Below are positions 1 to 64,000 of a stretch of 64,000 bases of DNA, in pieces. Position numbers and translations under genes: made by a program. Under the pieces are notes generated by a model. It did not search any database. It worked only from the letters and a program-made list of their open reading frames with translations, and was not told the origin of the DNA. Each line of letters opens with the position of its first letter. Position 1 is the first letter of the stretch. The DNA is from Alphaproteobacteria bacterium (GTDB taxonomy: Bacteria; Pseudomonadota; Alphaproteobacteria; RF32; CAG-239): the NCBI GenBank assembly GCA_015062585.1, contig SUUJ01000004.1, positions 94,512 to 158,511 of the forward strand, in the 5' to 3' direction.

Positions 1-51
1 TTTGGCTTTTTCTTCTTCATCATATGATATGCCGATTCTATATTTTCCCAT
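1..51 (-). CDS. 5' end of an unidentified CDS running off the window (MGKYRIGISYDEEEKAK...)
   Basis: ATG at 51 on the minus strand, GGAGG Shine-Dalgarno just upstream, frame open to the window edge. Confidence 0.6.
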   Translation of the reverse strand, partial: MGKYRIGISYDEEEKAK

Positions 52-337
52 TATTTCCTCCTAACGAAGATCATATTATGCTTTATAGTATCACTATTTG
101 GACAAAAAAACAAGCTTTTAATTGTAAAAAAAAGATGTTCTTTCAACGTCTTGAAAAAACATCTTTTTCGCGTTTTTGTATCAAAATTTTGCAATATGAA
201 GAAAAAACACTATATTCACTCATCTTAGAAATTAAGAAAGGTTGATGTTTCTCTTAATATTCTACCATCGTGAACAGTTAAAATATAGTCAACTTAAAGC
301 ATTTTTTTACTTATACTAAACAAAGTGATTATGTAGC

Positions 338-1594
338 TTATAGTTCTATGGTGTGTTTTTTACGATAAGCATTATATGCGGCAAGTTTGCCAGGATCTAC
401 AAGCATTGTTTTGCCGACCATTTTCCAACCTTTTATATAAGCTTTGGCAATTTCAAGGCGCTCGGTTCTATCACCGGCTGCCAAAGTTAAAAAAGGTGGT
501 AAAGGTACAAATTCATTCTTCTTTTGCCGAACTGAATTAAGCAAAGAATTTTCCAGTATGTTGCCGGCAATTTTTTGCATTTTTTTTGCACCACGGCTCA
601 TATTTGATTTTGGCGCAAACCCCATAAATGAGTGCTCAGAAACATAATCTTCTTCCTCGGGCTCCTTGGTTTCATCATTATTTTTATCGGACATTACTTC
701 CATTGTATCACTAAAAAGATCTTCAACCGACCGTACAACATATACCGGCGGAGGATTGCCTTCGACACCTCTTTTATCAACCTGAGCACACATCAATGTC
801 TTGATATTTTTATGCTTGATATAAGCAATTCCGAAATCACTCGGATTCATAAGCAAATATTCTTCCAAAAGTGTTGTTTGTTGATTATGTGAATCAGCGG
901 CTGATTGAATATTGAAAAATCGAGATTTTGCATGATTTTTTGCCCCCTCAGGATTAAAATTTAAGCTCATCTGCTGGGCAAAAATTTGCTCTTTGTCACT
1001 ATCTGTATATCCCAAACGAGCTAATTTTTCAGACATTTTATCCTCCATCTCCACAACTTCGTAAGCACCGTGACAATGAGTAACAAAATTGAGGCGACGA
1101 ATATTGCGCATCGTTTCGCTTTTATTTTCTGAAATACGAGGAAGCATAGTTGCGTTAAAAATATCTTGAATATAGCAGGGATTTAATATTTCTTCTTTAA
1201 TCTCCGGCGGTAATTCAGATATCATTTTCTTATATTTTTTATAATCGTATTGCTTCAAATGTTGCAGATAACGAGCTCTATCGGTATTGTGATATTTACC
1301 AAAATTACATACAGCAACACAAACTCTTATATTATATCCTTTTAACTTGGGCGAATTTTTAACAAACTCGTCAACTTTTTTTAAATATCCGTTATGCTCA
1401 CGAATATAATCACCTTCATTTCTGTTTGCACCACAAAGCACACAAACAAGAACTTCATCTGATTTTATCGGTTCTGCCGGACGAATACGAAAAGGATTTT
1501 TTTCAGAGGTTTCACAACGCTCGGCGAGAAAGGCAAAACTTCTATCGCCGCGCACACCTTTCATATGATTGATATATTCTTTGATATTCATCAA
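338..1594 (-). CDS. Hypothetical protein, 418 aa; possible alpha/beta-hydrolase fold
   Basis: Long ORF with AGGAG RBS; THCHGA resembles a nucleophile elbow; no recognised family. Confidence 0.75.
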   Translation of the reverse strand: MMNIKEYINHMKGVRGDRSFAFLAERCETSEKNPFRIRPAEPIKSDEVLVCVLCGANRNEGDYIREHNGYLKKVDEFVKNSPKLKGYNIRVCVAVCNFGKYHNTDRARYLQHLKQYDYKKYKKMISELPPEIKEEILNPCYIQDIFNATMLPRISENKSETMRNIRRLNFVTHCHGAYEVVEMEDKMSEKLARLGYTDSDKEQIFAQQMSLNFNPEGAKNHAKSRFFNIQSAADSHNQQTTLLEEYLLMNPSDFGIAYIKHKNIKTLMCAQVDKRGVEGNPPPVYVVRSVEDLFSDTMEVMSDKNNDETKEPEEEDYVSEHSFMGFAPKSNMSRGAKKMQKIAGNILENSLLNSVRQKKNEFVPLPPFLTLAAGDRTERLEIAKAYIKGWKMVGKTMLVDPGKLAAYNAYRKKHTIEL

Positions 1595-1681
1595 AAAAAA
1601 CTCCTAAAAATAAATTTTAGACAAAATATCATATTTTAGAGGTTAAATCAATCTTTTTTTGTCTATCACAAGAAAATACAT

Positions 1682-1714
1682 AAAAAAAAGCCTCACTCGT
1701 CAAAAGTAAGGCTT
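1682..1714 (-). terminator. Intrinsic terminator after pgk
   Basis: AAGCCT...AGGCTT stem followed by a U-tract on the minus strand. Confidence 0.55.
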
Positions 1715-1735
1715 ATTTATTTAATTGGTGTTCAA

Positions 1736-2944
1736 TTATTTTTTCAAAACAACAACGCCAGGAAGCTCTTTTCCTTCCATCCATTCAAGGAAGGCACCGC
1801 CTGCGGTTGAAATGTATGAAAATTTCTTTTCTACACCGGCATTGGCCAAAGCTGAAACTGTGTCACCACCGCCGGCTACCGACATCAATTTACCGGCTAA
1901 AGTAAGCTCGGCAGCATGTTCGGCAACGGCGTTGGTTGCAGTATCAAACGGCTTCATTTCGAACACACCCAAAGGTCCGTTCCAAACAAGTGTTTTGCAT
2001 TCATCTAATTCGGCATTGATTGCAGCGATAGTTTTGGCGCCGACATCGAGCAAACTCCATCCTTCAGCAGGAATTTCATCTAATGAAACTGTTTTATGTT
2101 CTGCCATAGGCTTAAACTCTTTAGAAACAACAACATCTAAGGGCAAAACAATTTTACAATTGTTAGCTTTGGCAGTTGCCATAATCTCTTTAGCTGTATC
2201 AAGCATATCCATTTGAACTAAAGAGTTAGCTTCATTAACTGTATCAATACCGCTGGCTTTCATAAAGGTATGAGCCATACCGCCGGAAATTACCAATTTA
2301 TCAACTTTTTTAACCAAATTGTTTAACAAATCCAACTTGGTAGAAACTTTTGAACCACCGACAATAGCAATCAACGGACGCTTAGGATCGTTAAGTCCTT
2401 TGGACAAGGCGTTAACTTCTTCTTCCATCAAACGACCAAAAGCTGACGGGCGCATTTTAACCGCAGCAACCATAGACGCATGATCACGATGGGCGGTTGA
2501 AAAAGCGTCGGTTACATAAGCATCAACATGAGCAACTAATTCTTTGGCAAAGTTTTCGTCACCTTTTTTCTCTTCTTTATAAAAACGGAGATTTTCAAGC
2601 AACAAAACTTCATCAGCGCTCATATTTTTGATAGCTGTTGCAACTTCGTCACCGATACAATCGCCTACGAATACAACTTTTTTACCCAAAGCTTTTTCCA
2701 AATCTTTAACAATATGGGTCAAAGAGTTGGCCATATCGCCCTTACCTTCCGGACGACCCAAGTGAGATGTAACCACAACTTTGGCACCTTTTGACATCAA
2801 TTCTTTAATAGTCGGAACTGTTCTGTCAATACGAGCAGTGTTAGTAACTTCAAATTTTTCATTCATCGGAACATTCAAATCGGCACGCAACATAACGACT
2901 TTGCCGTTCAAATCACCCAAATCTTCAATAGTTTTGTATTCCAT
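1736..2944 (-). CDS. pgk: Phosphoglycerate kinase
   Basis: RADLNVP, SHLGRP, LLENLRF, GGSKVSTK, WNGPLGVFE and STAGGAFLEWMEGK motifs. Confidence 0.98.
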   Translation of the reverse strand: MEYKTIEDLGDLNGKVVMLRADLNVPMNEKFEVTNTARIDRTVPTIKELMSKGAKVVVTSHLGRPEGKGDMANSLTHIVKDLEKALGKKVVFVGDCIGDEVATAIKNMSADEVLLLENLRFYKEEKKGDENFAKELVAHVDAYVTDAFSTAHRDHASMVAAVKMRPSAFGRLMEEEVNALSKGLNDPKRPLIAIVGGSKVSTKLDLLNNLVKKVDKLVISGGMAHTFMKASGIDTVNEANSLVQMDMLDTAKEIMATAKANNCKIVLPLDVVVSKEFKPMAEHKTVSLDEIPAEGWSLLDVGAKTIAAINAELDECKTLVWNGPLGVFEMKPFDTATNAVAEHAAELTLAGKLMSVAGGGDTVSALANAGVEKKFSYISTAGGAFLEWMEGKELPGVVVLKK

Positions 2945-2958
2945 TTTATATTCCTTGT

Positions 2959-2999
2959 AAAAAAAACAAAACCCCTACCTAATCAACAGATAGGGGTTT
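2959..2999 (-). terminator. Hairpin/terminator between gap and pgk
   Basis: AAACCCCTA...TAGGGGTTT stem with an A-run on the plus strand (U-tract on minus). Confidence 0.55.
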
Positions 3000-3007
3000 A
3001 ATCAATA

Positions 3008-4042
<1,035 letters not shown>

Positions 4043-4172
4043 TTATGTGCGGACAGCCCCGCACAGGCATTTGAAAATTATCGTCAACTAATTTATCATT
4101 ATATGATTTTTTTTCAAGCTATTTTTAAAATTTTTACAATAATAAAACTATGTCATAATTTACAATGTTATC

Positions 4173-4339
4173 GTCTTAAATAAGCTTGCGGACGAGGTTA
4201 GCGATCTTCAAATTAGTTTAAAAACAAGGAAGATCCCTAGACGATTGCTCAACGCAATCGAGGGATGACTTTGTTGTTGTTTTAATGTCATGCCCTAAAC
4301 GGAGCGTTAGCGAAGTGCGGTCAGGCATCTTCAAATTAG
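4173..4339. repeat. REP-like palindromic units of the GTCAT...ATGAC type: one complete pair plus one truncated unit
   Basis: GTCTTAAA..GCGATCTT..AAGATCCC..AGGGATGAC, then GTCATGCC..GGCATCTT; same architecture as 26308-26405 and 26607-26704. Confidence 0.7.
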
Positions 4340-4518
4340 TTCTTATGTTACTTTTGAATGACCAAAAGTAACCAAAAGTCACCGCTCAAGATGTTTTTTT
4401 ATACGCTTTTTTCAACCGGATGTGCCCTTCACATTCGTTGGCTGATTTTGGGTGCATAAAAGGAGAGTCTCCGATTAAAAAAAGCTAAAAAACATAAATC
4501 GCGGTTGTTGTTTTTTTT
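4340..4518. repeat. Dispersed ~180-bp long-hairpin element, copy 1 (MITE-like or structured RNA)
   Basis: Near-identical to 26420-26596; GTTACTTTTG..CAAAAGTAAC hairpin followed by a long foldback ACCGC...GCGGT. Confidence 0.85.
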
Positions 4519-4527
4519 ATTATTCAC

Positions 4528-6003
4528 TTAAAACAAACTTAAAATCGAGCTGGCGGATTGTGAGGCAAGCGACAATGAATTAACCGCTAATTGTTGTCTG
4601 GTTTGCAACATCAAATATTCTGCCGAAGCCTCGTTCATATCGGCCAAAACCAAGTCATCGGCGCCGGTTTCCAAAACATCACACAAAGCTCCGGTAAAGC
4701 TTTGGCGGGTTTGGATTACTTGATATTTATTACCCAAATCGGTGGCTAAAGAGCGCAATTTTCCGATGACATTTTGCACCTCGTCCATTGAAGCGTTTAT
4801 TTGATCTTTATTTTTCCATTCTGCTTGTTTCAAGCCGACTTTATCCGAACGGATATCTTCGCCTTTGACTAAGAAATCATGCGTGCGAGTTTCGTTAAAA
4901 GTAACTTTCATCTCGCCGCCGGTAAGTAAATTTACCCCTTGATAAGATGTGTCCTTGACCAGATTGTCATACTCAGTAATGATTGCATTAAATTCTTCGG
5001 CATAAAAATCCGCATCAACTCCTGAAAACTCTTTGTTAATTGTATCAACAGATCCGTCAGCAACACCTTGTATTTGATTTGCTGATATACCGGTGTCACA
5101 ATTACCTGTTATCAACATTCCATCAACGGTTACATTTTTGTTTGTTTTTACGCAGGTAACATTATTTGCCTCATCTGTTAATATGTTTACCACTGTATTT
5201 TTAATGTTGATATCATCTGTTGAATTGATAACAGAAAATTGCGAGTTGCTGTTTTCCACATTAAAATCAACATTTTCAAGATTGATTCCGCCAGCGGTAT
5301 TGCTTATAATTGCCGATGCATCATTATCTTTGAATTGAACCTCAACATTTTTTAATGTTAGACCTCCCACCTCGAAATAAATATGAGAACCATTATTATC
5401 CAATACCATATTTTCCAAGGTAACATCACCATCACCCATCATTTCGATACCATAACTGCCGCCAATAAGCTTATGACCGGCTCCATTTATCACAACACCG
5501 CTATTATAAATTGTCAAATAATCGCTTAATTTAATATCATCTTCCAAAACAAATTTTGCGTTATCACCTTTACTATTTATCAGTGATTTTATAGAATAAG
5601 CTGACATTCCTTTAGAAATTTTTGTATAACCTTGCGCAACGAGTGCCTCAACATCATCATTTTTCAGCTCAACTTTGCTGGAAAAATTATGTTCTTCTAT
5701 TGCAGAAGCCTGTTCTATAACAGACCTGGCCTGTTCCAAATATGATGTTGCCGATTCAATGCCCTCGTTGGCTGCTTGCAAAGTTTGAATACCTTGTCCC
5801 ATTGTATCCAAAAGTGATGATAAATCACCGGCGCGGCTAGTCAGACTTCGAGACTGATAGTATGAAGACGCGTTATCTATCGCTGAATTAACTTTCTTGC
5901 CGGTAGAAAGAATATTTTGTGTCTTGTCCATCTGTGATGCAATATTTTTCAACGACATTAGATTTGATCGCATACTTGCAGTTAAAGCTATACTATTTGG
6001 CAT
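4528..6003 (-). CDS. Flagellin (alphaproteobacterial type) with a central parallel beta-helix insert
   Basis: N-terminal LSTGKKVNSAIDNASSYY and C-terminal YQGVNLL...LVLADMNEAS..LQTRQQLAVNSLSLA flagellin signatures; centre has xTLxNxxx repeats about every 22 aa. Confidence 0.9.
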   Translation of the reverse strand: MPNSIALTASMRSNLMSLKNIASQMDKTQNILSTGKKVNSAIDNASSYYQSRSLTSRAGDLSSLLDTMGQGIQTLQAANEGIESATSYLEQARSVIEQASAIEEHNFSSKVELKNDDVEALVAQGYTKISKGMSAYSIKSLINSKGDNAKFVLEDDIKLSDYLTIYNSGVVINGAGHKLIGGSYGIEMMGDGDVTLENMVLDNNGSHIYFEVGGLTLKNVEVQFKDNDASAIISNTAGGINLENVDFNVENSNSQFSVINSTDDINIKNTVVNILTDEANNVTCVKTNKNVTVDGMLITGNCDTGISANQIQGVADGSVDTINKEFSGVDADFYAEEFNAIITEYDNLVKDTSYQGVNLLTGGEMKVTFNETRTHDFLVKGEDIRSDKVGLKQAEWKNKDQINASMDEVQNVIGKLRSLATDLGNKYQVIQTRQSFTGALCDVLETGADDLVLADMNEASAEYLMLQTRQQLAVNSLSLASQSASSILSLF

Positions 6004-6178
6004 AACAAATCTCCATATAAATCATTTTTTGAATGAGGACATATAGCGAGATAAGGAAACTTCAAATTTTTTGCATTGGCGCAAAGGTACAATTTCCTCA
6101 ACAAAGTAACACTTCTTACTCTTTGGAAAATGATAATTTTACCCCGGCTAACATACTGAAAATACTTAAAAAATACAC

Positions 6179-6188
6179 GGGGGGGGGG
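6179..6188 (+). repeat. G10 homopolymer tract upstream of the flagellin
   Basis: Ten consecutive G in AT-rich intergenic DNA, about 175 bp upstream of the flagellin ATG. Confidence 0.9.
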
Positions 6189-6242
6189 TAGAACTCATAA
6201 ACTTTTGATTCAGATACAACAAAACCCCTTGCGTATACTTAT

Positions 6243-6257
6243 GCAAAGAGCCTACCA
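6243..6257 (-). promoter_or_regulatory. Possible sigma54 promoter for the flagellin (non-consensus)
   Basis: Minus strand TGGTAG-GCTCT-TTGC(AT): correct GG-N10-GC spacing, mismatches in the -24 box. Confidence 0.35.
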
Positions 6258-6460
6258 TCCGAAAATTCGGGTACTGTTGCAATACTTGTAACAACATCCT
6301 GTCGTATCCTTCTTACTTAAGACATATAATACTTACTAGTATCGTTGTACCTCTTATTTATTAACATTTGGTGAATGTAACAAAATAAAACATATTGATT
6401 TTAAGCGTAAATAAAATATTATGCAAAAAAAATTGTATAATTTTAAATTTTTTATGTCGT

Positions 6461-6928
6461 ATGGAATTAGTATTTGTTGACTCTCAGCTTAAGGTCATTC
6501 CCGCTGGCAGTCCTAAGGAACAACGCTTTGCAATTGATTTGTGTTACAAAGGCTTTTTTGCCGGAGAACCTTTGCCGTTTGAAGACAAGCATTTTTTTGT
6601 TTCGGCACAACCTTGGGCGCAAAACATGACGCTAAGTGAAGCTCGTTCTTATCTAAGAAGCTTGGAAAAACTCAATCCCGATGTAGTTTTCTGCCTTTTG
6701 ACCAATGGGCAGATTGATTATTTGAACTATTGGGGTACAAAAGTCGGTTTTGAAATCAAAAATTCTTGGACTTCCGGTGTTTATACCGATTGGCATGGTC
6801 GAATTGACGGTCGTTATTCGATTAAAAACGGAATTTTGTATTGCGACGGCGGACAAAATATAACCGATGTACATGTTCTCTTTGGCTTCACTCCGGGGGA
6901 AGAGAAACCTATCAACCGAACATTGTAA
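6461..6928 (+). CDS. Hypothetical protein, about 155 aa
   Basis: ORF followed by a bidirectional terminator; ATG at 6461 preferred over the upstream AT-rich extension. Confidence 0.65.
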   Translation: MELVFVDSQLKVIPAGSPKEQRFAIDLCYKGFFAGEPLPFEDKHFFVSAQPWAQNMTLSEARSYLRSLEKLNPDVVFCLLTNGQIDYLNYWGTKVGFEIKNSWTSGVYTDWHGRIDGRYSIKNGILYCDGGQNITDVHVLFGFTPGEEKPINRTL

Positions 6929-6933
6929 TTCTT

Positions 6934-6969
6934 AAAAAAAAACGGTGGCTTGCAAACCACCGTTTTTTT
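6934..6969. terminator. Bidirectional intrinsic terminator
   Basis: A-run, ACGGTGG-CTTGCAAA-CCACCGT, T-run, between convergent genes. Confidence 0.8.
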
Positions 6970-6989
6970 AATAATTCATACTCGTTAAA

Positions 6990-8279
<1,290 letters not shown>

Positions 8280-8361
8280 CTATTAAATTATAAAAAAGTG
8301 TTGCCTATAAAATCTTTCATTTTTATAATATTGTCAATGATATTTTTGAAGGGGTAAACAG

Positions 8362-8817
8362 ATGTTTTCGGATAAGTGGCATAATCGTTTTATGGAAATG
8401 GCCGAGTTAGTGGCAACTTGGTCAAAAGATACTTCAACTAAGGTCGGTGCCGTAGTGGTAGGCGAAAACAGAGAAATTCGCTCTACCGGTTATAACGGCG
8501 TGGTAAGAGGCGTTGATGATGATGTTCCCGAGCGACTTGAACGCCCTACAAAATACGACTTTTTTGAACATGCCGAACGCAATGCCGTTTATAATGCCTG
8601 CCTTATCGGTACATCACTTAAAGGATGCGTTATCTATGTAACGGCTATGCCTTGTCCTGACTGTGCTAGAGCAATTATTCAGTCTGGAATTAAAATGGTT
8701 GTAACCAAAAAACTTCCTCCTATTGATGAAAACACACCCAAAGGAACTTGGCGAGATAAAGTGGTATATTCGGAACAAATGTTTAAGGAAGCCGGAGTGG
8801 AATGCCTTTTCTTATAA
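8362..8817 (+). CDS. dCMP deaminase family (Zn-dependent cytidine/deoxycytidylate deaminase)
   Basis: HAERNA and PCPDC zinc motifs; SKD..TKVGAVVV and TGYNG. Confidence 0.9.
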   Translation: MFSDKWHNRFMEMAELVATWSKDTSTKVGAVVVGENREIRSTGYNGVVRGVDDDVPERLERPTKYDFFEHAERNAVYNACLIGTSLKGCVIYVTAMPCPDCARAIIQSGIKMVVTKKLPPIDENTPKGTWRDKVVYSEQMFKEAGVECLFL

Positions 8818-8939
8818 ATTTGATTTTTTATTAAAAAAAAATCTTTAAATAGCTTTATTTAATAATATATATTTTAGCAATCTGTACTTTTATTTTGAAT
8901 AATCGGACTATAATTTCGTTAACCTCAGAGGGAATAACA

Positions 8940-9557
8940 ATGAAGATTTTAATTATAGACGACCATTCTTTGTATCGTGACGGACTAAAATTTAACCTTG
9001 CCAATATAGTACCTGAAGCTCAGATATTAGATGCCGAAAACCTAACTCAGGCAATTGAACAATTAAAACAAAATTCTGATGTAAATTTGGTTTTGGCCGA
9101 TTGGGATATGCCGGAAATAAAATGGCAAGACGGCTTGAAACATATTAAAGAAGCCACAAAAAATTCGCAAATCGGTGTTATTGCTTCTTCGGGAGAAAAT
9201 AGCGATATCAAAAAAATATTAAATATGGGATTGTGCTGTTTTTTGCCCAAAAACATCGATACAAAAGTATTAAATTCGGCTTTGGGTTTGGTGCTAAACG
9301 GCGGCAGTTATTTTCCCCCATCATTGCTAAAACAACAGGCTGATGACTTTTTGCCCAAAACCAGCAAACATTTGACTAACAGGCAAATGGAAGTTTTGAA
9401 ATATTTGGCACAAGGTTTATCCAATAAGCAAATAGCTTATAAAATGAATGTTTCGGAAGCAACCGTTAAACTGCACATAAATGCTTTACTTAGAGCCGTA
9501 GGCGCTACAAACAGGACCCAGGCGGTTATTAAATCACAGCAAATGGGAATTGTCTGA
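8940..9557 (+). CDS. NarL/FixJ-family response regulator (receiver + LuxR HTH), no kinase gene adjacent
   Basis: ILIIDDH, LADWDMP phosphoacceptor, LTNRQMEVL..GLSNKQIA..TVKLH HTH; start set at ATG 8940. Confidence 0.9.
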   Translation: MKILIIDDHSLYRDGLKFNLANIVPEAQILDAENLTQAIEQLKQNSDVNLVLADWDMPEIKWQDGLKHIKEATKNSQIGVIASSGENSDIKKILNMGLCCFLPKNIDTKVLNSALGLVLNGGSYFPPSLLKQQADDFLPKTSKHLTNRQMEVLKYLAQGLSNKQIAYKMNVSEATVKLHINALLRAVGATNRTQAVIKSQQMGIV

Positions 9558-9561
9558 AGCC

Positions 9562-10449
9562 TTACCAATTGATTGAGCATTTTTTTGGTGTTGAAGTCAT
9601 TTTTACCTTTATACCCATAGGCAAAATCAGGCTATGATTGATATGCCCGTAATCAAGATTGCTGATTGTCGGAATTTTTAGTCCGGCGACAAAATCTTTG
9701 ATACAATCATCAATACTGCCGTCTGAAGCAGACGCAATTTTACAATCGGAAAATTGTCCGATAATTATTCCTTTTAGCTTATCAAAATCTTTTTGTTGTT
9801 TTAATTGATTTAACATTAAATCAACTTTATAGGTCTTTTCACCGACATCTTCAATCAACAATATTTTGTCTTTGAGCGAGGGAAAATATTTTGTGCCGCA
9901 CAAATAAGTCAGCACACTCAAATTACCGCCGACAATTTTGCCTTCTGCCTCGCCTTTAATAAGACATTGACCGGAGCAAATCTCATGTTTGCTATCAAAT
10001 AAGATTGATTGCAAATATTTACCGGCTTTATCATTAAATGAGTTTTGATTTGGCTTATAAGCCGGAAGATATCCGGTGTATGCCGGTATGAAAGAAAGCG
10101 AAATCAAAGCATTTTGGATAGCAGTTGAATCGCTTAGGCCGAATATCGGCTTTTTGTTTGATTTTATTAAATTATAATCCAAATAGGGCAATATTCTGCT
10201 TGAGCCGGCACCACCCCTGACGCAAAAAATTGCTTTTATATTTTTGTCAGCATACATTTTATTGACTGAGCTTGCTCGTTTTTTATCATTTCCCGCCATA
10301 TAGCGATATTCATCGATGAGGTTTTCGGCCAATTTTACTTTTAGCCCCATTTCTTTGAAGTATTTTACAGCCTCGGAAATATCTTCTTTTTTTACAAATG
10401 ACGAAGGTGCTATAAAGCCAATCGTATCACCTTTTTTTAACAAGCTCAT
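9562..10449 (-). CDS. ldcA: LD-carboxypeptidase (peptidase S66)
   Basis: RGGAGS, GLSDST catalytic Ser, GGNLS, LIEDVGE, YGH. Confidence 0.88.
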   Translation of the reverse strand: MSLLKKGDTIGFIAPSSFVKKEDISEAVKYFKEMGLKVKLAENLIDEYRYMAGNDKKRASSVNKMYADKNIKAIFCVRGGAGSSRILPYLDYNLIKSNKKPIFGLSDSTAIQNALISLSFIPAYTGYLPAYKPNQNSFNDKAGKYLQSILFDSKHEICSGQCLIKGEAEGKIVGGNLSVLTYLCGTKYFPSLKDKILLIEDVGEKTYKVDLMLNQLKQQKDFDKLKGIIIGQFSDCKIASASDGSIDDCIKDFVAGLKIPTISNLDYGHINHSLILPMGIKVKMTSTPKKCSINW

Positions 10450-11813
10450 TACAGTTTCTCCAAAAGTGAATAACCCATGTCGGTAATTGAATTGTCGCGA
10501 GCCCCCATCAACACTATTCTATCGCCTGCTTTTGCCTGTTTCAGCAATTCTTGATACAGCTCGTCGCGTTTTGCAAAAAATATGGCTTTTTTACCGAATG
10601 ATTTGGCATGATTTACCAAGTCATTTGAAGATATATCTTTGACTGCGGAACCACCGCTGAAATATATTTCCGGTATCAGCAAAATGTCGTCATCAGACAT
10701 TTGTGAAACAAATGATTCGACTATTTCTTTTCCCATCAGGCGCATAGGAGCAAAACCGTGAGGTTGAAACATTACCAGCAGTCGACCATGATAGCTCTTT
10801 AAGGCGCTCATAGAGGCCAAAACTTTGTCCGGATTGTGAGCAAAATCATCAATCACCGTAATATTTGATTTTTGCCCCAAAACTTCTAAGCGGCGCTTTG
10901 CTCCCAAAAATGATTGCAAAATTGTACAAGCTTCGTCACTTGAAATTCCCAACATTGAACAAACAGCAACGGCACACATGGCATTTGCCACATTAAAAGC
11001 GCCAATCAATGCAAGCTTATATTTTTTGCCGTTAAGCTCATATTGAGTGCCGTCGGCTAAAGGTGTAATATCAGAAGCATAAAAATCGGCTGTTTTATCT
11101 TTGATGGAAAAACTTAAAGCATTTAATCCCAAATTTTCAATTACCTTGCTGTTAGCACAATCTTTGTTGTAAACAACTCCTTTTTTGGCGCGTTTGGCAA
11201 AATCGGAAAATAAAACTTTTAATTCCTCGATAGGTTTGTGATCCAGGGTTATATTATTTATAACCGAGATATAAGGGTTATATTTTTCGATAGATCCGTC
11301 ACTTTCATCAGCCTCAATCACACAATATTCGCCTTCATTTAAGATAACATTAGGTATGCCTTTTTGGTTTTCATAATTTTTTAAAATAGCTCCATTGATA
11401 ACCAGCGGTTTTTTGCCTGCTTTATCTAAAATATATCCTACCATTGCGGTTACGGTTGACTTGCCGGATGTACCGCCAATGGCAATATTGTATTTATATT
11501 GCGAGAATATTTCAGCCAGCAAATCAGAACGCTTTTGAATCGGCACATTTAATTCTTTGGCGCGTTTGACATCAGGAATTGTATCTTCTACCGCTGTCGA
11601 GGCGTACAATGTTTCAATTTCATTTTCAAACATTGAGCCGTCTTGCGGATATATTTTTATACCAAGCGAGGTTAGAGCTTTTTTGTTTTTTTCATCTTTG
11701 CCTTGGTCAAAGCTTCGGTCTGAACCATATACTTCAACTCCCTTGAAACTCAAAACCTGAGCCAAAGCCGACATACCCGAACCGGAAACGGCACAAAATC
11801 CTACTTTTTTCAT
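10449..11813 (-). CDS. MurC/Mpl-family Mur ligase
   Basis: SGSGMSALA, GGTSGKSTV P-loop, IEADESDGS, DDFAHNP; translationally coupled to ldcA. Confidence 0.85.
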   Translation of the reverse strand: MKKVGFCAVSGSGMSALAQVLSFKGVEVYGSDRSFDQGKDEKNKKALTSLGIKIYPQDGSMFENEIETLYASTAVEDTIPDVKRAKELNVPIQKRSDLLAEIFSQYKYNIAIGGTSGKSTVTAMVGYILDKAGKKPLVINGAILKNYENQKGIPNVILNEGEYCVIEADESDGSIEKYNPYISVINNITLDHKPIEELKVLFSDFAKRAKKGVVYNKDCANSKVIENLGLNALSFSIKDKTADFYASDITPLADGTQYELNGKKYKLALIGAFNVANAMCAVAVCSMLGISSDEACTILQSFLGAKRRLEVLGQKSNITVIDDFAHNPDKVLASMSALKSYHGRLLVMFQPHGFAPMRLMGKEIVESFVSQMSDDDILLIPEIYFSGGSAVKDISSNDLVNHAKSFGKKAIFFAKRDELYQELLKQAKAGDRIVLMGARDNSITDMGYSLLEKL

Positions 11814-11830
11814 AAATAAAAGTCCTTATA

Positions 11831-11875
11831 AAATAAAATTAGCCTGTTTAAGATGGATATATCTTACAGGCTAAT
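11831..11875 (-). terminator. Intrinsic terminator after the bat operon
   Basis: ATTAGCCTGT...ACAGGCTAAT stem. Confidence 0.6.
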
Positions 11876-11893
11876 AGTTAATTTTTTGTTTTT

Positions 11894-13618
11894 TTATTTA
11901 TAAAGTTTCGGCAAGGGATCTTTTTGTTTTTTGGCGTGTTTTTTTACCGATTTGCACATATGACAAAAAACATCCAAAAAGGCTTTTTCATCCCAATCTT
12001 TTTCGGTATTGGCATATAAAGTTTCCCTTATCTTGTCTAATTCACGATTAAAAACGGAAGAATCAAAAATATCGGCAACATCTTGCAAATTGGCAATATG
12101 TCTGCTCGGAAAATGTTTTTGCCCCCAAACAATCAACTCATCACGCAACAGTTTCAAATCTTTTGATTTTGCAGCATTGATAATAGTTTTTTTGTTGTTG
12201 GGTTTTAGGGCTATTGATGTTAAAATCTTAGTCAATAGCAGCGCAACCAAAATACCGCCGAAAAATGCCACAATAAGAAGATATATAATCTTTGTATTGT
12301 CAACTTTAGACTTAACTTCAACAACTGTTTTTTCTTTAGCTTGTACATTATCTTGAGCTTGCGATACAATTTCTTCAACCTGATTTGATTTAGCAGAATC
12401 ATCTGTTAAGCCGGCCGTAACTTTTATTTTATATTCCGGAATCGAGGCTATTTCAAAAGTATCTGTTTTGGTATTAAACCATTTAAGCTCTATCGCCGGC
12501 AAAGTTACTTCACCGGTAGTTGAAGGAATATAGACATTGGATATCTTCGAGATTGATACCACATCATTACCTACAACGCCCATTTCGTTAATCGGTTTTT
12601 CAGGATATTGTTTAACGCCATTAACCGAAGCAAACTCAATTTCTGGCAGATTGGTATCCAAAACGCCGACAGCCTTCAATTGAATTGTACGACTTACCGG
12701 TTCGCCTACTCTGAACTTTGGCTTGTCATCATTAAACTTGGCCGATAGTTTTACATCTTTGGCCGGCAACCACCAAGAAGCACCCGAAACAGCCGGTTTA
12801 ACATTTATGCTTATCGGCTTGGTGTTTAGGACAACCGGATTTTTATTGGCAAATACTCTATTCATTCCCAAATTGGCAAAAAACTCGTCTTCTTCAAACA
12901 ACTGAGCAAACGGATCAGTTCTGGTGCTTTGGGTTATAAAATAACCGTTAAACCGAACCGGAGGTATTACTAATTCACCGGATTTTTGCGGAAACAGTGC
13001 ATAGTCAAAAGTTATTTCTCGAATATTGCGACCGTTGTCAATTTTGTTTTCAACTTTGGGTTCGCCCAGATTTTTAATAATCCAATCATCATTTGAGGTT
13101 ACAAAATATGGAGCGTTTCCCTGCAATCCACCAACATCGTATATTTTTACGCGATAGTTTATCTGTTCTTGAACATAGGATGTATCTTTGTCAATACTGC
13201 CGACAATCTTAAACTTTGGCGAATTGACATCAACAGATTTTACCAAAGGTTCTTCGCCGGCCGGCTTAACATTGATGGTTATAGGCTTGGTTTTCATTCC
13301 GTCCAATTCAATTTCCGATATTGTTATTTCACCGGTTTTTTTAGGTATCATTACCAAGTTCCATTGTCTTGATTTGGAAACCTGAGAATTGACAATATTA
13401 GTGCGATAACCGTTAGATACGGACAAAACCATAAAGTCTTGATTTAGAGCTGACAAGTCAGGTGAAGATGAAGTGTCAACATCTTTTAACTCCAAGGTCA
13501 AAACAAATGTTTCGCCTTCGGGAACAATATTGCGGTTTACCGTTGCATTAAAGCTTTGAGCATGTGCGAAGCTGCTCACAAACACAGACAATAAAAAACT
13601 TAAAAATATATTTTTCAT
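11894..13618 (-). CDS. batD: BatD-family protein
   Basis: Signal peptide, tandem Ig-like BatD repeats (YVQEQINYRV; VGEPVSRTI), one C-terminal TM; lies after VWA genes. Confidence 0.8.
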   Translation of the reverse strand: MKNIFLSFLLSVFVSSFAHAQSFNATVNRNIVPEGETFVLTLELKDVDTSSSPDLSALNQDFMVLSVSNGYRTNIVNSQVSKSRQWNLVMIPKKTGEITISEIELDGMKTKPITINVKPAGEEPLVKSVDVNSPKFKIVGSIDKDTSYVQEQINYRVKIYDVGGLQGNAPYFVTSNDDWIIKNLGEPKVENKIDNGRNIREITFDYALFPQKSGELVIPPVRFNGYFITQSTRTDPFAQLFEEDEFFANLGMNRVFANKNPVVLNTKPISINVKPAVSGASWWLPAKDVKLSAKFNDDKPKFRVGEPVSRTIQLKAVGVLDTNLPEIEFASVNGVKQYPEKPINEMGVVGNDVVSISKISNVYIPSTTGEVTLPAIELKWFNTKTDTFEIASIPEYKIKVTAGLTDDSAKSNQVEEIVSQAQDNVQAKEKTVVEVKSKVDNTKIIYLLIVAFFGGILVALLLTKILTSIALKPNNKKTIINAAKSKDLKLLRDELIVWGQKHFPSRHIANLQDVADIFDSSVFNRELDKIRETLYANTEKDWDEKAFLDVFCHMCKSVKKHAKKQKDPLPKLYK

Positions 13619-13625
13619 TTTTCAC

Positions 13626-15374
13626 CTATTGTTCATTATAACGATTTTGTTGATATTCACTTTTGATAAATGCTCGCAACAGACCTCCGGCATCTTCGGG
13701 AATTTCGCGGTATTGCTGAATCTTTGCCTGCATTTTTTCATCATATTTTTCTTCTTTTGATCCTTGCTTAATCGAGAATCCTTTATCTTTGCTTTCTTCG
13801 CCTTTTTTTTGCTCGCTGTCATCGACTTCATTCATTGTAGAGTTTGTATCTTTGTTGCCTTTATCATCTTTTTTATCGGAATGAGCGTCTTGTTTTGTTT
13901 GGTCATTACCCTGTTTTTGTTGTTGCTGTTGTGCTTTGGCGTCTTGTTCGCCCTGAGATTCTTGTTCATTTTCTTGTTGTTCGTCAGAGTTTTGGTCAGA
14001 TTGCGTTTGATCCTGTTGTTGATTCTGCTTATTGTTTTGTGAATCATTTTTGTCATCTTTGTTGTCTTGATTATTTTTATTTTGTCTGGCTTGTTGTTGA
14101 TTTTGCTGTTTCTTCAAATACTCAAGATTAAATTTAGCGTCTTCATGATTCGGTTCCAGTTTCAAGACTTCTTCATATTTTTTGATAGCTTCACTTATTT
14201 TACCACCCTTGGCTAAAGCATTGCCTTGATTATACAACCCCGTAACGGAAGTATCCTTACTGAAAAGCTCGTAAGATTTTTGATAATCGCCAAGCTTGTA
14301 ATAGCTTGAGGCCAGCCAATTATCGTCATCAAATTTGCTTATAGCTGTTTCATAATCGCCTTTATTATATGCCTGATAACCTTCCTGTTTGTCGCTATAT
14401 AAAAATCCGGCGTAAGCATTGGAGGATATAAGCAAAAAGGCGATAACAAGAATACCTTTTCTGAATAGGGCAGCACAACAAACAAGCGGTATGATAAGCA
14501 AATACCAACCGGCATCAAGCCAGATATTGCGCAAATTTTTGCCTTTTTGCATTTCTTTATCGGAGGTATTCAGCTCTTCGGCAAAACGAGAAATCATATT
14601 ATCATCATTTTTGATATTCCAATACATACCGCCACCTGCCTGAGCCACAAGGCGCAGTTTTTCATTTGCGGTTGCCGTTACTCCGATAATATTTATTTTT
14701 ACATTTTGCTTGTTGGCTTTTTTGGCTTCTTCAATAGCCAAATCAAATTTTTGTCCGACATCCGGTGTAAATATAAGCATATTTCCCTGATTAAAACCGG
14801 CTGATTTTATTCGTTCAACCCCCAATTGAATTGCCCTGTCGAGCCTGTCGCCGTTAGCCGGCATAATATTAAAATCAACTGCCGAAAGCAAATTTTGCAA
14901 AATCTTCATATCATCGGTTAGAGGCGAAATGACAAAGGGCTCGGAAGAATAAACCATCAATCCGGCCTGAACGGTTTTTAACATATTAAGCAGATCATCA
15001 ATTTTGTATTTTGCTCGGGTCAAGCGATTGGGGGCAAGGTCTTTTTCATTCATATCCGACGACATATTCAGCGCAATCATCAAAGGATTTTGCACCTCAA
15101 ATGCCGGAACCTCGATTTTTTGAAAACTGGGACCGGCAGAAGCTATTATGGCAAATATTATCGCCAAAAAGCTTGATAGTGCAAACATTTTGCGCTTTTG
15201 AGCCGAGCCTTTTACCAAAAGATATGAAAGCAATCTTTTATCAATCACTTTTTGCCATGATGATTGCATATTTGACATTTTGTAATAACGGGAATAAAGC
15301 AAAAACGGTATTAACAACAACAGCAATAGCCATGGGCGCATAAAATGAAAATTTGTCATAAATTCAGCCATCAT
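13626..15374 (-). CDS. VWA + TPR protein (BatB/BatC-like fusion) with a Q/N/D-rich tail
   Basis: NMSSDM..DLAPNRLTRAK, SSEPFVISPLTDD, TPR YNQGNALAK...EPNHEDAKFNL, low-complexity linker. Confidence 0.85.
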   Translation of the reverse strand: MMAEFMTNFHFMRPWLLLLLLIPFLLYSRYYKMSNMQSSWQKVIDKRLLSYLLVKGSAQKRKMFALSSFLAIIFAIIASAGPSFQKIEVPAFEVQNPLMIALNMSSDMNEKDLAPNRLTRAKYKIDDLLNMLKTVQAGLMVYSSEPFVISPLTDDMKILQNLLSAVDFNIMPANGDRLDRAIQLGVERIKSAGFNQGNMLIFTPDVGQKFDLAIEEAKKANKQNVKINIIGVTATANEKLRLVAQAGGGMYWNIKNDDNMISRFAEELNTSDKEMQKGKNLRNIWLDAGWYLLIIPLVCCAALFRKGILVIAFLLISSNAYAGFLYSDKQEGYQAYNKGDYETAISKFDDDNWLASSYYKLGDYQKSYELFSKDTSVTGLYNQGNALAKGGKISEAIKKYEEVLKLEPNHEDAKFNLEYLKKQQNQQQARQNKNNQDNKDDKNDSQNNKQNQQQDQTQSDQNSDEQQENEQESQGEQDAKAQQQQQKQGNDQTKQDAHSDKKDDKGNKDTNSTMNEVDDSEQKKGEESKDKGFSIKQGSKEEKYDEKMQAKIQQYREIPEDAGGLLRAFIKSEYQQNRYNEQ

Positions 15375-16363
15375 TTGCCACCTCGCAAAAGATAAAACAT
15401 CAGCATACTCAGCACTACGGCAATTAACAGCGGTATATAAAACAAATCGGTTGCTTCTTGAATATATCTTTGATCTTGAGATGTCGGTTCAAGTTCGTCT
15501 ATGATTTGATATATCTTTTGCAAACCTGCGGTGTCTTCGGCTCTGAAATATTGACCTTTGGTAAGCTTAGCCAATTCTTTCATTGCTTGTTCATCTACTC
15601 CGGGGGCCGACATTGATATCATCTTAAAAAAGACATTGGGTGCGCCTACACCAATAGTATAAATTTTGATATTTTCGTCAGAAGCCAATTTTATGGCTTG
15701 TCCCATCGAGATTGCGCCATCATTATTTTCACCATCAGTCAGAAGAATAATTATTTTATTGTCTTTATTTTTTTCTTCGCGAAGTTTTTTCAAAGCCAAT
15801 CCCAATGCGTCGCCGATACTGGTAGAATCTCCGGCCATACCGGCTTTCATTGACCACAAAATATCTTTGACAGATGCCTTGTCAAAAGTGAGCGGCGATT
15901 GTAAATATGCACGAGTTCCGAATAATATTAGCCCTATTCTGTCGTTGGCGCGTTTATCGGCAAAATCGGACACCACTTTTTTTACGGCGTCAAGGCGCGT
16001 GATTCTGCGACCATATAATGAAAAATCATCTTCTACCATTGATGTTGAAATATCCAACACAAGCATAATATCTCTGGCTTCGTTTTTTAGGCGAATAGGT
16101 TCACCAAGAAGTTGGGGACGGGCACAAGCTATGGTTAAAAAGAGCCAAACCAGATACAAAAACCAAAATCTTTTGGATAATTTGCTCTCGGAAGCGGAAG
16201 CATTCCAAATAGAGCCGGCAGAAATTGAGATTCTTTTCAGATCATCGATAAACGGAGCTTTTAGGGCTTCACCGTGCATTCCTTTGACTGCCGGTGTCAA
16301 AAGGTAGATAATAAAAGGTATTACGAGCAACAAAAAAGCCAAAGGATAAGCAAAAACAATCAT
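15371..16363 (-). CDS. batA: BatA-type VWA domain protein
   Basis: MIDAS DISTSM, DRIGLILFG, TSIGDAL, LTDGENN; start set at 16363 (AGGAG RBS, ATGA overlap). Confidence 0.85.
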   Translation of the reverse strand: MIVFAYPLAFLLLVIPFIIYLLTPAVKGMHGEALKAPFIDDLKRISISAGSIWNASASESKLSKRFWFLYLVWLFLTIACARPQLLGEPIRLKNEARDIMLVLDISTSMVEDDFSLYGRRITRLDAVKKVVSDFADKRANDRIGLILFGTRAYLQSPLTFDKASVKDILWSMKAGMAGDSTSIGDALGLALKKLREEKNKDNKIIILLTDGENNDGAISMGQAIKLASDENIKIYTIGVGAPNVFFKMISMSAPGVDEQAMKELAKLTKGQYFRAEDTAGLQKIYQIIDELEPTSQDQRYIQEATDLFYIPLLIAVVLSMLMFYLLRGGK

Positions 16364-16812
16364 AAGTTTTCTCCTATCCATTTAAGGCAAAAGTTTTGCA
16401 AGTTTGTTAAGTCTTTTGAATTATAAGTTTTGGAATCTTGAGGCATATACGGAGCGTCAGCCAGCAATTTTGCGGTTTTGTCATCAAGCTTTGTCTTAGT
16501 GTTTTTATTTAAAAATTCAATCCAGTCTTTACCGCTCAAAACAAGCGCTTCAGGATACTTATATACACAAATACGGCGCAAAATTTCAGACATATTTGAG
16601 GCTGATTTTTGAATATTGGCGGTAGGAATATTTTTTACCAATTTTAAGGCGTAAAGTTTTTTAGATTTTGTAACGGCTAAACGAATAAGCTTGTAGAAAA
16701 GCCACACAAAAATTATGGTAAAGAGAATTATCAACCATCCGTATCCCAACGGAAAGTTTGAAATATCGTGCGGTATATGTATATCCCGTAACTCAGGTAA
16801 ATTATCCGGCAT
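16360..16812 (-). CDS. DUF4381-family protein
   Basis: LRDIHIP...PLGYGW, LSGKDWIEFL; position in the bat operon. Confidence 0.8.
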   Translation of the reverse strand: MPDNLPELRDIHIPHDISNFPLGYGWLIILFTIIFVWLFYKLIRLAVTKSKKLYALKLVKNIPTANIQKSASNMSEILRRICVYKYPEALVLSGKDWIEFLNKNTKTKLDDKTAKLLADAPYMPQDSKTYNSKDLTNLQNFCLKWIGENL

Positions 16813-16879
16813 ACAAATTCCCTTTATTTTTTCAAAAGCCCAGTTGATAATTTAAGAGCTAATCAATAAAAAATCAACA

Positions 16880-18130
16880 TTAGCGAAGTTTAATAATTCC
16901 TATTTTTTTCTTGCCTAAAGCAATTTTGGCCTGACCGTCGACAATATCGCAAGCACTCAAGCAATAGTTTTCGTCAGTAATTTGCTTGTCATTCAGTTTT
17001 AGTCCGCCTTGTTTTATCAAGCGTCGAGCTTCGCCCTTGGAAGCACAAAATCCGATATTAACAAAAGCGTTTAAGATACCTTCGCCGGAATCAATTTCCA
17101 AACAAGGCAATTCACCGCCGGCTTGATTTTGTTCAAAAGCCTTGATAGCTGTTTCTTTAGCATTAACCGCTTCGGCTTCGCCGCGACAAATCTTGGTAGC
17201 CTCAAAGGCCAAAATCTTCTTGGCTTCGTTAATTTCTTTATCCTGCAAGGCTTCTAAGCGACGAACTTCATCCATAGGCAAATCGGTATAAATTCGCAAA
17301 CATTTACCGACTTCGTTGTCACCGATATTTCTGAAATATTGGAAATAATCGTAAGAAGATAATTTGTCTTCGTTAATCCAAACGGCGTTACCCTCGGATT
17401 TACCCATTTTTTTACCATTAGAATCGGTAATAATCGGCGAAGTATAACCAAACAACTCTGTGTTGTATTTTCGGCGTCCAAGCTCGGTTCCCGAAGTTAT
17501 GTTACCCCATTGATCAGAGCCGGCAATTTGTGCTCGGCAACCATATTTTTGCATCAATACGCAAAAATCATATCCCTGTAACAACATATAGTTAAACTCT
17601 AAAAAGCTCATCGGCTGTTCGCGATCAAGACGAGTTTTTACACTATCCATGGTCAACATACGATTAACCGAATAACAAGTACCGATATCACGCAAAAATT
17701 CCAAATAATTTACATCCTTAAACCAATCCCAGTTATCAACCATAAGAGCGTCATTTGCCCCATCACCGAATCGCAAAAATTTGGAAAATGATTTTTTCAA
17801 GCCTTCTATATTACGGGCTAAAGTAGCTTCATCCAAAAACGGACGAAGTTTGTCTTTACCTGAGGGATCACCGATACGAGCTGTTGCAGCGCCAACCAAT
17901 GTCAACGGTTTGTGTCCGCATTTTTGAAACCAGCGCATCATCATCAAAGGTACAATATGTCCGACATGCAAGCTGTCGCCTGTAGGATCAGACCCTAAAT
18001 AACCAACCGCAGGAACACCCTTTTGCTCACAATCGGCCAAATACTCATCAAAGCCCTCTAAATTGGTGCATTGATTGTAAAAACCTCTATCCTGCATAAT
18101 ATTTAGAAATTCTGATTTTAACTGCGACAT
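16880..18130 (-). CDS. tyrS: Tyrosine--tRNA ligase
   Basis: DPTGDSLHVGH, QIAGSDQWGN, KMGKS, C-terminal S4 domain. Confidence 0.97.
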   Translation of the reverse strand: MSQLKSEFLNIMQDRGFYNQCTNLEGFDEYLADCEQKGVPAVGYLGSDPTGDSLHVGHIVPLMMMRWFQKCGHKPLTLVGAATARIGDPSGKDKLRPFLDEATLARNIEGLKKSFSKFLRFGDGANDALMVDNWDWFKDVNYLEFLRDIGTCYSVNRMLTMDSVKTRLDREQPMSFLEFNYMLLQGYDFCVLMQKYGCRAQIAGSDQWGNITSGTELGRRKYNTELFGYTSPIITDSNGKKMGKSEGNAVWINEDKLSSYDYFQYFRNIGDNEVGKCLRIYTDLPMDEVRRLEALQDKEINEAKKILAFEATKICRGEAEAVNAKETAIKAFEQNQAGGELPCLEIDSGEGILNAFVNIGFCASKGEARRLIKQGGLKLNDKQITDENYCLSACDIVDGQAKIALGKKKIGIIKLR

Positions 18131-18222
18131 TTTCTTTTAACCTCTTTTTTTATTTTATAACTAAATCTTAACGCATATTAGCATATAATTTTGGTATTGC
18201 AACAAGGGAGTTTATTTTTTTT

Positions 18223-19320
18223 ATGAGTTCTGTTCACGCAACAAAAGTTTTAGGTCTTACCAGCGGTTCGTCTTTAGACGGGGTTAATGCTTCGATTATT
18301 GTTACCGATGGTGTTGATGTTTTTGAAAGAATCAAAACTTTTGATATTCCCTATGATGATAATTTGCGCGAAGCACTTCGTCATATGCAAAAAAATCATC
18401 TTAGAATGAACGATGATGAAAAGCTCAGAATCGAAAATTCGCTGACTGACTTTCACATAGGTATTGCGCGCGAAATTCTGTGTGATTATGAAGGCATTGA
18501 TTTAATCGGTTTTAGCGGACATATAATCTGCCACAAACCGAGCGAGCATATTTTGTATCAAATCGGCGACGCACAAAAAATGGCAAATGAACTAAAAATT
18601 AAGGTTGTTTCAAAATTTCGCAATGCCGATATTTTAGCCGGAGGTCAAGGAGCTCCTCTATCACCGGTATATCACGCATCAATTACGCAAAATATGGAAA
18701 AACCTTTGGCCATAGTTGATATTGGCGGTATCAGTTCTATTACATTTGTCGGACAAAACGGCGAATTAATGGCGTTTGATACCGGACCGGGAAATGCCGC
18801 AATTAACGAATGGGTTAACAAACATGGCGGTATGTATATGGACTATAACGGCAAACTTGGTATTACCGGTCACATAAATGATGAAGTTTTGAGCGCTATG
18901 ATGAAGCACAAATACCTAAAACTATTGCCGCCAAAAGCTACTGACAGTGCTACTTTTAAGGACAAATTGGAACATTTGGAAGGTTTGTCTTTAGAAGACG
19001 GATGCGCTACCGCAACCGCCTATGTTGCAACATCAATATTAAAAGCAATAGATGATTTTATACCTATTACGCCAAAGCAAATCATTGTATGTGGCGGAGG
19101 CGCAAAAAATCCGACACTGGTTCGTTTCTTAAAACAGCGTTCAATCGGCATGGAAATAGTGACAGCACAAGAATGCGATTTTGAGCCTTTGGGTATTGAG
19201 GCCGAAGCTTTCGGATTTTTGGCCGTCAGACGCTTACAGTTTATGCCAACCTCATTTCCATTTACCACAGGGGCTTCGCAAGAGGTCATCGGGGGTGAAA
19301 TTTTTGAGCCTAAAAATTAG
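18223..19320 (+). CDS. anmK: Anhydro-N-acetylmuramic acid kinase
   Basis: GLTSGSSLDG, GGQGAPL, DIGGIS, FDTGPGN, EAEAFGFLA; divergent from tyrS as in other alphaproteobacteria. Confidence 0.9.
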   Translation: MSSVHATKVLGLTSGSSLDGVNASIIVTDGVDVFERIKTFDIPYDDNLREALRHMQKNHLRMNDDEKLRIENSLTDFHIGIAREILCDYEGIDLIGFSGHIICHKPSEHILYQIGDAQKMANELKIKVVSKFRNADILAGGQGAPLSPVYHASITQNMEKPLAIVDIGGISSITFVGQNGELMAFDTGPGNAAINEWVNKHGGMYMDYNGKLGITGHINDEVLSAMMKHKYLKLLPPKATDSATFKDKLEHLEGLSLEDGCATATAYVATSILKAIDDFIPITPKQIIVCGGGAKNPTLVRFLKQRSIGMEIVTAQECDFEPLGIEAEAFGFLAVRRLQFMPTSFPFTTGASQEVIGGEIFEPKN

Positions 19321-19448
19321 CCTTATCAAATATTATGTTTTTGTTACATTTTAAAGTGGCATAAAATAATTATTGATATTCAATATGTTACGCACACATT
19401 ATGGGGCGTTTGCACTCTGTCCGCATTATTGCTTTTTTAACTGTTTTG

Positions 19449-19471
19449 TGCTATAATCTATAATAGATTAT
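19449..19471 (+). promoter_or_regulatory. Extended -10 (TG-C-TATAAT) overlapped by a perfect 9-1-9 palindrome
   Basis: TGCTATAAT at 19449-19457; ATAATCTAT-A-ATAGATTAT at 19453-19471. Confidence 0.6.
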
Positions 19472-19505
19472 TGTATTTTTTGCTGATGTGTACAGGAGAA
19501 AGGTC

Positions 19506-22500
19506 ATGACAAAATATTTGAAGATAGCATTGTTTGCAATGATTGGAATAATGTTTTCAGGCATTGCTGAAGCTGCGATTACACCAATTAACGAAGCTGA
19601 GAATGACTTAAAGTTCGGCTCCAGAAAAAAGGGCGAATTAAAATGTGATAACATAACTACATTTTCATCACCCAAAAGCGGTATGGATTGCAAAGTTGTA
19701 ACACTATCTGATAATAAAACCCAATGTTGGAAATGCGATTGCTCGCAAAAAGACTATCCTTATACTAAAGAAAATTGCTCAGGCAAATTGATACTCGACA
19801 CATCTTCAAGTTCCTGTACAGATATTACAACCGGCAAAAAATATTATAAAACTTGTGAGTGCGGTGAAGGTTTGCTTGCCGCTGAAGAAGCTAAAAAATA
19901 CGCTACTTATTTTGATATAGGAAGTCCGGTTCAATCAGCCGGCAATCTTGCTTGTTATGACCCGAAGAAATTTACCTGTAAAAACGCAAGCAACAAAATT
20001 ACAGTTAGTGATATAACAAGCTATCAACACACCTCGGCTAAGACCCGAGTTAAATCGAAAGATGAACCTGTTTGGTATGAGGTGGCTACCAATATCGAAA
20101 CATCAAACAAGGATCATAATGATTTGGTTATGTGTGTTAAAAAAGTAGATGAATTTACTTCAAATGTTATGTCATTTCAACCTGAAGCTAAAACCTGTGT
20201 TGAAACATCTACAGGCACAACAAAATTCTTAAATATTTCATACCATTATTACAGCGGATGTAATACGACCAGATCGGGATGTCAAGAATCATCTCATCCT
20301 TGCGTTGAAGAAGAAATTGTTGAAGTTAACGGATATAGCACATCGACTAAAGAAGCAAAAACTTTTTCATGTAGCCATATATCAGGCTGTAAGATAGGTA
20401 AACAAGAAGATTCTTTGTGTGATAAAGCACCTGCTACGGACATTCCTGATCTTGTATATAATAAGGATAACGGTTGTGCACAGATTTCTTGTTCGGATAT
20501 TTATGAATATGTCGGATCCGGCACAGGCGAAACAAGTTTTAATGATGCTAACGGTGATTCAGCAAATACAAATTACACTTATGTTTCAAAAGCACCTGAT
20601 GCATCATCTGATGGTTGGATTATTTGTCGCGTGAAAAATCCTTCTCCGATAGATGAACCAACTAAAGAAGGAGAAGGAATTTGTCCGAGTGATGCGACAT
20701 TGACAGCAGATGGTGTATGTAAATGTAATAATCCGGATAAGAAGCTTGTCACCGATGATAATGGCGAGATGTACTGTGAATGTGAAGAAGGATGGCGTGA
20801 TGATCCGTTTGATGACGAAGATAAATGCGTTGTAGATCCGACATCTGAAGTAATGCAATGTCCGGAACCGTCTATTCTTAATGAAGACACAGGTGAATGT
20901 ATCTGTGAAGATAATGGTGTATGTTCACTTAATTGTGTGGATGGAAAATATGAACTTTGCGGATATTTTCCGATAACCGCAACAGGTACAACCTGTACTG
21001 ATCTTATTTGGGATTCTCAAAAACAAATGTATCTATGTAAAAACGGCAGTACAACATTTACATCAACTAGATGGGATTGTATAAAAACCGAGAGAAAATG
21101 TAAACAAGCTTGCTCTACATATGTACCTGACGGACATATCTGTACTCAAACCACAGTAGATGGCAAGATTTGTTATACAGATTGCGTACCTTCAATCTGC
21201 GGAACCGGATATGTAAATAAAGGTGAATATATAGTATATGGATCCACCGGTGCTAATACACATAAAATGATTGCTGTTAAGCAGGGTGGAAAATATTATA
21301 ACCCATATATACATAGTTCAGGTAATTTTTCACATGATAACTATAAATCAGGAATAAGTGACGAATACACAGGATTATCATCAAGTGTTACAAGCGGCTT
21401 ATCAGCTCTTGCAGATTATCAAAACATTACTTTCTGGGCTGACGGTGGTTGTGCTGAAAGTTCAGGAATGATGTGGATTGGTAAGAATGGAAAATTAGAA
21501 TGCGTAAATAAATCAACGACTAAAGCTTCTCATTTGATTTATTTGACAACTTGTACCTGTCCTGCGGGTGCTACAGGTTCATTAGAGGAGAAAACAGTAT
21601 ATGATGCTTTCAATTGCAAAGCCGGCCAATATTATTCCGGTAGCGGTTATGATTGTAGCACACAAGCTAACACATATTTGGTTGCAAGTGTAACTAATGG
21701 CAATGCTATAGTTGCTATGAAAGCCCAAGACCTTAATTCGCCGGCATTTGAAGTTACCGGAGATGTATTTGAACAAGCTCGCAATAATGCTTTTGGAAAA
21801 TGCGAATCAGAAGGAGTTTTATCTGACAGTGAATATAGTACTATTGCAAATAAACTCCGTATAATTTGGCCTGATATATATAATAACACTTGTGTCTTTG
21901 TAGAATCAGGAAATTTGGTGCGTACATATGATAACAAATTATGTTCCGGTACCGATGCTGCTGCTTTAGTTGCGAACGGATGTGGTGATTGTGTCGATGG
22001 TAATAAAATAAAGGCTCGAGTAATTTGTAAAAAAGATTTCTTATCTAAGTCTACAACAACAAAATACTCAAAATGTACTTGTCCGTCAGACCAGATTTAT
22101 GATGGTGCAACAGGTGAATGTATAGATTATTGTCCTAACAAAGGTACTACGACCTATTGCGACAGCACAAAATATAATTGTGAATATGAGAAATGTTCCG
22201 GTAAATATATTGTATCTTGCGGTTCTTATTTTAACAAATCAGGAACACCATCTTGTCCTTCAGACAGGATCGTAGATAAATGTTCTGTAAACAATTACAA
22301 ATATGCGTGTGCTACTTGTGAAGAATCCGACATGTATAAAGGGTCAACAAAGATGAAAACCAGATTAACCCTCGGTGGTAGAATTAGCGGATCAACGAAA
22401 AGTGGACCAACTCAATCATATTCCGCTACCGTGAATGTATATAATTTATGCGGTGAAAAAGTAGCTTCAACAAACGCTTCTTTATGGAATATCACTTCTG

Positions 22501-22724
22501 GAATGAATACTCAAACCAGTGAATCCAGCGAAGCAATACCTGCTGGTGAGTATGATGTAGAGGTATATACTAACCTTAATTATGGTCCATATAGTATTTT
22601 ATCTTTTGATAAACTGGCTATCAATGGAACAGATTATCGTAATACCGGATTGAGTGGTAAGGTTAGAGTTAAACTGGCAACCACTCAACAAGTAACCGTA
22701 GAAATCAGACCTATATTCTATTAA
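19506..22724 (+). CDS. Large secreted cysteine-rich protein (about 1072 aa)
   Basis: Sec signal ending AEA, about 68 Cys counted, CxC and EGF-like spacing; AGGAG RBS before ATG 19506. Confidence 0.85.
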   Translation: MTKYLKIALFAMIGIMFSGIAEAAITPINEAENDLKFGSRKKGELKCDNITTFSSPKSGMDCKVVTLSDNKTQCWKCDCSQKDYPYTKENCSGKLILDTSSSSCTDITTGKKYYKTCECGEGLLAAEEAKKYATYFDIGSPVQSAGNLACYDPKKFTCKNASNKITVSDITSYQHTSAKTRVKSKDEPVWYEVATNIETSNKDHNDLVMCVKKVDEFTSNVMSFQPEAKTCVETSTGTTKFLNISYHYYSGCNTTRSGCQESSHPCVEEEIVEVNGYSTSTKEAKTFSCSHISGCKIGKQEDSLCDKAPATDIPDLVYNKDNGCAQISCSDIYEYVGSGTGETSFNDANGDSANTNYTYVSKAPDASSDGWIICRVKNPSPIDEPTKEGEGICPSDATLTADGVCKCNNPDKKLVTDDNGEMYCECEEGWRDDPFDDEDKCVVDPTSEVMQCPEPSILNEDTGECICEDNGVCSLNCVDGKYELCGYFPITATGTTCTDLIWDSQKQMYLCKNGSTTFTSTRWDCIKTERKCKQACSTYVPDGHICTQTTVDGKICYTDCVPSICGTGYVNKGEYIVYGSTGANTHKMIAVKQGGKYYNPYIHSSGNFSHDNYKSGISDEYTGLSSSVTSGLSALADYQNITFWADGGCAESSGMMWIGKNGKLECVNKSTTKASHLIYLTTCTCPAGATGSLEEKTVYDAFNCKAGQYYSGSGYDCSTQANTYLVASVTNGNAIVAMKAQDLNSPAFEVTGDVFEQARNNAFGKCESEGVLSDSEYSTIANKLRIIWPDIYNNTCVFVESGNLVRTYDNKLCSGTDAAALVANGCGDCVDGNKIKARVICKKDFLSKSTTTKYSKCTCPSDQIYDGATGECIDYCPNKGTTTYCDSTKYNCEYEKCSGKYIVSCGSYFNKSGTPSCPSDRIVDKCSVNNYKYACATCEESDMYKGSTKMKTRLTLGGRISGSTKSGPTQSYSATVNVYNLCGEKVASTNASLWNITSGMNTQTSESSEAIPAGEYDVEVYTNLNYGPYSILSFDKLAINGTDYRNTGLSGKVRVKLATTQQVTVEIRPIFY

Positions 22725-22750
22725 AAATTTATATCGGTTATATATCACAG

Positions 22751-22799
22751 CTACTAGCCGCTCGAGAGAGAATATCTTGAGCGGTTGGTGGTTTCTTTT
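22751..22799 (+). terminator. Intrinsic terminator after the Cys-rich gene
   Basis: CTACTAGCCGCTCGAGA..TCTTGAGCGGTTGGTGG stem plus T-rich tail. Confidence 0.7.
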
Positions 22800-22889
22800 A
22801 GCATACTAAATATTATAAAAGTGCCTTCTTGACAGATAAAGACTTGAGTGTCAAAATTTTTGCCATAGGTTTATTTAAGGAGGCATGTT

Positions 22890-23537
22890 ATGGCGACAAC
22901 AAGAGCTTATTCACCAAGTGAAGAATTGTGGAGTTCGATAATTCATGGTATCGGTATCGGATTAAGCATTGCCGGATTGGTTTTGTTGGTAGTCTTTGCT
23001 TCGCTATATGCTGATGTTTGGGCGATTGTTTCCACTGCCATTTTCGGCGCCAGTATGATTGTGTTGTACACGGCTTCGACACTTTACCACGCCTTTAGAG
23101 ATGAGGACATAAAGAAAAAGCTCAAAAAATTTGATCATATTTCGATTTATTATCTGATTGCCGGATCATACACACCATTTTTATTAGTTTCGCTTCGTGG
23201 CGTTACCGGTTGGGTCATTTTCGGCATTATCTGGGGGTTGGCAATTTTGGGTACAGTCTTAAAGCTTGCCACCTCGGGAAGCGGCACCAAAATTTGGTCA
23301 ATATCATTATACCTGATTATGGGTTGGTTGATTGTTTTTGCTTCAAAATCATTGGTCAGTGCCATTCCGTCTTTGGGACTTATCTTTTTGGTTTTGGGCG
23401 GATTGCTTTATACATTCGGCGTGTTGTTTTATGTTCAAAAATCCAAAAAATATACCCACGCAATTTGGCACTTTTTTGTGCTTAGCGGTACGGTAATGCA
23501 TTTTTTTGCAATATTGTATTCTTGTGTGCTGGTTTAG
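22890..23537 (+). CDS. Hemolysin III / PAQR-family membrane protein (TrhA/YqfA-like)
   Basis: SEE..SSIIHG, STLYH, DHISIYYLIAGSYTP, HAIWHFFV; seven TM segments. Confidence 0.92.
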   Translation: MATTRAYSPSEELWSSIIHGIGIGLSIAGLVLLVVFASLYADVWAIVSTAIFGASMIVLYTASTLYHAFRDEDIKKKLKKFDHISIYYLIAGSYTPFLLVSLRGVTGWVIFGIIWGLAILGTVLKLATSGSGTKIWSISLYLIMGWLIVFASKSLVSAIPSLGLIFLVLGGLLYTFGVLFYVQKSKKYTHAIWHFFVLSGTVMHFFAILYSCVLV

Positions 23538-24118
23538 TTTACACTGCGTTTAATGTCTTCGATACGCGGTAACACCGAATTTTCGATAATAAATGCAATT
23601 GAGCGGGCAACAACTTTGTCGGTATGTTTGACCGCGTCCCAAGTAGCCTGAGAGGTCTCGCCTTTTAGCGCAATCTTGGTGTATAGAGTTGCCATTTCGG
23701 ACAAAGAATCGACGATTTGTGCAATATAGCCGGGAATTTTTAAGTTTTCTTCACCACCGAAAAATCCTTCAACAAAACCTTGTTCGACTTCTTCAAAACG
23801 ATTTTGGCAATAAATTTCGATGTCTTTTTCTTTGGATATGGGGAGTTTTACCTCTACTTTTTTAACATCTTCAAAAACTTCGTCCCAAAGTCCCATAAAA
23901 AACTTAAAGAACAAGTCTGCTTCTTGCTTAGTTTCTAAACGCGGAGCGCGTCCTTCTTCCCAAAATGATGATATAACATCGGTGGGGCGTAAGTTCATAT
24001 TCGGAGAGCAAATTGCTCCGGCAAAACGCATTTTTATGACATTTAGAGGTGTCGGACAAGAGTAGTGTTCCAACATTTTGATAAAAGCTTCATCACCAAT
24101 ATATTTGTTTGCTTGCAT
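23534..24118 (-). CDS. UPF0149/YecA-like protein
   Basis: RFAGAICSP..RPTDVI..W, FMGLW pattern. Confidence 0.5.
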   Translation of the reverse strand: MQANKYIGDEAFIKMLEHYSCPTPLNVIKMRFAGAICSPNMNLRPTDVISSFWEEGRAPRLETKQEADLFFKFFMGLWDEVFEDVKKVEVKLPISKEKDIEIYCQNRFEEVEQGFVEGFFGGEENLKIPGYIAQIVDSLSEMATLYTKIALKGETSQATWDAVKHTDKVVARSIAFIIENSVLPRIEDIKRSVN

Positions 24119-24187
24119 TTTTGACTTCTTCTTGTTATAGTTACGAAAGTTTATTTTTTGAAATCTAGTATAGGGAGTTTTGTTAAA

Positions 24188-24505
24188 TTGGCAAGTACGA
24201 AAATTATAAATATTGCGGTTTTAACATCTTTGCTTTGCGCTTGTGCGCAGTTTGGTCCGTTTGTCGATCGACGACGAGAAGCCGGCGGTTTCTCTGATGG
24301 TGCATTATATGCGGGAGTATCTACCCCCGAAAATCCTGCCGTATGTTATAATATTTTGTACACTTCTTATGATGAAGTCAAAGCCTTGGCTGATGAAGAA
24401 TGCAAAAAAAACAAGACAGGAAATCAGGCTGTTCCGGTAAAGCAAACCGTATTTACTTGTCGTTTGCTGGTGCCGAATCATTATTACTTTAAGTGTGAAC
24501 AATAA
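24188..24505 (+). CDS. Small lipoprotein of unknown function
   Basis: Lipobox LCAC after a hydrophobic stretch; TTG start with AGGGAG RBS; paired Cys. Confidence 0.65.
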   Translation: MASTKIINIAVLTSLLCACAQFGPFVDRRREAGGFSDGALYAGVSTPENPAVCYNILYTSYDEVKALADEECKKNKTGNQAVPVKQTVFTCRLLVPNHYYFKCEQ

Positions 24506-24519
24506 GGAAAATAAATAAA

Positions 24520-26259
24520 ATGTCTTTATCTTTGGAAAAATTGATAAATCAAAAAGTTGAAAAGGTTTTTAGTGAACTTGGTTTGGATAAAAAATTTGCT
24601 ACCGTCAAAATATCTGACAGACCTGATTTGAGCGATTTTCAATGTAACGGCGCTTTGGCTTTGGCCAAGATAGAAAAGAAAAATCCGCGTGAAATTGCAA
24701 CACAAATTGCATCTGTTTTACAAAAGGATAGCGATTTGGCAAAAATCAGTGTTGACGGACCCGGTTTTTTAAATATCTCGGTTGCTGATGAATATATTGC
24801 CAAAAATATGCAAGATATGTCAAATGACGAAATGCTCGGTATTGAAAAAATCGATACCCCAAAAACAGTAGTGCTTGATTATGGCGGACCAAATGTGGCA
24901 AAAGCCATGCATGTCGGACACTTGCGTTCGGGTACAATCGGCGAGGCTGTTTCAAGAATCGAGCGTTTCTTGGGTAACAAAGTTATCTCTGATGTGCATT
25001 TCGGCGACTGGGGTACACCGATGGGTATGATTTTATCCGAAATTATCAATCATGACGGTGATTTGAGCAAAGCAACAACTTATAATGTTGATGAAATTAC
25101 CGAATTTTATAAGGCCGCCAATATCAGATGTAAGGAAGACGAAAACGCAAAAGAAAATGCTCGTATTATTACCGCCAAATTGCAAGACGGTGATGAAGAA
25201 TATCGCAAAGCATGGCGTCATATCAGAGATATTTCGGTTGATGCGGTAAAAGCTAACTATGAAGCTTTGGATGTTAATTTTGATTTGTGGCTTGGTGAAA
25301 GTGATGCTCACAAGGCCAGCGGAGATGTTGTTGAAATGGCTAAGCAAATGGGCTTGGCTGAAATGGATGATGGCGCACTCATCATGCGTTTGGAAGAAAC
25401 AAACAAACCTATGCCTCCGACGATTTTGATTAAGCGCGACGGCGGTTTCGGATATCAGATTACCGATATTGCAACTATAAAAATGAGGGTGGAAGATTTG
25501 AAAGCCGAAGAAATTTATTACTTCGTTGATCAAAGACAAAGCTTGCACTTTGAACAGGTTTTCCAATCGGTTGAAAAGCTGAAATTTGCACCGGATTTGG
25601 TTATGAAACACTATGGTTTCGGCACGGTAAACGGCAAAGACGGTAAGCCTTTTAAAACTCGTGACGGCGGAGTTATGACTTTGGAAAATTTGATTAAGAT
25701 GTCAAAAGACAAGGTTAGAGAATCTATTCCAAATCCGAACGAAGTTGATGGATATGGCGAGAAAGAAATCGAAAAATTGGTTAATCAAGTTGCCATTGCG
25801 GCAATCAAATTCCAAGATTTGAAAAACACTACATCATCAGGTTATATTTTCGATTTGGAAGATTTTGCCAAGTTTGAAGGCAAAACCGGACCTTATATTC
25901 AATATGCGATTGCTCGAATTAACTCGATTTTACGCAAAGCGGAAGAGAAAAATATTACTCCGAATAATGTGATTATTACAACTGCTGATGAGCGTAATTT
26001 GGCATTAAAAATTGCACAACTTAATGCGGCAGTTTGGCGTGCTCATAATGAAAAAGAACCGAGCATTATTTCGGATTATGTTTATACTTTGGCTCAAACA
26101 TTTTCGACATTTTATAATTCGTCACCGATTATGACTGCCGAAAGTAAAGAATTGATGTCTTCGCGTTTGGCTTTGGCAAAATTGGTACGCGATATCTTGG
26201 TCAAATTGTTATATTTGCTCGGTATCGAATCACCGGAAGTGATGCTGAAGAAGGCTTAA
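24520..26259 (+). CDS. argS: Arginine--tRNA ligase
   Basis: DYGGPNVAKAMHVGHLRS, GDWG, KPFKTRDG, FEGKTGPYIQYA. Confidence 0.97.
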   Translation: MSLSLEKLINQKVEKVFSELGLDKKFATVKISDRPDLSDFQCNGALALAKIEKKNPREIATQIASVLQKDSDLAKISVDGPGFLNISVADEYIAKNMQDMSNDEMLGIEKIDTPKTVVLDYGGPNVAKAMHVGHLRSGTIGEAVSRIERFLGNKVISDVHFGDWGTPMGMILSEIINHDGDLSKATTYNVDEITEFYKAANIRCKEDENAKENARIITAKLQDGDEEYRKAWRHIRDISVDAVKANYEALDVNFDLWLGESDAHKASGDVVEMAKQMGLAEMDDGALIMRLEETNKPMPPTILIKRDGGFGYQITDIATIKMRVEDLKAEEIYYFVDQRQSLHFEQVFQSVEKLKFAPDLVMKHYGFGTVNGKDGKPFKTRDGGVMTLENLIKMSKDKVRESIPNPNEVDGYGEKEIEKLVNQVAIAAIKFQDLKNTTSSGYIFDLEDFAKFEGKTGPYIQYAIARINSILRKAEEKNITPNNVIITTADERNLALKIAQLNAAVWRAHNEKEPSIISDYVYTLAQTFSTFYNSSPIMTAESKELMSSRLALAKLVRDILVKLLYLLGIESPEVMLKKA

Positions 26260-26307
26260 TAAATATAGTCATTCCTCGTGCGACGCTATGTGTTAAAAAA
26301 AATAACT

Positions 26308-26405
26308 GTCATGCCTTGAGCGAATAAAATGAGCGAGATTAGGCATCTTCGATGTATTTAAAAAATTCGGAGATCCCATGACCTCGCTTTGTTCGAAGGG
26401 ATGAC
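26308..26405. repeat. REP-like palindromic pair (GTCATGCC...GGCATCTT...AGATCCC...GGGATGAC)
   Basis: Direct repeat of 26607-26704 with few substitutions; a truncated GTCATTCC unit lies near 26268. Confidence 0.85.
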
Positions 26406-26419
26406 TATTTAGGTATTTC

Positions 26420-26596
26420 TTCTTATGTTACTTTTGAATGACCAAAAGTAACCAAAAGTCACCGCTCAAGATGTTTTTTTATACGCTTTTTTCAACCGGA
26501 TGTGCCTTTCACATTCGTTGGCAGGCTTGGTCGTATAAAAGGAGAATCTCCGATTAAAAAAAGCTAAAAAACATAAATCGCGGTTGTTGTTTTTTT
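26420..26596. repeat. Dispersed ~180-bp long-hairpin element, copy 2
   Basis: Near-identical to 4340-4518; differences cluster in the central loop. Confidence 0.85.
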
Positions 26597-26606
26597 AATT
26601 TAAAAA

Positions 26607-26704
26607 GTCATTCCTTGAGCGAGTAAAATGAGCGAGATTAGGCATCTTCGATATATTTTAAAAATTCGAAGATCCCATGACCTCGCTTTGCTCGGAGGGA
26701 TGAC
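26607..26704. repeat. REP-like palindromic pair, second copy
   Basis: Direct repeat of 26308-26405. Confidence 0.85.
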
Positions 26705-26742
26705 TATTTAAACTTTCATTCAGTAGGATAACTGCTTAAATA

Positions 26743-28173
26743 TTATGCAAGTTTCTGAATAGCGGCGTCAATGCGTCTTAAACACTCTTCTTTACCCAAG
26801 ACTACGGCTAATTCGGTTGCTCCGCCGGGGGTGGTTTCAAGTCCGGAAAATGCAATGCGCGCCGGATACAAAATCTGACCGTTTTTCATCTCATTGGCCT
26901 CGGCTAAAGCTTTTAACGCAGCAAACAAGGCGTCGTTGTTCCACTCGTTTTGCTTTAACAAAACTTCCTTAATCAAAGGCAAAGCTTTTTTGGCAACTTC
27001 AATGTCTGTCTTCATCTTTTTGTTAACATAAAGTTCGGCTGAGTATTCGGGAACTTGTTTAACAAAGGCAATTTGCTCTGAGATTTGCGCCAAAGTCTCA
27101 ATACGCGGTTGAAGAGCGCGAGCCAATGCTTTTTTATCTACACCTGCCGGCAAATCATTAAAATACGGCAAAGCTTTTTCGTAAAATTCTTCTTCGCTCA
27201 AATTACGAATATAAATACCGTTCATCCATGTCAATTTTACAATATCAAAAATCGATGGTGATTTATTTAATCTTTCGACCGAGAAAATCTTTTCTAAATC
27301 TTTAATCGAGAAAATTTCTTCTTCTGTTCCGGGATTCCATCCTAGAAGTGCAATATAATTGATAATGGCTTCCGGCAAATAACCTTTGGCTACCAAATCT
27401 TGAAACGACGCGTCGCCGTTGCGTTTTGAAAGCTTGTGTGTAGCGTCTTTCATTACAGGTGGCAAGTGAACATATACCGGTCTTTCCCAACCGAAAGTAT
27501 CATACATCAAGTTATATTTCGGGGTTGAGGGCAAATACTCACTACCTCTGACAACATGGGTTACATTCATCAAATGATCATCAATAACATTGGCAAAGTT
27601 ATATGTCGGGAAACCATCGCTTTTTAACAATACACCCTCATCTAATTCGTCATAATCAATTTCGATTGTACCATATACTTTGTCTTCGTATTGCGATTTG
27701 CCTTTTTTGTTAATGGTTTGACGTATAACATAGGGTTCGCCGGCTGCAACTCTTCTTTTGGCTTCTTCTAAAGGAATGTGTTTGCAAGGGTCTTCAAACT
27801 TGGCAATAATTTCGTTACCCTCTTCATCGACTTGTTTTTCTCTCTCGGCACAAAAACAATAATGAGCACCGCCCAATTCTACCAATTTGTGAGCATACGG
27901 AGCATACAAATCTTTGCGCTCGGATTGAACATAAGGACCATAATTGCCACCGATATCCGGACCTTCGTCCCAATTCATACCGACCATTTTTAAGGTTGAA
28001 TATATAATATCTGTTGCACCTTCCACATAACGCTTTTGATCAGTGTCTTCAATTCTTAACAAAAAGTCGCCACCATTGGCTTTGGCAATAAGATATTCGT
28101 ATAATGCCGTGCGCAAGTTTCCGATGTGCATATATCCTGTGGGCGACGGAGCAAAACGTGTACGTGTAGTCAT
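26743..28173 (-). CDS. gltX: Glutamate--tRNA ligase
   Basis: RFAPSPTGYMHIGN, RIEDTD, HVVRGSEY, KLSKR. Confidence 0.97.
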   Translation of the reverse strand: MTTRTRFAPSPTGYMHIGNLRTALYEYLIAKANGGDFLLRIEDTDQKRYVEGATDIIYSTLKMVGMNWDEGPDIGGNYGPYVQSERKDLYAPYAHKLVELGGAHYCFCAEREKQVDEEGNEIIAKFEDPCKHIPLEEAKRRVAAGEPYVIRQTINKKGKSQYEDKVYGTIEIDYDELDEGVLLKSDGFPTYNFANVIDDHLMNVTHVVRGSEYLPSTPKYNLMYDTFGWERPVYVHLPPVMKDATHKLSKRNGDASFQDLVAKGYLPEAIINYIALLGWNPGTEEEIFSIKDLEKIFSVERLNKSPSIFDIVKLTWMNGIYIRNLSEEEFYEKALPYFNDLPAGVDKKALARALQPRIETLAQISEQIAFVKQVPEYSAELYVNKKMKTDIEVAKKALPLIKEVLLKQNEWNNDALFAALKALAEANEMKNGQILYPARIAFSGLETTPGGATELAVVLGKEECLRRIDAAIQKLA

Positions 28174-28196
28174 TTTATTTATTCCTCTTTTTTTTA

Positions 28197-29858
28197 TTAT
28201 TTCATCAGTTTAACCGCAGCGGCTCGGGCTTCATCGGTAATGACTTCACCGGCCAACATACGGGCAATTTCTTCTTTGCGCTCATTATTATCAAGAACGC
28301 GAATATTGGTTGTTGTAATATCATTTGTTGTAGTTTTGGCAACCTTGAAATGATAATTTCCGAGTGCTGCTACTTGTGGAGCATGAGTAACTACCAAAAC
28401 TTGAACATCTCTGCCAAGTCGCGATAATCTTTCACCTACTGCTTGAGCAACGGCACCACCTATTCCGGCATCAACCTCGTCAAAAATCATGGTCGGAATA
28501 TTGGTCGAAGACGCTAAGTTTACTTTCAGAGCCAGCATAAAGCGAGAAAGTTCACCACCGGAGGCAATTTTGTTAATCGGGCCCTGTGGCGAATTTGGGT
28601 TGGTGGCAACGGTAAAGCATACATCATCAAAACCTTTATCCGACCAAAAATCTTCGTTTTTTTGCTTGATTTCGGTAACAAATTTGGCTTTTTCCATTTT
28701 TAACGGCGGAAGCTCATTCATTACCAATGCATCTAATTTTTGCGCTGTATCAATTCGTGCTTTATGCAAAAGATTGGCGGCTCCGATATAGGCTAAGCGC
28801 TTGGCTTGTTCTTCTTTGCGCAAATCAGATAAAATGTCTTCACCCTTTTCTATCGAATTGAGCATAAATTTGAATTTTTCCAATGTTTCGGGCAAATCAT
28901 CAACCTGACATCCGTGTTTTCTGGCTACATCCTTCAAGGCAAAAATACGACTGTCGATATTTTCTTGTTCGTTGGCATTTATCCCGATTTGCGATGACAA
29001 ATTTTCGATTTGATCGACGACATCGGTTATTTCTATCAAGGCTCTGTCCAGCGCGGCATATACTTCATCATACTTGCCGTTAACATAATTGTTGGCTTTT
29101 GAAATACCGCTTTGAGCCGAACGAATAGCCGAGGATACATCGCGTCCTTGAGTAAGCGAAGCATAAGCATAATTCAAATTTTCGATAATTTTTTCAGAAC
29201 TCATCATCTCTTGACGGCGCGCTTGCAATTCTTCCATCTCACCTGATTTTGGCGACAAAGTTTCAAGCTCTTTTATCCAATGAATTAAATTTTCTTCATC
29301 GGATTTGGCCTTTAGGATGTCGCTTTCGGCTTGAGCTCTTTTTTTGATAATTTCTTTGTATTCCTTGTGTGCTTTTGCGCAATTATCAAGCAAGTTTTCA
29401 TAGTCGCCGAAATTATCCAATATGCTTAAATGATTCGCCGGATTAAGCAAGCCTTGATTGTCAAACTGGCCATGAATTTCAACCAAATATTTACCTATTT
29501 CTTTTAACAATTTGGCTGATATAGGTTGGTCATTTACAAAAATTTTGCCGACACCCGAGGTATTCAGAATTCGCTTAATCATCAATTCATTGTTATCGAT
29601 TTCGATATCGTTTTCTTGCAAAATTTCGGTTAATTCCGAATTGACCACATTATCAAAAACCGCTGTAACCGAAAGTTTGTCTGCACCTTTTCTGATAAGT
29701 GATGTTTCGGCGCGTTTTCCCAAAACAAGTCCCAAAGAATCAAGCAAAATGGATTTACCCGCACCGGTTTCGCCGGTTAATACTCCAAAACCGGCATCGA
29801 AATCAATATCAAGCCGGTCAATCAAAACTACATTGGAAATATTTAACGAGCGAAGCAT
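28197..29858 (-). CDS. recN: DNA repair protein RecN
   Basis: LTGETGAGKS, HGQFDNQ, ASGGELSR, IFDEVDAG, VVTHAPQVA. Confidence 0.97.
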   Translation of the reverse strand: MLRSLNISNVVLIDRLDIDFDAGFGVLTGETGAGKSILLDSLGLVLGKRAETSLIRKGADKLSVTAVFDNVVNSELTEILQENDIEIDNNELMIKRILNTSGVGKIFVNDQPISAKLLKEIGKYLVEIHGQFDNQGLLNPANHLSILDNFGDYENLLDNCAKAHKEYKEIIKKRAQAESDILKAKSDEENLIHWIKELETLSPKSGEMEELQARRQEMMSSEKIIENLNYAYASLTQGRDVSSAIRSAQSGISKANNYVNGKYDEVYAALDRALIEITDVVDQIENLSSQIGINANEQENIDSRIFALKDVARKHGCQVDDLPETLEKFKFMLNSIEKGEDILSDLRKEEQAKRLAYIGAANLLHKARIDTAQKLDALVMNELPPLKMEKAKFVTEIKQKNEDFWSDKGFDDVCFTVATNPNSPQGPINKIASGGELSRFMLALKVNLASSTNIPTMIFDEVDAGIGGAVAQAVGERLSRLGRDVQVLVVTHAPQVAALGNYHFKVAKTTTNDITTTNIRVLDNNERKEEIARMLAGEVITDEARAAAVKLMK

Positions 29859-29871
29859 TTTTATTACAGTC

Positions 29872-30597
29872 CTATTTTATTATTTCGACTGCCCTTTTAT
29901 ACCATTCGCTTTTGGGGTAGTTGTGCGCCAAAACATCTAATGATTCTTTGGCTTCTTTGTTCAAACCCAAAATTGTGTAAACTTCGACTTGGCGATATAA
30001 AGCTTCTTCGATTTGCGGAGTGGTTTGAAAATCTTTTACCACCGCAGCAAAGCGATTTAAGGCTGACAAATAGTTCTTTTCGTTTAAGTAATATCTGCCG
30101 ACTTCCATTTCGTGTCCGGCCATATGGTCGCGAATGAGTGCCATTTTACCGGAAGCGTCTTTGGCATATTTTGAGTCGGGAAAACGAACAATTACCTGAT
30201 TGAATGCTTCTTCGGCTTTTTGGGTGTTTTCTTGAGCTTTTTCAGAACCGACTATTTGGTCATAATAACACATGCCCTTCATATAATAGGCATAATCAAC
30301 ATCTTGGTTGCCGGGATGATAACGAATAAATCTGTCCAAACTTAAAATTGCATCATCATATTTTTCGTCTTTGTAATAAGCATAGGCGCTCATCAGCTTA
30401 GCCTTGGCGGCCAACTTAGAGTAAGGATGTTCCAACTCGATTTTTTCAAAAGTCTGAGCAGCTCTTTTCCAAGCGGTTTGCTCCATTTCGGCATAGGCCT
30501 GATTGTACAAATCTTCGGCGGTTTCGGTTTGTGTTTCGGTTGGAGCAGAAGCACAAGCAACAGTAAATAACAATAGTCCGAAAACAATCTTTTTCAT
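29872..30597 (-). CDS. bamD: Outer membrane assembly lipoprotein BamD
   Basis: Lipobox VTAC-like N-terminus, TPR, HPYS, YHPGN..YAYYMKG, HEMEVGRYY. Confidence 0.92.
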   Translation of the reverse strand: MKKIVFGLLLFTVACASAPTETQTETAEDLYNQAYAEMEQTAWKRAAQTFEKIELEHPYSKLAAKAKLMSAYAYYKDEKYDDAILSLDRFIRYHPGNQDVDYAYYMKGMCYYDQIVGSEKAQENTQKAEEAFNQVIVRFPDSKYAKDASGKMALIRDHMAGHEMEVGRYYLNEKNYLSALNRFAAVVKDFQTTPQIEEALYRQVEVYTILGLNKEAKESLDVLAHNYPKSEWYKRAVEIIK

Positions 30598-30602
30598 GAG
30601 CT

Positions 30603-31463
30603 TTATTCCTTTTCAATAATTTGATAATTGGTGGTATCAGCAAACAGTGCTTTTAGTATCAGGTTGTTGTGATAGTGACCGGTTTTATATGCTTTGAGCT
30701 TGCCCAAAACAGGAAGTCCGGCTGTATACATATCACCGATAGCGTCCAAAACTTTGTGATTTACACATTCATTTTTAACCTTAAATCCGCCGGGATTTAA
30801 GATAGTATCACCGTCCAAGACTACACCGTTTTCTAATGAACCGCCTTTGATTAAACCGATTGAGCGCAAATAATCGATTTGATATTTTTCGCAAAATGTA
30901 CGACATGGAGCGATTTCTTTTTTGAAAATTTCTTGATTGATAGGTCCGTCAAATTCTTGTCTGCCGACAATTTTTGATGGAAACTCTATTACAAAATTGA
31001 TATACAAATCATCTGCCGGTTCTAATGATACGGTGTTGCCTTTGTCGTCAGAAACTTCGACTTTTTTTAGTACTTTGATATATTTCTTGGAAGTATTTTG
31101 TTTTGTTACTCCGACTTCTTGCAATTTTTGTAAAAAGGTTTGAGCCGATCCGTCAATAATCGGCATTTCTAATGCGCTTACTTCAACAATAACATTGTCA
31201 ATTTGCATAATATAAAGTGCTGACATCAAATGTTCGATAGTAGATACCATATTTGATTTGTCATAACCTATGCAAGTGCAGTTTTTAGTATCGATAACAT
31301 TATCAAAAGTTGCTGTTATAGGTCTGGCGTTTTCAATATCTGATCTTACAAAAACTATGCCTGTGTTAACCTCGGCAGGTTTTAATATAAGCGTTGATGT
31401 TACGCCGGAGTGCAAACCCACACCTTCGATTTTTAGTTCTCTTGCTATTGTTTGTTGCATCAA
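30603..31463 (-). CDS. lpxC: UDP-3-O-acyl-GlcNAc deacetylase
   Basis: GVGLHSG, TIEHLMSA, PIIDGSA, RTF, HKVLDAIGD, GH. Confidence 0.95.
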   Translation of the reverse strand: MMQQTIARELKIEGVGLHSGVTSTLILKPAEVNTGIVFVRSDIENARPITATFDNVIDTKNCTCIGYDKSNMVSTIEHLMSALYIMQIDNVIVEVSALEMPIIDGSAQTFLQKLQEVGVTKQNTSKKYIKVLKKVEVSDDKGNTVSLEPADDLYINFVIEFPSKIVGRQEFDGPINQEIFKKEIAPCRTFCEKYQIDYLRSIGLIKGGSLENGVVLDGDTILNPGGFKVKNECVNHKVLDAIGDMYTAGLPVLGKLKAYKTGHYHNNLILKALFADTTNYQIIEKE

Positions 31464-31492
31464 ATAATCCTTTTTATCATTTTATACTAAAC

Positions 31493-31882
31493 AAGACAGC
31501 CTATAAGCCGGGTTCTGTACTTTTTATAAAAAAAGCGACAGTCATTCATCTTGGCTGATTATTACTAAACAGCTCGTCGCGACCTACCTCTGGAGTGGAT
31601 AGAGAACGATCCAAAACATCCGGTTTGTTGCAAAGCAACACCTGGAAGCTCCTAACTTGGTCTTGCATCCGATAGGGTTTACCTGGACCGGTTGTGTTAC
31701 CACCACCGCGGTGAGCTCTTACCTCGCCTTTTCAGCCTTACCGAACATATAGTTCGGCGGTATATCTCTGTGGCACTTTCCCTTGGGTTGCCCCAGCCGG
31801 ATGTTATCCGGTATCGTGTTCCCTTGATGCCCGGACTTTCCTCTTTACAGTCAAAGCCGTAAAGCGACTGTCCGGCTGTCTT
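31493..31882 (-). ncRNA. rnpB: RNase P RNA (type A)
   Basis: Minus strand GAGGAAAGTCCGGGC, AGTGCCACAG, CAGAACCCGGCTTATAG; terminal P1 helix AAGACAGCC/GGCTGTCTT. Confidence 0.97.
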
Positions 31883-31945
31883 ATTTAACAGATAGAATAG
31901 ACATATCCGTCAATGATTGCAAGAATTATGTTAGATTTTACCGAC

Positions 31946-31978
31946 AAAAAAACACTCCCCTTGCGAGGAGTGTCTTTC
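31946..31978 (-). terminator. Terminator after the 321-aa hypothetical gene
   Basis: ACACTCC..GGAGTGT stem with an A-run on the plus strand. Confidence 0.65.
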
Positions 31979-31989
31979 ACTAAAATTTT

Positions 31990-32955
31990 TTAGCACGCAA
32001 TAACCTCGAAAGGCATTGCAATCTGAACATAGGTTGTTTTTGGGATCGCCTCCAAGACCGAAGCAATTCCGCTCAACTCCCTCTCTTCCAACCATACCTT
32101 TGGCAACGGATTGGCAGGTTCAAATACCGCATCGATAAAGTGTGACCCCGGCGCTACATCATTACCATTGAAAACAGTATAGTTACATCCATACACGTCT
32201 TCCGGATCAGTGATGTTGATCATGGCACCGGCGAGGAACTCAAATGATCCCCAAAGAACACCGACAACATTTTCTCGTGTCCACGTCCACTCCTGAACGA
32301 TATTCTTGGGAACCCACTCTTCGATTCCGGTCTCATCACATGACTTAAGCTCATAATTTTGCTCAAGCTTTGCTACCTTCATCTTGTAGGTCTCACCGTG
32401 GAACTTGTTCTGAACGAGAACCATGCCTTCTTCAAGTATGGTGTCATGTTCGCGAACACCAAACACGATACTTTCTACTCGTTGTCCGACCTTAGCGTTG
32501 GTATCCACCAATATAGGCTCTACCTTATGAGCTTTACAGTATCCGTTAACTCGCTTGCAAACCTCTCCGTAATCTTTGAAGTTTACAAACATATAGCGAA
32601 CACCGAGTTCATTGGTAAGGTGAGTAGGAAACTCAACCTTTTGACCATTTACCCACGCCTCCGCTACATTTTTTCTTACGATAATGTAGCCGGCACCGAT
32701 TACCTTGGCTCTTTTTGCCACTTTACTTTCCGTTTCAGCCTGCGCAAGAAGGTATGTCTGACCGGCATCATCTGTGAATACCTGGTTAGGCACCCACACA
32801 GGGTAGCGTTTTACGGCTTTGCCGATTTTAACAACAACCATCTTTATGGATTTAGTTCCCGTTAACGGAGTAGCTACTCCATTTTGAACATTAAAAACCT
32901 GATTGTTGCTTACGATTCTTCCGTTGCGAGGAAGAGAAATAAATGTTGCATTCAT
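31990..32955 (-). CDS. Hypothetical protein, higher GC than neighbours; C-terminal half possibly PGDYG-like
   Basis: 321-aa ORF with its own promoter and terminator; two partly similar segments (GMVLVQNKFHGETY..KLEQNYE; GAMINITDPEDVYGC..F). Confidence 0.75.
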   Translation of the reverse strand: MNATFISLPRNGRIVSNNQVFNVQNGVATPLTGTKSIKMVVVKIGKAVKRYPVWVPNQVFTDDAGQTYLLAQAETESKVAKRAKVIGAGYIIVRKNVAEAWVNGQKVEFPTHLTNELGVRYMFVNFKDYGEVCKRVNGYCKAHKVEPILVDTNAKVGQRVESIVFGVREHDTILEEGMVLVQNKFHGETYKMKVAKLEQNYELKSCDETGIEEWVPKNIVQEWTWTRENVVGVLWGSFEFLAGAMINITDPEDVYGCNYTVFNGNDVAPGSHFIDAVFEPANPLPKVWLEERELSGIASVLEAIPKTTYVQIAMPFEVIAC

Positions 32956-33046
32956 TTTTAATAATTATTTGAGGCATTATACATTATTACTCCGCACATA
33001 GCCTCGGTTGTGACAGAATAATTTATTCATTTTTTTTAACAATTAT

Positions 33047-33075
33047 ATTATATCATATTTTCACCCCTGCTTCAA
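33047..33075 (-). promoter_or_regulatory. sigma70 promoter for the 321-aa gene
   Basis: Minus strand TTGAAG-17 bp-TATAAT with TG extension. Confidence 0.65.
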
Positions 33076-33205
33076 GATATAAACAGCATCAAAAAATTCA
33101 AAACAAATAATGCACATTTTTTTAAGTGTCGCAATGTCTTGCTATATATAGATTTTTAAAAATACGGCCAGAACATTATTAGAACAGTTAATAAAATACT
33201 AAAAT

Positions 33206-33242
33206 TTCCCATTGATTCCCATAAAATACCATGATATACCAT
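33206..33242. promoter_or_regulatory. MraZ operator: four repeats at 10-bp period
   Basis: TTCCCAT, TTCCCAT, ATACCAT, ATACCAT (reverse complement TGGG/TGGT) upstream of mraZ, matching the known TGGGN-type MraZ repeats. Confidence 0.7.
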
Positions 33243-33278
33243 TTAAAGTAAGCTTAAAACCAAATAAGGATTTAAAAA

Positions 33279-33749
33279 TTGCGTAAAACATTTTTATTTA
33301 TGGATACGGTGGTAAACAAGGTCGATGCTAAAGGCCGTGTTTCGTTGCCTGCCGATTATCGCGCAATTGTAAAATCCAAAGAATCTGAAATAGTTTGCTA
33401 TCGCAGTCTTACAGCGCCTTGCATTGAAGGTTGCTTGGAAGATTTGCTTGATAAATTGGCTTCCGAAATGGAAGATGCTTTAGACTTTTTCTCCGAAACT
33501 CAGGACGATTTGACCAATTTAGTGTTTGGTGACGCCAAACGCTTTTCATTCGATTCTACCGGTAGAATTATGTTGTCAGACAAACTGCTGGAACACGCAG
33601 GCATTACCGATACTGCCGTATTTGTCGGTAAAGGTCGCAAATTCCAAATTTGGAATCCTGAAAATTGGAAAAAAGAAGAGGCTCGTATTCGTGCCGAAGT
33701 TATGAAAAAACGCCCCTCTATCAGACCAAGCAATGAGGAGGCAAAATAA
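33279..33749 (+). CDS. mraZ: Transcriptional regulator MraZ
   Basis: Two DxxGR motifs (DAKGRVSLP, DSTGRIML), FVGKGRKFQIWNP; start may be TTG 33279 or ATG 33300. Confidence 0.93.
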   Translation: MRKTFLFMDTVVNKVDAKGRVSLPADYRAIVKSKESEIVCYRSLTAPCIEGCLEDLLDKLASEMEDALDFFSETQDDLTNLVFGDAKRFSFDSTGRIMLSDKLLEHAGITDTAVFVGKGRKFQIWNPENWKKEEARIRAEVMKKRPSIRPSNEEAK

Positions 33750-33751
33750 AA

Positions 33752-34669
33752 ATGGCAAATTATCAAATACATTATCCGGTTATGCTAAACGAGGTTTTGG
33801 AAAACCTTGATGTATCTGATAACAAAACTTATGTCGACGCAACCTTTGGAAACGGCGGATATTCTGAAGCCATATTAAACAAAGCAAATTGCAAAGTTAT
33901 TGCTTTGGATAGAGATAGTACCGTACTTCCCAGAGTTGAAGAATTAAAAAAACAATTTGGCGACCGTTTTGAATTTAGGCTCGGTTGCTTCGGAGACTTT
34001 GCCGAATTGGTAGAGGAAAATATTGATGGCGCGGTATTTGATATCGGTGTTTCATCAATGCAACTCGATCAAACCGAACGCGGATTCTCTTTTAGTAAAG
34101 ATGCGCCTTTAGATATGAGAATGTCGCAAACAGGTGTTTCTGCCAAAGATTTGGTAAACCAACTTTCAGAAACGGAATTGGCTGATATTTTATATAACTA
34201 CGGCGAAGAAAAAAAATCTCGTCAAATTGCCAAAAAAATTATTGAAGCTCGCAAGGTAAAACCTATTGAAACCACCGTCGAGCTGGCAAATATTATTTAT
34301 CAAATCAATAAACGCTCATTTAATCAAAATATTGATCCGGCAACCAGAAGCTTTCAGGCTTTGCGTATTGCCGTAAATGATGAATTGAACGAATTAAGTA
34401 AAGGTCTTTTGGGTGCAACTTCTCGTTTGAATAAAAACGGACGATTGGTTGTTGTTGATTTTCATTCTTTAGAAGATCGTATCGTAAAAACCTTTATGAA
34501 ATTAAACAGCAATAAGAAACAACATGTTTCTCGTTATCGCAAAGATGAAAACTCAAACTCTAACGCATTGTTTTCCTATGTGTCAAAGGCGATTGTACCA
34601 ACAGCTCAAGAATTAGAGCTTAACTCTCGCTCACGCTCGGCAAAACTGCGTTATGCAATTAGGAATTAA
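33752..34669 (+). CDS. rsmH: 16S rRNA m4C1402 methyltransferase
   Basis: HYPVML, DATFGNGG, DIGVSSMQLD, PLDMRM, FHSLEDR, RSRSAKLR. Confidence 0.96.
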   Translation: MANYQIHYPVMLNEVLENLDVSDNKTYVDATFGNGGYSEAILNKANCKVIALDRDSTVLPRVEELKKQFGDRFEFRLGCFGDFAELVEENIDGAVFDIGVSSMQLDQTERGFSFSKDAPLDMRMSQTGVSAKDLVNQLSETELADILYNYGEEKKSRQIAKKIIEARKVKPIETTVELANIIYQINKRSFNQNIDPATRSFQALRIAVNDELNELSKGLLGATSRLNKNGRLVVVDFHSLEDRIVKTFMKLNSNKKQHVSRYRKDENSNSNALFSYVSKAIVPTAQELELNSRSRSAKLRYAIRN

Positions 34670-34700
34670 CCCGCTTTTTATGCCCAGTAGGAGCTTAAAA

Positions 34701-35084
34701 ATGAATATAAATAAATTAGCAAAAAATGCCTTGTGCATGGTTCTTATTATTTTTTCAGTTACTGTTTCTACTCATATCAAAAACTCTGTTTATCGATTGG
34801 AAAATGAGTTGAAACAACTTGAGTTGCAAAATAAAGAGGATGCTCAAAATATCCATGTACTTAATGCCGAATGGTCAAATTTAAACAATCCGGCAAGGCT
34901 TCGTGCTTTGGCAAAAAAACATATTGCGCTAAAACCTGTAAAAGCTGAACAAATTATTAACTATTCTGCTTTACCATTTGAATATGAGGCAGGCGAGTCG
35001 CAACGCGATATAGCCCGCAAGCATATAGCTGTTATGGCTCAAAGTAATAAAAATTTGAAAAAAATGGCTAATGCAAGCAGATAA
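34701..35084 (+). CDS. ftsL: Cell division protein FtsL-like
   Basis: TM plus coiled coil, LNAEWSNLNNPARL; position between rsmH and ftsI; AGGAG RBS before 34701. Confidence 0.8.
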   Translation: MNINKLAKNALCMVLIIFSVTVSTHIKNSVYRLENELKQLELQNKEDAQNIHVLNAEWSNLNNPARLRALAKKHIALKPVKAEQIINYSALPFEYEAGESQRDIARKHIAVMAQSNKNLKKMANASR

Positions 35085-35116
35085 ATAATTGTTTTTTAGG
35101 TTGTCAGAAGCAAAAA

Positions 35117-36865
35117 ATGAGTATTTTTTCAGAAAAGAACAAAAAGAAAAATCGTAATTTATATATGCCCGGTGAAGAGATAAACATCGGCAAAAAAGAT
35201 ATGTTTGCCCAATGGGACAATGCCCAAAGTTTCGCTACTATCTGTAAAACAAGAATTATGTTCGGTATGGGTGTTTGTATTCTTGTTTTCTTTATTGTCG
35301 CTCTAAGGCTGTTTGGTATATGTGTTTTGCCAAATATGTACAAACCCCAAAATAATACTTATCATGAACAAGCAAAACCGATACATCGTACAAATATTGT
35401 TGATGTTAACGGCAATATTGTCGCGACATCTTTGCCTACCGTTGACCTGAATGTTAATGCAAAAAATATTTTATCACCAAGACAAACTTCTTTAGACTTG
35501 GTCAAAATTTTTTCTGATTTGGATTTCGACCGTGTCTATAAAATATTGAAAAAAGGACGAGGTAATTATCTGCTGAAAAAAGGTGTGACACCACACCAAC
35601 AGGCGTTAATTCTGAAATTGGGCGATCCCGGATTAGAATTTATAAATAATGAAAAACGCGTTTATCCTCACAAGGGACTGCTTTCGCATATTGTCGGTTT
35701 TACAAACATTGATAATCAGGGGCTATCAGGTATTGAAAAAGGAATGGAAGATATTATCGTTGAGACACAAATTCCTCTGCGCCTGACAATTGATATCGGA
35801 GTTCAAGATACTATACGCTCGATTTTGTATGCCAATGTGAAAAAATATAAAGCGGCAGGCGCTACTGCAATTTTGATGGATGTTAATAACGGCGAAATAA
35901 TATCTTCGGTCTCTTTGCCCGATTTTGATCCAAATAATATATCAAAACAAGATATTGCGGCACAATTTAACAAAGCCACATTCTATGTATATGAACCCGG
36001 CTCGGTATTAAAAATTTTTAATACGGCAATGGCTTTGGACGGTGGCAAAATCAGAATTTCCGAGAGTTTTGATGCGACAGAACCTCTAAAGCTAAAAGCT
36101 CATACCATCAGAGATTTTCATCCGGAAAATCGTTGGTTATCGGTTGAAGAAACTCTTGTTCATTCTTCAAATATTGCATCTGCTCGCATTGCCTTGAAAA
36201 GCGGTTTTAACGAACAGTATAATTTCTTAAAGAAAATTAAATTTATGGAAAAGCTTAAACTGGAAATAATTGAAACGGCAATGCCTTTGGTCCCTCCGGC
36301 AGATGATTGGGAAAAAATCGATTCCAAAATCGCAACTATCGGTTACGGATACGGAATATCGGTGACTCCGTTGCATATCATTTCAGCATACTCGGCAATG
36401 ATAAACGGCGGTATATATCATAATCCCAGTTTGGTAAAAAAAGCGGACAATTCTTCGGACGGTGTCAGAGTTATTTCTGATAATACTTCCAAACAAATGA
36501 GAAAATTGATGCGTGCCGTTGTGACTAAAGGTTCAGGTAAAAAAGCCAATATCTTGGGATATGATGTCGGCGGAAAAACCGGAACAGCTAACAAGCTTGT
36601 AGGCAACAGATATGACAGCAACAATGTGGTCACAACTTTTGTTTCGGCATTTCCGATATCCAATCCCCAATATGCTCTTTTAGTAATGATGGATAGTCCA
36701 AAAAGAACCAAAGAAACTTTTGGATTTAATACAGCCGGTTGGAATTCTGTACCGACAGCTGCTGAGATTATTGAAGCAGTTGCACCACAACTTAATGTTC
36801 AGGCTAATTATGATTTGGATGAAGTAATAAGCAATAAGATAATAGAAGCATCTTATGGCAGATAA
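35117..36865 (+). CDS. ftsI: Penicillin-binding protein 3 (class B transpeptidase)
   Basis: EPGSVLK (SxxK), HSSN (SxN), GKTGT; single N-terminal TM. Confidence 0.93.
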   Translation: MSIFSEKNKKKNRNLYMPGEEINIGKKDMFAQWDNAQSFATICKTRIMFGMGVCILVFFIVALRLFGICVLPNMYKPQNNTYHEQAKPIHRTNIVDVNGNIVATSLPTVDLNVNAKNILSPRQTSLDLVKIFSDLDFDRVYKILKKGRGNYLLKKGVTPHQQALILKLGDPGLEFINNEKRVYPHKGLLSHIVGFTNIDNQGLSGIEKGMEDIIVETQIPLRLTIDIGVQDTIRSILYANVKKYKAAGATAILMDVNNGEIISSVSLPDFDPNNISKQDIAAQFNKATFYVYEPGSVLKIFNTAMALDGGKIRISESFDATEPLKLKAHTIRDFHPENRWLSVEETLVHSSNIASARIALKSGFNEQYNFLKKIKFMEKLKLEIIETAMPLVPPADDWEKIDSKIATIGYGYGISVTPLHIISAYSAMINGGIYHNPSLVKKADNSSDGVRVISDNTSKQMRKLMRAVVTKGSGKKANILGYDVGGKTGTANKLVGNRYDSNNVVTTFVSAFPISNPQYALLVMMDSPKRTKETFGFNTAGWNSVPTAAEIIEAVAPQLNVQANYDLDEVISNKIIEASYGR

Positions 36866-36900
36866 AAAAATAACCCTGAATAAATCAGGGTTATTTTTTT
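36864..36900. terminator. Bidirectional intrinsic terminator
   Basis: A-run, TAACCCTGA-ATAAA-TCAGGGTTA, T-run. Confidence 0.8.
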
Positions 36901-36910
36901 ATCTATTAAC

Positions 36911-37915
36911 TTAGGCCTTAGCTTTCTTAGTTGTTTTTGTTGCCTTTTTAACAGTTTTCTTAGCAGTTGTCTTCTTAGCCGGTTTAGCTTTCTTTTCTGT
37001 TTTTTTGGCAACTGTTTTCTTAGCAGTTGTCTTCTTAGCCGGCTTGGCTTTCTTTTCTGCTTTTTTGGCAACTGTTTTTTTAGCAGTTGTCTTCTTAGCC
37101 GGTTTAGCTTTCTTTTCAGTCTTTTTGGCAACTGTTTTCTTAGCAGTTGTCTTTTTGGCCGGTTTAGCTTTCTTTTCAGTCTTTTTGGCAACTGTTTTCT
37201 TAGCAGTTGTCTTCTTAGCCGGTTTAGCTTTCTTTTCAGTCTTTTTGGCAACTGTTTTCTTAGCAGTTGTCTTCTTAGCCGGTTTAGCTTTCTTTTCAGT
37301 CTTTTTGGCAACTGTTTTTTTAGCAGCAGTTTTTTTAGTAGTCTTTTTAGCCTTAGCTTTCTTAACTTTTACCTTTTTCTCCGGTTTTGGCTTAGGTTGA
37401 GAAGCTACTAACGCTTTTTCAATATCAGCCTCACTACACAAACCGATAGTAACCGGATTCTTTGGTCTGATATTGGCAGCGTCCTTGTGAGTTCCTTCAC
37501 GAATAGCTTGAATTGTTGTTTTGGTTGTACCAATCAACTTGCATACCAAAGTATCTTTAATTTGCGGATAATTTTTCAAAATCCAAGCAATTGCATTTGG
37601 TTTGTCTTGGCGTTGTGACGGTGACAATATCTTTTTAGCCTTCAAATTGCGAGCTTTGACATTGCGTTCCATTTCAGAAGCTTGTAAATTGGCCTTTTTA
37701 TCGGCTTCGCAACGATGAATTTCATCCCAAGTCAATTGACCATTGTCAACCGGTGAAAGACCGCGTATATTTCCCGAAACATCGCCATCAGCCATAGCTT
37801 GAATTTCAAGTTCGTGTATTTCGCAAAAAACCGATATCTGACGGAATGTCAAAGTGGTGTTTTCTACCAACCACACAGCTGTTGCTTTGGGCATTAAAGG
37901 TGCTGTCATAACCAT
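36911..37915 (-). CDS. trcR: DUF1013/TrcR-family regulator with a Lys/Ala-rich histone-H1-like tail
   Basis: PLMPKATAVWLVENTTLTF, GQLT..EI.RCE, RQDKPNAIAW, PKNPVTIGLC; repeat tail. Confidence 0.8.
   Translation of the reverse strand: MVMTAPLMPKATAVWLVENTTLTFRQISVFCEIHELEIQAMADGDVSGNIRGLSPVDNGQLTWDEIHRCEADKKANLQASEMERNVKARNLKAKKILSPSQRQDKPNAIAWILKNYPQIKDTLVCKLIGTTKTTIQAIREGTHKDAANIRPKNPVTIGLCSEADIEKALVASQPKPKPEKKVKVKKAKAKKTTKKTAAKKTVAKKTEKKAKPAKKTTAKKTVAKKTEKKAKPAKKTTAKKTVAKKTEKKAKPAKKTTAKKTVAKKTEKKAKPAKKTTAKKTVAKKAEKKAKPAKKTTAKKTVAKKTEKKAKPAKKTTAKKTVKKATKTTKKAKA
36951..37330 (-). repeat. 60-bp coding tandem repeat, about 6 copies (KKTTAKKTVAKKTEKKAKPA)
   Basis: Positions 36961, 37021, 37081, 37141, 37201 and 37261 all start TAGCAGTTGT with a near-identical 60-mer. 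Confidence 0.97.
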
Positions 37916-38010
37916 ATCCTTTCCATAAAATAAATTATTCTTAAAAACTTTTGTTTAAGAATAGTTTTTTTATTTCAAATATACAAGTTTTTTTTGACGG
38001 TTTATATATG

Positions 38011-39612
38011 TTAATATTTTAATTTGTACAATTCGGCAGAGCTTTTAGCCTCTTTTAAGACTTTATCGCCCAAAAATTCCATTGTGTACCCCTCACCCTC
38101 TAATATTTTGGTTATATCCTTGGTAGCAACAATTTCATTATTATATACATGCTCAAATACATCTTTAATGTAGTTAACCTTATCATTGTCGTCAGAATAC
38201 TTATTTTCGGTCAAAGCGCAACAATTTCGCAGAACAATATTTTCATCATTGTTTTTTTCGATATATAAACTTATGTCATTTAAATATTCTATTGCAAATT
38301 TTGCCGCATCTCTTGTTTTTTCAAACATTACAATGGAAATACCCTCGCATTCAACAACATTTCTGCCATTGTATTTTTGAGTAAGATTCGCAACTACACT
38401 TCTAATCGCGCCACTAATATCATTTGCAATCTTTTCTTGGTCTTCAATCTGTGACGACAAGAACTTTAAGTCGCTTTTTATATATGCTACACAGGTGCTG
38501 TCTATTGCGTCATCATTTGATATTACAATATTATCGGAACTCGGTTCTTCGACTTTAACCTTTGGTTCGTCATGTTTATTATAAACTTCAGGGTTTCTCT
38601 GGGTTTCCCATTTGTCAAAAGCACGATTCAACAATTTTACATAAAGTTTTTCGTCATGTATGATTTGGTGCATCAAAAACGCCCCTACTCCGACCAAATA
38701 TATAGCTATTTTGTTATCACTATAAGATTGTTTGGTTTCATAAAATTCTTCCAAATCGGCATTTTTACCATCGATAATCTTAAAAGCATCATATAAAACC
38801 GAATTAGCTTCATTCATAGTTAGATTACCATATCGCCCTAACTCTAAGCATCCTCCGAAGACTAAAAACTTTATACCGAGTCTGGAAAATTGATTTTGCA
38901 CAGCCTCTCTGACATTCAGGTTAAACAAAATTTCACTCAAATAATACACCAAATAGTGCTTATATTCCAAAGGAGCCTCTGGAAATGCACTGGTTTTCAA
39001 ATTTTTTAAATCAGAATTTATATTAAAAGCTTTGACTAAGGATTTTGCTCGGTCAAAAAATTGTTTTTCATCTAGGTCGGCTTTGTCTTCTTTGTCTTGT
39101 TTTATAAAAATGTACCAAGGTATATTCTTTAAAACTAAAGGTATGGCTATGGCCATAAACACAATAAAGAATACAAAGAACAAAGCAGAATTATGATTAT
39201 CTTCACCGATAAATATTTCTAAAATCGGAAATACCAAACTTACAAATATGTTGGCAAAAACCAAACTGACAATAACCAAAGCGATGAATTTTATCATAGC
39301 CTTAAATATATTATTTCTGCTCAAGGTAATGTCTTGTACTACTTCATCGGAATTTTTGCGATAATCAATGTTTCTTAAACTTTTGTTCAAACTTTTTTTT
39401 CTGCTCTTTGAACTGATATATTCTAAAGATTCGTCATAACTGTTATCAGTTATTTCAAAAGTCTCTTTGATTATTTTGACTTTGTTAGTACCATTTTCGG
39501 TTTCTTTTGCCAAGCGATATGCTTCTTGGCGTTGTTCTGTCGTAAATCTTTCGATTAAACGCCAACCACTTCCCGAATCAACATAAACTTCATAGTGAGC
39601 TATTTTTGCCAT
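38011..39612 (-). CDS. Membrane protein with a C-terminal degenerate class III nucleotide-cyclase-like domain
   Basis: Two TM segments; C-terminus resembles the cyclase pattern (..KYNG.....G..IVMFE...AAKFA...; FLGDKVLK..ELYKL). Confidence 0.6.
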   Translation of the reverse strand: MAKIAHYEVYVDSGSGWRLIERFTTEQRQEAYRLAKETENGTNKVKIIKETFEITDNSYDESLEYISSKSRKKSLNKSLRNIDYRKNSDEVVQDITLSRNNIFKAMIKFIALVIVSLVFANIFVSLVFPILEIFIGEDNHNSALFFVFFIVFMAIAIPLVLKNIPWYIFIKQDKEDKADLDEKQFFDRAKSLVKAFNINSDLKNLKTSAFPEAPLEYKHYLVYYLSEILFNLNVREAVQNQFSRLGIKFLVFGGCLELGRYGNLTMNEANSVLYDAFKIIDGKNADLEEFYETKQSYSDNKIAIYLVGVGAFLMHQIIHDEKLYVKLLNRAFDKWETQRNPEVYNKHDEPKVKVEEPSSDNIVISNDDAIDSTCVAYIKSDLKFLSSQIEDQEKIANDISGAIRSVVANLTQKYNGRNVVECEGISIVMFEKTRDAAKFAIEYLNDISLYIEKNNDENIVLRNCCALTENKYSDDNDKVNYIKDVFEHVYNNEIVATKDITKILEGEGYTMEFLGDKVLKEAKSSAELYKLKY

Positions 39613-39630
39613 AATTTTAACCTTTAGAAT

Positions 39631-39665
39631 AAAAATACCTGCGCTTAATATAACAAGCGCAGGTT
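39631..39665 (-). terminator. Terminator after rpmE
   Basis: ACCTGCGCTT..AAGCGCAGGT stem. Confidence 0.65.
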
Positions 39666-39692
39666 AATAAATCGTAAGTTAAAATAACTTAA

Positions 39693-39929
39693 TTATTCGG
39701 CATCACCAGTTTTGATACCAAAAGCACCAAACTTGCTCTTGAACTTAGACAATTGGCCGCCTGTATCAACCAAACGACGAACACCTGTCCATACCGGGTG
39801 AGATTTAGGATCAACTTCCAAGTTGATTACATCACCGGCTTTGCCCATTGTAGAGCGTGTTGTATATTTTTGACCATCTGTCATTACATATGTAATTTCA
39901 TGGTAATCTGGATGAATTCCTTTTTTCAT
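39693..39929 (-). CDS. rpmE: 50S ribosomal protein L31 (no CxxC zinc motifs)
   Basis: [23 protein letters not shown]. Confidence 0.95.
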
Positions 39930-40024
39930 CGTATAAAACTCCTAGATTCTTACTTAAAATGCGATAATTTTACATCCTTATACATTAAGGAATTTAATAA
40001 CGCAAGCATTATTTAAATATTTTT

Positions 40025-40990
40025 TTAAATTTCTTTAAGTTCTACCGTATTTAGTTTGTCAGATACAGAGTTTATATTGATTACTTTAATACTAAAATTC
40101 TTGTATCCTTTCTTTAACAGATAGCTTCTGACTTCAACAGCGCGGTTCAAACTTATTCTTTTCTTTTTGAAGCTGTCTACCCCGTCATCCAAATTGTACG
40201 AATAAATTGCAATTTTATTCTTCGGACCATTTTGATATTTGGCAACAATAGCGGATATTTGTACTTTTTGCTCTTCATTTAGCTCGTCTACACCTTCGGC
40301 AAATTTGATAACATTGTCAGCTTTTGTAACAGCTTTTGGTTCCTCTATAAGTAATTTGCTGTCCTTTGTCACTACCGGAGGTACCACGACAGGCTCGGGC
40401 TTGGCCTCTACCGGTTTGGGTTGCTCTACTACAACAGGCTCGGGCTTGGCTTCTACCGGTTTGGGTTGCTCTACTACAACGGGCTCGGGCTTAGCCTCTA
40501 CCGGTTTGGGTTGCTCTACTACGACAGGCTCGGGCTTAGCTTCTACCGGTTTGGGTTGCTCTACTACAACAGGCTCGGGCTTGGCTTCTACCGGTTTGGG
40601 TTGCTCTGCTACGACAGGCTCGGGCTTGGCTTCTACCGGTTTGGGTTGATAGATGACAGTAGCTTTATCCGGCTGGCGCGGTTTTGATACAGGTTCAACA
40701 TCAACCACCACTATATCATCATCAAGCGGTTTGATTTCTACAATAGGCGCCTTAAATTTTGTATCATCTTTAACAACCGGTTTTACAATCTCTTTTTTAG
40801 CTTCAACCTTAGGCTTTACGATTTTTTTCTTTATAGATTCTTTATCCAAAACAGGAAATAACGGTTTTGAATCAATGTTGTATGGTGTATCTAAGTCATC
40901 CAAAACACTTAAATCCACCATAACATCTTGCGCGTTTGCAGAAAATGCAAATAGCAAAGCTCCTAATAAAGCTGTTTTTTCAAAGCGCAT
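40025..40990 (-). CDS. Secreted OmpA-like C-domain protein with a Pro/Glu/Val repeat linker
   Basis: Signal peptide (ANA), RISLNRAVEVRSYLLKKG peptidoglycan-binding-like motif. Confidence 0.7.
   Translation of the reverse strand: MRFEKTALLGALLFAFSANAQDVMVDLSVLDDLDTPYNIDSKPLFPVLDKESIKKKIVKPKVEAKKEIVKPVVKDDTKFKAPIVEIKPLDDDIVVVDVEPVSKPRQPDKATVIYQPKPVEAKPEPVVAEQPKPVEAKPEPVVVEQPKPVEAKPEPVVVEQPKPVEAKPEPVVVEQPKPVEAKPEPVVVEQPKPVEAKPEPVVVPPVVTKDSKLLIEEPKAVTKADNVIKFAEGVDELNEEQKVQISAIVAKYQNGPKNKIAIYSYNLDDGVDSFKKKRISLNRAVEVRSYLLKKGYKNFSIKVININSVSDKLNTVELKEI
40386..40648 (-). repeat. 45-bp coding tandem repeat, about 5.8 copies (PKPVEAKPEPVVVEQ)
   Basis: Units start at 40386, 40431, 40476, 40521, 40566 and 40611. 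Confidence 0.95.
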
Positions 40991-41010
40991 TATTTCCTCC
41001 TTTTATATTT

Positions 41011-41766
41011 TTATACCAATTCAAATAATTTTTTGCCCAACTCGGCATTTGAGGCAATTATATTGCCGGATGCCAAAACAAGAGGCAAATCAGCAGTTCT
41101 GATATCTTTTTGTTCTTTGGCAAAAACTTGTCCGCCAGCTTCTTTAACAAGTAAAATTCCGGCAGCAATCGAAGCCGAATCATTAGACATTGAAATGACT
41201 CCGTCCAATTTTCCGGCCGCCAAATTAGCCAAATCAAGACTTATTGCTCCAAAGCGACGAGTTCCGGCAACTTTTTGAGCATAGGAATCGTCAGCAGAAA
41301 TCAAAGCTTGAGGCAAATCTTTGCGAGCAGAAACACGCAAACGCTCGTGATTGCGATAGCCTTCTTTGAATGCTCCATTGCCTTTTTCGGCAAAATACAT
41401 ATCAGATGTAGCAGGATTATAGATAACACAAGATACAACTTGTGAATCAACCACTTCGGCAATATTTACGGCAAAATGAGGTATACCGTGAACAAAGTTC
41501 AGTTCACCATCCAGCACTGATACCAAGTAATAAGCTCCGGCGGGTGCTTTTTCGCCGATTGTAATTACCGGCATTTGCGGGCGGGATTTTTGCAACTCCG
41601 TGCGCAAATTTTTCAATGTACGCTCAACTGCAGCTTTGGTAAATTCGGTATGACCTTTAATTGATGTTTGAAGTTTTTCCAACTCGTTAAAGTCACGAGC
41701 CAAACCGCCTGATACCTTTTTGGCAACAGTTATCAACATATTAAGATTAGTTGAAATATATGACAT
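41011..41766 (-). CDS. suhB: SuhB/inositol monophosphatase family, catalytic motifs degenerate
   Basis: RDFNELEKLQ.S.KG, LDG..NF.HGIPHFAV, YNPATSDMYFAEKGNGAF, RRFGAISLDLA; follows efp. Confidence 0.8.
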   Translation of the reverse strand: MSYISTNLNMLITVAKKVSGGLARDFNELEKLQTSIKGHTEFTKAAVERTLKNLRTELQKSRPQMPVITIGEKAPAGAYYLVSVLDGELNFVHGIPHFAVNIAEVVDSQVVSCVIYNPATSDMYFAEKGNGAFKEGYRNHERLRVSARKDLPQALISADDSYAQKVAGTRRFGAISLDLANLAAGKLDGVISMSNDSASIAAGILLVKEAGGQVFAKEQKDIRTADLPLVLASGNIIASNAELGKKLFELV

Positions 41767-42329
41767 TATTTAGCTCTTTCAACATATGAACCATCTGATG
41801 TGGCAACAACAATTTTATCACCGACGCCAACAAACGGAGGAACACCGGTTCTGACGCCGTTATCCAAAATGGCAGGTTTGTATGATGATGAAACTGTTTG
41901 ACCTTTGATTACAGGTTCGGTTTCAACGACTTCACAGATAACTTGCAACGGTAATTCAACCGAAATAGGCTTACCGTCGATAACACTGACTTTTACATCC
42001 ATACCATCAGCCAAGAACGGACGAGAATCGCCCAAAATATCAGAGGGCATGGCAAATTGTTCGTAAGTATCGCTTTCCATAAATGTAAGGCCTGTGGCAT
42101 CTTCATATAAAAATTGGCAATCTTTGGTTTCAACCATAAGTTTTTCTACCATATCTTCAGTACGAAAACGCTCGTTTGTTTTAGTGCCTTCTTCAACGGC
42201 TTTCATTTCAACCTGCATAAAAGCGCCGCCTTTTCCGGGCTTTACAAAGTTAGTTTTAATAACGGTCCATGGTTTTCCTTTATATTCAATTACCCAACCG
42301 ATACGAATTGAACCTGCTTGTTGTTTCAT
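41766..42329 (-). CDS. efp: Elongation factor P
   Basis: KPGKGGAF, TEPVIKGQT..SSYKPA, VPPFV. Confidence 0.97.
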   Translation of the reverse strand: MKQQAGSIRIGWVIEYKGKPWTVIKTNFVKPGKGGAFMQVEMKAVEEGTKTNERFRTEDMVEKLMVETKDCQFLYEDATGLTFMESDTYEQFAMPSDILGDSRPFLADGMDVKVSVIDGKPISVELPLQVICEVVETEPVIKGQTVSSSYKPAILDNGVRTGVPPFVGVGDKIVVATSDGSYVERAK

Positions 42330-42413
42330 TATTTTTTACTCCCATTAAAATTTCTAAAAAGCAATATTACCTAGCAAAGTAATATAAACTTATTTTTTTA
42401 GCAACCAAAATTT

Positions 42414-42905
42414 TTAAAAATCTTCGGCCGAAACCATCATAAAATCAACATCCCTGTTTTTTTCTTTGTCTTGTTTGTCGGAACATACCCACGCCAAAGG
42501 TATTAAAAACAGGTCATTATACCACGAAATAAGCTCATCATCCTTATCTTCATTATTGGAATAAAAGGCTATAAACTCCGGTTCTGTTTCGCCGGCCAGC
42601 ATTGCCTCGTGACGACGCGCCGGAATAATAATTCCCAATGTTTTTTTCTTTAAGGCTTCGCGTAATGCTTTAACTTGAGCCTTAAGAGGTTTCGAGACAT
42701 CTACTTCTTTGACCACACCGTCCAGATTATATTCTTTGCATTTTTCTAAAGCCTTGTTGCCCTCAACTAAAACCATCTTGCCTGTGGCAACAGCCTCATC
42801 AAATAGAGCTTTGGGCAAACTATCAGATAAACAATAACAGCATATGTCTTCGTTTTTGAATATTTTGTCTGATTGTTTTGTAATACGCAGTATTATATTT
42901 GGCAT
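42414..42905 (-). CDS. Short, degenerate ThiE (thiamine-phosphate synthase)-like TIM-barrel protein
   Basis: RRHEAMLAGE.EPEFIAF, LISWYNDLFLIP; upstream of efp as in alphaproteobacteria. Confidence 0.55.
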   Translation of the reverse strand: MPNIILRITKQSDKIFKNEDICCYCLSDSLPKALFDEAVATGKMVLVEGNKALEKCKEYNLDGVVKEVDVSKPLKAQVKALREALKKKTLGIIIPARRHEAMLAGETEPEFIAFYSNNEDKDDELISWYNDLFLIPLAWVCSDKQDKEKNRDVDFMMVSAEDF

Positions 42906-42998
42906 AATTTTTCTTTATCTCTTGTAAAAGTTACACAGATTGGTATTATCTTGTCTAATAATATGGCAATATTTTTAAAAGTGAAAGAAAAATAATCA

Positions 42999-43238
42999 AT
43001 GACAGACAAAAATTTTGACTTTAACAACACCAGAGATGCTTTAAGTCAATTATCAACCGATTTATTACAATTAGAATCTGCAATAAAGCTAAAGCGTTCA
43101 CAATTGGCAGAAAACAATAAAAAAACTTCGGAACAGCTGGAAAAACAAGAAAAGATTATTGCAAGCTTAACCAAAGTTTCTGAAGATGCTTTAGTAAAAA
43201 TTGATAATATTACCGATTTTATTGATGGGGTGCTTTAA
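42999..43238 (+). CDS. Small coiled-coil protein upstream of zapA (ZapB-like position)
   Basis: 79-aa heptad-rich ORF directly upstream of zapA. Confidence 0.6.
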   Translation: MTDKNFDFNNTRDALSQLSTDLLQLESAIKLKRSQLAENNKKTSEQLEKQEKIIASLTKVSEDALVKIDNITDFIDGVL

Positions 43239-43242
43239 TACC

Positions 43243-43578
43243 ATGTCTCAGATTACAATTACAATTAACTCTCGTGAATATGCCATTGCCTGTGAAGACG
43301 GACAGGAAGCTCATATTTTACAATTGTCGCGTTTGTTGGATGAAAAAGCAAAATTATTGGGTGCCGGAGTAAATCAAATAAGTGAAAGTATGCTTTTAGC
43401 CATGGTCGGATTATTACTCGCTGATGAAATATGCGAGTTGAAAAAAGGTATTATTCCGGCTGATACATCTTTAATTGATAATAAAAATCTGCAGCGAATC
43501 GATGAGGAGTTGGCTTCAACCGTAAAAAGTTTGAATAACAAGTTGAAAACTCTTGCAAATGAAATAAATTTGTTATAA
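43243..43578 (+). CDS. zapA: Cell division protein ZapA
   Basis: ITITINSREYAIACEDGQE, LLAMVGLLLADE; followed by 6S RNA. Confidence 0.9.
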   Translation: MSQITITINSREYAIACEDGQEAHILQLSRLLDEKAKLLGAGVNQISESMLLAMVGLLLADEICELKKGIIPADTSLIDNKNLQRIDEELASTVKSLNNKLKTLANEINLL

Positions 43579-43596
43579 GCTTTATACATAAAGTGC

Positions 43597-43755
43597 ATCA
43601 GAGACTGCGTAGTGCGTAATTTAGCAGGTCTTCCGAGCCAACATTATTTTATAGGGAGCTGTCGCTGAGCAGATCGTGGTCTGTTTATATGGCACCCACT
43701 TTATGACCCGCGGTTCGTTTCAAGAATGTACATATACGGCTAAACGGTTTCTGAT
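43597..43755 (+). ncRNA. ssrS: 6S RNA
   Basis: AGGGAGCTGTC...ATGGCACCCAC core; ends pair (ATCAGAGACTG/CGGTTTCTGAT); zapA-6S-TIGR00282 synteny. Confidence 0.85.
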
Positions 43756-43770
43756 AATTTTACAAAGCTT

Positions 43771-43803
43771 AACCCCGTTGCTGAGACGGGGTTTTCTTTT
43801 TTT
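43771..43803 (+). terminator. Terminator after 6S RNA
   Basis: AACCCCGT..ACGGGGTT stem plus T-tract. Confidence 0.75.
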
Positions 43804-43834
43804 GAGAACAACAATTTGGTATAAGGTAAAAACA

Positions 43835-44623
43835 TTGAAAATAGTTTACTTAGGTGACATAGTTGCAAAATCCGGACGCGAAGCTGTTAAAAACGCTATT
43901 TCACAGCTTAAAGATACATACAAATATGATGTAATAATTATCAATGTTGACAATGCAGCACATGGATTTGGATGTACACCAAAAGTTTGCAATCAACTAT
44001 TTGAGGCCGGAGTAACAGCTTTGGTCACCGGTGATCATGTATGGAATCAAAAAGATATTTATCCTTATCTTAACGAATGCAAACGCATTGTCAGACCTCT
44101 TAATCACTCATCTAATTTAGCCGGTGTCGGAGCTCAGATTATTCCTCTTGATTCGGGTAAAAAAATACTTATTGTCGAAGTTGTCGGACGCGTATTTATG
44201 GAAGCTGTTGATTGCCCGCTTCAGTCTTTGGAAAATTTGTTAAAAGATTATCATTTGGGCAAAAATATTGATGCCATATTTGTTGATATTCATGCAGAAG
44301 CCACCGCCGAAAAACAATCTTTTGCTTATTACTTTGACGGCAAGGTATCGGCTGTCATCGGCTCTCACACTCATGTTCCCACCGCTGATGAACGAATTTT
44401 ACCAAACGGAACAGCATATCAGACAGATGCCGGAATGTGCGGTGACTATAATAGTGTTATCGGTTTTGATGTCAAAGCTCCTATTGAACGGTTAAAAGAC
44501 AAGTTTTCGCCGCACCGCTTGGAACCGGCAACAAATAAAGGAACAGTTTGCGGTGTTTATATCGAAACAGACGATAAAACCGGACTGGCTAAATATATTG
44601 AAAGAATTAAGATTACTCTATAA
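43835..44623 (+). CDS. YmdB/TIGR00282 metallophosphoesterase
   Basis: LGDIV, NAAHGFG, TGDHVWNQ, VDIHAEATAEK, GSHTHVPTAD, TDAGMCG; TTG start. Confidence 0.9.
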   Translation: MKIVYLGDIVAKSGREAVKNAISQLKDTYKYDVIIINVDNAAHGFGCTPKVCNQLFEAGVTALVTGDHVWNQKDIYPYLNECKRIVRPLNHSSNLAGVGAQIIPLDSGKKILIVEVVGRVFMEAVDCPLQSLENLLKDYHLGKNIDAIFVDIHAEATAEKQSFAYYFDGKVSAVIGSHTHVPTADERILPNGTAYQTDAGMCGDYNSVIGFDVKAPIERLKDKFSPHRLEPATNKGTVCGVYIETDDKTGLAKYIERIKITL

Positions 44624-45743
44624 TTGAACTGCCAAAAGGTATTTCTTTGCCAATACCTTGCTTGATTGCTTCATAATGAACAAATCCGCTTTCACCATTA
44701 TCTATCATTACTCTGGCCCATATTTTATCCGGAGTGTAACCGGTCAAACGCACGGTTGTTCCTTTGTCGAGTTCTTTAAGTACATCAAAATCATCTGAAG
44801 GACCGTACATTACCTTGCTACTTTGAGTAAGATGATATAATTTTGAGGAATCATCCTTGTTTACCGGAATGCTTACAACCTTACCGACAACAACATCATC
44901 GACACTTTGACCATATCCGGTATTTACGGTTTGATAGTAATTTATGCGGTCTTGTTTGGCAAACATTTTCCATAGTTCGCTTTCGGAAATAAAACGGCTG
45001 TTATCAGCACCTAAAAAAGCGAGCAACAATACAATAGGAACAATTGTTTGTGAAAGTTTTAACTTAACTTCGTTCCACGATTTTGGAGCCGATACTTTAA
45101 CATTAAGAGATGCAACATATTCATCAATAAGTTTTTTACCATAGTCATCTGTCATTCCACGCGCTTTGATTCCGCATTTTGCAGCTTGAACATTCTGTGA
45201 TTTTTGCGCATAGGCTATCATATTATGAAGCATTATTTTCAATGTTTCGGATTGTGATACCGGATTCTTAAAATTATGGCTGATTGCTTTCAGGTTTAAG
45301 AAAAATCCTTTGGGATGCCACCAACCGGCAAACCAGTTTATCAATGAAACTTTGGCATTTAATTTTAGCGCATTGTTATATGTGGCTACTTTATAGCGAT
45401 TGGTCTGTTTATAGCCTACGCCCCATGATAAAACTTCTTTTAAATTTAGTGCTTTTACATCAACGCCTTCATCATCGTCGCTAAAAGGTATCATGGCATT
45501 AACATCGGGGTAATTATCTTTGGTATATACTAAAGACAATATGTCATATGTAAGTCTGCTTTGAGGAGTACTCAATACATCATACGCGATAGACAGCTTT
45601 TGGAATACATCGGTTGCATTAGGGTCAGAATTGCTGTCAGGGTGCCATAATTTGGCCAGATCTCGATATGAATGCTTTATAGTTTCAAAATCGGCATCTG
45701 TTGATACTTGTAATATTTCGTAAAACCCCAGTACATCTTTCAT
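44613..45743 (-). CDS. J-domain (DnaJ-type) membrane protein with a C-terminal SH3b-like domain
   Basis: FYEILQV..IKHSYRDLAKLWHPD; TM; VMYGPSDDFDVL..L.KG..V..TG...W.RV...GESGFV. Confidence 0.8.
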   Translation of the reverse strand: MKDVLGFYEILQVSTDADFETIKHSYRDLAKLWHPDSNSDPNATDVFQKLSIAYDVLSTPQSRLTYDILSLVYTKDNYPDVNAMIPFSDDDEGVDVKALNLKEVLSWGVGYKQTNRYKVATYNNALKLNAKVSLINWFAGWWHPKGFFLNLKAISHNFKNPVSQSETLKIMLHNMIAYAQKSQNVQAAKCGIKARGMTDDYGKKLIDEYVASLNVKVSAPKSWNEVKLKLSQTIVPIVLLLAFLGADNSRFISESELWKMFAKQDRINYYQTVNTGYGQSVDDVVVGKVVSIPVNKDDSSKLYHLTQSSKVMYGPSDDFDVLKELDKGTTVRLTGYTPDKIWARVMIDNGESGFVHYEAIKQGIGKEIPFGSSIIE

Positions 45744-47237
45744 CTATATATATACCCCTTCGCTTTTGATATTGTCTTCTTGTAATTTTATAAAATTTTC
45801 ACTCGTATTTATTTTGATAGTTCCCGAGTAATTCAGATCATACAATGACTTTTTAAATAAATTGATAATATTTGAACAAAAATCGTCAGAAAGTTTTGTG
45901 CTTGTTCTGATTATCAGGTCAAGGCTGCGAGATTGGACTTTTGAAAAGCCGTCAAATTGAAATTTTCCCAACTTAGAAAACTCTGTTTCTACAACAAATC
46001 TGGTTGTTTTGCCGTCTTTTTGCTTTTCTTTTTGTTGTTGGTCTTTTTTTAGAGCTATTTTTATGGCAGACAATTGCGAACCGTCAAAAAACGGCATTTC
46101 GACAATACGCCAAGACGGTGTTTCTTTTACAAAACTTTGCATCATATTGTTTAGTTCGGTTACAATTTTTTGACCGGCCACATTATCTGAAATTATTTCT
46201 TTGACAACTTCTGTTCCCAACCAACGGGTGATATCGTTATTTAGACTTCCTTTATATAAATTATATATATTTTCAAACAAATTATCACTTTGAAACGGTA
46301 ATTTCGGCAAAAGCAAATTCATCGTTTTGGTATCTGTGTTTTGAAACAAATCGATTAAATGCTTAAAGCTTGTGTCTTTAAGCATGGTTTCGATATTTGC
46401 GGTTGTCTTGTGTGAAGGTAAAATATTTTTGATAATATCATCAACGATTTTTATTTTTTGTTCCAATGATGATTTTGCGACATTTATATCCAGCGTTAAT
46501 TTTTCAGCTAGAGGAATTTCGATGTCTGAGGCAAAACAAGTATCGCCTATGGGAGTTTTTACAATATAAAGTTGGTTTATCTTATTGCTGATTTCACCGC
46601 CCAGTTGCTTACCGCTAAAACTTTGTATTATTTCTTCAAGTTGCGGTTTTAAGATATCTATTTTTTGCGGGTTTGCGATAATTTCCTTAATTGTATTTTG
46701 CAAATTTTTTATATCGATACTTTTTTCGGGCAAGCTTCCTATTTTGGCAATACTTACCTCAATATCTTTAGCTATTTGAATAATCTGTTGCTTAGTTTTA
46801 TTATCCAGAGGTGTATCTTTTGTACTTTCCGCAATAAAATTTTGTAATTTTATCGGAGATAATTGAGGCTTGTTAAGCCAAGCATCTTTGCTTTCAATAA
46901 CTATTTCCGGTTGAGGCAAAGATGACACATTGTCTTGCTTTGGGGTTTCTGGTGTCATTACTCCGGTTGGACTTATTTTAACCGGAATCGTAATTTTTTC
47001 ACCAACTTGCAGCGATAAAGATATATTGCCTTTCAACTCTACGGGAAACGAAGTTTCACCAAGCTGTAAAAAAAATTCCACTCCGTCGGAATTGGCTAAG
47101 ACCTCAAGCATTCCATATCTTTGAGTATTTATTGCTTTGGCCAGTTCTGATGTTATATTATCCAAAGAAATTGTTTGTTTAATATCGCTCGGTTTTATGA
47201 GTGAAATTATATTGTTTATGTTAATCGAATTGTTCAT
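45744..47237 (-). CDS. Hypothetical flagellar-operon protein with a FliK-C-like terminal domain
   Basis: WRIVEMPFF..RFVVETEFSKLGKFQFDG..LDLIIRT pattern; downstream of flhA-flhG. Confidence 0.55.
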   Translation of the reverse strand: MNNSININNIISLIKPSDIKQTISLDNITSELAKAINTQRYGMLEVLANSDGVEFFLQLGETSFPVELKGNISLSLQVGEKITIPVKISPTGVMTPETPKQDNVSSLPQPEIVIESKDAWLNKPQLSPIKLQNFIAESTKDTPLDNKTKQQIIQIAKDIEVSIAKIGSLPEKSIDIKNLQNTIKEIIANPQKIDILKPQLEEIIQSFSGKQLGGEISNKINQLYIVKTPIGDTCFASDIEIPLAEKLTLDINVAKSSLEQKIKIVDDIIKNILPSHKTTANIETMLKDTSFKHLIDLFQNTDTKTMNLLLPKLPFQSDNLFENIYNLYKGSLNNDITRWLGTEVVKEIISDNVAGQKIVTELNNMMQSFVKETPSWRIVEMPFFDGSQLSAIKIALKKDQQQKEKQKDGKTTRFVVETEFSKLGKFQFDGFSKVQSRSLDLIIRTSTKLSDDFCSNIINLFKKSLYDLNYSGTIKINTSENFIKLQEDNIKSEGVYI

Positions 47238-48030
47238 TTTTGAGAATCCTTTGAGCTACGGCCATAACATCAAGCGCGGCTTCTGATTCCGGATAGCGAC
47301 TGATTATTGTACTTTGATTTCTGATAGAATCACGAACGCGGGTGTCTTGTCGAATAATCCCCCGCAAAGGCGGTACTGTTTTGATAAATTCGCTACATGC
47401 TCTTTTTAACAATTTGTATGTACGCAATCCGTCCTCTATATAATTTACCTGATTGATGACTATACTTAGCGAGGTATTTGGGTAACGAGTTGTCATCAGC
47501 TTTATCAATCTGTAATTCGCCGTAAGTGATTTCGGATCGTCATTACATACAATTATTGCCGATTGAGACATTCCGGCCAAAACTTTGGATGAATTGTTCA
47601 TTCCCGAGCTCATATCCAAAATCAGTTTATCATAATTTTGAGATACAATATTTAAATCATCTCCCAATATCTGCAAACGCCCGATTGACATCGTTGACAA
47701 GCCCGAAGATCCCGGATTGCCATAAGCTATGTCAAATCGCCCTTTTTCATAATTGAAAATAACCTGATTAAGCGTGCGGTTGCCATATATCACAGCATCT
47801 AAATCATTTGCAAAATCCAAGCCTAATTGCACTTTAGTATTATTTAAGCCGCAATCTCCGTCAAACAACATAACTTTTTGTTTAAACAAACTTAGTGCGT
47901 GCGCCAAATTTAATGAAAACCATGTTTTCCCGCAACCACGATAACCGGAAATAACCGCGAGCATATTTTTGCCCTTAAGCTGCATAGCTTCTTTGGCAAA
48001 ATTGGTTGTTATTTCTGTTTCATTCAGCAT
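47221..48030 (-). CDS. flhG: FlhG/FleN (MinD-like) ATPase
   Basis: GKTWFSLNLAHAL, LFDGDCGLNN, ILDMSSG, IRQDTRVRDSIRNQ; follows flhA. Confidence 0.75.
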   Translation of the reverse strand: MLNETEITTNFAKEAMQLKGKNMLAVISGYRGCGKTWFSLNLAHALSLFKQKVMLFDGDCGLNNTKVQLGLDFANDLDAVIYGNRTLNQVIFNYEKGRFDIAYGNPGSSGLSTMSIGRLQILGDDLNIVSQNYDKLILDMSSGMNNSSKVLAGMSQSAIIVCNDDPKSLTANYRLIKLMTTRYPNTSLSIVINQVNYIEDGLRTYKLLKRACSEFIKTVPPLRGIIRQDTRVRDSIRNQSTIISRYPESEAALDVMAVAQRILKNEQFD

Positions 48031-48036
48031 TGTTTT

Positions 48037-50151
48037 TTATATTTGGCCTACGGTTTTTATTTTAGCTTTCGGGTGAATTTCATTTTGAGACATTACTGCA
48101 CTCAAAGGACGGAAGCGCTCAATTATAGAACGAACAAACGGTCGAATATTCGGGCTGGTTAAAAGCACCGGATTTTCACCTTTGAGAGCCAATTCTTCTA
48201 ACACATTGCGAACTTTTGTTATAAATGACTGTAACATTGTCGGCGGCATAGCAAGTTGTTTTTCTTCGCCTTCGCCAATGATTGATTGAGCAAAGTTTTG
48301 TTCCCATTCTGCTGACAAAGGAACTAAGGATATAACACCAAATTCATTAGAGTAAGCATTTGATAATTGGCGCGACAATCTGGTGCGAACATGCTCAGTT
48401 ATAAGCATTAAACTATGCGTTGAAGTAACCGCTTCGGATATACCTTCCAAAATGGTCGGTAAATCGCGAATCGAAACCCTTTCTTGCAACAGATTTTTTA
48501 ATATACGCTGCAAAGCCGCCAAACTTATCTTATTTGGAATCAAATCTTTTACCAATTTTTGATGTTCTTTATCCATTTCATCAAGCAACTTTTGAGTTTC
48601 GGCATAAGACAACAGCTCTGACATATTTTCTTTTACCAATTCGGTAATATGAGTTGTTACAACCGTTGCCGGATCAACAACGGTATAACCTCTGAACATT
48701 GCTTCTTCACGATATGACGGGTCTACCCACATAGCTTTTAGCCCAAAAGTAGGTTCCAAAGTTTCTTCACCCGGCAGATTGATTTTGTCACCTCTGGGAT
48801 CCATAACCAACAACTGAGTCGGTCTGATTTCGCCCTTGCCTGATTTTACTTCTTTGACATAAATGTTATATTCGTTAGCCTCTAATTGCATATTGTCTTG
48901 AATACGAATCGAGGGCATTACAAAACCCAATTCCGAGGCAAGAGCTCGACGCAATGCTTTGATTTGGTCGGTAAGTTTGCGGTTGGTATCTTCGTTAATC
49001 AATGGAAGCAATCCGTATCCGATTTCAAGGCGTATCAAATCTACTTTTAAGACATTAGCTATCGGTTCATCAGTCATTTTGCTGATTGCCGATTGTTTTT
49101 GCTCTTGTTCCAATACGGCTTGAACTTTGGCAGCTTCTTCTTTTTGCTGCTTAGATAAATAATATGCCGTTGTTCCGGTAATGGCTGAGAGAATAAAAAA
49201 CGGAACAGCCGGAGTTCCGGGAATTAGGCCTAAAACAACAGCCAAGCCCGAGCTCATACCAAGAGCCTTAGGATAATTAGCAAGTTGTTCAAACAAAACT
49301 TTGTCGGTTGACTCGGTCATGCCCGCTTTTGATACCAAGATACCGGCACCGACGGATACAATCAAAGCAGGAATTTGAGAAACCAAGCCATCACCGACAG
49401 TCAAACGAGTATATGTTTCACCGGCTTGAGCAAAGCTCATATCATTTTGAACCATACCGATAATAATACCGGCTACAATGTTGATAAAGGTAATCAAAAG
49501 GCCTGCTATGGCATCACCTCGCACGAATTTGGAAGCACCATCCATAGCTCCGTAAAACGAGCTTTCTTTGGATAAATCTTCGCGGCGTTTTTTAGCCTCG
49601 TCCTCATTTATCAATCCTGATGACAAATCGGCATCAATAGCCATTTGTTTTCCCGGCATGGCATCCAATGCAAAACGAGCGGCAACTTCAGCAATACGAC
49701 CTGAACCTTTGGTAATTACGATAAAGTTTACCAAAACCAATATGGCAAATACTATTACACCGATAACAAAATTGTTACCCATGATGAAGCCGCCGAAAGC
49801 TTTAATGACTTCACCGGCAGCATTGTCGCCTAAATATCCTCGAGATAAAATAAGACGGGTTGAAGCCAGATTTAAGGCCAGTCGATACATGGTTGTAATT
49901 AACAACACCAATGGAAACGAGCTGAACTCTATCGGCTTTTCGATAAAAATTGCCATCATTAAAACAACACATGCAAGTGTTATAGAAAGAGCTAATGATA
50001 TATCCAACAACCATACAGGCATTGGCATAATCAAAATAACCAACATCAAAATAATGGCAAAGGCAAAAAACAAATCACCCCTTTTTGCTGAGCTAAGGAG
50101 CATATCCTTCATTGAAGCAGAAAATCCGTTTTTTGTTATATTGCCGGCCAT
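48037..50151 (-). CDS. flhA: Flagellar export gate FlhA
   Basis: FSSFP, ITKGSGRIAEVAARFALDAMPGKQMAIDAD, FYGAMDGASKFVRGDAIAG, LTVGDGLVSQIPAL. Confidence 0.98.
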   Translation of the reverse strand: MAGNITKNGFSASMKDMLLSSAKRGDLFFAFAIILMLVILIMPMPVWLLDISLALSITLACVVLMMAIFIEKPIEFSSFPLVLLITTMYRLALNLASTRLILSRGYLGDNAAGEVIKAFGGFIMGNNFVIGVIVFAILVLVNFIVITKGSGRIAEVAARFALDAMPGKQMAIDADLSSGLINEDEAKKRREDLSKESSFYGAMDGASKFVRGDAIAGLLITFINIVAGIIIGMVQNDMSFAQAGETYTRLTVGDGLVSQIPALIVSVGAGILVSKAGMTESTDKVLFEQLANYPKALGMSSGLAVVLGLIPGTPAVPFFILSAITGTTAYYLSKQQKEEAAKVQAVLEQEQKQSAISKMTDEPIANVLKVDLIRLEIGYGLLPLINEDTNRKLTDQIKALRRALASELGFVMPSIRIQDNMQLEANEYNIYVKEVKSGKGEIRPTQLLVMDPRGDKINLPGEETLEPTFGLKAMWVDPSYREEAMFRGYTVVDPATVVTTHITELVKENMSELLSYAETQKLLDEMDKEHQKLVKDLIPNKISLAALQRILKNLLQERVSIRDLPTILEGISEAVTSTHSLMLITEHVRTRLSRQLSNAYSNEFGVISLVPLSAEWEQNFAQSIIGEGEEKQLAMPPTMLQSFITKVRNVLEELALKGENPVLLTSPNIRPFVRSIIERFRPLSAVMSQNEIHPKAKIKTVGQI

Positions 50152-50156
50152 TTTAA

Positions 50157-51479
50157 CTACCCTTGATTAGACGAAGGATGTAAATAGCCTTCTTCCTGAT
50201 ATTGTTTTAATTTATTGCGAAGAGTGCGAATCGATATACCTAGTATAGTAGCCGCAGCCGAACGATTCCACATGGTATCTTCCATAGTATCTAAAATGAG
50301 CTTGCGCTCCATTTCGGCAACTGTTTTTCCAACAGGAGCTTTTGTAATTTCTTCGCTTTCTTTAACTTCACGAACAGCTGATGGTGTTTGCAAAATTATT
50401 GCTTCTTCCCCTATTTCGTCACCACTTGAGAGTAATACAGCTCGATGCATGGTATTTTCCAGCTCGCGAACATTACCCGGCCACAAATAATTGAGTAATA
50501 TTTTTTCAGCGTTTGGCGATAAGTCTTTCATCGGCAAATCGTTAAGCTCGGAATATTTTTTGATAAAATGCTTAGCCAAAACAACAATATCACCCTCGCG
50601 ATCTTTTAAGTCGGGAATATTGATATTGATTACATTTAAGCGATAGTACAAATCTTGGCGAAATGTTCCGTCAAGGGTGCATTTTTCCAAATCTCTGTTT
50701 GATGTGGCAATAATTCTGGTATCAACCTTTATCGGTGATTTACCGCCCAATCTATCAATTTCTTTTTCTTGAATCGCGCGAAGTAACTTGGCTTGTAAAG
50801 AAATATCCATTTCAGATATTTCATCCAAAAGCAATGTACCGCCTGAGGCTTCTTCAAATTTGCCTATACGACGAGAAACAGCTCCGGTAAAAGCACCTTT
50901 TTCATAGCCAAACAATTCAGATTCCAGCAAAGCTTCAGGAATTGCGGCACAGTTTACGGCCACAAATTTTTGATTAGCCCTTTTAGAGTTATCATGGATA
51001 AAGCGCGAAAAGATTTCCTTACCTGTTCCGGATGAGCCGGTTAATAAAACAGAAGCTTCGGATGGGGCTATTTGTTTGGCCATTTTCAAAATTGCTTCGG
51101 TCTTTTTGTCACCATATATAAGTGCGTGATTCTCTCTGGTAGCAGCAGCCAAAACAGCTCCGATAAGTTCCGGATCAGGAGGCAGAGGGATATACTCCTT
51201 TGCACCGGCCTTAATAGCTTTAACCGCTAAAGATGTATCATTGGCAACACCGCAAGCAACGACCAAAACATTTATTCTTGAAGCTTGCAAAGATGAAATA
51301 AGCTTATGAACATCGAGTGTTACATCAACCATTATTAACTCAATATTTTTTCCGGAACACAAAATTTCAAGTGCTTTTTCGACACTATCGGCCAAAGAAA
51401 CCTGACCGCCTTTTGATATTGCTATCTTGCTGGCAGCTCCTATCTGACCGTTTAATGTTCCGACTATAAGCAATTCCAT
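50157..51479 (-). CDS. flbD: sigma54 activator FlbD
   Basis: Atypical receiver, GSSGTGKE, ESELFGYEKGAFTGA, WPGNVRELEN, Fis HTH; lies between fliN and flhA. Confidence 0.9.
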   Translation of the reverse strand: MELLIVGTLNGQIGAASKIAISKGGQVSLADSVEKALEILCSGKNIELIMVDVTLDVHKLISSLQASRINVLVVACGVANDTSLAVKAIKAGAKEYIPLPPDPELIGAVLAAATRENHALIYGDKKTEAILKMAKQIAPSEASVLLTGSSGTGKEIFSRFIHDNSKRANQKFVAVNCAAIPEALLESELFGYEKGAFTGAVSRRIGKFEEASGGTLLLDEISEMDISLQAKLLRAIQEKEIDRLGGKSPIKVDTRIIATSNRDLEKCTLDGTFRQDLYYRLNVININIPDLKDREGDIVVLAKHFIKKYSELNDLPMKDLSPNAEKILLNYLWPGNVRELENTMHRAVLLSSGDEIGEEAIILQTPSAVREVKESEEITKAPVGKTVAEMERKLILDTMEDTMWNRSAAATILGISIRTLRNKLKQYQEEGYLHPSSNQG

Positions 51480-51493
51480 CGTAAACTATATCC

Positions 51494-51847
51494 TTATTTT
51501 CCGGAAGCCTTAACAATCTCGGTCATTGTGATACCTAATTTATCATCAACAACAACCACTTCACCACGAGCAACCAACGAATTGTTTACATAAATATCTA
51601 TGGCTTCGCCTACTTTTCTATCAAGCTCAATAATCGCACCTTTGTTCAATTTCATCAATTGACTGACTTTCATATTGGTCTTGCCCAAAACAGCAGATAC
51701 TTTTACCGGAATATTATATACGGCTTCCAAATCTGATGTTGATGTCGGAATATCAAAATCTTCAACACCGACATCTTTGCGTAAAATCGGCTCATTATCC
51801 AAAATGCTAGATTCACTAAGCTCGTTTAATTCTAAGTTATTATCCAT
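51494..51847 (-). CDS. fliN: Flagellar motor switch FliN
   Basis: IPVKVSAVLG, GAIIELDRKVGE..VARGEVVVV. Confidence 0.95.
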   Translation of the reverse strand: MDNNLELNELSESSILDNEPILRKDVGVEDFDIPTSTSDLEAVYNIPVKVSAVLGKTNMKVSQLMKLNKGAIIELDRKVGEAIDIYVNNSLVARGEVVVVDDKLGITMTEIVKASGK

Positions 51848-52679
51848 TTTCCCTCTCTTGATTATTTGTATTTACTAAATTTTCTACTTTGTTGATTAAA
51901 TCAGATGTTTTTCTTTCAACTCCGCCTGACTTCCACTCTACTCTGCAATCTGAAAGACCTAAGCTTATATCTTTGTGAACAGATATTTTTCCTGCAAAAT
52001 CATTTTGTTCGGCCAAACGAGAAATACTATCGGCAACAGAAGATATTATCTCAGGATTAAATGAAAAAGATAATGTGTCTTGATTAGAAAAATTAGCAAA
52101 ATTTTCTGCTAAAAAGTTCTTAACTTCTTTTTCGGCTCTTTCTTTTTCTAAAGTGGGTAATATTTTTCTGACCATCTCAATAGAAAAATTAAGAGCAGAT
52201 GCTTCAAGTGTCGTTTGTTTTTCATCTAAAGTTGAATATATAGTCATCAACTGATTTTTAATATTTTCCAATAATATATTTTGCTGCTCAAAAGAAGAAT
52301 TTTTAGCATCTTCCATAGCTTTGTCATAAGCATTTTTTGATGCTTCTTCTATGGCCTGTTGGTATTCTTCTTCGGTGTAGACAGCCATATTTTCATCTAT
52401 CTTTTCTTCTGCAAAGTTATATGACGAAGGTTCAATAATCGGTTGTTGTGTTTCGATTTCTGCGACTTCTTCAATTTTTTCTTCAATAACTTCTTCAACA
52501 ACTTCTTCAATATTTTCTTCAACGATTTCTTCCGTTGTTTCGATATCTTCTACTGTATCATAAACTTCTACAATTTCTTCATCTGTTTCTAAGGGTTGAT
52601 TGTCTTCAGAAACTACATCTGTAGCTTTGTCGTTTTTGACGACAAAGTTATCAAACAAATATTTCTGAAAATCAACCAC
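51840..52679 (-). CDS. fliH: Flagellar assembly protein FliH (FlbE) with an acidic linker
   Basis: FQKYLFD N-terminus, LSDCRVEWKSGG; position between fliG and fliN. Confidence 0.8.
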   Translation of the reverse strand: MVDFQKYLFDNFVVKNDKATDVVSEDNQPLETDEEIVEVYDTVEDIETTEEIVEENIEEVVEEVIEEKIEEVAEIETQQPIIEPSSYNFAEEKIDENMAVYTEEEYQQAIEEASKNAYDKAMEDAKNSSFEQQNILLENIKNQLMTIYSTLDEKQTTLEASALNFSIEMVRKILPTLEKERAEKEVKNFLAENFANFSNQDTLSFSFNPEIISSVADSISRLAEQNDFAGKISVHKDISLGLSDCRVEWKSGGVERKTSDLINKVENLVNTNNQERENG

Positions 52680-52697
52680 CTTAACTTATTCCTTATA

Positions 52698-53726
52698 CTA
52701 ATATACTAATTCGTCGTTATCATTTCCTTCGGCAACAACAATTTCGCCGGCAGCAGCCAAATCTTTAGCCGAAGCAACGATGTATTGTTGAGCTTCTTCA
52801 ACATCGCGCATACGAACAGGTCCCATAGCGTCCATATCTTCTTTGACGATTTTTCCTGCACGAGTTGACATATTGTTGAAGAACAAATCCTTCAAGGTAT
52901 CTGAAGCACCCTTCAAAGCAATTGCAAGCTTGTCTTTGTCGATATTGCGCAACAAAATTTGGATACCTTGAGAATCGATTCTGGTCAAATCTTCAAATGT
53001 GAACATCAATGATTTTACGCGTTCAGCACTCTCACGGTTGCGTTCTTCCAAAGCTTCCATGAAGCGAGTTTCGGTATTTCTATCCAATGAATTGAAGATA
53101 TCGGCAATAAATTCGTGAGCATCTCTTCTGGTAGATTTTGACAATGAGCTCATAAATTCTTTTCTTAATGTTTTTTCCAAGCTGTCCAAAACCTCTTTTT
53201 GAATAGAATCCATACGCAACATTCTCATTACGATTTCCATTGCAAAATTCTCAGGGAATAATGCTATAACCTTAGCAGCGTGATCTGCTTTAATCTTTGA
53301 CAAGATAACCGCAATGGTCTGAGGATATTCGTTTTTAAGGTAATTAGCCAAAACATGTTCGTTGACATTGCCGAGTTTGTCCCACATGGTACGACCGGCA
53401 GGTCCTCTTATTTCTTCCATAATAATGGAAACGCGGTCTTTATCCAATGCCTTAGCTAATAATCTTTCCGTGGTTTCGTATGTACCGACCAAATTACCGG
53501 TATCATTTATTCTTTCGTTAAATTCGGTTATCAATTGTTCAATAACATTGGAGTTTACTTTTCCGAGTGATGCCATAATTACCGACAATTCTTTAATTTC
53601 TTCATCATCCATTACCGAAAACAGTGAAGACGAGCGTTCCTCATCCAATGACAACATTAAAATAGCGGCTTTTTGCGGACCGGACAAAAGATTAAAATCA
53701 TCTATTACATTTTGTTTAATAGCCAT
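52698..53726 (-). CDS. fliG: Flagellar motor switch FliG
   Basis: [36 protein letters not shown]. Confidence 0.97.
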
Positions 53727-53731
53727 TGTTC

Positions 53732-55360
53732 TTAACCCTCATTATTATATAACCAACCACGAATCACATTAACTGCAGCATCGGGATTCTTTTCAACCGT
53801 AGCATTGAGCTTCTTAACCAATGAAGCTTTGATACGACCATCGACCTTGTTAATATTAACCAACTCATCCGCATTGTCATCATAGTTATCATTTAAGAAA
53901 TTGGACAACAGCAAATTATCTTCGTCGGTATTAGCAGATATGAGTTTTTCGGCTGAATTGTTATTTGATACTTCAAACGCATTGTTTATTAACGGTCTGA
54001 TTACCAATAAAATAACCAATATCGCCACGATTGCAACGCCCAAACCTTCAGCCATACGCATCAACTCTTGTTTGGTCAAGCCCATATACAATTTCTCAGG
54101 CAGAGCATTCTCTTCATCTATTAGTGTTGAGAATTTGATGTTAACAACTTCAACTAAATCTCCGCGATTGGCATCATATCCGACAGCTGATTTTACCAAA
54201 TTGGTAATGCGTTCCATTTCTTCCGGAGTACGCGGCTGATAAATCAAACGACCATCTTTGTTTCTTTTGTATGTACCATCTACGGAAACACCGGCTGTAA
54301 CACGACTGATTACACCTGTATTTTTTACTTTGTTTCTGACAACACGAGAAATTTCGTAGTTAATAGTCTCTTCGGTTTTTGCCATTGTGCCGAACGAACC
54401 GTTAGATGATGGAAAAGAACTGTCTGAATTTGGTATATTCTGACCGACAGTTACAGGTTGCGAAGCATCTTGTCCTGTTGTTCCTTCTTCTGACATACTG
54501 GCTTGAGAGCGAATAACTTGGCTGTCAGGATCAAAAATTTCTTCATTGGTAACTATTTCATCAAAATCCATTTCCAAATTTACTTGGACTTGAGCTTTTC
54601 CTTTGCCCAAACTTTTTTCCAAAAGCTCTTGCAAACGTTGGTTAAGTTTGTATTCCTGTTCCAAACGCATTGTTTCATTGGTCGACTTTTTAACAATTTC
54701 GGTTTGTTCTTCGCTAAATTCGGTTAAAAGATTACCATTGGAATCAACGATTGAAATATCTTTCATGTCCAACTTTGGAACGGCCGCAGCAATCAGCTTT
54801 TGAATAGCCTGAATGCTTTGTGGGTTTAGCGGACCTTCTTTAGTTTTTATGATAACAGAAGCAGATGGCTTTTGTTCTTCGCGAGAAAAAATTTCGCGTT
54901 TGGGCATAACCAGATGGACTCTGGCACTTCTGATGTTTTCAACAGAGCTGATAGTTCTGGCTAATTCTCCTTCTAAGGCTCTGAGCAAGTTTACATTTTG
55001 AACAAAGTTGGTTGAACCTAAGGCATCTGTATTGTCAAAAACTTCGTATCCGACGCCTGAAACTCCGGAACCAAGAGCAAAATCCACCGTATCCAAACGC
55101 AAACGATTAACTTCACTCGCCGGAACTAAAATTTCAGTTCCGTTTTTTTCCAAACGATAATCAACGCCTGAAGAATCGAGTTTGTCGACTATTTGTTTCG
55201 AATCCGGCAGTTCCAAATCAGAATACAAAACCACATATTCATTGCCACTTATTTGAACAACAACATACACAAAAAAGCTAATCAAAAAAATGATAATGGC
55301 TGCGATAGATGCCACCTTAGACGGCGACATATTTTTTATCATCTGCAATATATTATTCAT
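53732..55360 (-). CDS. fliF: MS-ring protein FliF
   Basis: [34 protein letters not shown], two TM. Confidence 0.96.
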
Positions 55361-55524
55361 AGATTCCCCAATCTATAAGCAAATAAACACTAAAATCCGC
55401 CAACTTTAGATAAGTTGATGCGAATCATTTCCCCTTTTATTTATCATTTAACTTAAAAAAACGCATTAGTTAACCATTTATTTAAGATATTAACAGCCTC
55501 TTTCTTACCCACTGATATTTATAT

Positions 55525-55569
55525 AAAAAAAGAAAAAGAAGCCTCATTCTGAAGCTTCTCTTTCTTTTT
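55525..55569 (-). terminator. Terminator after flgE
   Basis: AAAGAAAAAGAAGC..GCTTCTCTTTCTTT imperfect stem. Confidence 0.55.
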
Positions 55570-55591
55570 AGTTTTAGGATTTATCTAATTT

Positions 55592-57766
55592 TTATACAAG
55601 ATTTGTCAGCTCTTGTAACATTTCGTCAGCAGTTGTCATAATCTTACCGGCTGCTGAATAAGCTCTTTGTACAACAATCATATTTGAAAATTCGGTTGCC
55701 AAGTCAACTGTTGAGCTTTCAAGTGATGATGAAACTATCTCACCTGCACCGCCTGTTGTTGCTTGGGTTAACAACGGATTTCCAGACTCGGTTGTTGCAA
55801 TCCAAACGTTATTGTTAAGAGCTTCCATACCATTGGCATTTACAAATGTTGCCAAAGGAATAATTGCGATAGGACGAGTTTCACCATTTGAGAATACTGC
55901 AGTTACCACACCGTCATCGCCAACGGTAACACCGGCATAGCTACCGAATGTTGCACCGTCTTGATTGATATAACTGGTTGAGAATCCGCCTGACAAGTTA
56001 GTCAAACCTGTTGATACATTTTCTTCACCCATGTTAATTCTGATTTGTACGCCATCACCTAATTTTACTTCTCCGGTCATATCTTGAGCGCCATTTGCCC
56101 AGTATATTTCCATATTTTCAACATTGATCGTTTTAGGTGTACCGTCTGAGTTGAACATAATAGCGGGAACTTTACTTCCGAGTTGTTCAACTTCATCATA
56201 AGTAAACTTGTTGCTGATACCGTCGGTCGGAATATCTCCGGATACTTCATTTGAACCTGAAATATATTCGACTGTTGCGTCGGTAATTTTAATACCATCA
56301 TTAGGAATTTTAATGTTTTCACCGGTTGAAGTAGGAATGATTTGCAATGTTTTACCGCTGGCGACAAATCTTTCCGGCTCTGAAACACCTGCTTCTTGAA
56401 TAGCTTTTACAAGCTTATCAACCAAGATGTTTGGTGTATACGGTTTATTGTTATTATCAGTATAGGCTATGTATACGGTATTTGCTGCCGGCGTGGCCGG
56501 AGTTGGACCAAAAACAAAGTTAATTCCATCAATAGCTATGCTATCATTCACATTAACTGTATCAAAGTCGATGCTGGCACAATTTTTGATGCGATTGTCA
56601 ATAGCTTCAACAGTAAATGTACCCTGTGATAAACCTGATGATTTATCAATAGCGGCAGCAGATTGTACACAAGCCAATGTTCCGCTACAATCAATAGATA
56701 ATTTGTCACCGGTTAATGATTGTGAAATCTTTATTGCATTGTTATCACGAACAAAACGGCCGGCATCTCTTATGTTGAGTTCAATAGATTCCAAAAATGC
56801 TTCTATGGCATCTCTTATTGAATTTGCTTCGGAAATATTTACGGCAATATTAGTATTACCGTTGCCGATTTGACTACCGTTTGTAAGCGCCTTATTATTA
56901 ACAAATTCAAATGTTACATCGTTAATTTTAATTGTTGAACCCTCTGCCGGTATCTCGGTAAATTCCATTTGACCGATTGATGAGTATACCATACCGTCAT
57001 TAGTATAAAGATTGATAGCAGCGGCACCTGAAGGAATTGATGTATTCAAACCCCAAGAATTTGCTGTTTCTTTGGTATAGTTAAGACTGATATTATTTGG
57101 ATTACCCAAGCTATCATAAATTAAGGTAGAAACAGAATGAGTTTCACCGATACGACTGCCTGATGGCAAGTTAGCGCCAAAGGCAATTTGGGTGGTCGGA
57201 GTTGCGGTACCGCCGATGTTGGAAAGGTTAATACCACGAAGATTGTTTTCATCAACAATGTTATCATTTATGTAAACTGTTTCGCCATTGTCGTTTTTGT
57301 AGGCTTTCATATACATAATACCGTTAATTTCGATCGTGGCGGCAGAATCGGTACCATCCCATGGCATTAAAGACCAAGCTTGTGCATAGTAACCACCGGA
57401 ATTTACCAAATATCCTGTTTCATCTTTTAAGAAATCACCGGCACGAGTATATGCCCAAGTTCCCTCGCCGTTATTGAGCGAATTGACGACAAAATATCCG
57501 TTTCCGCTGACTGCCAAAGATGTTGTTGATGAAACAGATGATAACAAACCTTGAGCATCAATACTTTGCGAGGTGTGGGATTGTACACCACCGGCAGAAT
57601 ATTTGCTAGATGATACCTGTTTGGTTACCAAAGTTGAAAATGATACATTATTTGTTTTATAACCAATAGTATTCATATTGGCTATATTGTCGGCAATGGC
57701 ACCCATTGCGCTTGACTGCGCTCCGAGGCCTGATACACCGGCTTGTAATGCTCCTAAAATACTCAT
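55592..57766 (-). CDS. flgE: Flagellar hook protein FlgE (long form, 724 aa)
   Basis: IADNIANMNTIGYK, LAVSGNGYF, YTRAGDF, LESSTVDLATEFSNMIVVQRAYSA. Confidence 0.96.
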   Translation of the reverse strand: MSILGALQAGVSGLGAQSSAMGAIADNIANMNTIGYKTNNVSFSTLVTKQVSSSKYSAGGVQSHTSQSIDAQGLLSSVSSTTSLAVSGNGYFVVNSLNNGEGTWAYTRAGDFLKDETGYLVNSGGYYAQAWSLMPWDGTDSAATIEINGIMYMKAYKNDNGETVYINDNIVDENNLRGINLSNIGGTATPTTQIAFGANLPSGSRIGETHSVSTLIYDSLGNPNNISLNYTKETANSWGLNTSIPSGAAAINLYTNDGMVYSSIGQMEFTEIPAEGSTIKINDVTFEFVNNKALTNGSQIGNGNTNIAVNISEANSIRDAIEAFLESIELNIRDAGRFVRDNNAIKISQSLTGDKLSIDCSGTLACVQSAAAIDKSSGLSQGTFTVEAIDNRIKNCASIDFDTVNVNDSIAIDGINFVFGPTPATPAANTVYIAYTDNNNKPYTPNILVDKLVKAIQEAGVSEPERFVASGKTLQIIPTSTGENIKIPNDGIKITDATVEYISGSNEVSGDIPTDGISNKFTYDEVEQLGSKVPAIMFNSDGTPKTINVENMEIYWANGAQDMTGEVKLGDGVQIRINMGEENVSTGLTNLSGGFSTSYINQDGATFGSYAGVTVGDDGVVTAVFSNGETRPIAIIPLATFVNANGMEALNNNVWIATTESGNPLLTQATTGGAGEIVSSSLESSTVDLATEFSNMIVVQRAYSAAGKIMTTADEMLQELTNLV

Positions 57767-57790
57767 TTTATTTCTCCTAAAACTATATTA

Positions 57791-58567
57791 TTACGCCATT
57801 TGCGCGATTATTTGTTCTAATTCTTCTTTCAAATCTTCATCTTCTGATGAAGCGCCGTTATTCTTCTGAATTTCGGCAACTAATTCGTCCCAATAATTTT
57901 CGTTGCGTGATGTAACAACATAATCAAGTGTTGTTGTTATGGCATCACCCAAACCTAAATAAATTCCGCTGTCGTCACTGGCAACGCCTGTTACACGACC
58001 GAATACGGTTGTTGTTACCGAAGCTGATGTTTCGCCTTCGGGAACAGTGGTTAAAACTTCAATTTTGTAGGCTCCGTCAGGAAGTTGCTCGCCATTTATA
58101 TTTTTGCCGTCCCATAACAAGTCATGAGCCCCTGAAGATGTTTCACCTTTTGCGGTATAGACAACTTTGTCGTCCATATCTTTCAAAACAATGGTGCAAT
58201 CAATTACATCTTTACTCAAAGTATAAGTAGCTTTGGCTGCACCTTTATCCAAAGGCATTACATCGCTGATTGCCTGAATGGTCTTGCCGACATAACCGGT
58301 TGCTTGAACCCCCAAGTTGTAAATTGATAAGTTAAGTAAGTTATCCAATTTTGAGTTAGTTTGGATTGCTTGTTCCACATTAGAATATTGAACAAGTTGG
58401 TTGGTATATTCAGATGCGTCCATAGGATCAAGAGGATCTTGATATTGCAATTGAGTAGTCAACAATGTCAAAAATGTATCCATATCGGCAGACAAAGTTT
58501 GAGCAGAGTTAGTTCCCTTATTAACACCTGTATTTATTGATGAGATGATTGAGCTTAAATCTGTCAT
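57791..58567 (-). CDS. flgD: Hook capping protein FlgD
   Basis: FLTLLTTQLQYQDPLDPMD..QLVQYS.VEQ, WDGK. Confidence 0.96.
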   Translation of the reverse strand: MTDLSSIISSINTGVNKGTNSAQTLSADMDTFLTLLTTQLQYQDPLDPMDASEYTNQLVQYSNVEQAIQTNSKLDNLLNLSIYNLGVQATGYVGKTIQAISDVMPLDKGAAKATYTLSKDVIDCTIVLKDMDDKVVYTAKGETSSGAHDLLWDGKNINGEQLPDGAYKIEVLTTVPEGETSASVTTTVFGRVTGVASDDSGIYLGLGDAITTTLDYVVTSRNENYWDELVAEIQKNNGASSEDEDLKEELEQIIAQMA

Positions 58568-58586
58568 GATCTTACCTCCCTTTTAC

Positions 58587-60155
58587 TTAAACTCTAATAT
58601 TCAATCCCAATGCGGGATCATAAATCGAGTTGTCGTTACCGGCGATATTTTCAGCTTCTTGCTCTAAAGTATCGCCAATGAATTTCAATAATTCGGCATT
58701 GTCTTTTTCTTGACCGTTAGCCTGATTCTCTTGTCTGAAACTAAAGCTTTTGGCGTCGGTATCATATCCGGCATCATTGAAAGCCTTTGACAAAGATGAA
58801 GCATCTTTTTGCAGCAAATCAGCTGTTTCGGCACGGCTTGCTATTATTTCGGCTTGAATTTTTCCGTCTTTGGCAATGTGCATTTTTATTTGAACTTTAC
58901 CCAAATCTTCAGGTTTTAATTGAATATCAATAGTATCAATACCTTTTACGGCAGACTTAGTAATATTCACTTTGATTTGCTCAACAACCTCTTTCGCCAT
59001 ACCTTTGAAATTGTCGCGAGAAGATGCTTCGGTAATTTTAGCAAAAGCTTCATTTCTTGAAACATTGGCAACTTCAGCAACAACTTCTTTACCGGAAACA
59101 GATACAACCGTTGCATCTTTCAAAGATGCTGTTTTGGCAGAATCTTGAACAACTTTAACTTCATTATAAGCTGCATTGGTTTTAATTTCAGGTAATGTTG
59201 CAACATCAGAATCCGTAACAGGTGTTTCTTCAGCAACAATCTCAACATCTGTTACCAAAGCTTCAGCGTTTGTGTCGACATCAACAGATTGAAACATTGA
59301 ATCTATCTCAAAACGATTTTTCAAAACATCTTTTACGATAGGATCGGCAATTTTTTCCTCTGACACATTAACTTCTATTTTTAATTTTTTATCAGTGGTA
59401 TTTTTTTCATCCAATAACTTTGCCTGCTCCATGAGTAAAGCTTCTTCTTTACTCATGGGAACAAGCTCTTCTGATACAGCTTTTGAAGTGGTAGCAACCT
59501 CTTGTTTTTGAACTTCTTGCAAAACGATTTCTTCGACATTGTTTTCTACAACATTTTGCATTGTTACCAATTCATCAAAAACCGGTACTTCTTCTGTAGT
59601 AATAGGATTATTTCCTTGCAAAAATGCTTGCAATACGACTTCGTCAACACCTTGTGCAATAATATCTGCGGGGACAGTTTCTTGCGACAAGGATAAAGTC
59701 TCCTCACCTTCTTGAGTTTCCGATGTCTGTGACACTTCACTTTCTGTGTTTTGCTGTTCTTTTGCATCAACTTCATTTACTTTTTCAGTTGATTGATTTG
59801 CACAAACACTTTTTTCTTCATCAGCATCTTTGCTTACTTCTTCTTTTTCTTTAGATTGCGCTGTTTCAGTATTTTTTGCTTCTGCTTTTTTCGGGGAATC
59901 TTTCTTATTATTATCAACGCCTCTATCATCGAAAAGCTTTTTCTCAACACTACCGAGATTATCAGATGTACCGTTTTGCTTTAATACAGGCTTAAAAGTA
60001 ATATCATCAGTGTTTTTTTCGGGGGATGACATTTCTGTTTGAGCTGATTTCAGTACCTCAGCAAATGCGCTACCTTCGACAGACGAAAGTTGAACACCTG
60101 TTTCTCTGGCGCCGGTTAGTATTTGAAGTAAACTGTTTCTATCTTGTATTTCCAT
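58587..60155 (-). CDS. fliK: Hook-length control protein FliK
   Basis: Low-complexity acidic N-terminal region; IQLKPEDLGKVQIKM C-domain; upstream of flgD. Confidence 0.88.
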   Translation of the reverse strand: MEIQDRNSLLQILTGARETGVQLSSVEGSAFAEVLKSAQTEMSSPEKNTDDITFKPVLKQNGTSDNLGSVEKKLFDDRGVDNNKKDSPKKAEAKNTETAQSKEKEEVSKDADEEKSVCANQSTEKVNEVDAKEQQNTESEVSQTSETQEGEETLSLSQETVPADIIAQGVDEVVLQAFLQGNNPITTEEVPVFDELVTMQNVVENNVEEIVLQEVQKQEVATTSKAVSEELVPMSKEEALLMEQAKLLDEKNTTDKKLKIEVNVSEEKIADPIVKDVLKNRFEIDSMFQSVDVDTNAEALVTDVEIVAEETPVTDSDVATLPEIKTNAAYNEVKVVQDSAKTASLKDATVVSVSGKEVVAEVANVSRNEAFAKITEASSRDNFKGMAKEVVEQIKVNITKSAVKGIDTIDIQLKPEDLGKVQIKMHIAKDGKIQAEIIASRAETADLLQKDASSLSKAFNDAGYDTDAKSFSFRQENQANGQEKDNAELLKFIGDTLEQEAENIAGNDNSIYDPALGLNIRV

Positions 60156-60195
60156 CGGAAAAATCCTTAAAAAAAATAAACCTGAAGAAGTATAT

Positions 60196-60210
60196 GCAAA
60201 TTGCGTGCCA
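60196..60210 (-). promoter_or_regulatory. Consensus sigma54 promoter of fliK-flgD-flgE
   Basis: Minus strand TGGCAC-GCAAT-TTGC(A), 40 bp upstream of the fliK ATG; FlbD is encoded nearby. Confidence 0.9.
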
Positions 60211-60414
60211 TTTTTTTAATGTTGTTTTTTTTATCCTTTTTTTTCTAATATTTAAAAAAACTGATTTTTTATCATTTTTGCCTGTTTTTGCTCAAAAAAT
60301 TGCATTTTTTGGTAAAAAAAGTGCATTTTTTATTGTTTTTTGCATATTTTGTGTTATCTTCTTTTTTAAGTGATAAGGACGCACACTTTTTAAATTGGAA
60401 AGAGAGAAAATATT

Positions 60415-60894
60415 ATGGCAAATGCTATTGATACTAAAATTATTGGAAAATTAGCCGATGTGCTTAATAAAAACAATTTGAGCGAGCTGGAATATGAAGA
60501 CGAAACCTGCCGTATAAAAATAAAAGGTCTTGTTTGTGCCACAACCGTTGCTCCGGTGGCAGTATCAAACGCACCTCAAGTTCAAACTCCGAGTAATGTA
60601 GTTATACCGGCAAATGTTTCCAAAGAAGATGCCTATGTAGCAGACGGCTATTCTAATAATGCAGGTACTGTCAAATCTCCGATTGTGGGCGTTGTTTATT
60701 TGTCTCCGGATCCGACAAAACCTGATTATGTCGGCGTAGGCGATACAGTTAAAGAAGGCGATATCGTTTGCTTGATTGAAGCCATGAAAACATTTAATCC
60801 GGTTAAAGCTCATCGTACCGGTACCGTCACCAAAATTTTGGTAGAATCCGGTGACCCTGTGGAATATGGTGAATCTTTGTTGGTAATTGAATAA
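60415..60894 (+). CDS. accB: Biotin carboxyl carrier protein
   Basis: VKSPIVG, IEAMK biotinylation site. Confidence 0.95.
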   Translation: MANAIDTKIIGKLADVLNKNNLSELEYEDETCRIKIKGLVCATTVAPVAVSNAPQVQTPSNVVIPANVSKEDAYVADGYSNNAGTVKSPIVGVVYLSPDPTKPDYVGVGDTVKEGDIVCLIEAMKTFNPVKAHRTGTVTKILVESGDPVEYGESLLVIE

Positions 60895-60905
60895 GGTATT
60901 AACCT

Positions 60906-62237
60906 ATGTTTGAAAAAATACTGATTGCCAATCGTGGTGAAGTAGCATTAAGAATCCATCGTGCTTGTAGGGAAATGGGTATTAAAACCGTTGCCGTACA
61001 TTCGGAAGCTGATGCCAATGCAATGCATGTTCGCCTGGCTGATGAGGCCGTTTGTATCGGACCGGCTCGTTCAGCTGAATCATACCTTAACAAATCAGCC
61101 ATTATTTCGGCAGCCATTATAACCGGTGCCGATGCTATCCACCCGGGATTCGGTTTCTTGTCCGAGAATGCCGATTTTGCCGAAATGGTCGAAGAACACG
61201 GAATTACTTTTATCGGACCAAAACCTGAACAAATACGCCTTATGGGTGACAAATTGCGAGCTCGCGAAGCTGCTATATCTTCCGGTTTGCCGGTAATTCC
61301 GGGATCACCGGCTTTGCAAAATATTGACGAAGCCAGAGAGTGGGCAAAAAAAATCGGTTATCCGATTATAATAAAAGCCAAAGCCGGCGGCGGCGGAAAA
61401 GGAATGAAGGTTGCCTTTAACGAAAGCGATATTGAAACCGCTTATACAATGGCACGAGCCGAGGCAAAGGCATCTTTTACCAGTGACGAAGTATATATGG
61501 AAAAATATTTGCAAAATCCTCGTCATATCGAAGTTCAAATCTTAGCCGATAGCTTTGGAAATGTCGTTCATTTGGGTGAACGCGACTGCTCTATTCAAAG
61601 AAATAATCAAAAAGTTATTGAAGAAACTCCATCTCCGGCTCTAAACCAAAAACAGCGAGATGAAATCGGTGAAATAGCTCGTTCAGCTGTTGAAAAAATA
61701 GGTTATTCAAGTGCCGGTACTTTGGAATTTTTGTTTGAAGACGGAAGATTCTACTTTTTGGAAATGAACACCAGACTTCAAGTAGAACACCCGATAACCG
61801 AAGCCGTAACCGGTATTGATATTGTCAGAGAACAAATAAGAATCGCTAATGGTGCCAAATTGGGATATTCGCAAGAAGATATATCCTTTAACGGTTGCGC
61901 TATTGAGTGCCGAATCAATGCTGAAGACCCGTCTACTTTTGCGCCAAATCCGGGAAAAATTACCGAGTGGCATGCCCCAGGCGGGCTTGGTGTCAGAGTT
62001 GATTCCGAAATTTATTCAGGATATAGCATTCCTCCGTATTATGATAGTATGATTGCAAAACTTATTGTCAGCGGCAAAAACAGAAATGCGGCACTGATGA
62101 GATTGCACAGAACTTTGGAAGAATTTGTTATTGATGGTATAAAAACGACAATTCCGCTACACCAGAGAATTATATCTCAGTCCGATTTTATTAACGGAAT
62201 ATATGATATACATTGGTTAGAAAAATTGTTGAAATAA
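60906..62237 (+). CDS. accC: Biotin carboxylase
   Basis: [54 protein letters not shown]. Confidence 0.98.
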
Positions 62238-62240
62238 ATC

Positions 62241-62279
62241 AAAAAAAACAGGTTGTAAAAAAAAACAACCTGTTTTTTT
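62241..62279. terminator. Bidirectional intrinsic terminator
   Basis: A-run, CAGGTTGT..ACAACCTG, T-run. Confidence 0.8.
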
Positions 62280-62281
62280 AT

Positions 62282-63352
62282 TTAATCTAAATACGATCCT
62301 ATGTTGCGTCCATATGTATTACGAATATAAGAGGTCATTTCTGAGAGCTCTTCTTTATATGTAGCGGCATTTCTTTGTGCGGCCATAATCTCATCTATTT
62401 TAAGTTTACTTTCAATCTCGTTACGCTTTTCCGAAGCACCTGCGACACCTCTTACTGCGGCAATATTATATAATGTATGCGCATACAAAGGATCTTTGGT
62501 ATATTTTTTACCTTCGGCCAAAATATCAGCCAACAACATCATAGATCCAGTATCTCCCTGTTTTACGGCTTTGTGCATATAGTTTACACCACTTGTATAA
62601 TTTTGCGGAAATCCCAAACCGTTCAAATATATTTTTGCCACAATTGACTGTGCCTCATCAAATCCGGCATCGGCAGCATCTTTGATCAATTGCGCGGCTT
62701 TAGTATAGTCTTTTTCTCTATGTTTTCCGTAAAAATAGGCATAGCCAACCATATATTTTGCGGCAGGAGAATTCCCCGGAAGAGCTGATTCAAAATATTT
62801 TAATGCCAGCTCAGGATCTTGTCTGGCTCCGTTTCCGCTGGCATGCATAAAACCTATATTTACAGCAGCATCATGATTTCCCATATCAGCAGATTTTTTG
62901 AACAAATGTCCGGCTTTGGCAGAATCGCGTTTAACACCTATGCCGCCATAGTATAGGCTTCCTAAATTATTGAGCGCAACCGGATCATTTTGCAATGCGG
63001 CTTTGGCATAATATTCAAATGCTTTGGTATAGTCTACCGGTAATCCGTTATCACCATATAAATAAGAAAAGCCCACCAGCATTTGAGCTTTAAGGTCGCC
63101 TCTGTCTGCCAGTTTAATCGTTTCTTGTATAGTTAAATCTTTTACCTCTGATGAACTATCTGAGGAGAATAATTTGTCCGGCACTGAAAAGTTAAAAAAC
63201 GAAAATATTCCGCTTTCATCTTTTGTCGGTTCATTTTTTGTATCTTTTCTGAAATCTGCATCTTCAAATAAAGAAACCACAGACTCTTCGTTGGCTGATG
63301 CCGAATCTAACATCAAAAACATACCAAAAACCATCAGGAAAAATCTTAACAT
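62282..63352 (-). CDS. Secreted Sel1-repeat protein
   Basis: Signal peptide; about six Sel1 repeats (A...LG..Y..G.GV..D...A..Y..A). Confidence 0.9.
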   Translation of the reverse strand: MLRFFLMVFGMFLMLDSASANEESVVSLFEDADFRKDTKNEPTKDESGIFSFFNFSVPDKLFSSDSSSEVKDLTIQETIKLADRGDLKAQMLVGFSYLYGDNGLPVDYTKAFEYYAKAALQNDPVALNNLGSLYYGGIGVKRDSAKAGHLFKKSADMGNHDAAVNIGFMHASGNGARQDPELALKYFESALPGNSPAAKYMVGYAYFYGKHREKDYTKAAQLIKDAADAGFDEAQSIVAKIYLNGLGFPQNYTSGVNYMHKAVKQGDTGSMMLLADILAEGKKYTKDPLYAHTLYNIAAVRGVAGASEKRNEIESKLKIDEIMAAQRNAATYKEELSEMTSYIRNTYGRNIGSYLD

Positions 63353-63431
63353 ATCAGACTCCTAAAATTTTGCTTTTTGTTATTATATTATCAATATAGT
63401 TAATAATTAGTTTTCCTAAAGAATAAATTAT

Positions 63432-63462
63432 AAAAAATGAGGGCGGTAAGTAACCACCCTCA
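63432..63462 (-). terminator. Terminator after the second flagellin
   Basis: TGAGGGCGGT..ACCACCCTCA stem with an A-run. Confidence 0.65.
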
Positions 63463-63490
63463 CTATCAAAAGATATTATGTTTTTGACTA

Positions 63491-64000
63491 TTAGAACAAG
63501 CTCAATACTGATTGTGCAGACTGAGAAGCTAATGCCAAAGAGTTAATAGCCAATTGTTGACGTGTTTGTAATGCCAAGTAGTTAGCTGATTCTTCGTTCA
63601 TGTCTGCCAATACAAGCTTATCTGAACCGGTTTCCAAAACATCAATCATTGCTTCAGTGAAGTTTTGACGTGTTTCAATAATGGTAAAGTTGTTACCAAG
63701 CTCTGTAGCATAAGAACGCAATGTTTCTATAGCTGTTGTAATTTCACCGATTGACTCAGTTGCATCTGCAGCAGCAGCCCAAGCACCTGTAGCGTCGGCT
63801 ATTGCCATTTCATCAACGATATCTTTACCTGTAACAGTCAAGTCATTTGAACGTGTTTCATTGAACACAACCTTTAATTTGTTTCCGATCAACAAGTTTA
63901 CACCTTGGTATGATGAGTCTTCTGCTATATCTGCAATTTGATCTTTAATTGCATCAAATTGAGCTGCATATTCAGCAAGTTTATCTTCATATCCTTCTGC
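63491..64000 (-). CDS. Second flagellin, C-terminal part (5' end lies beyond the window)
   Basis: YQGVNLL, LETGSDKLVLADMNEES, LQTRQQLAINSLALA; frame continues past 63895 to the edge. Confidence 0.93.
   Translation of the reverse strand, partial: AEGYEDKLAEYAAQFDAIKDQIADIAEDSSYQGVNLLIGNKLKVVFNETRSNDLTVTGKDIVDEMAIADATGAWAAAADATESIGEITTAIETLRSYATELGNNFTIIETRQNFTEAMIDVLETGSDKLVLADMNEESANYLALQTRQQLAINSLALASQSAQSVLSLF

Follow-up and report, generated by a model that had tools for sequence, protein, structure and literature searches.

What kind of protein is encoded by a highly cysteine-rich gene in the genome of an uncultured gut alphaproteobacterium, and why does this protein differ so strongly between strains that are nearly identical on either side of it? 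The gene occupies positions 19506–22724 on the forward strand of the 64-kb window (the whole stretch of DNA analysed here) and forms part of the locus AnmK-X-HlyIII, where X is the gene for the cysteine-rich protein. The first-pass annotation of this ORF, at the same coordinates, gave roughly 1070 amino acids and about 68 cysteines; the exact values are 1072 and 68. The ORF is confirmed to be a real gene: the frame is intact and the cysteines are conserved in homologues on other metagenome contigs, and at least 23 indexed metagenome contigs encode a protein identical to that of the window (P0001). Translation starts at ATG 19506, the start codon common to all alleles and paralogs (an in-frame GTG is located further upstream, at 19488), with the Shine–Dalgarno sequence AGGAGA (19494–19499, forward strand), read from the sequence, 6 nt before it; AAGGAG and ATGACAAAATAT are kept upstream of five paralogs. 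Short contigs from bovine gut metatranscriptomes cover positions 19503–20678, that is, the 5' third of the gene, and consist of a handful of read-sized contigs at a depth of 2–5, to which DNA carry-over may contribute. The gene had also been described as standing alone with its own promoter and terminator. It does stand alone and is followed by an intrinsic terminator hairpin with a T run (22749–22803, forward strand; 19-bp stem, ΔG −31.1 kcal/mol, z −5.73). The part of this description that fares less well is the promoter: a consensus scan detects the promoter-like TTAACT-16 nt-TATAAT (19437–19464, forward strand; 10 of 12 matches) in the 185-nt gap after anmK, and since such sites are no commoner here than in shuffled sequence, they are weak evidence for a promoter.

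Cysteine accounts for 6.34% of the protein, compared with 0.72% pooled over the 34 other genes of the window (maximum 2.9%); the composition of those genes predicts ∼8 cysteines, and for 1072 residues the binomial probability of at least 68 is 6e-41. The recurrent cysteine motifs quoted in the first-pass annotation are all present, CPSDATLTADGVCKC at residue 393, CPEPSILNEDTGECIC at residue 452 and CTCPSDQIYDGATGECIDYC at residue 857, along with seven CxC motifs in total. As annotated, the protein begins with a Sec-type signal peptide, MTKYLKIALFAMIGIMFSGIAEA (amino acids 1–23; 19506–19574, forward strand), which on reading of the sequence consists of a basic n-region, a 15-residue hydrophobic core and an AxA cleavage site and is followed by AITP (cleavage region GIAEA↓A; overall pattern MTKYLK...AEA↓AAITPINE). 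The n-region MTKY(I/L)K is nearly invariant among paralogs with an average identity of 28%. The family alignment further delineates a conserved, cysteine-free peptide after the cleavage site (amino acids 24–46; 19575–19643, forward strand), AAITPINE... in the window protein and AKVIxvDD in paralogs, and the combined pattern, the MTKY(I/L)K signal peptide followed by A-K/A-V/I-I/T-x-hydrophobic-x-D/E, is present in the window protein and in P0005–P0024. AlphaFold2 (AF2) models residues 1–42 with pLDDT below 50, and the peptide at 24–46 may function as a sorting or docking element or as a donor strand. There is no lipobox, in agreement with the annotation: L-x-x-C is absent at the end of the signal peptide, and no cysteine precedes residue 47.

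The number of cysteines is even in 12 of 12 long members (five alleles and the seven other long relatives that were counted), which by a simple coin-flip comparison is expected about once in 4096 cases; short family members have odd counts. Together with the signal peptide, the even count supports an extracytoplasmic location, as far as this can be judged from sequence. High cysteine content alone could also indicate a cytoplasmic or membrane-associated protein that binds metals or clusters through cysteine ligands. This is extremely improbable given the typical cleavable signal peptide, conserved in most relatives, the even cysteine counts, the lack of repeated CxxC...CxxC cluster motifs and the histidine content of only 0.9%; the protein is rich in serine, threonine, asparagine and beta-structure, as extracellular proteins are.

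Downstream of the N-terminal peptide, phmmer matches, alignments and the AF2 model delineate a cysteine-rich N-terminal beta domain with 22 cysteines (amino acids 47–378; 19644–20639, forward strand) that defines the family and is modelled with pLDDT 79.5 and pTM 0.65; its first subdomain (47–122) is the only part retained by every family member. Sequence motifs mark a run of short cysteine-rich modules in the style of EGF-like repeats (386–565, 21 cysteines; 20661–21200, forward strand), modelled poorly except for residues ∼395–425. These are followed by central domain A (566–700, 4 cysteines; 21201–21605, forward strand), which is shared with P0006 and P0023 and whose model is unreliable, central domain B (701–850, 8 cysteines; 21606–22055, forward strand), the most divergent part between alleles, and a cysteine-rich knot (857–940, 12 cysteines; 22074–22325, forward strand) that in alignments is conserved between alleles and is again shared with P0006 and P0023. 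The protein ends with a C-terminal domain (941–1072; 22326–22721, forward strand) that agrees well with the nearly cysteine-free, beta-rich domain anticipated by the annotation: the last 132 amino acids contain one cysteine (C982) and are predicted to be all beta. The model of residues 386–1072 as a whole is poor (pLDDT 51) and can be interpreted only for the C-terminal sandwich, which makes assignments of stalk and head weak. By eye, the central domains are similar to Lcl_C/DUF1566 (PF07603), an assignment that was rejected: the central segments have no Pfam match, comparison of domain B with Lcl_C-matching modules yields hhalign E-values of 0.06–0.4 with probabilities below 1%, and an Lcl_C match was found only in an unrelated protein of L067 (6e-7, below the cut-off).

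Among 1.84 billion representative proteins, 21 matches to the window protein were detected, of which ∼17 correspond to it in the N-terminal part (∼95 to ∼375 amino acids) and at least two in the C-terminal part, which bears out the proposal that this is a family with paralogs. The phmmer matches in the N domain, P0008–P0022 and P0024, have E-values from 4e-27 to 4e-4. In alignment A2 (17 sequences), C47, C62, C74, C77 and C79 are invariant, and C104 and C119 are present in at least 90% of the members. Wherever the source can be traced, the relatives come from uncultured gut Alphaproteobacteria, and the recovered contigs have alphaproteobacterial gene surroundings and, where measured, a GC content of 37–39%; the metagenome-assembled genome (MAG) of the nearest species carries tandem paralogs. 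One paralog has an ScsB/DsbD-like gene two genes upstream, the single hint of a Dsb expansion. Judging from these sequence comparisons, the window protein is a member of a small, previously undescribed, lineage-restricted family of proteins with a cysteine-rich N domain, which we define here as the 'MTKYIK' family by the signal peptide with the peptide that follows it and by the first cysteine subdomain, all of which are found in the window protein. Further word-indexed protein searches added very little; the signal-peptide patterns derived from the allele alignment had no match in a scan of genome contigs, and a scan of metagenome contigs yielded one locus, with a P0002-like allele (81% identical, 1061 amino acids). 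Literature searches did not turn up any account of proteins of this type from this lineage. Cysteine-rich secreted ORFs near TyrRS in related genomes (L027, L043, L051–L054, L071) were considered as homologs and rejected, with non-significant BLASTP and phmmer results (the best comparison, of the C-terminal domain with L027, reached E 0.076, and this against a very small database); they count as proteins of the same type that apparently belong to a different family.

The annotation had likened the cysteine-rich units to EGF- or furin-like repeats and to the variant-specific surface proteins (VSPs) of protists, a comparison that database searches do not support. The whole protein and five segments have no Pfam match at E≤10, including the models of EGF-like, furin-like, GCC2_GCC3 and Giardia VSP repeats; neither do NCBIfam and PDB sequences yield any match to the window protein even at E≤10. 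Searches of Pfam, NCBIfam and PDB sequences with the whole protein, the five segments, alleles, paralogs and three profiles returned nothing significant. Foldseek with the N-domain model found no match in PDB (best E 0.39) or BFVD (best E 0.076), Pfs25 and RSPO2 being among the non-significant matches (E 1.4 to 9, query TM-scores 0.06–0.09). With EGF-like and furin-like repeats, such as those of Pfs25 and the Fu domains of R-spondin, the protein shares short disulfide-knotted modules in series, and the resemblance to EGF, furin and VSP repeats appears to be one of style, not of membership. The same resemblance, with cysteine spacing and motifs such as CxC...TGEC that recall extracellular repeats of protists and metazoa, along with sub-threshold Pfam hints in relatives (cEGF 0.036, EGF_MSP1 0.21, and Etmic-2), could suggest a gene acquired from eukaryotes, a mis-binned gene of a gut protist or the host, or a chimeric assembly. 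However, on many independent contigs the gene is flanked by bacterial housekeeping genes; it has a bacterial Shine–Dalgarno sequence and terminator and a GC content of 36.8%, compared with 37.7% for the window, and no eukaryote is found among the relatives with recovered contigs, so that, with the eukaryotic Pfam models failing to match as well, eukaryotic origin is very improbable and close to refuted.

How such a protein would reach the surface of a diderm cell is not apparent from its domains. The annotation noted no autotransporter barrel, and Pfam and NCBIfam indeed detect no C-terminal 12-strand translocator of about 250–300 amino acids that would be diagnostic of type V secretion; the C-terminal domain consists of 132 amino acids and is modelled as a sandwich. 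No C-terminal sorting domain of type IX secretion was found in NCBIfam or Pfam, the host being an alphaproteobacterium and not a member of Bacteroidota, and neither a T1SS signal nor any other known signal for outer-membrane export or anchoring is present in the sequence. The sequence, which lacks a lipobox, an autotransporter barrel and any recognisable export signal, thus does not reveal the export route. The AF2 model of the C-terminal domain (pLDDT 62–82) has eight to nine strands, and Foldseek with the C-terminal part matches Ig-like domains of Gram-positive pilins and adhesins (Spy0125/Cpa, BcpA, PitB; E 4e-4, prob 0.99, ∼125–145 columns), the aligned region probably corresponding to the C-terminal domain. 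The fold in question is a generic beta-sandwich and the model is moderately confident; unlike the Gram-positive stalk proteins, the window protein has no sortase signal and its host is a diderm. A profile of the domain weakly matches the Ig-like domain of FlgD (E 0.58), with the common motif G-x-V...P-x-G-x-Y-x-V. The C-terminal ∼130 amino acids thus resemble an Ig-like beta sandwich, with evidence weaker than that for the N domain.

The most conspicuous property of the locus is its variation. At least four alleles, 1072, 1061, 947 and 729 amino acids in length, occupy the same AnmK-X-HlyIII locus within one species; the neighbouring proteins are 98.5–100% identical, in contrast to 81%, 74% or 62% identity of the cysteine-rich protein. 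Mismatch bins against L002 delimit a hypervariable mosaic segment at amino acids ∼300–842 (20400–22030, forward strand), with 20–64 mismatches per 200 nt in most bins compared with 0–7 in most flanking bins. The divergence from L002 is confined to this segment, where dS is 0.41–0.68, as opposed to 0.016 in the ends of the gene; for residues 701–842, dS is 0.68 and dN 0.36. In the segment, pS is 0.315 and pN 0.179; the corresponding values of the neighbours are 0.062 and 0.003. Among strains of one species, the cysteine-rich protein differs at non-synonymous sites ∼30 times more than its neighbours do. The dN/dS ratio is 0.5 in the centre of the gene and ∼1 or more in its ends, where the values rest on only ∼15 substitutions each; pN/pS in the neighbours is 0.05. 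With dN/dS below 1 in the variable region, the evidence reaches as far as an old, recombining polymorphism but not to positive selection. In allele P0002, 66 of the 68 cysteines are retained, with the central region only 69% identical. Between alleles, whole segments and domains are swapped, segment replacements are seen also in other gut metagenomes (runs X7 and X10), and in some alleles a terminal domain is exchanged, either the N-terminal or the C-terminal one. The central and C-terminal domains are missing from P0005 and most of the N domain from P0004, so that no single downstream domain appears indispensable. Recombination exchanges old, diverged segments and entire domains, and in this way maintains high polymorphism in the central part of the gene within one species.

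Several specialised mechanisms of diversification were considered. A diversity-generating retroelement was rejected: the variable region spans 1.6 kb, the substitutions involve all base pairs (AG 56, GA 49, TA 37, TC 30 and so on), and there is no repeat of the gene elsewhere in the window. The 64-kb window contains no simple repeats suggestive of phase variation and no invertible elements or promoter. In cassette variation of the pilE/pilS, vlsE and msp2 type, silent partial copies donate segments; no such donors were found by blastn and tblastn within the window, and mosaic alleles could equally come from recombination between strains. With flagellin and the mosaic surface antigens of pathogens, the gene shares conserved ends and a diverged, recombining centre (1.6 kb with dS up to 0.68 on a nearly clonal background), with no relation in sequence or fold to the window protein; here, in contrast, some alleles also replace the terminal domains and donor cassettes are absent from the window.

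The pattern of variation also bears on two further interpretations. A conserved N-terminal part joined to variable downstream parts is seen in polymorphic toxins, and alleles of this gene differ in their C-terminal ends. These features, together with a signal peptide, numerous disulfides and the lack of an anchor signal, would be compatible with a soluble secreted effector (a toxin, a bacteriocin-like weapon or a host-modulating factor) that is released by a type II-like route instead of being retained by the cell as a coat or adhesin. Nevertheless, no toxin or enzyme domain is detected in any allele or paralog, no small immunity-like gene comes after the gene, the downstream one being the conserved HlyIII/TrhA homolog that is 99.5–100% identical between strains, and the variation between the window and L002 lies in the middle of the protein, not at its C-terminal tip; we consider an effector unlikely. 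The other interpretation draws on chlamydial OmcB and OmcA. These envelope proteins of a diderm are rich in cysteine, exported by Sec and reliant on disulfide formation in the periplasm, and OmcB has been reported also as an adhesin. Sec export, high cysteine content, a diderm host, several cysteine-rich paralogs per genome and the odd counts of short members, which leave one cysteine for intermolecular links, would all suit a structural protein that lies in the periplasm or against the outer membrane's inner face and stiffens the envelope by disulfide cross-links. Such a role is similarly improbable: a 30-fold excess of amino acid divergence and domain swaps, next to genes that are 99% identical, are unexpected in a buried protein, and the even counts of the long members, the window protein included, suggest internal rather than cross-linking disulfides, unlike those of OmcB and OmcA. 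Compared with the latter, the window protein has a much higher cysteine content, a modular build and strong polymorphism between strains, and Pfam gives no match to the chlamydial cysteine-rich outer membrane proteins at E≤10.

Inter-strain divergence and segment replacement fit an exposed coat protein or adhesin. With moderate confidence, we interpret the product of this gene as a modular protein, stapled by disulfides, that leaves the cytoplasm through Sec and ends up outside the cell or on its surface; recombination and selection would keep it diverse. Its host is an uncultured gut alphaproteobacterium with a relationship to 'Candidatus Scatocola'. Within this interpretation, surface location and adhesion are inferred. 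The protein would be exported by Sec, with the signal peptide cut after AEA, and the periplasmic Dsb machinery would oxidise the 68 cysteines into ∼34 disulfides, as the even counts and conserved cysteine positions suggest, after which the protein would be displayed on the cell surface or released from it. The signal peptide, the conserved unstructured peptide of ∼20 amino acids and the N beta domain could constitute a common handle for export, docking or assembly, the EGF-style modules a rigid stalk, the two central domains the exposed part that binds ligands or is antigenic (no ligand-binding domain was identified in the protein), and the C-terminal domain an Ig-like sandwich. The polymorphism probably results from frequency-dependent selection, exerted by antibodies of the host, by phages or by variable ligands.

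Protists provide a conspicuous parallel. The variant-specific surface proteins of Giardia and the immobilisation antigens of ciliates are large exported proteins with 6–12% cysteine and short repeated modules, and protist variant coats are encoded by multigene families in gut-dwelling organisms, with variable exposed parts and conserved cysteines. The protein described here is similar to these coats in size, export, cysteine level, membership in a multigene family and the combination of variable parts with conserved cysteines, with no detectable sequence homology. It differs in lacking a C-terminal transmembrane anchor and a CRGKA tail, CxxC is not dominant in it, and, being bacterial and Sec-dependent, it must also cross the outer membrane; furthermore, the variation observed here is allelic mosaicism between strains rather than demonstrated switching within a clone. 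A tentative and rather doubtful possibility is that the family is a bacterial counterpart of the protist variant coats, that is, a multigene, disulfide-rich surface family with an unseen fold and a new route for crossing or docking to the outer membrane, recognised through the conserved signal peptide and the unstructured peptide next to it (perhaps with donation of a strand), in which exposed domains are shuffled to vary antigenicity or binding.

The N domain, modelled with confidence and without a structural neighbour, is a good target for structure determination. Few other stretches of this near-clonal region are as polymorphic as the locus; it is thus a probable selection target for host antibodies, phages or variable ligands, and a useful strain marker. 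The absence of an export or anchoring signal raises the question of how diderm bacteria display such proteins. Exported bacterial proteins with 6–10% cysteine and ∼34 disulfides are rare, and a whole family of them in widespread uncultured gut bacteria points to an unstudied surface or secreted machinery.

The open reading frame at 19506-22724 of the forward strand encodes a protein of 1072 amino acids with exactly 68 cysteines (6.3%), the number estimated in the first-pass annotation; the 34 other genes of the window have a pooled cysteine content of 0.72%, with a maximum of 2.9%, and the probability of at least 68 cysteines among 1072 residues is ∼6e-41. The protein contains seven CxC motifs, the three cysteine motifs quoted in that annotation lie at amino acids 393, 452 and 857, and the C-terminal stretch described there as nearly cysteine-free has a single cysteine in the final 132 amino acids. 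The N-terminus, as read from the sequence, has the features of a signal peptide (MTKYLKIALFAMIGIMFSGIAEA, ending in an AxA cleavage site and followed by AITP) and reads as a Sec signal; there is no lipobox, as previously noted, because the earliest cysteine is residue 47. The gene is preceded by a Shine-Dalgarno-like AGGAGA 6 nt before the ATG and a promoter-like TTAACT-16-TATAAT (19437-19464), and followed, 3' of the stop codon, by a strong hairpin with a T run (dG -31 kcal/mol, z -5.7), all on the forward strand, so that it looks like a separate unit between anmK and the HlyIII/TrhA gene. The terminator proposed earlier is thus retained, whereas the promoter is a weak assignment, such sites being equally common in shuffled sequence. 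At third codon positions, the gene has a GC of 0.24, compared with 0.34-0.36 in anmK and argS, and its overall GC (36.8%) is similar to that of the window (37.7%).

The whole protein has no match in Pfam, NCBIfam or the PDB sequences even at E ≤ 10, and searches of five separate segments against Pfam yielded nothing significant (best match AsqO_C, E = 0.029). The alleles and paralogs show only sub-threshold similarities, to cEGF (0.036), MSP1-EGF (0.21), Etmic-2 (0.007) and ADGRF3_N (0.005), and literature searches found no account of such cysteine-rich proteins for this lineage. The suggested likeness to EGF, furin-like and variant surface protein repeats is, therefore, one of cysteine composition and spacing and not of detectable homology.

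Comparison with 1.84 billion representative proteins (full HMMER search, 21 matches at E ≤ 1e-3) indicates that the protein belongs to a real, very small family, as had been proposed. The N-terminal part is common to 16 of the 21 matches (P0008-P0022 and P0024) and to allele fragments; its signal peptide opens with an almost invariant MTKY(I/L)K, the cleavage site is followed directly by a conserved cysteine-free peptide (AKVIxvDD, AAITPINE or ARVTPINEY), and a cysteine-rich domain then extends to about residue 375, with C47, C62, C74, C77 and C79 invariant. The first subdomain (amino acids 47-122) is the sole part kept by every member; in the allele P0004 and the relatives P0006 and P0019, it leads directly into EGF-style repeats. 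Five short members (374-469 amino acids) combine the N domain with a Trp-rich tail (P0008, P0010, P0016, P0020 and P0021; for example, C-x-x-N-T-A-W-x-G-W-L-K-C). The C-terminal part, that is, domain A (566-700), a cysteine knot (857-940) and the final sandwich, is shared with P0006 and P0023.

An AlphaFold2 model built with a 17-sequence alignment predicts an all-beta domain at amino acids 43-380 (mean pLDDT 79.5, pTM 0.65, 143 residues at 90 or above), with residues 1-42 unstructured. In a Foldseek search, this model had no neighbor in the PDB (best E 0.39, TM 0.10) or BFVD (best E 0.076), so the predicted fold is one without a detectable relative in these two databases. The model of amino acids 386-1072 is poor (pLDDT 51, alignment of seven sequences) and usable only in the first cysteine modules and the final ∼125 amino acids, which form an eight- to nine-strand sandwich (pLDDT 62-82). 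In Foldseek, this model is best matched by Ig-like domains from pilins and adhesins of Gram-positive bacteria (Spy0125, E 4e-4, probability 0.99, about 125-145 columns); the tool does not report the aligned residues, and we infer that the match belongs to the C-terminal domain, the profile of which also aligns weakly with the Ig-like domain of FlgD (E 0.58). We read this domain as a probable generic Ig-like sandwich.

The cysteine count after the signal peptide is even in all 12 long proteins counted (five alleles and seven other relatives), and odd in the five short Trp-tail members, which possibly have a free cysteine or an intermolecular disulfide, and in P0015 (773 amino acids). Between the window protein and the allele P0002, 66 of the 68 cysteines are retained; in the variable region, which is 69% identical overall, 35 of 37 cysteine columns are kept. 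The even counts and retained positions fit full internal pairing in an oxidizing compartment and disfavor metal binding; together with the signal peptide, this parity makes the contrary case named in the first-pass annotation, a cytoplasmic protein with metal-ligating cysteines, exceedingly improbable. Two genes upstream of the paralog P0012 lies a ScsB/DsbD-like reductase gene (887-897 amino acids, DsbD_TM and Thioredoxin_7; L085:397-3090 and L086:407-3070), a suggestive association only. P0012 also has a long (CA)n tract ∼100-140 nt upstream of its start (L085, about 4315-4360), possibly a phase-variation tract; no such dinucleotide repeat precedes the window gene. In P0015, the N domain is fused to thioredoxin (E 3.5e-19) and rubredoxin-like (E 2.3e-13) domains, which may reflect a genuine fusion or an artefact of gene calling or assembly. 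The gene following P0006 (L089:9947-10870) encodes an OMP_b-brl outer-membrane barrel with an unusual cysteine-rich N-terminal stretch (CPCDPEE...CPCES).

With the flanking tyrosyl-tRNA synthetase as the query, 80 loci were recovered from species-representative genomes (closest matches 94-96% identical), nearly all from uncultured gut Alphaproteobacteria of humans, ruminants, horses and chickens, including 'Candidatus Scatocola'; the runs that contain the studied gene are fecal and gut metagenomes, among them sheep and bovine gut. Because the window also encodes flagellar genes, lpxC and bat genes, the host is an ordinary diderm, motile gut bacterium. All relatives with a recovered contig have an alphaproteobacterial gene context (contig GC 37-39% where measured). 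A gene of eukaryotic origin, or a contaminant, is very unlikely in view of the synteny, of translation and termination signals of bacterial type, of a GC content that matches the window and of the lack of eukaryotic relatives among the traceable matches. At this site, the three closest species representatives lack the gene and have trpS and serS after anmK, which puts the studied gene at a synteny break. Read-sized contigs from three bovine gut metatranscriptomes match 19503-20678 at 90-99% identity, with coverage at least that of neighboring housekeeping genes; at a depth of 2-5, from contigs instead of reads and with DNA carry-over possible, they weakly indicate expression. Between the HlyIII/TrhA gene and argS lie two conserved genes without Pfam or NCBIfam matches, encoding a 194-amino acid protein (23534-24118, reverse strand) and a 105-amino acid protein that has several cysteines and begins like a lipoprotein (LLCAC; 24188-24505, forward strand); both genes travel with HlyIII and argS in the related genomes L041, L048 and L073. 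Elsewhere in the window, a homolog of the cell-cycle regulator TrcR (36911-37954, reverse strand, E 2.6e-48) has a long C-terminal extension that is repetitive, highly basic and rich in Lys, Leu and Arg, and that weakly resembles the histone-H1-like HC2.

Large, secreted-looking ORFs with 6-12% cysteine are found at most 10 kb from tyrS in the genomes of related gut Alphaproteobacteria (L027:33-2000, L043:1749-3020, L051:7309-8805, L052:1058-3067, L053:789-2888, L054:912-2912 and L071:12586-13722), several with C-F-L-P-D or T-F-L-P-D after the signal peptide; none is significantly similar to the window protein, so cysteine-rich export seems to be a general habit of the lineage. A second type of cysteine-rich head (L088:1694-3229, L091:5744-7291, L067:6521-7258 and the protein P0023) consists of a signal peptide and C-x4-5-C-x-x-LGY-x5-6-C-x6-8-C-P-F/L, followed by repeated ∼115-amino acid modules, and its gene lies directly 3' of an N-domain family member in two species. 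P0023 joins this head to the C-terminal part of the window protein, which suggests module shuffling between the two families. The nearest species (GCA_045639065.1, the same MAG as L003) lacks the anmK-adjacent gene and has, between an RND efflux operon and rplM, a tandem cluster (L091:4316-12008) of P0016 (454 amino acids), a 515-amino acid LGYT-head protein and P0009 (1335 amino acids).

Compared with L002, a contig of the same species, TyrRS, AnmK, HlyIII, the 194-amino acid protein and ArgRS are 99-100% identical, whereas the window protein is 81% identical to its counterpart. Most flanking 200-nt bins contain 0-7 mismatches, and those across 20400-22030 mostly 20-64. The central region has pS 0.315 and pN 0.179 (dS 0.41, up to 0.68 in sub-segments; dN/dS 0.33-0.83), compared with pS 0.062, pN 0.003 and a ratio of 0.05 for five neighboring genes; at the two ends of the gene, pS is ∼0.015 and pN ∼0.02, so that even there amino-acid changes accrue several times faster than in the neighbors. 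Such divergence beside near-identical flanks indicates that the center is an old, diverged allele set by recombination into a recent clonal frame. Outside the gene, divergence from L002 spikes in two 200-nt bins (16 and 17 mismatches): 19235-19434, where anmK ends and the intergenic stretch just upstream of the promoter-like site lies, and 15235-15434. Two further contigs carry different alleles between the same flanking genes (98.5-100% identity). A 947-amino acid allele (62% identical) has EGF-style repeats in place of most of the N domain, a 729-amino acid allele (74%) has a Gly/Asn-rich tail in place of the central and C-terminal domains, and an independent metagenome contig encodes a P0002-like allele of 1061 amino acids (81%). 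Replaced blocks were found at 20968-21121 and 21659-22014 in one gut metagenome run and at 22325-22784, where the C-terminal domain is encoded, in a run from sheep gut. The window contains no template repeat, silent copies, simple repeats or inverted repeats, and the substitutions are not adenine-biased; homologous recombination between strains is the simplest source of the mosaicism, and donor cassettes elsewhere in the genome are a possible one.

The gene thus encodes an exported-looking, cysteine-conserving, modular protein of a lineage-restricted family with a hypervariable center. From what is established for Sec export and Dsb oxidation in diderm bacteria, the protein would be exported and its signal peptide cleaved, and ∼34 disulfides would form in the periplasm; we consider it probable that the protein belongs to a new family, lies outside the cytoplasm and is disulfide-bonded. 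The polymorphism pattern suggests that the protein is exposed to selection by an outside agent and is hence displayed on the surface or released from the cell; the central domains would then interact or be antigenic, the EGF-style modules would form a spacer and the conserved N-terminal part would be a common handle for export, docking or assembly. The reading as a whole, a hypervariable surface or secreted protein, we hold to be somewhat better than an even bet. A structural protein buried in the envelope, like chlamydial OmcB, would agree with the composition but not with the polymorphism, and is unlikely; a soluble effector is equally doubtful, as both a toxin domain and an immunity-like gene are absent. 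The window protein has no known signal for an outer-membrane route (lipobox, barrel or T9SS domain), in line with the lack of a recognizable export route noted at first, and the strongly conserved, unstructured peptide after the cleavage site is offered as a lead, a candidate element for sorting or strand donation. Hypervariable proteins that are exported to the surface or secreted are already known as a kind; the novelty here lies in the family, in the predicted N-domain fold, in a density of cysteines that is unusual among bacterial proteins and in the absence of any recognizable outer-membrane targeting.
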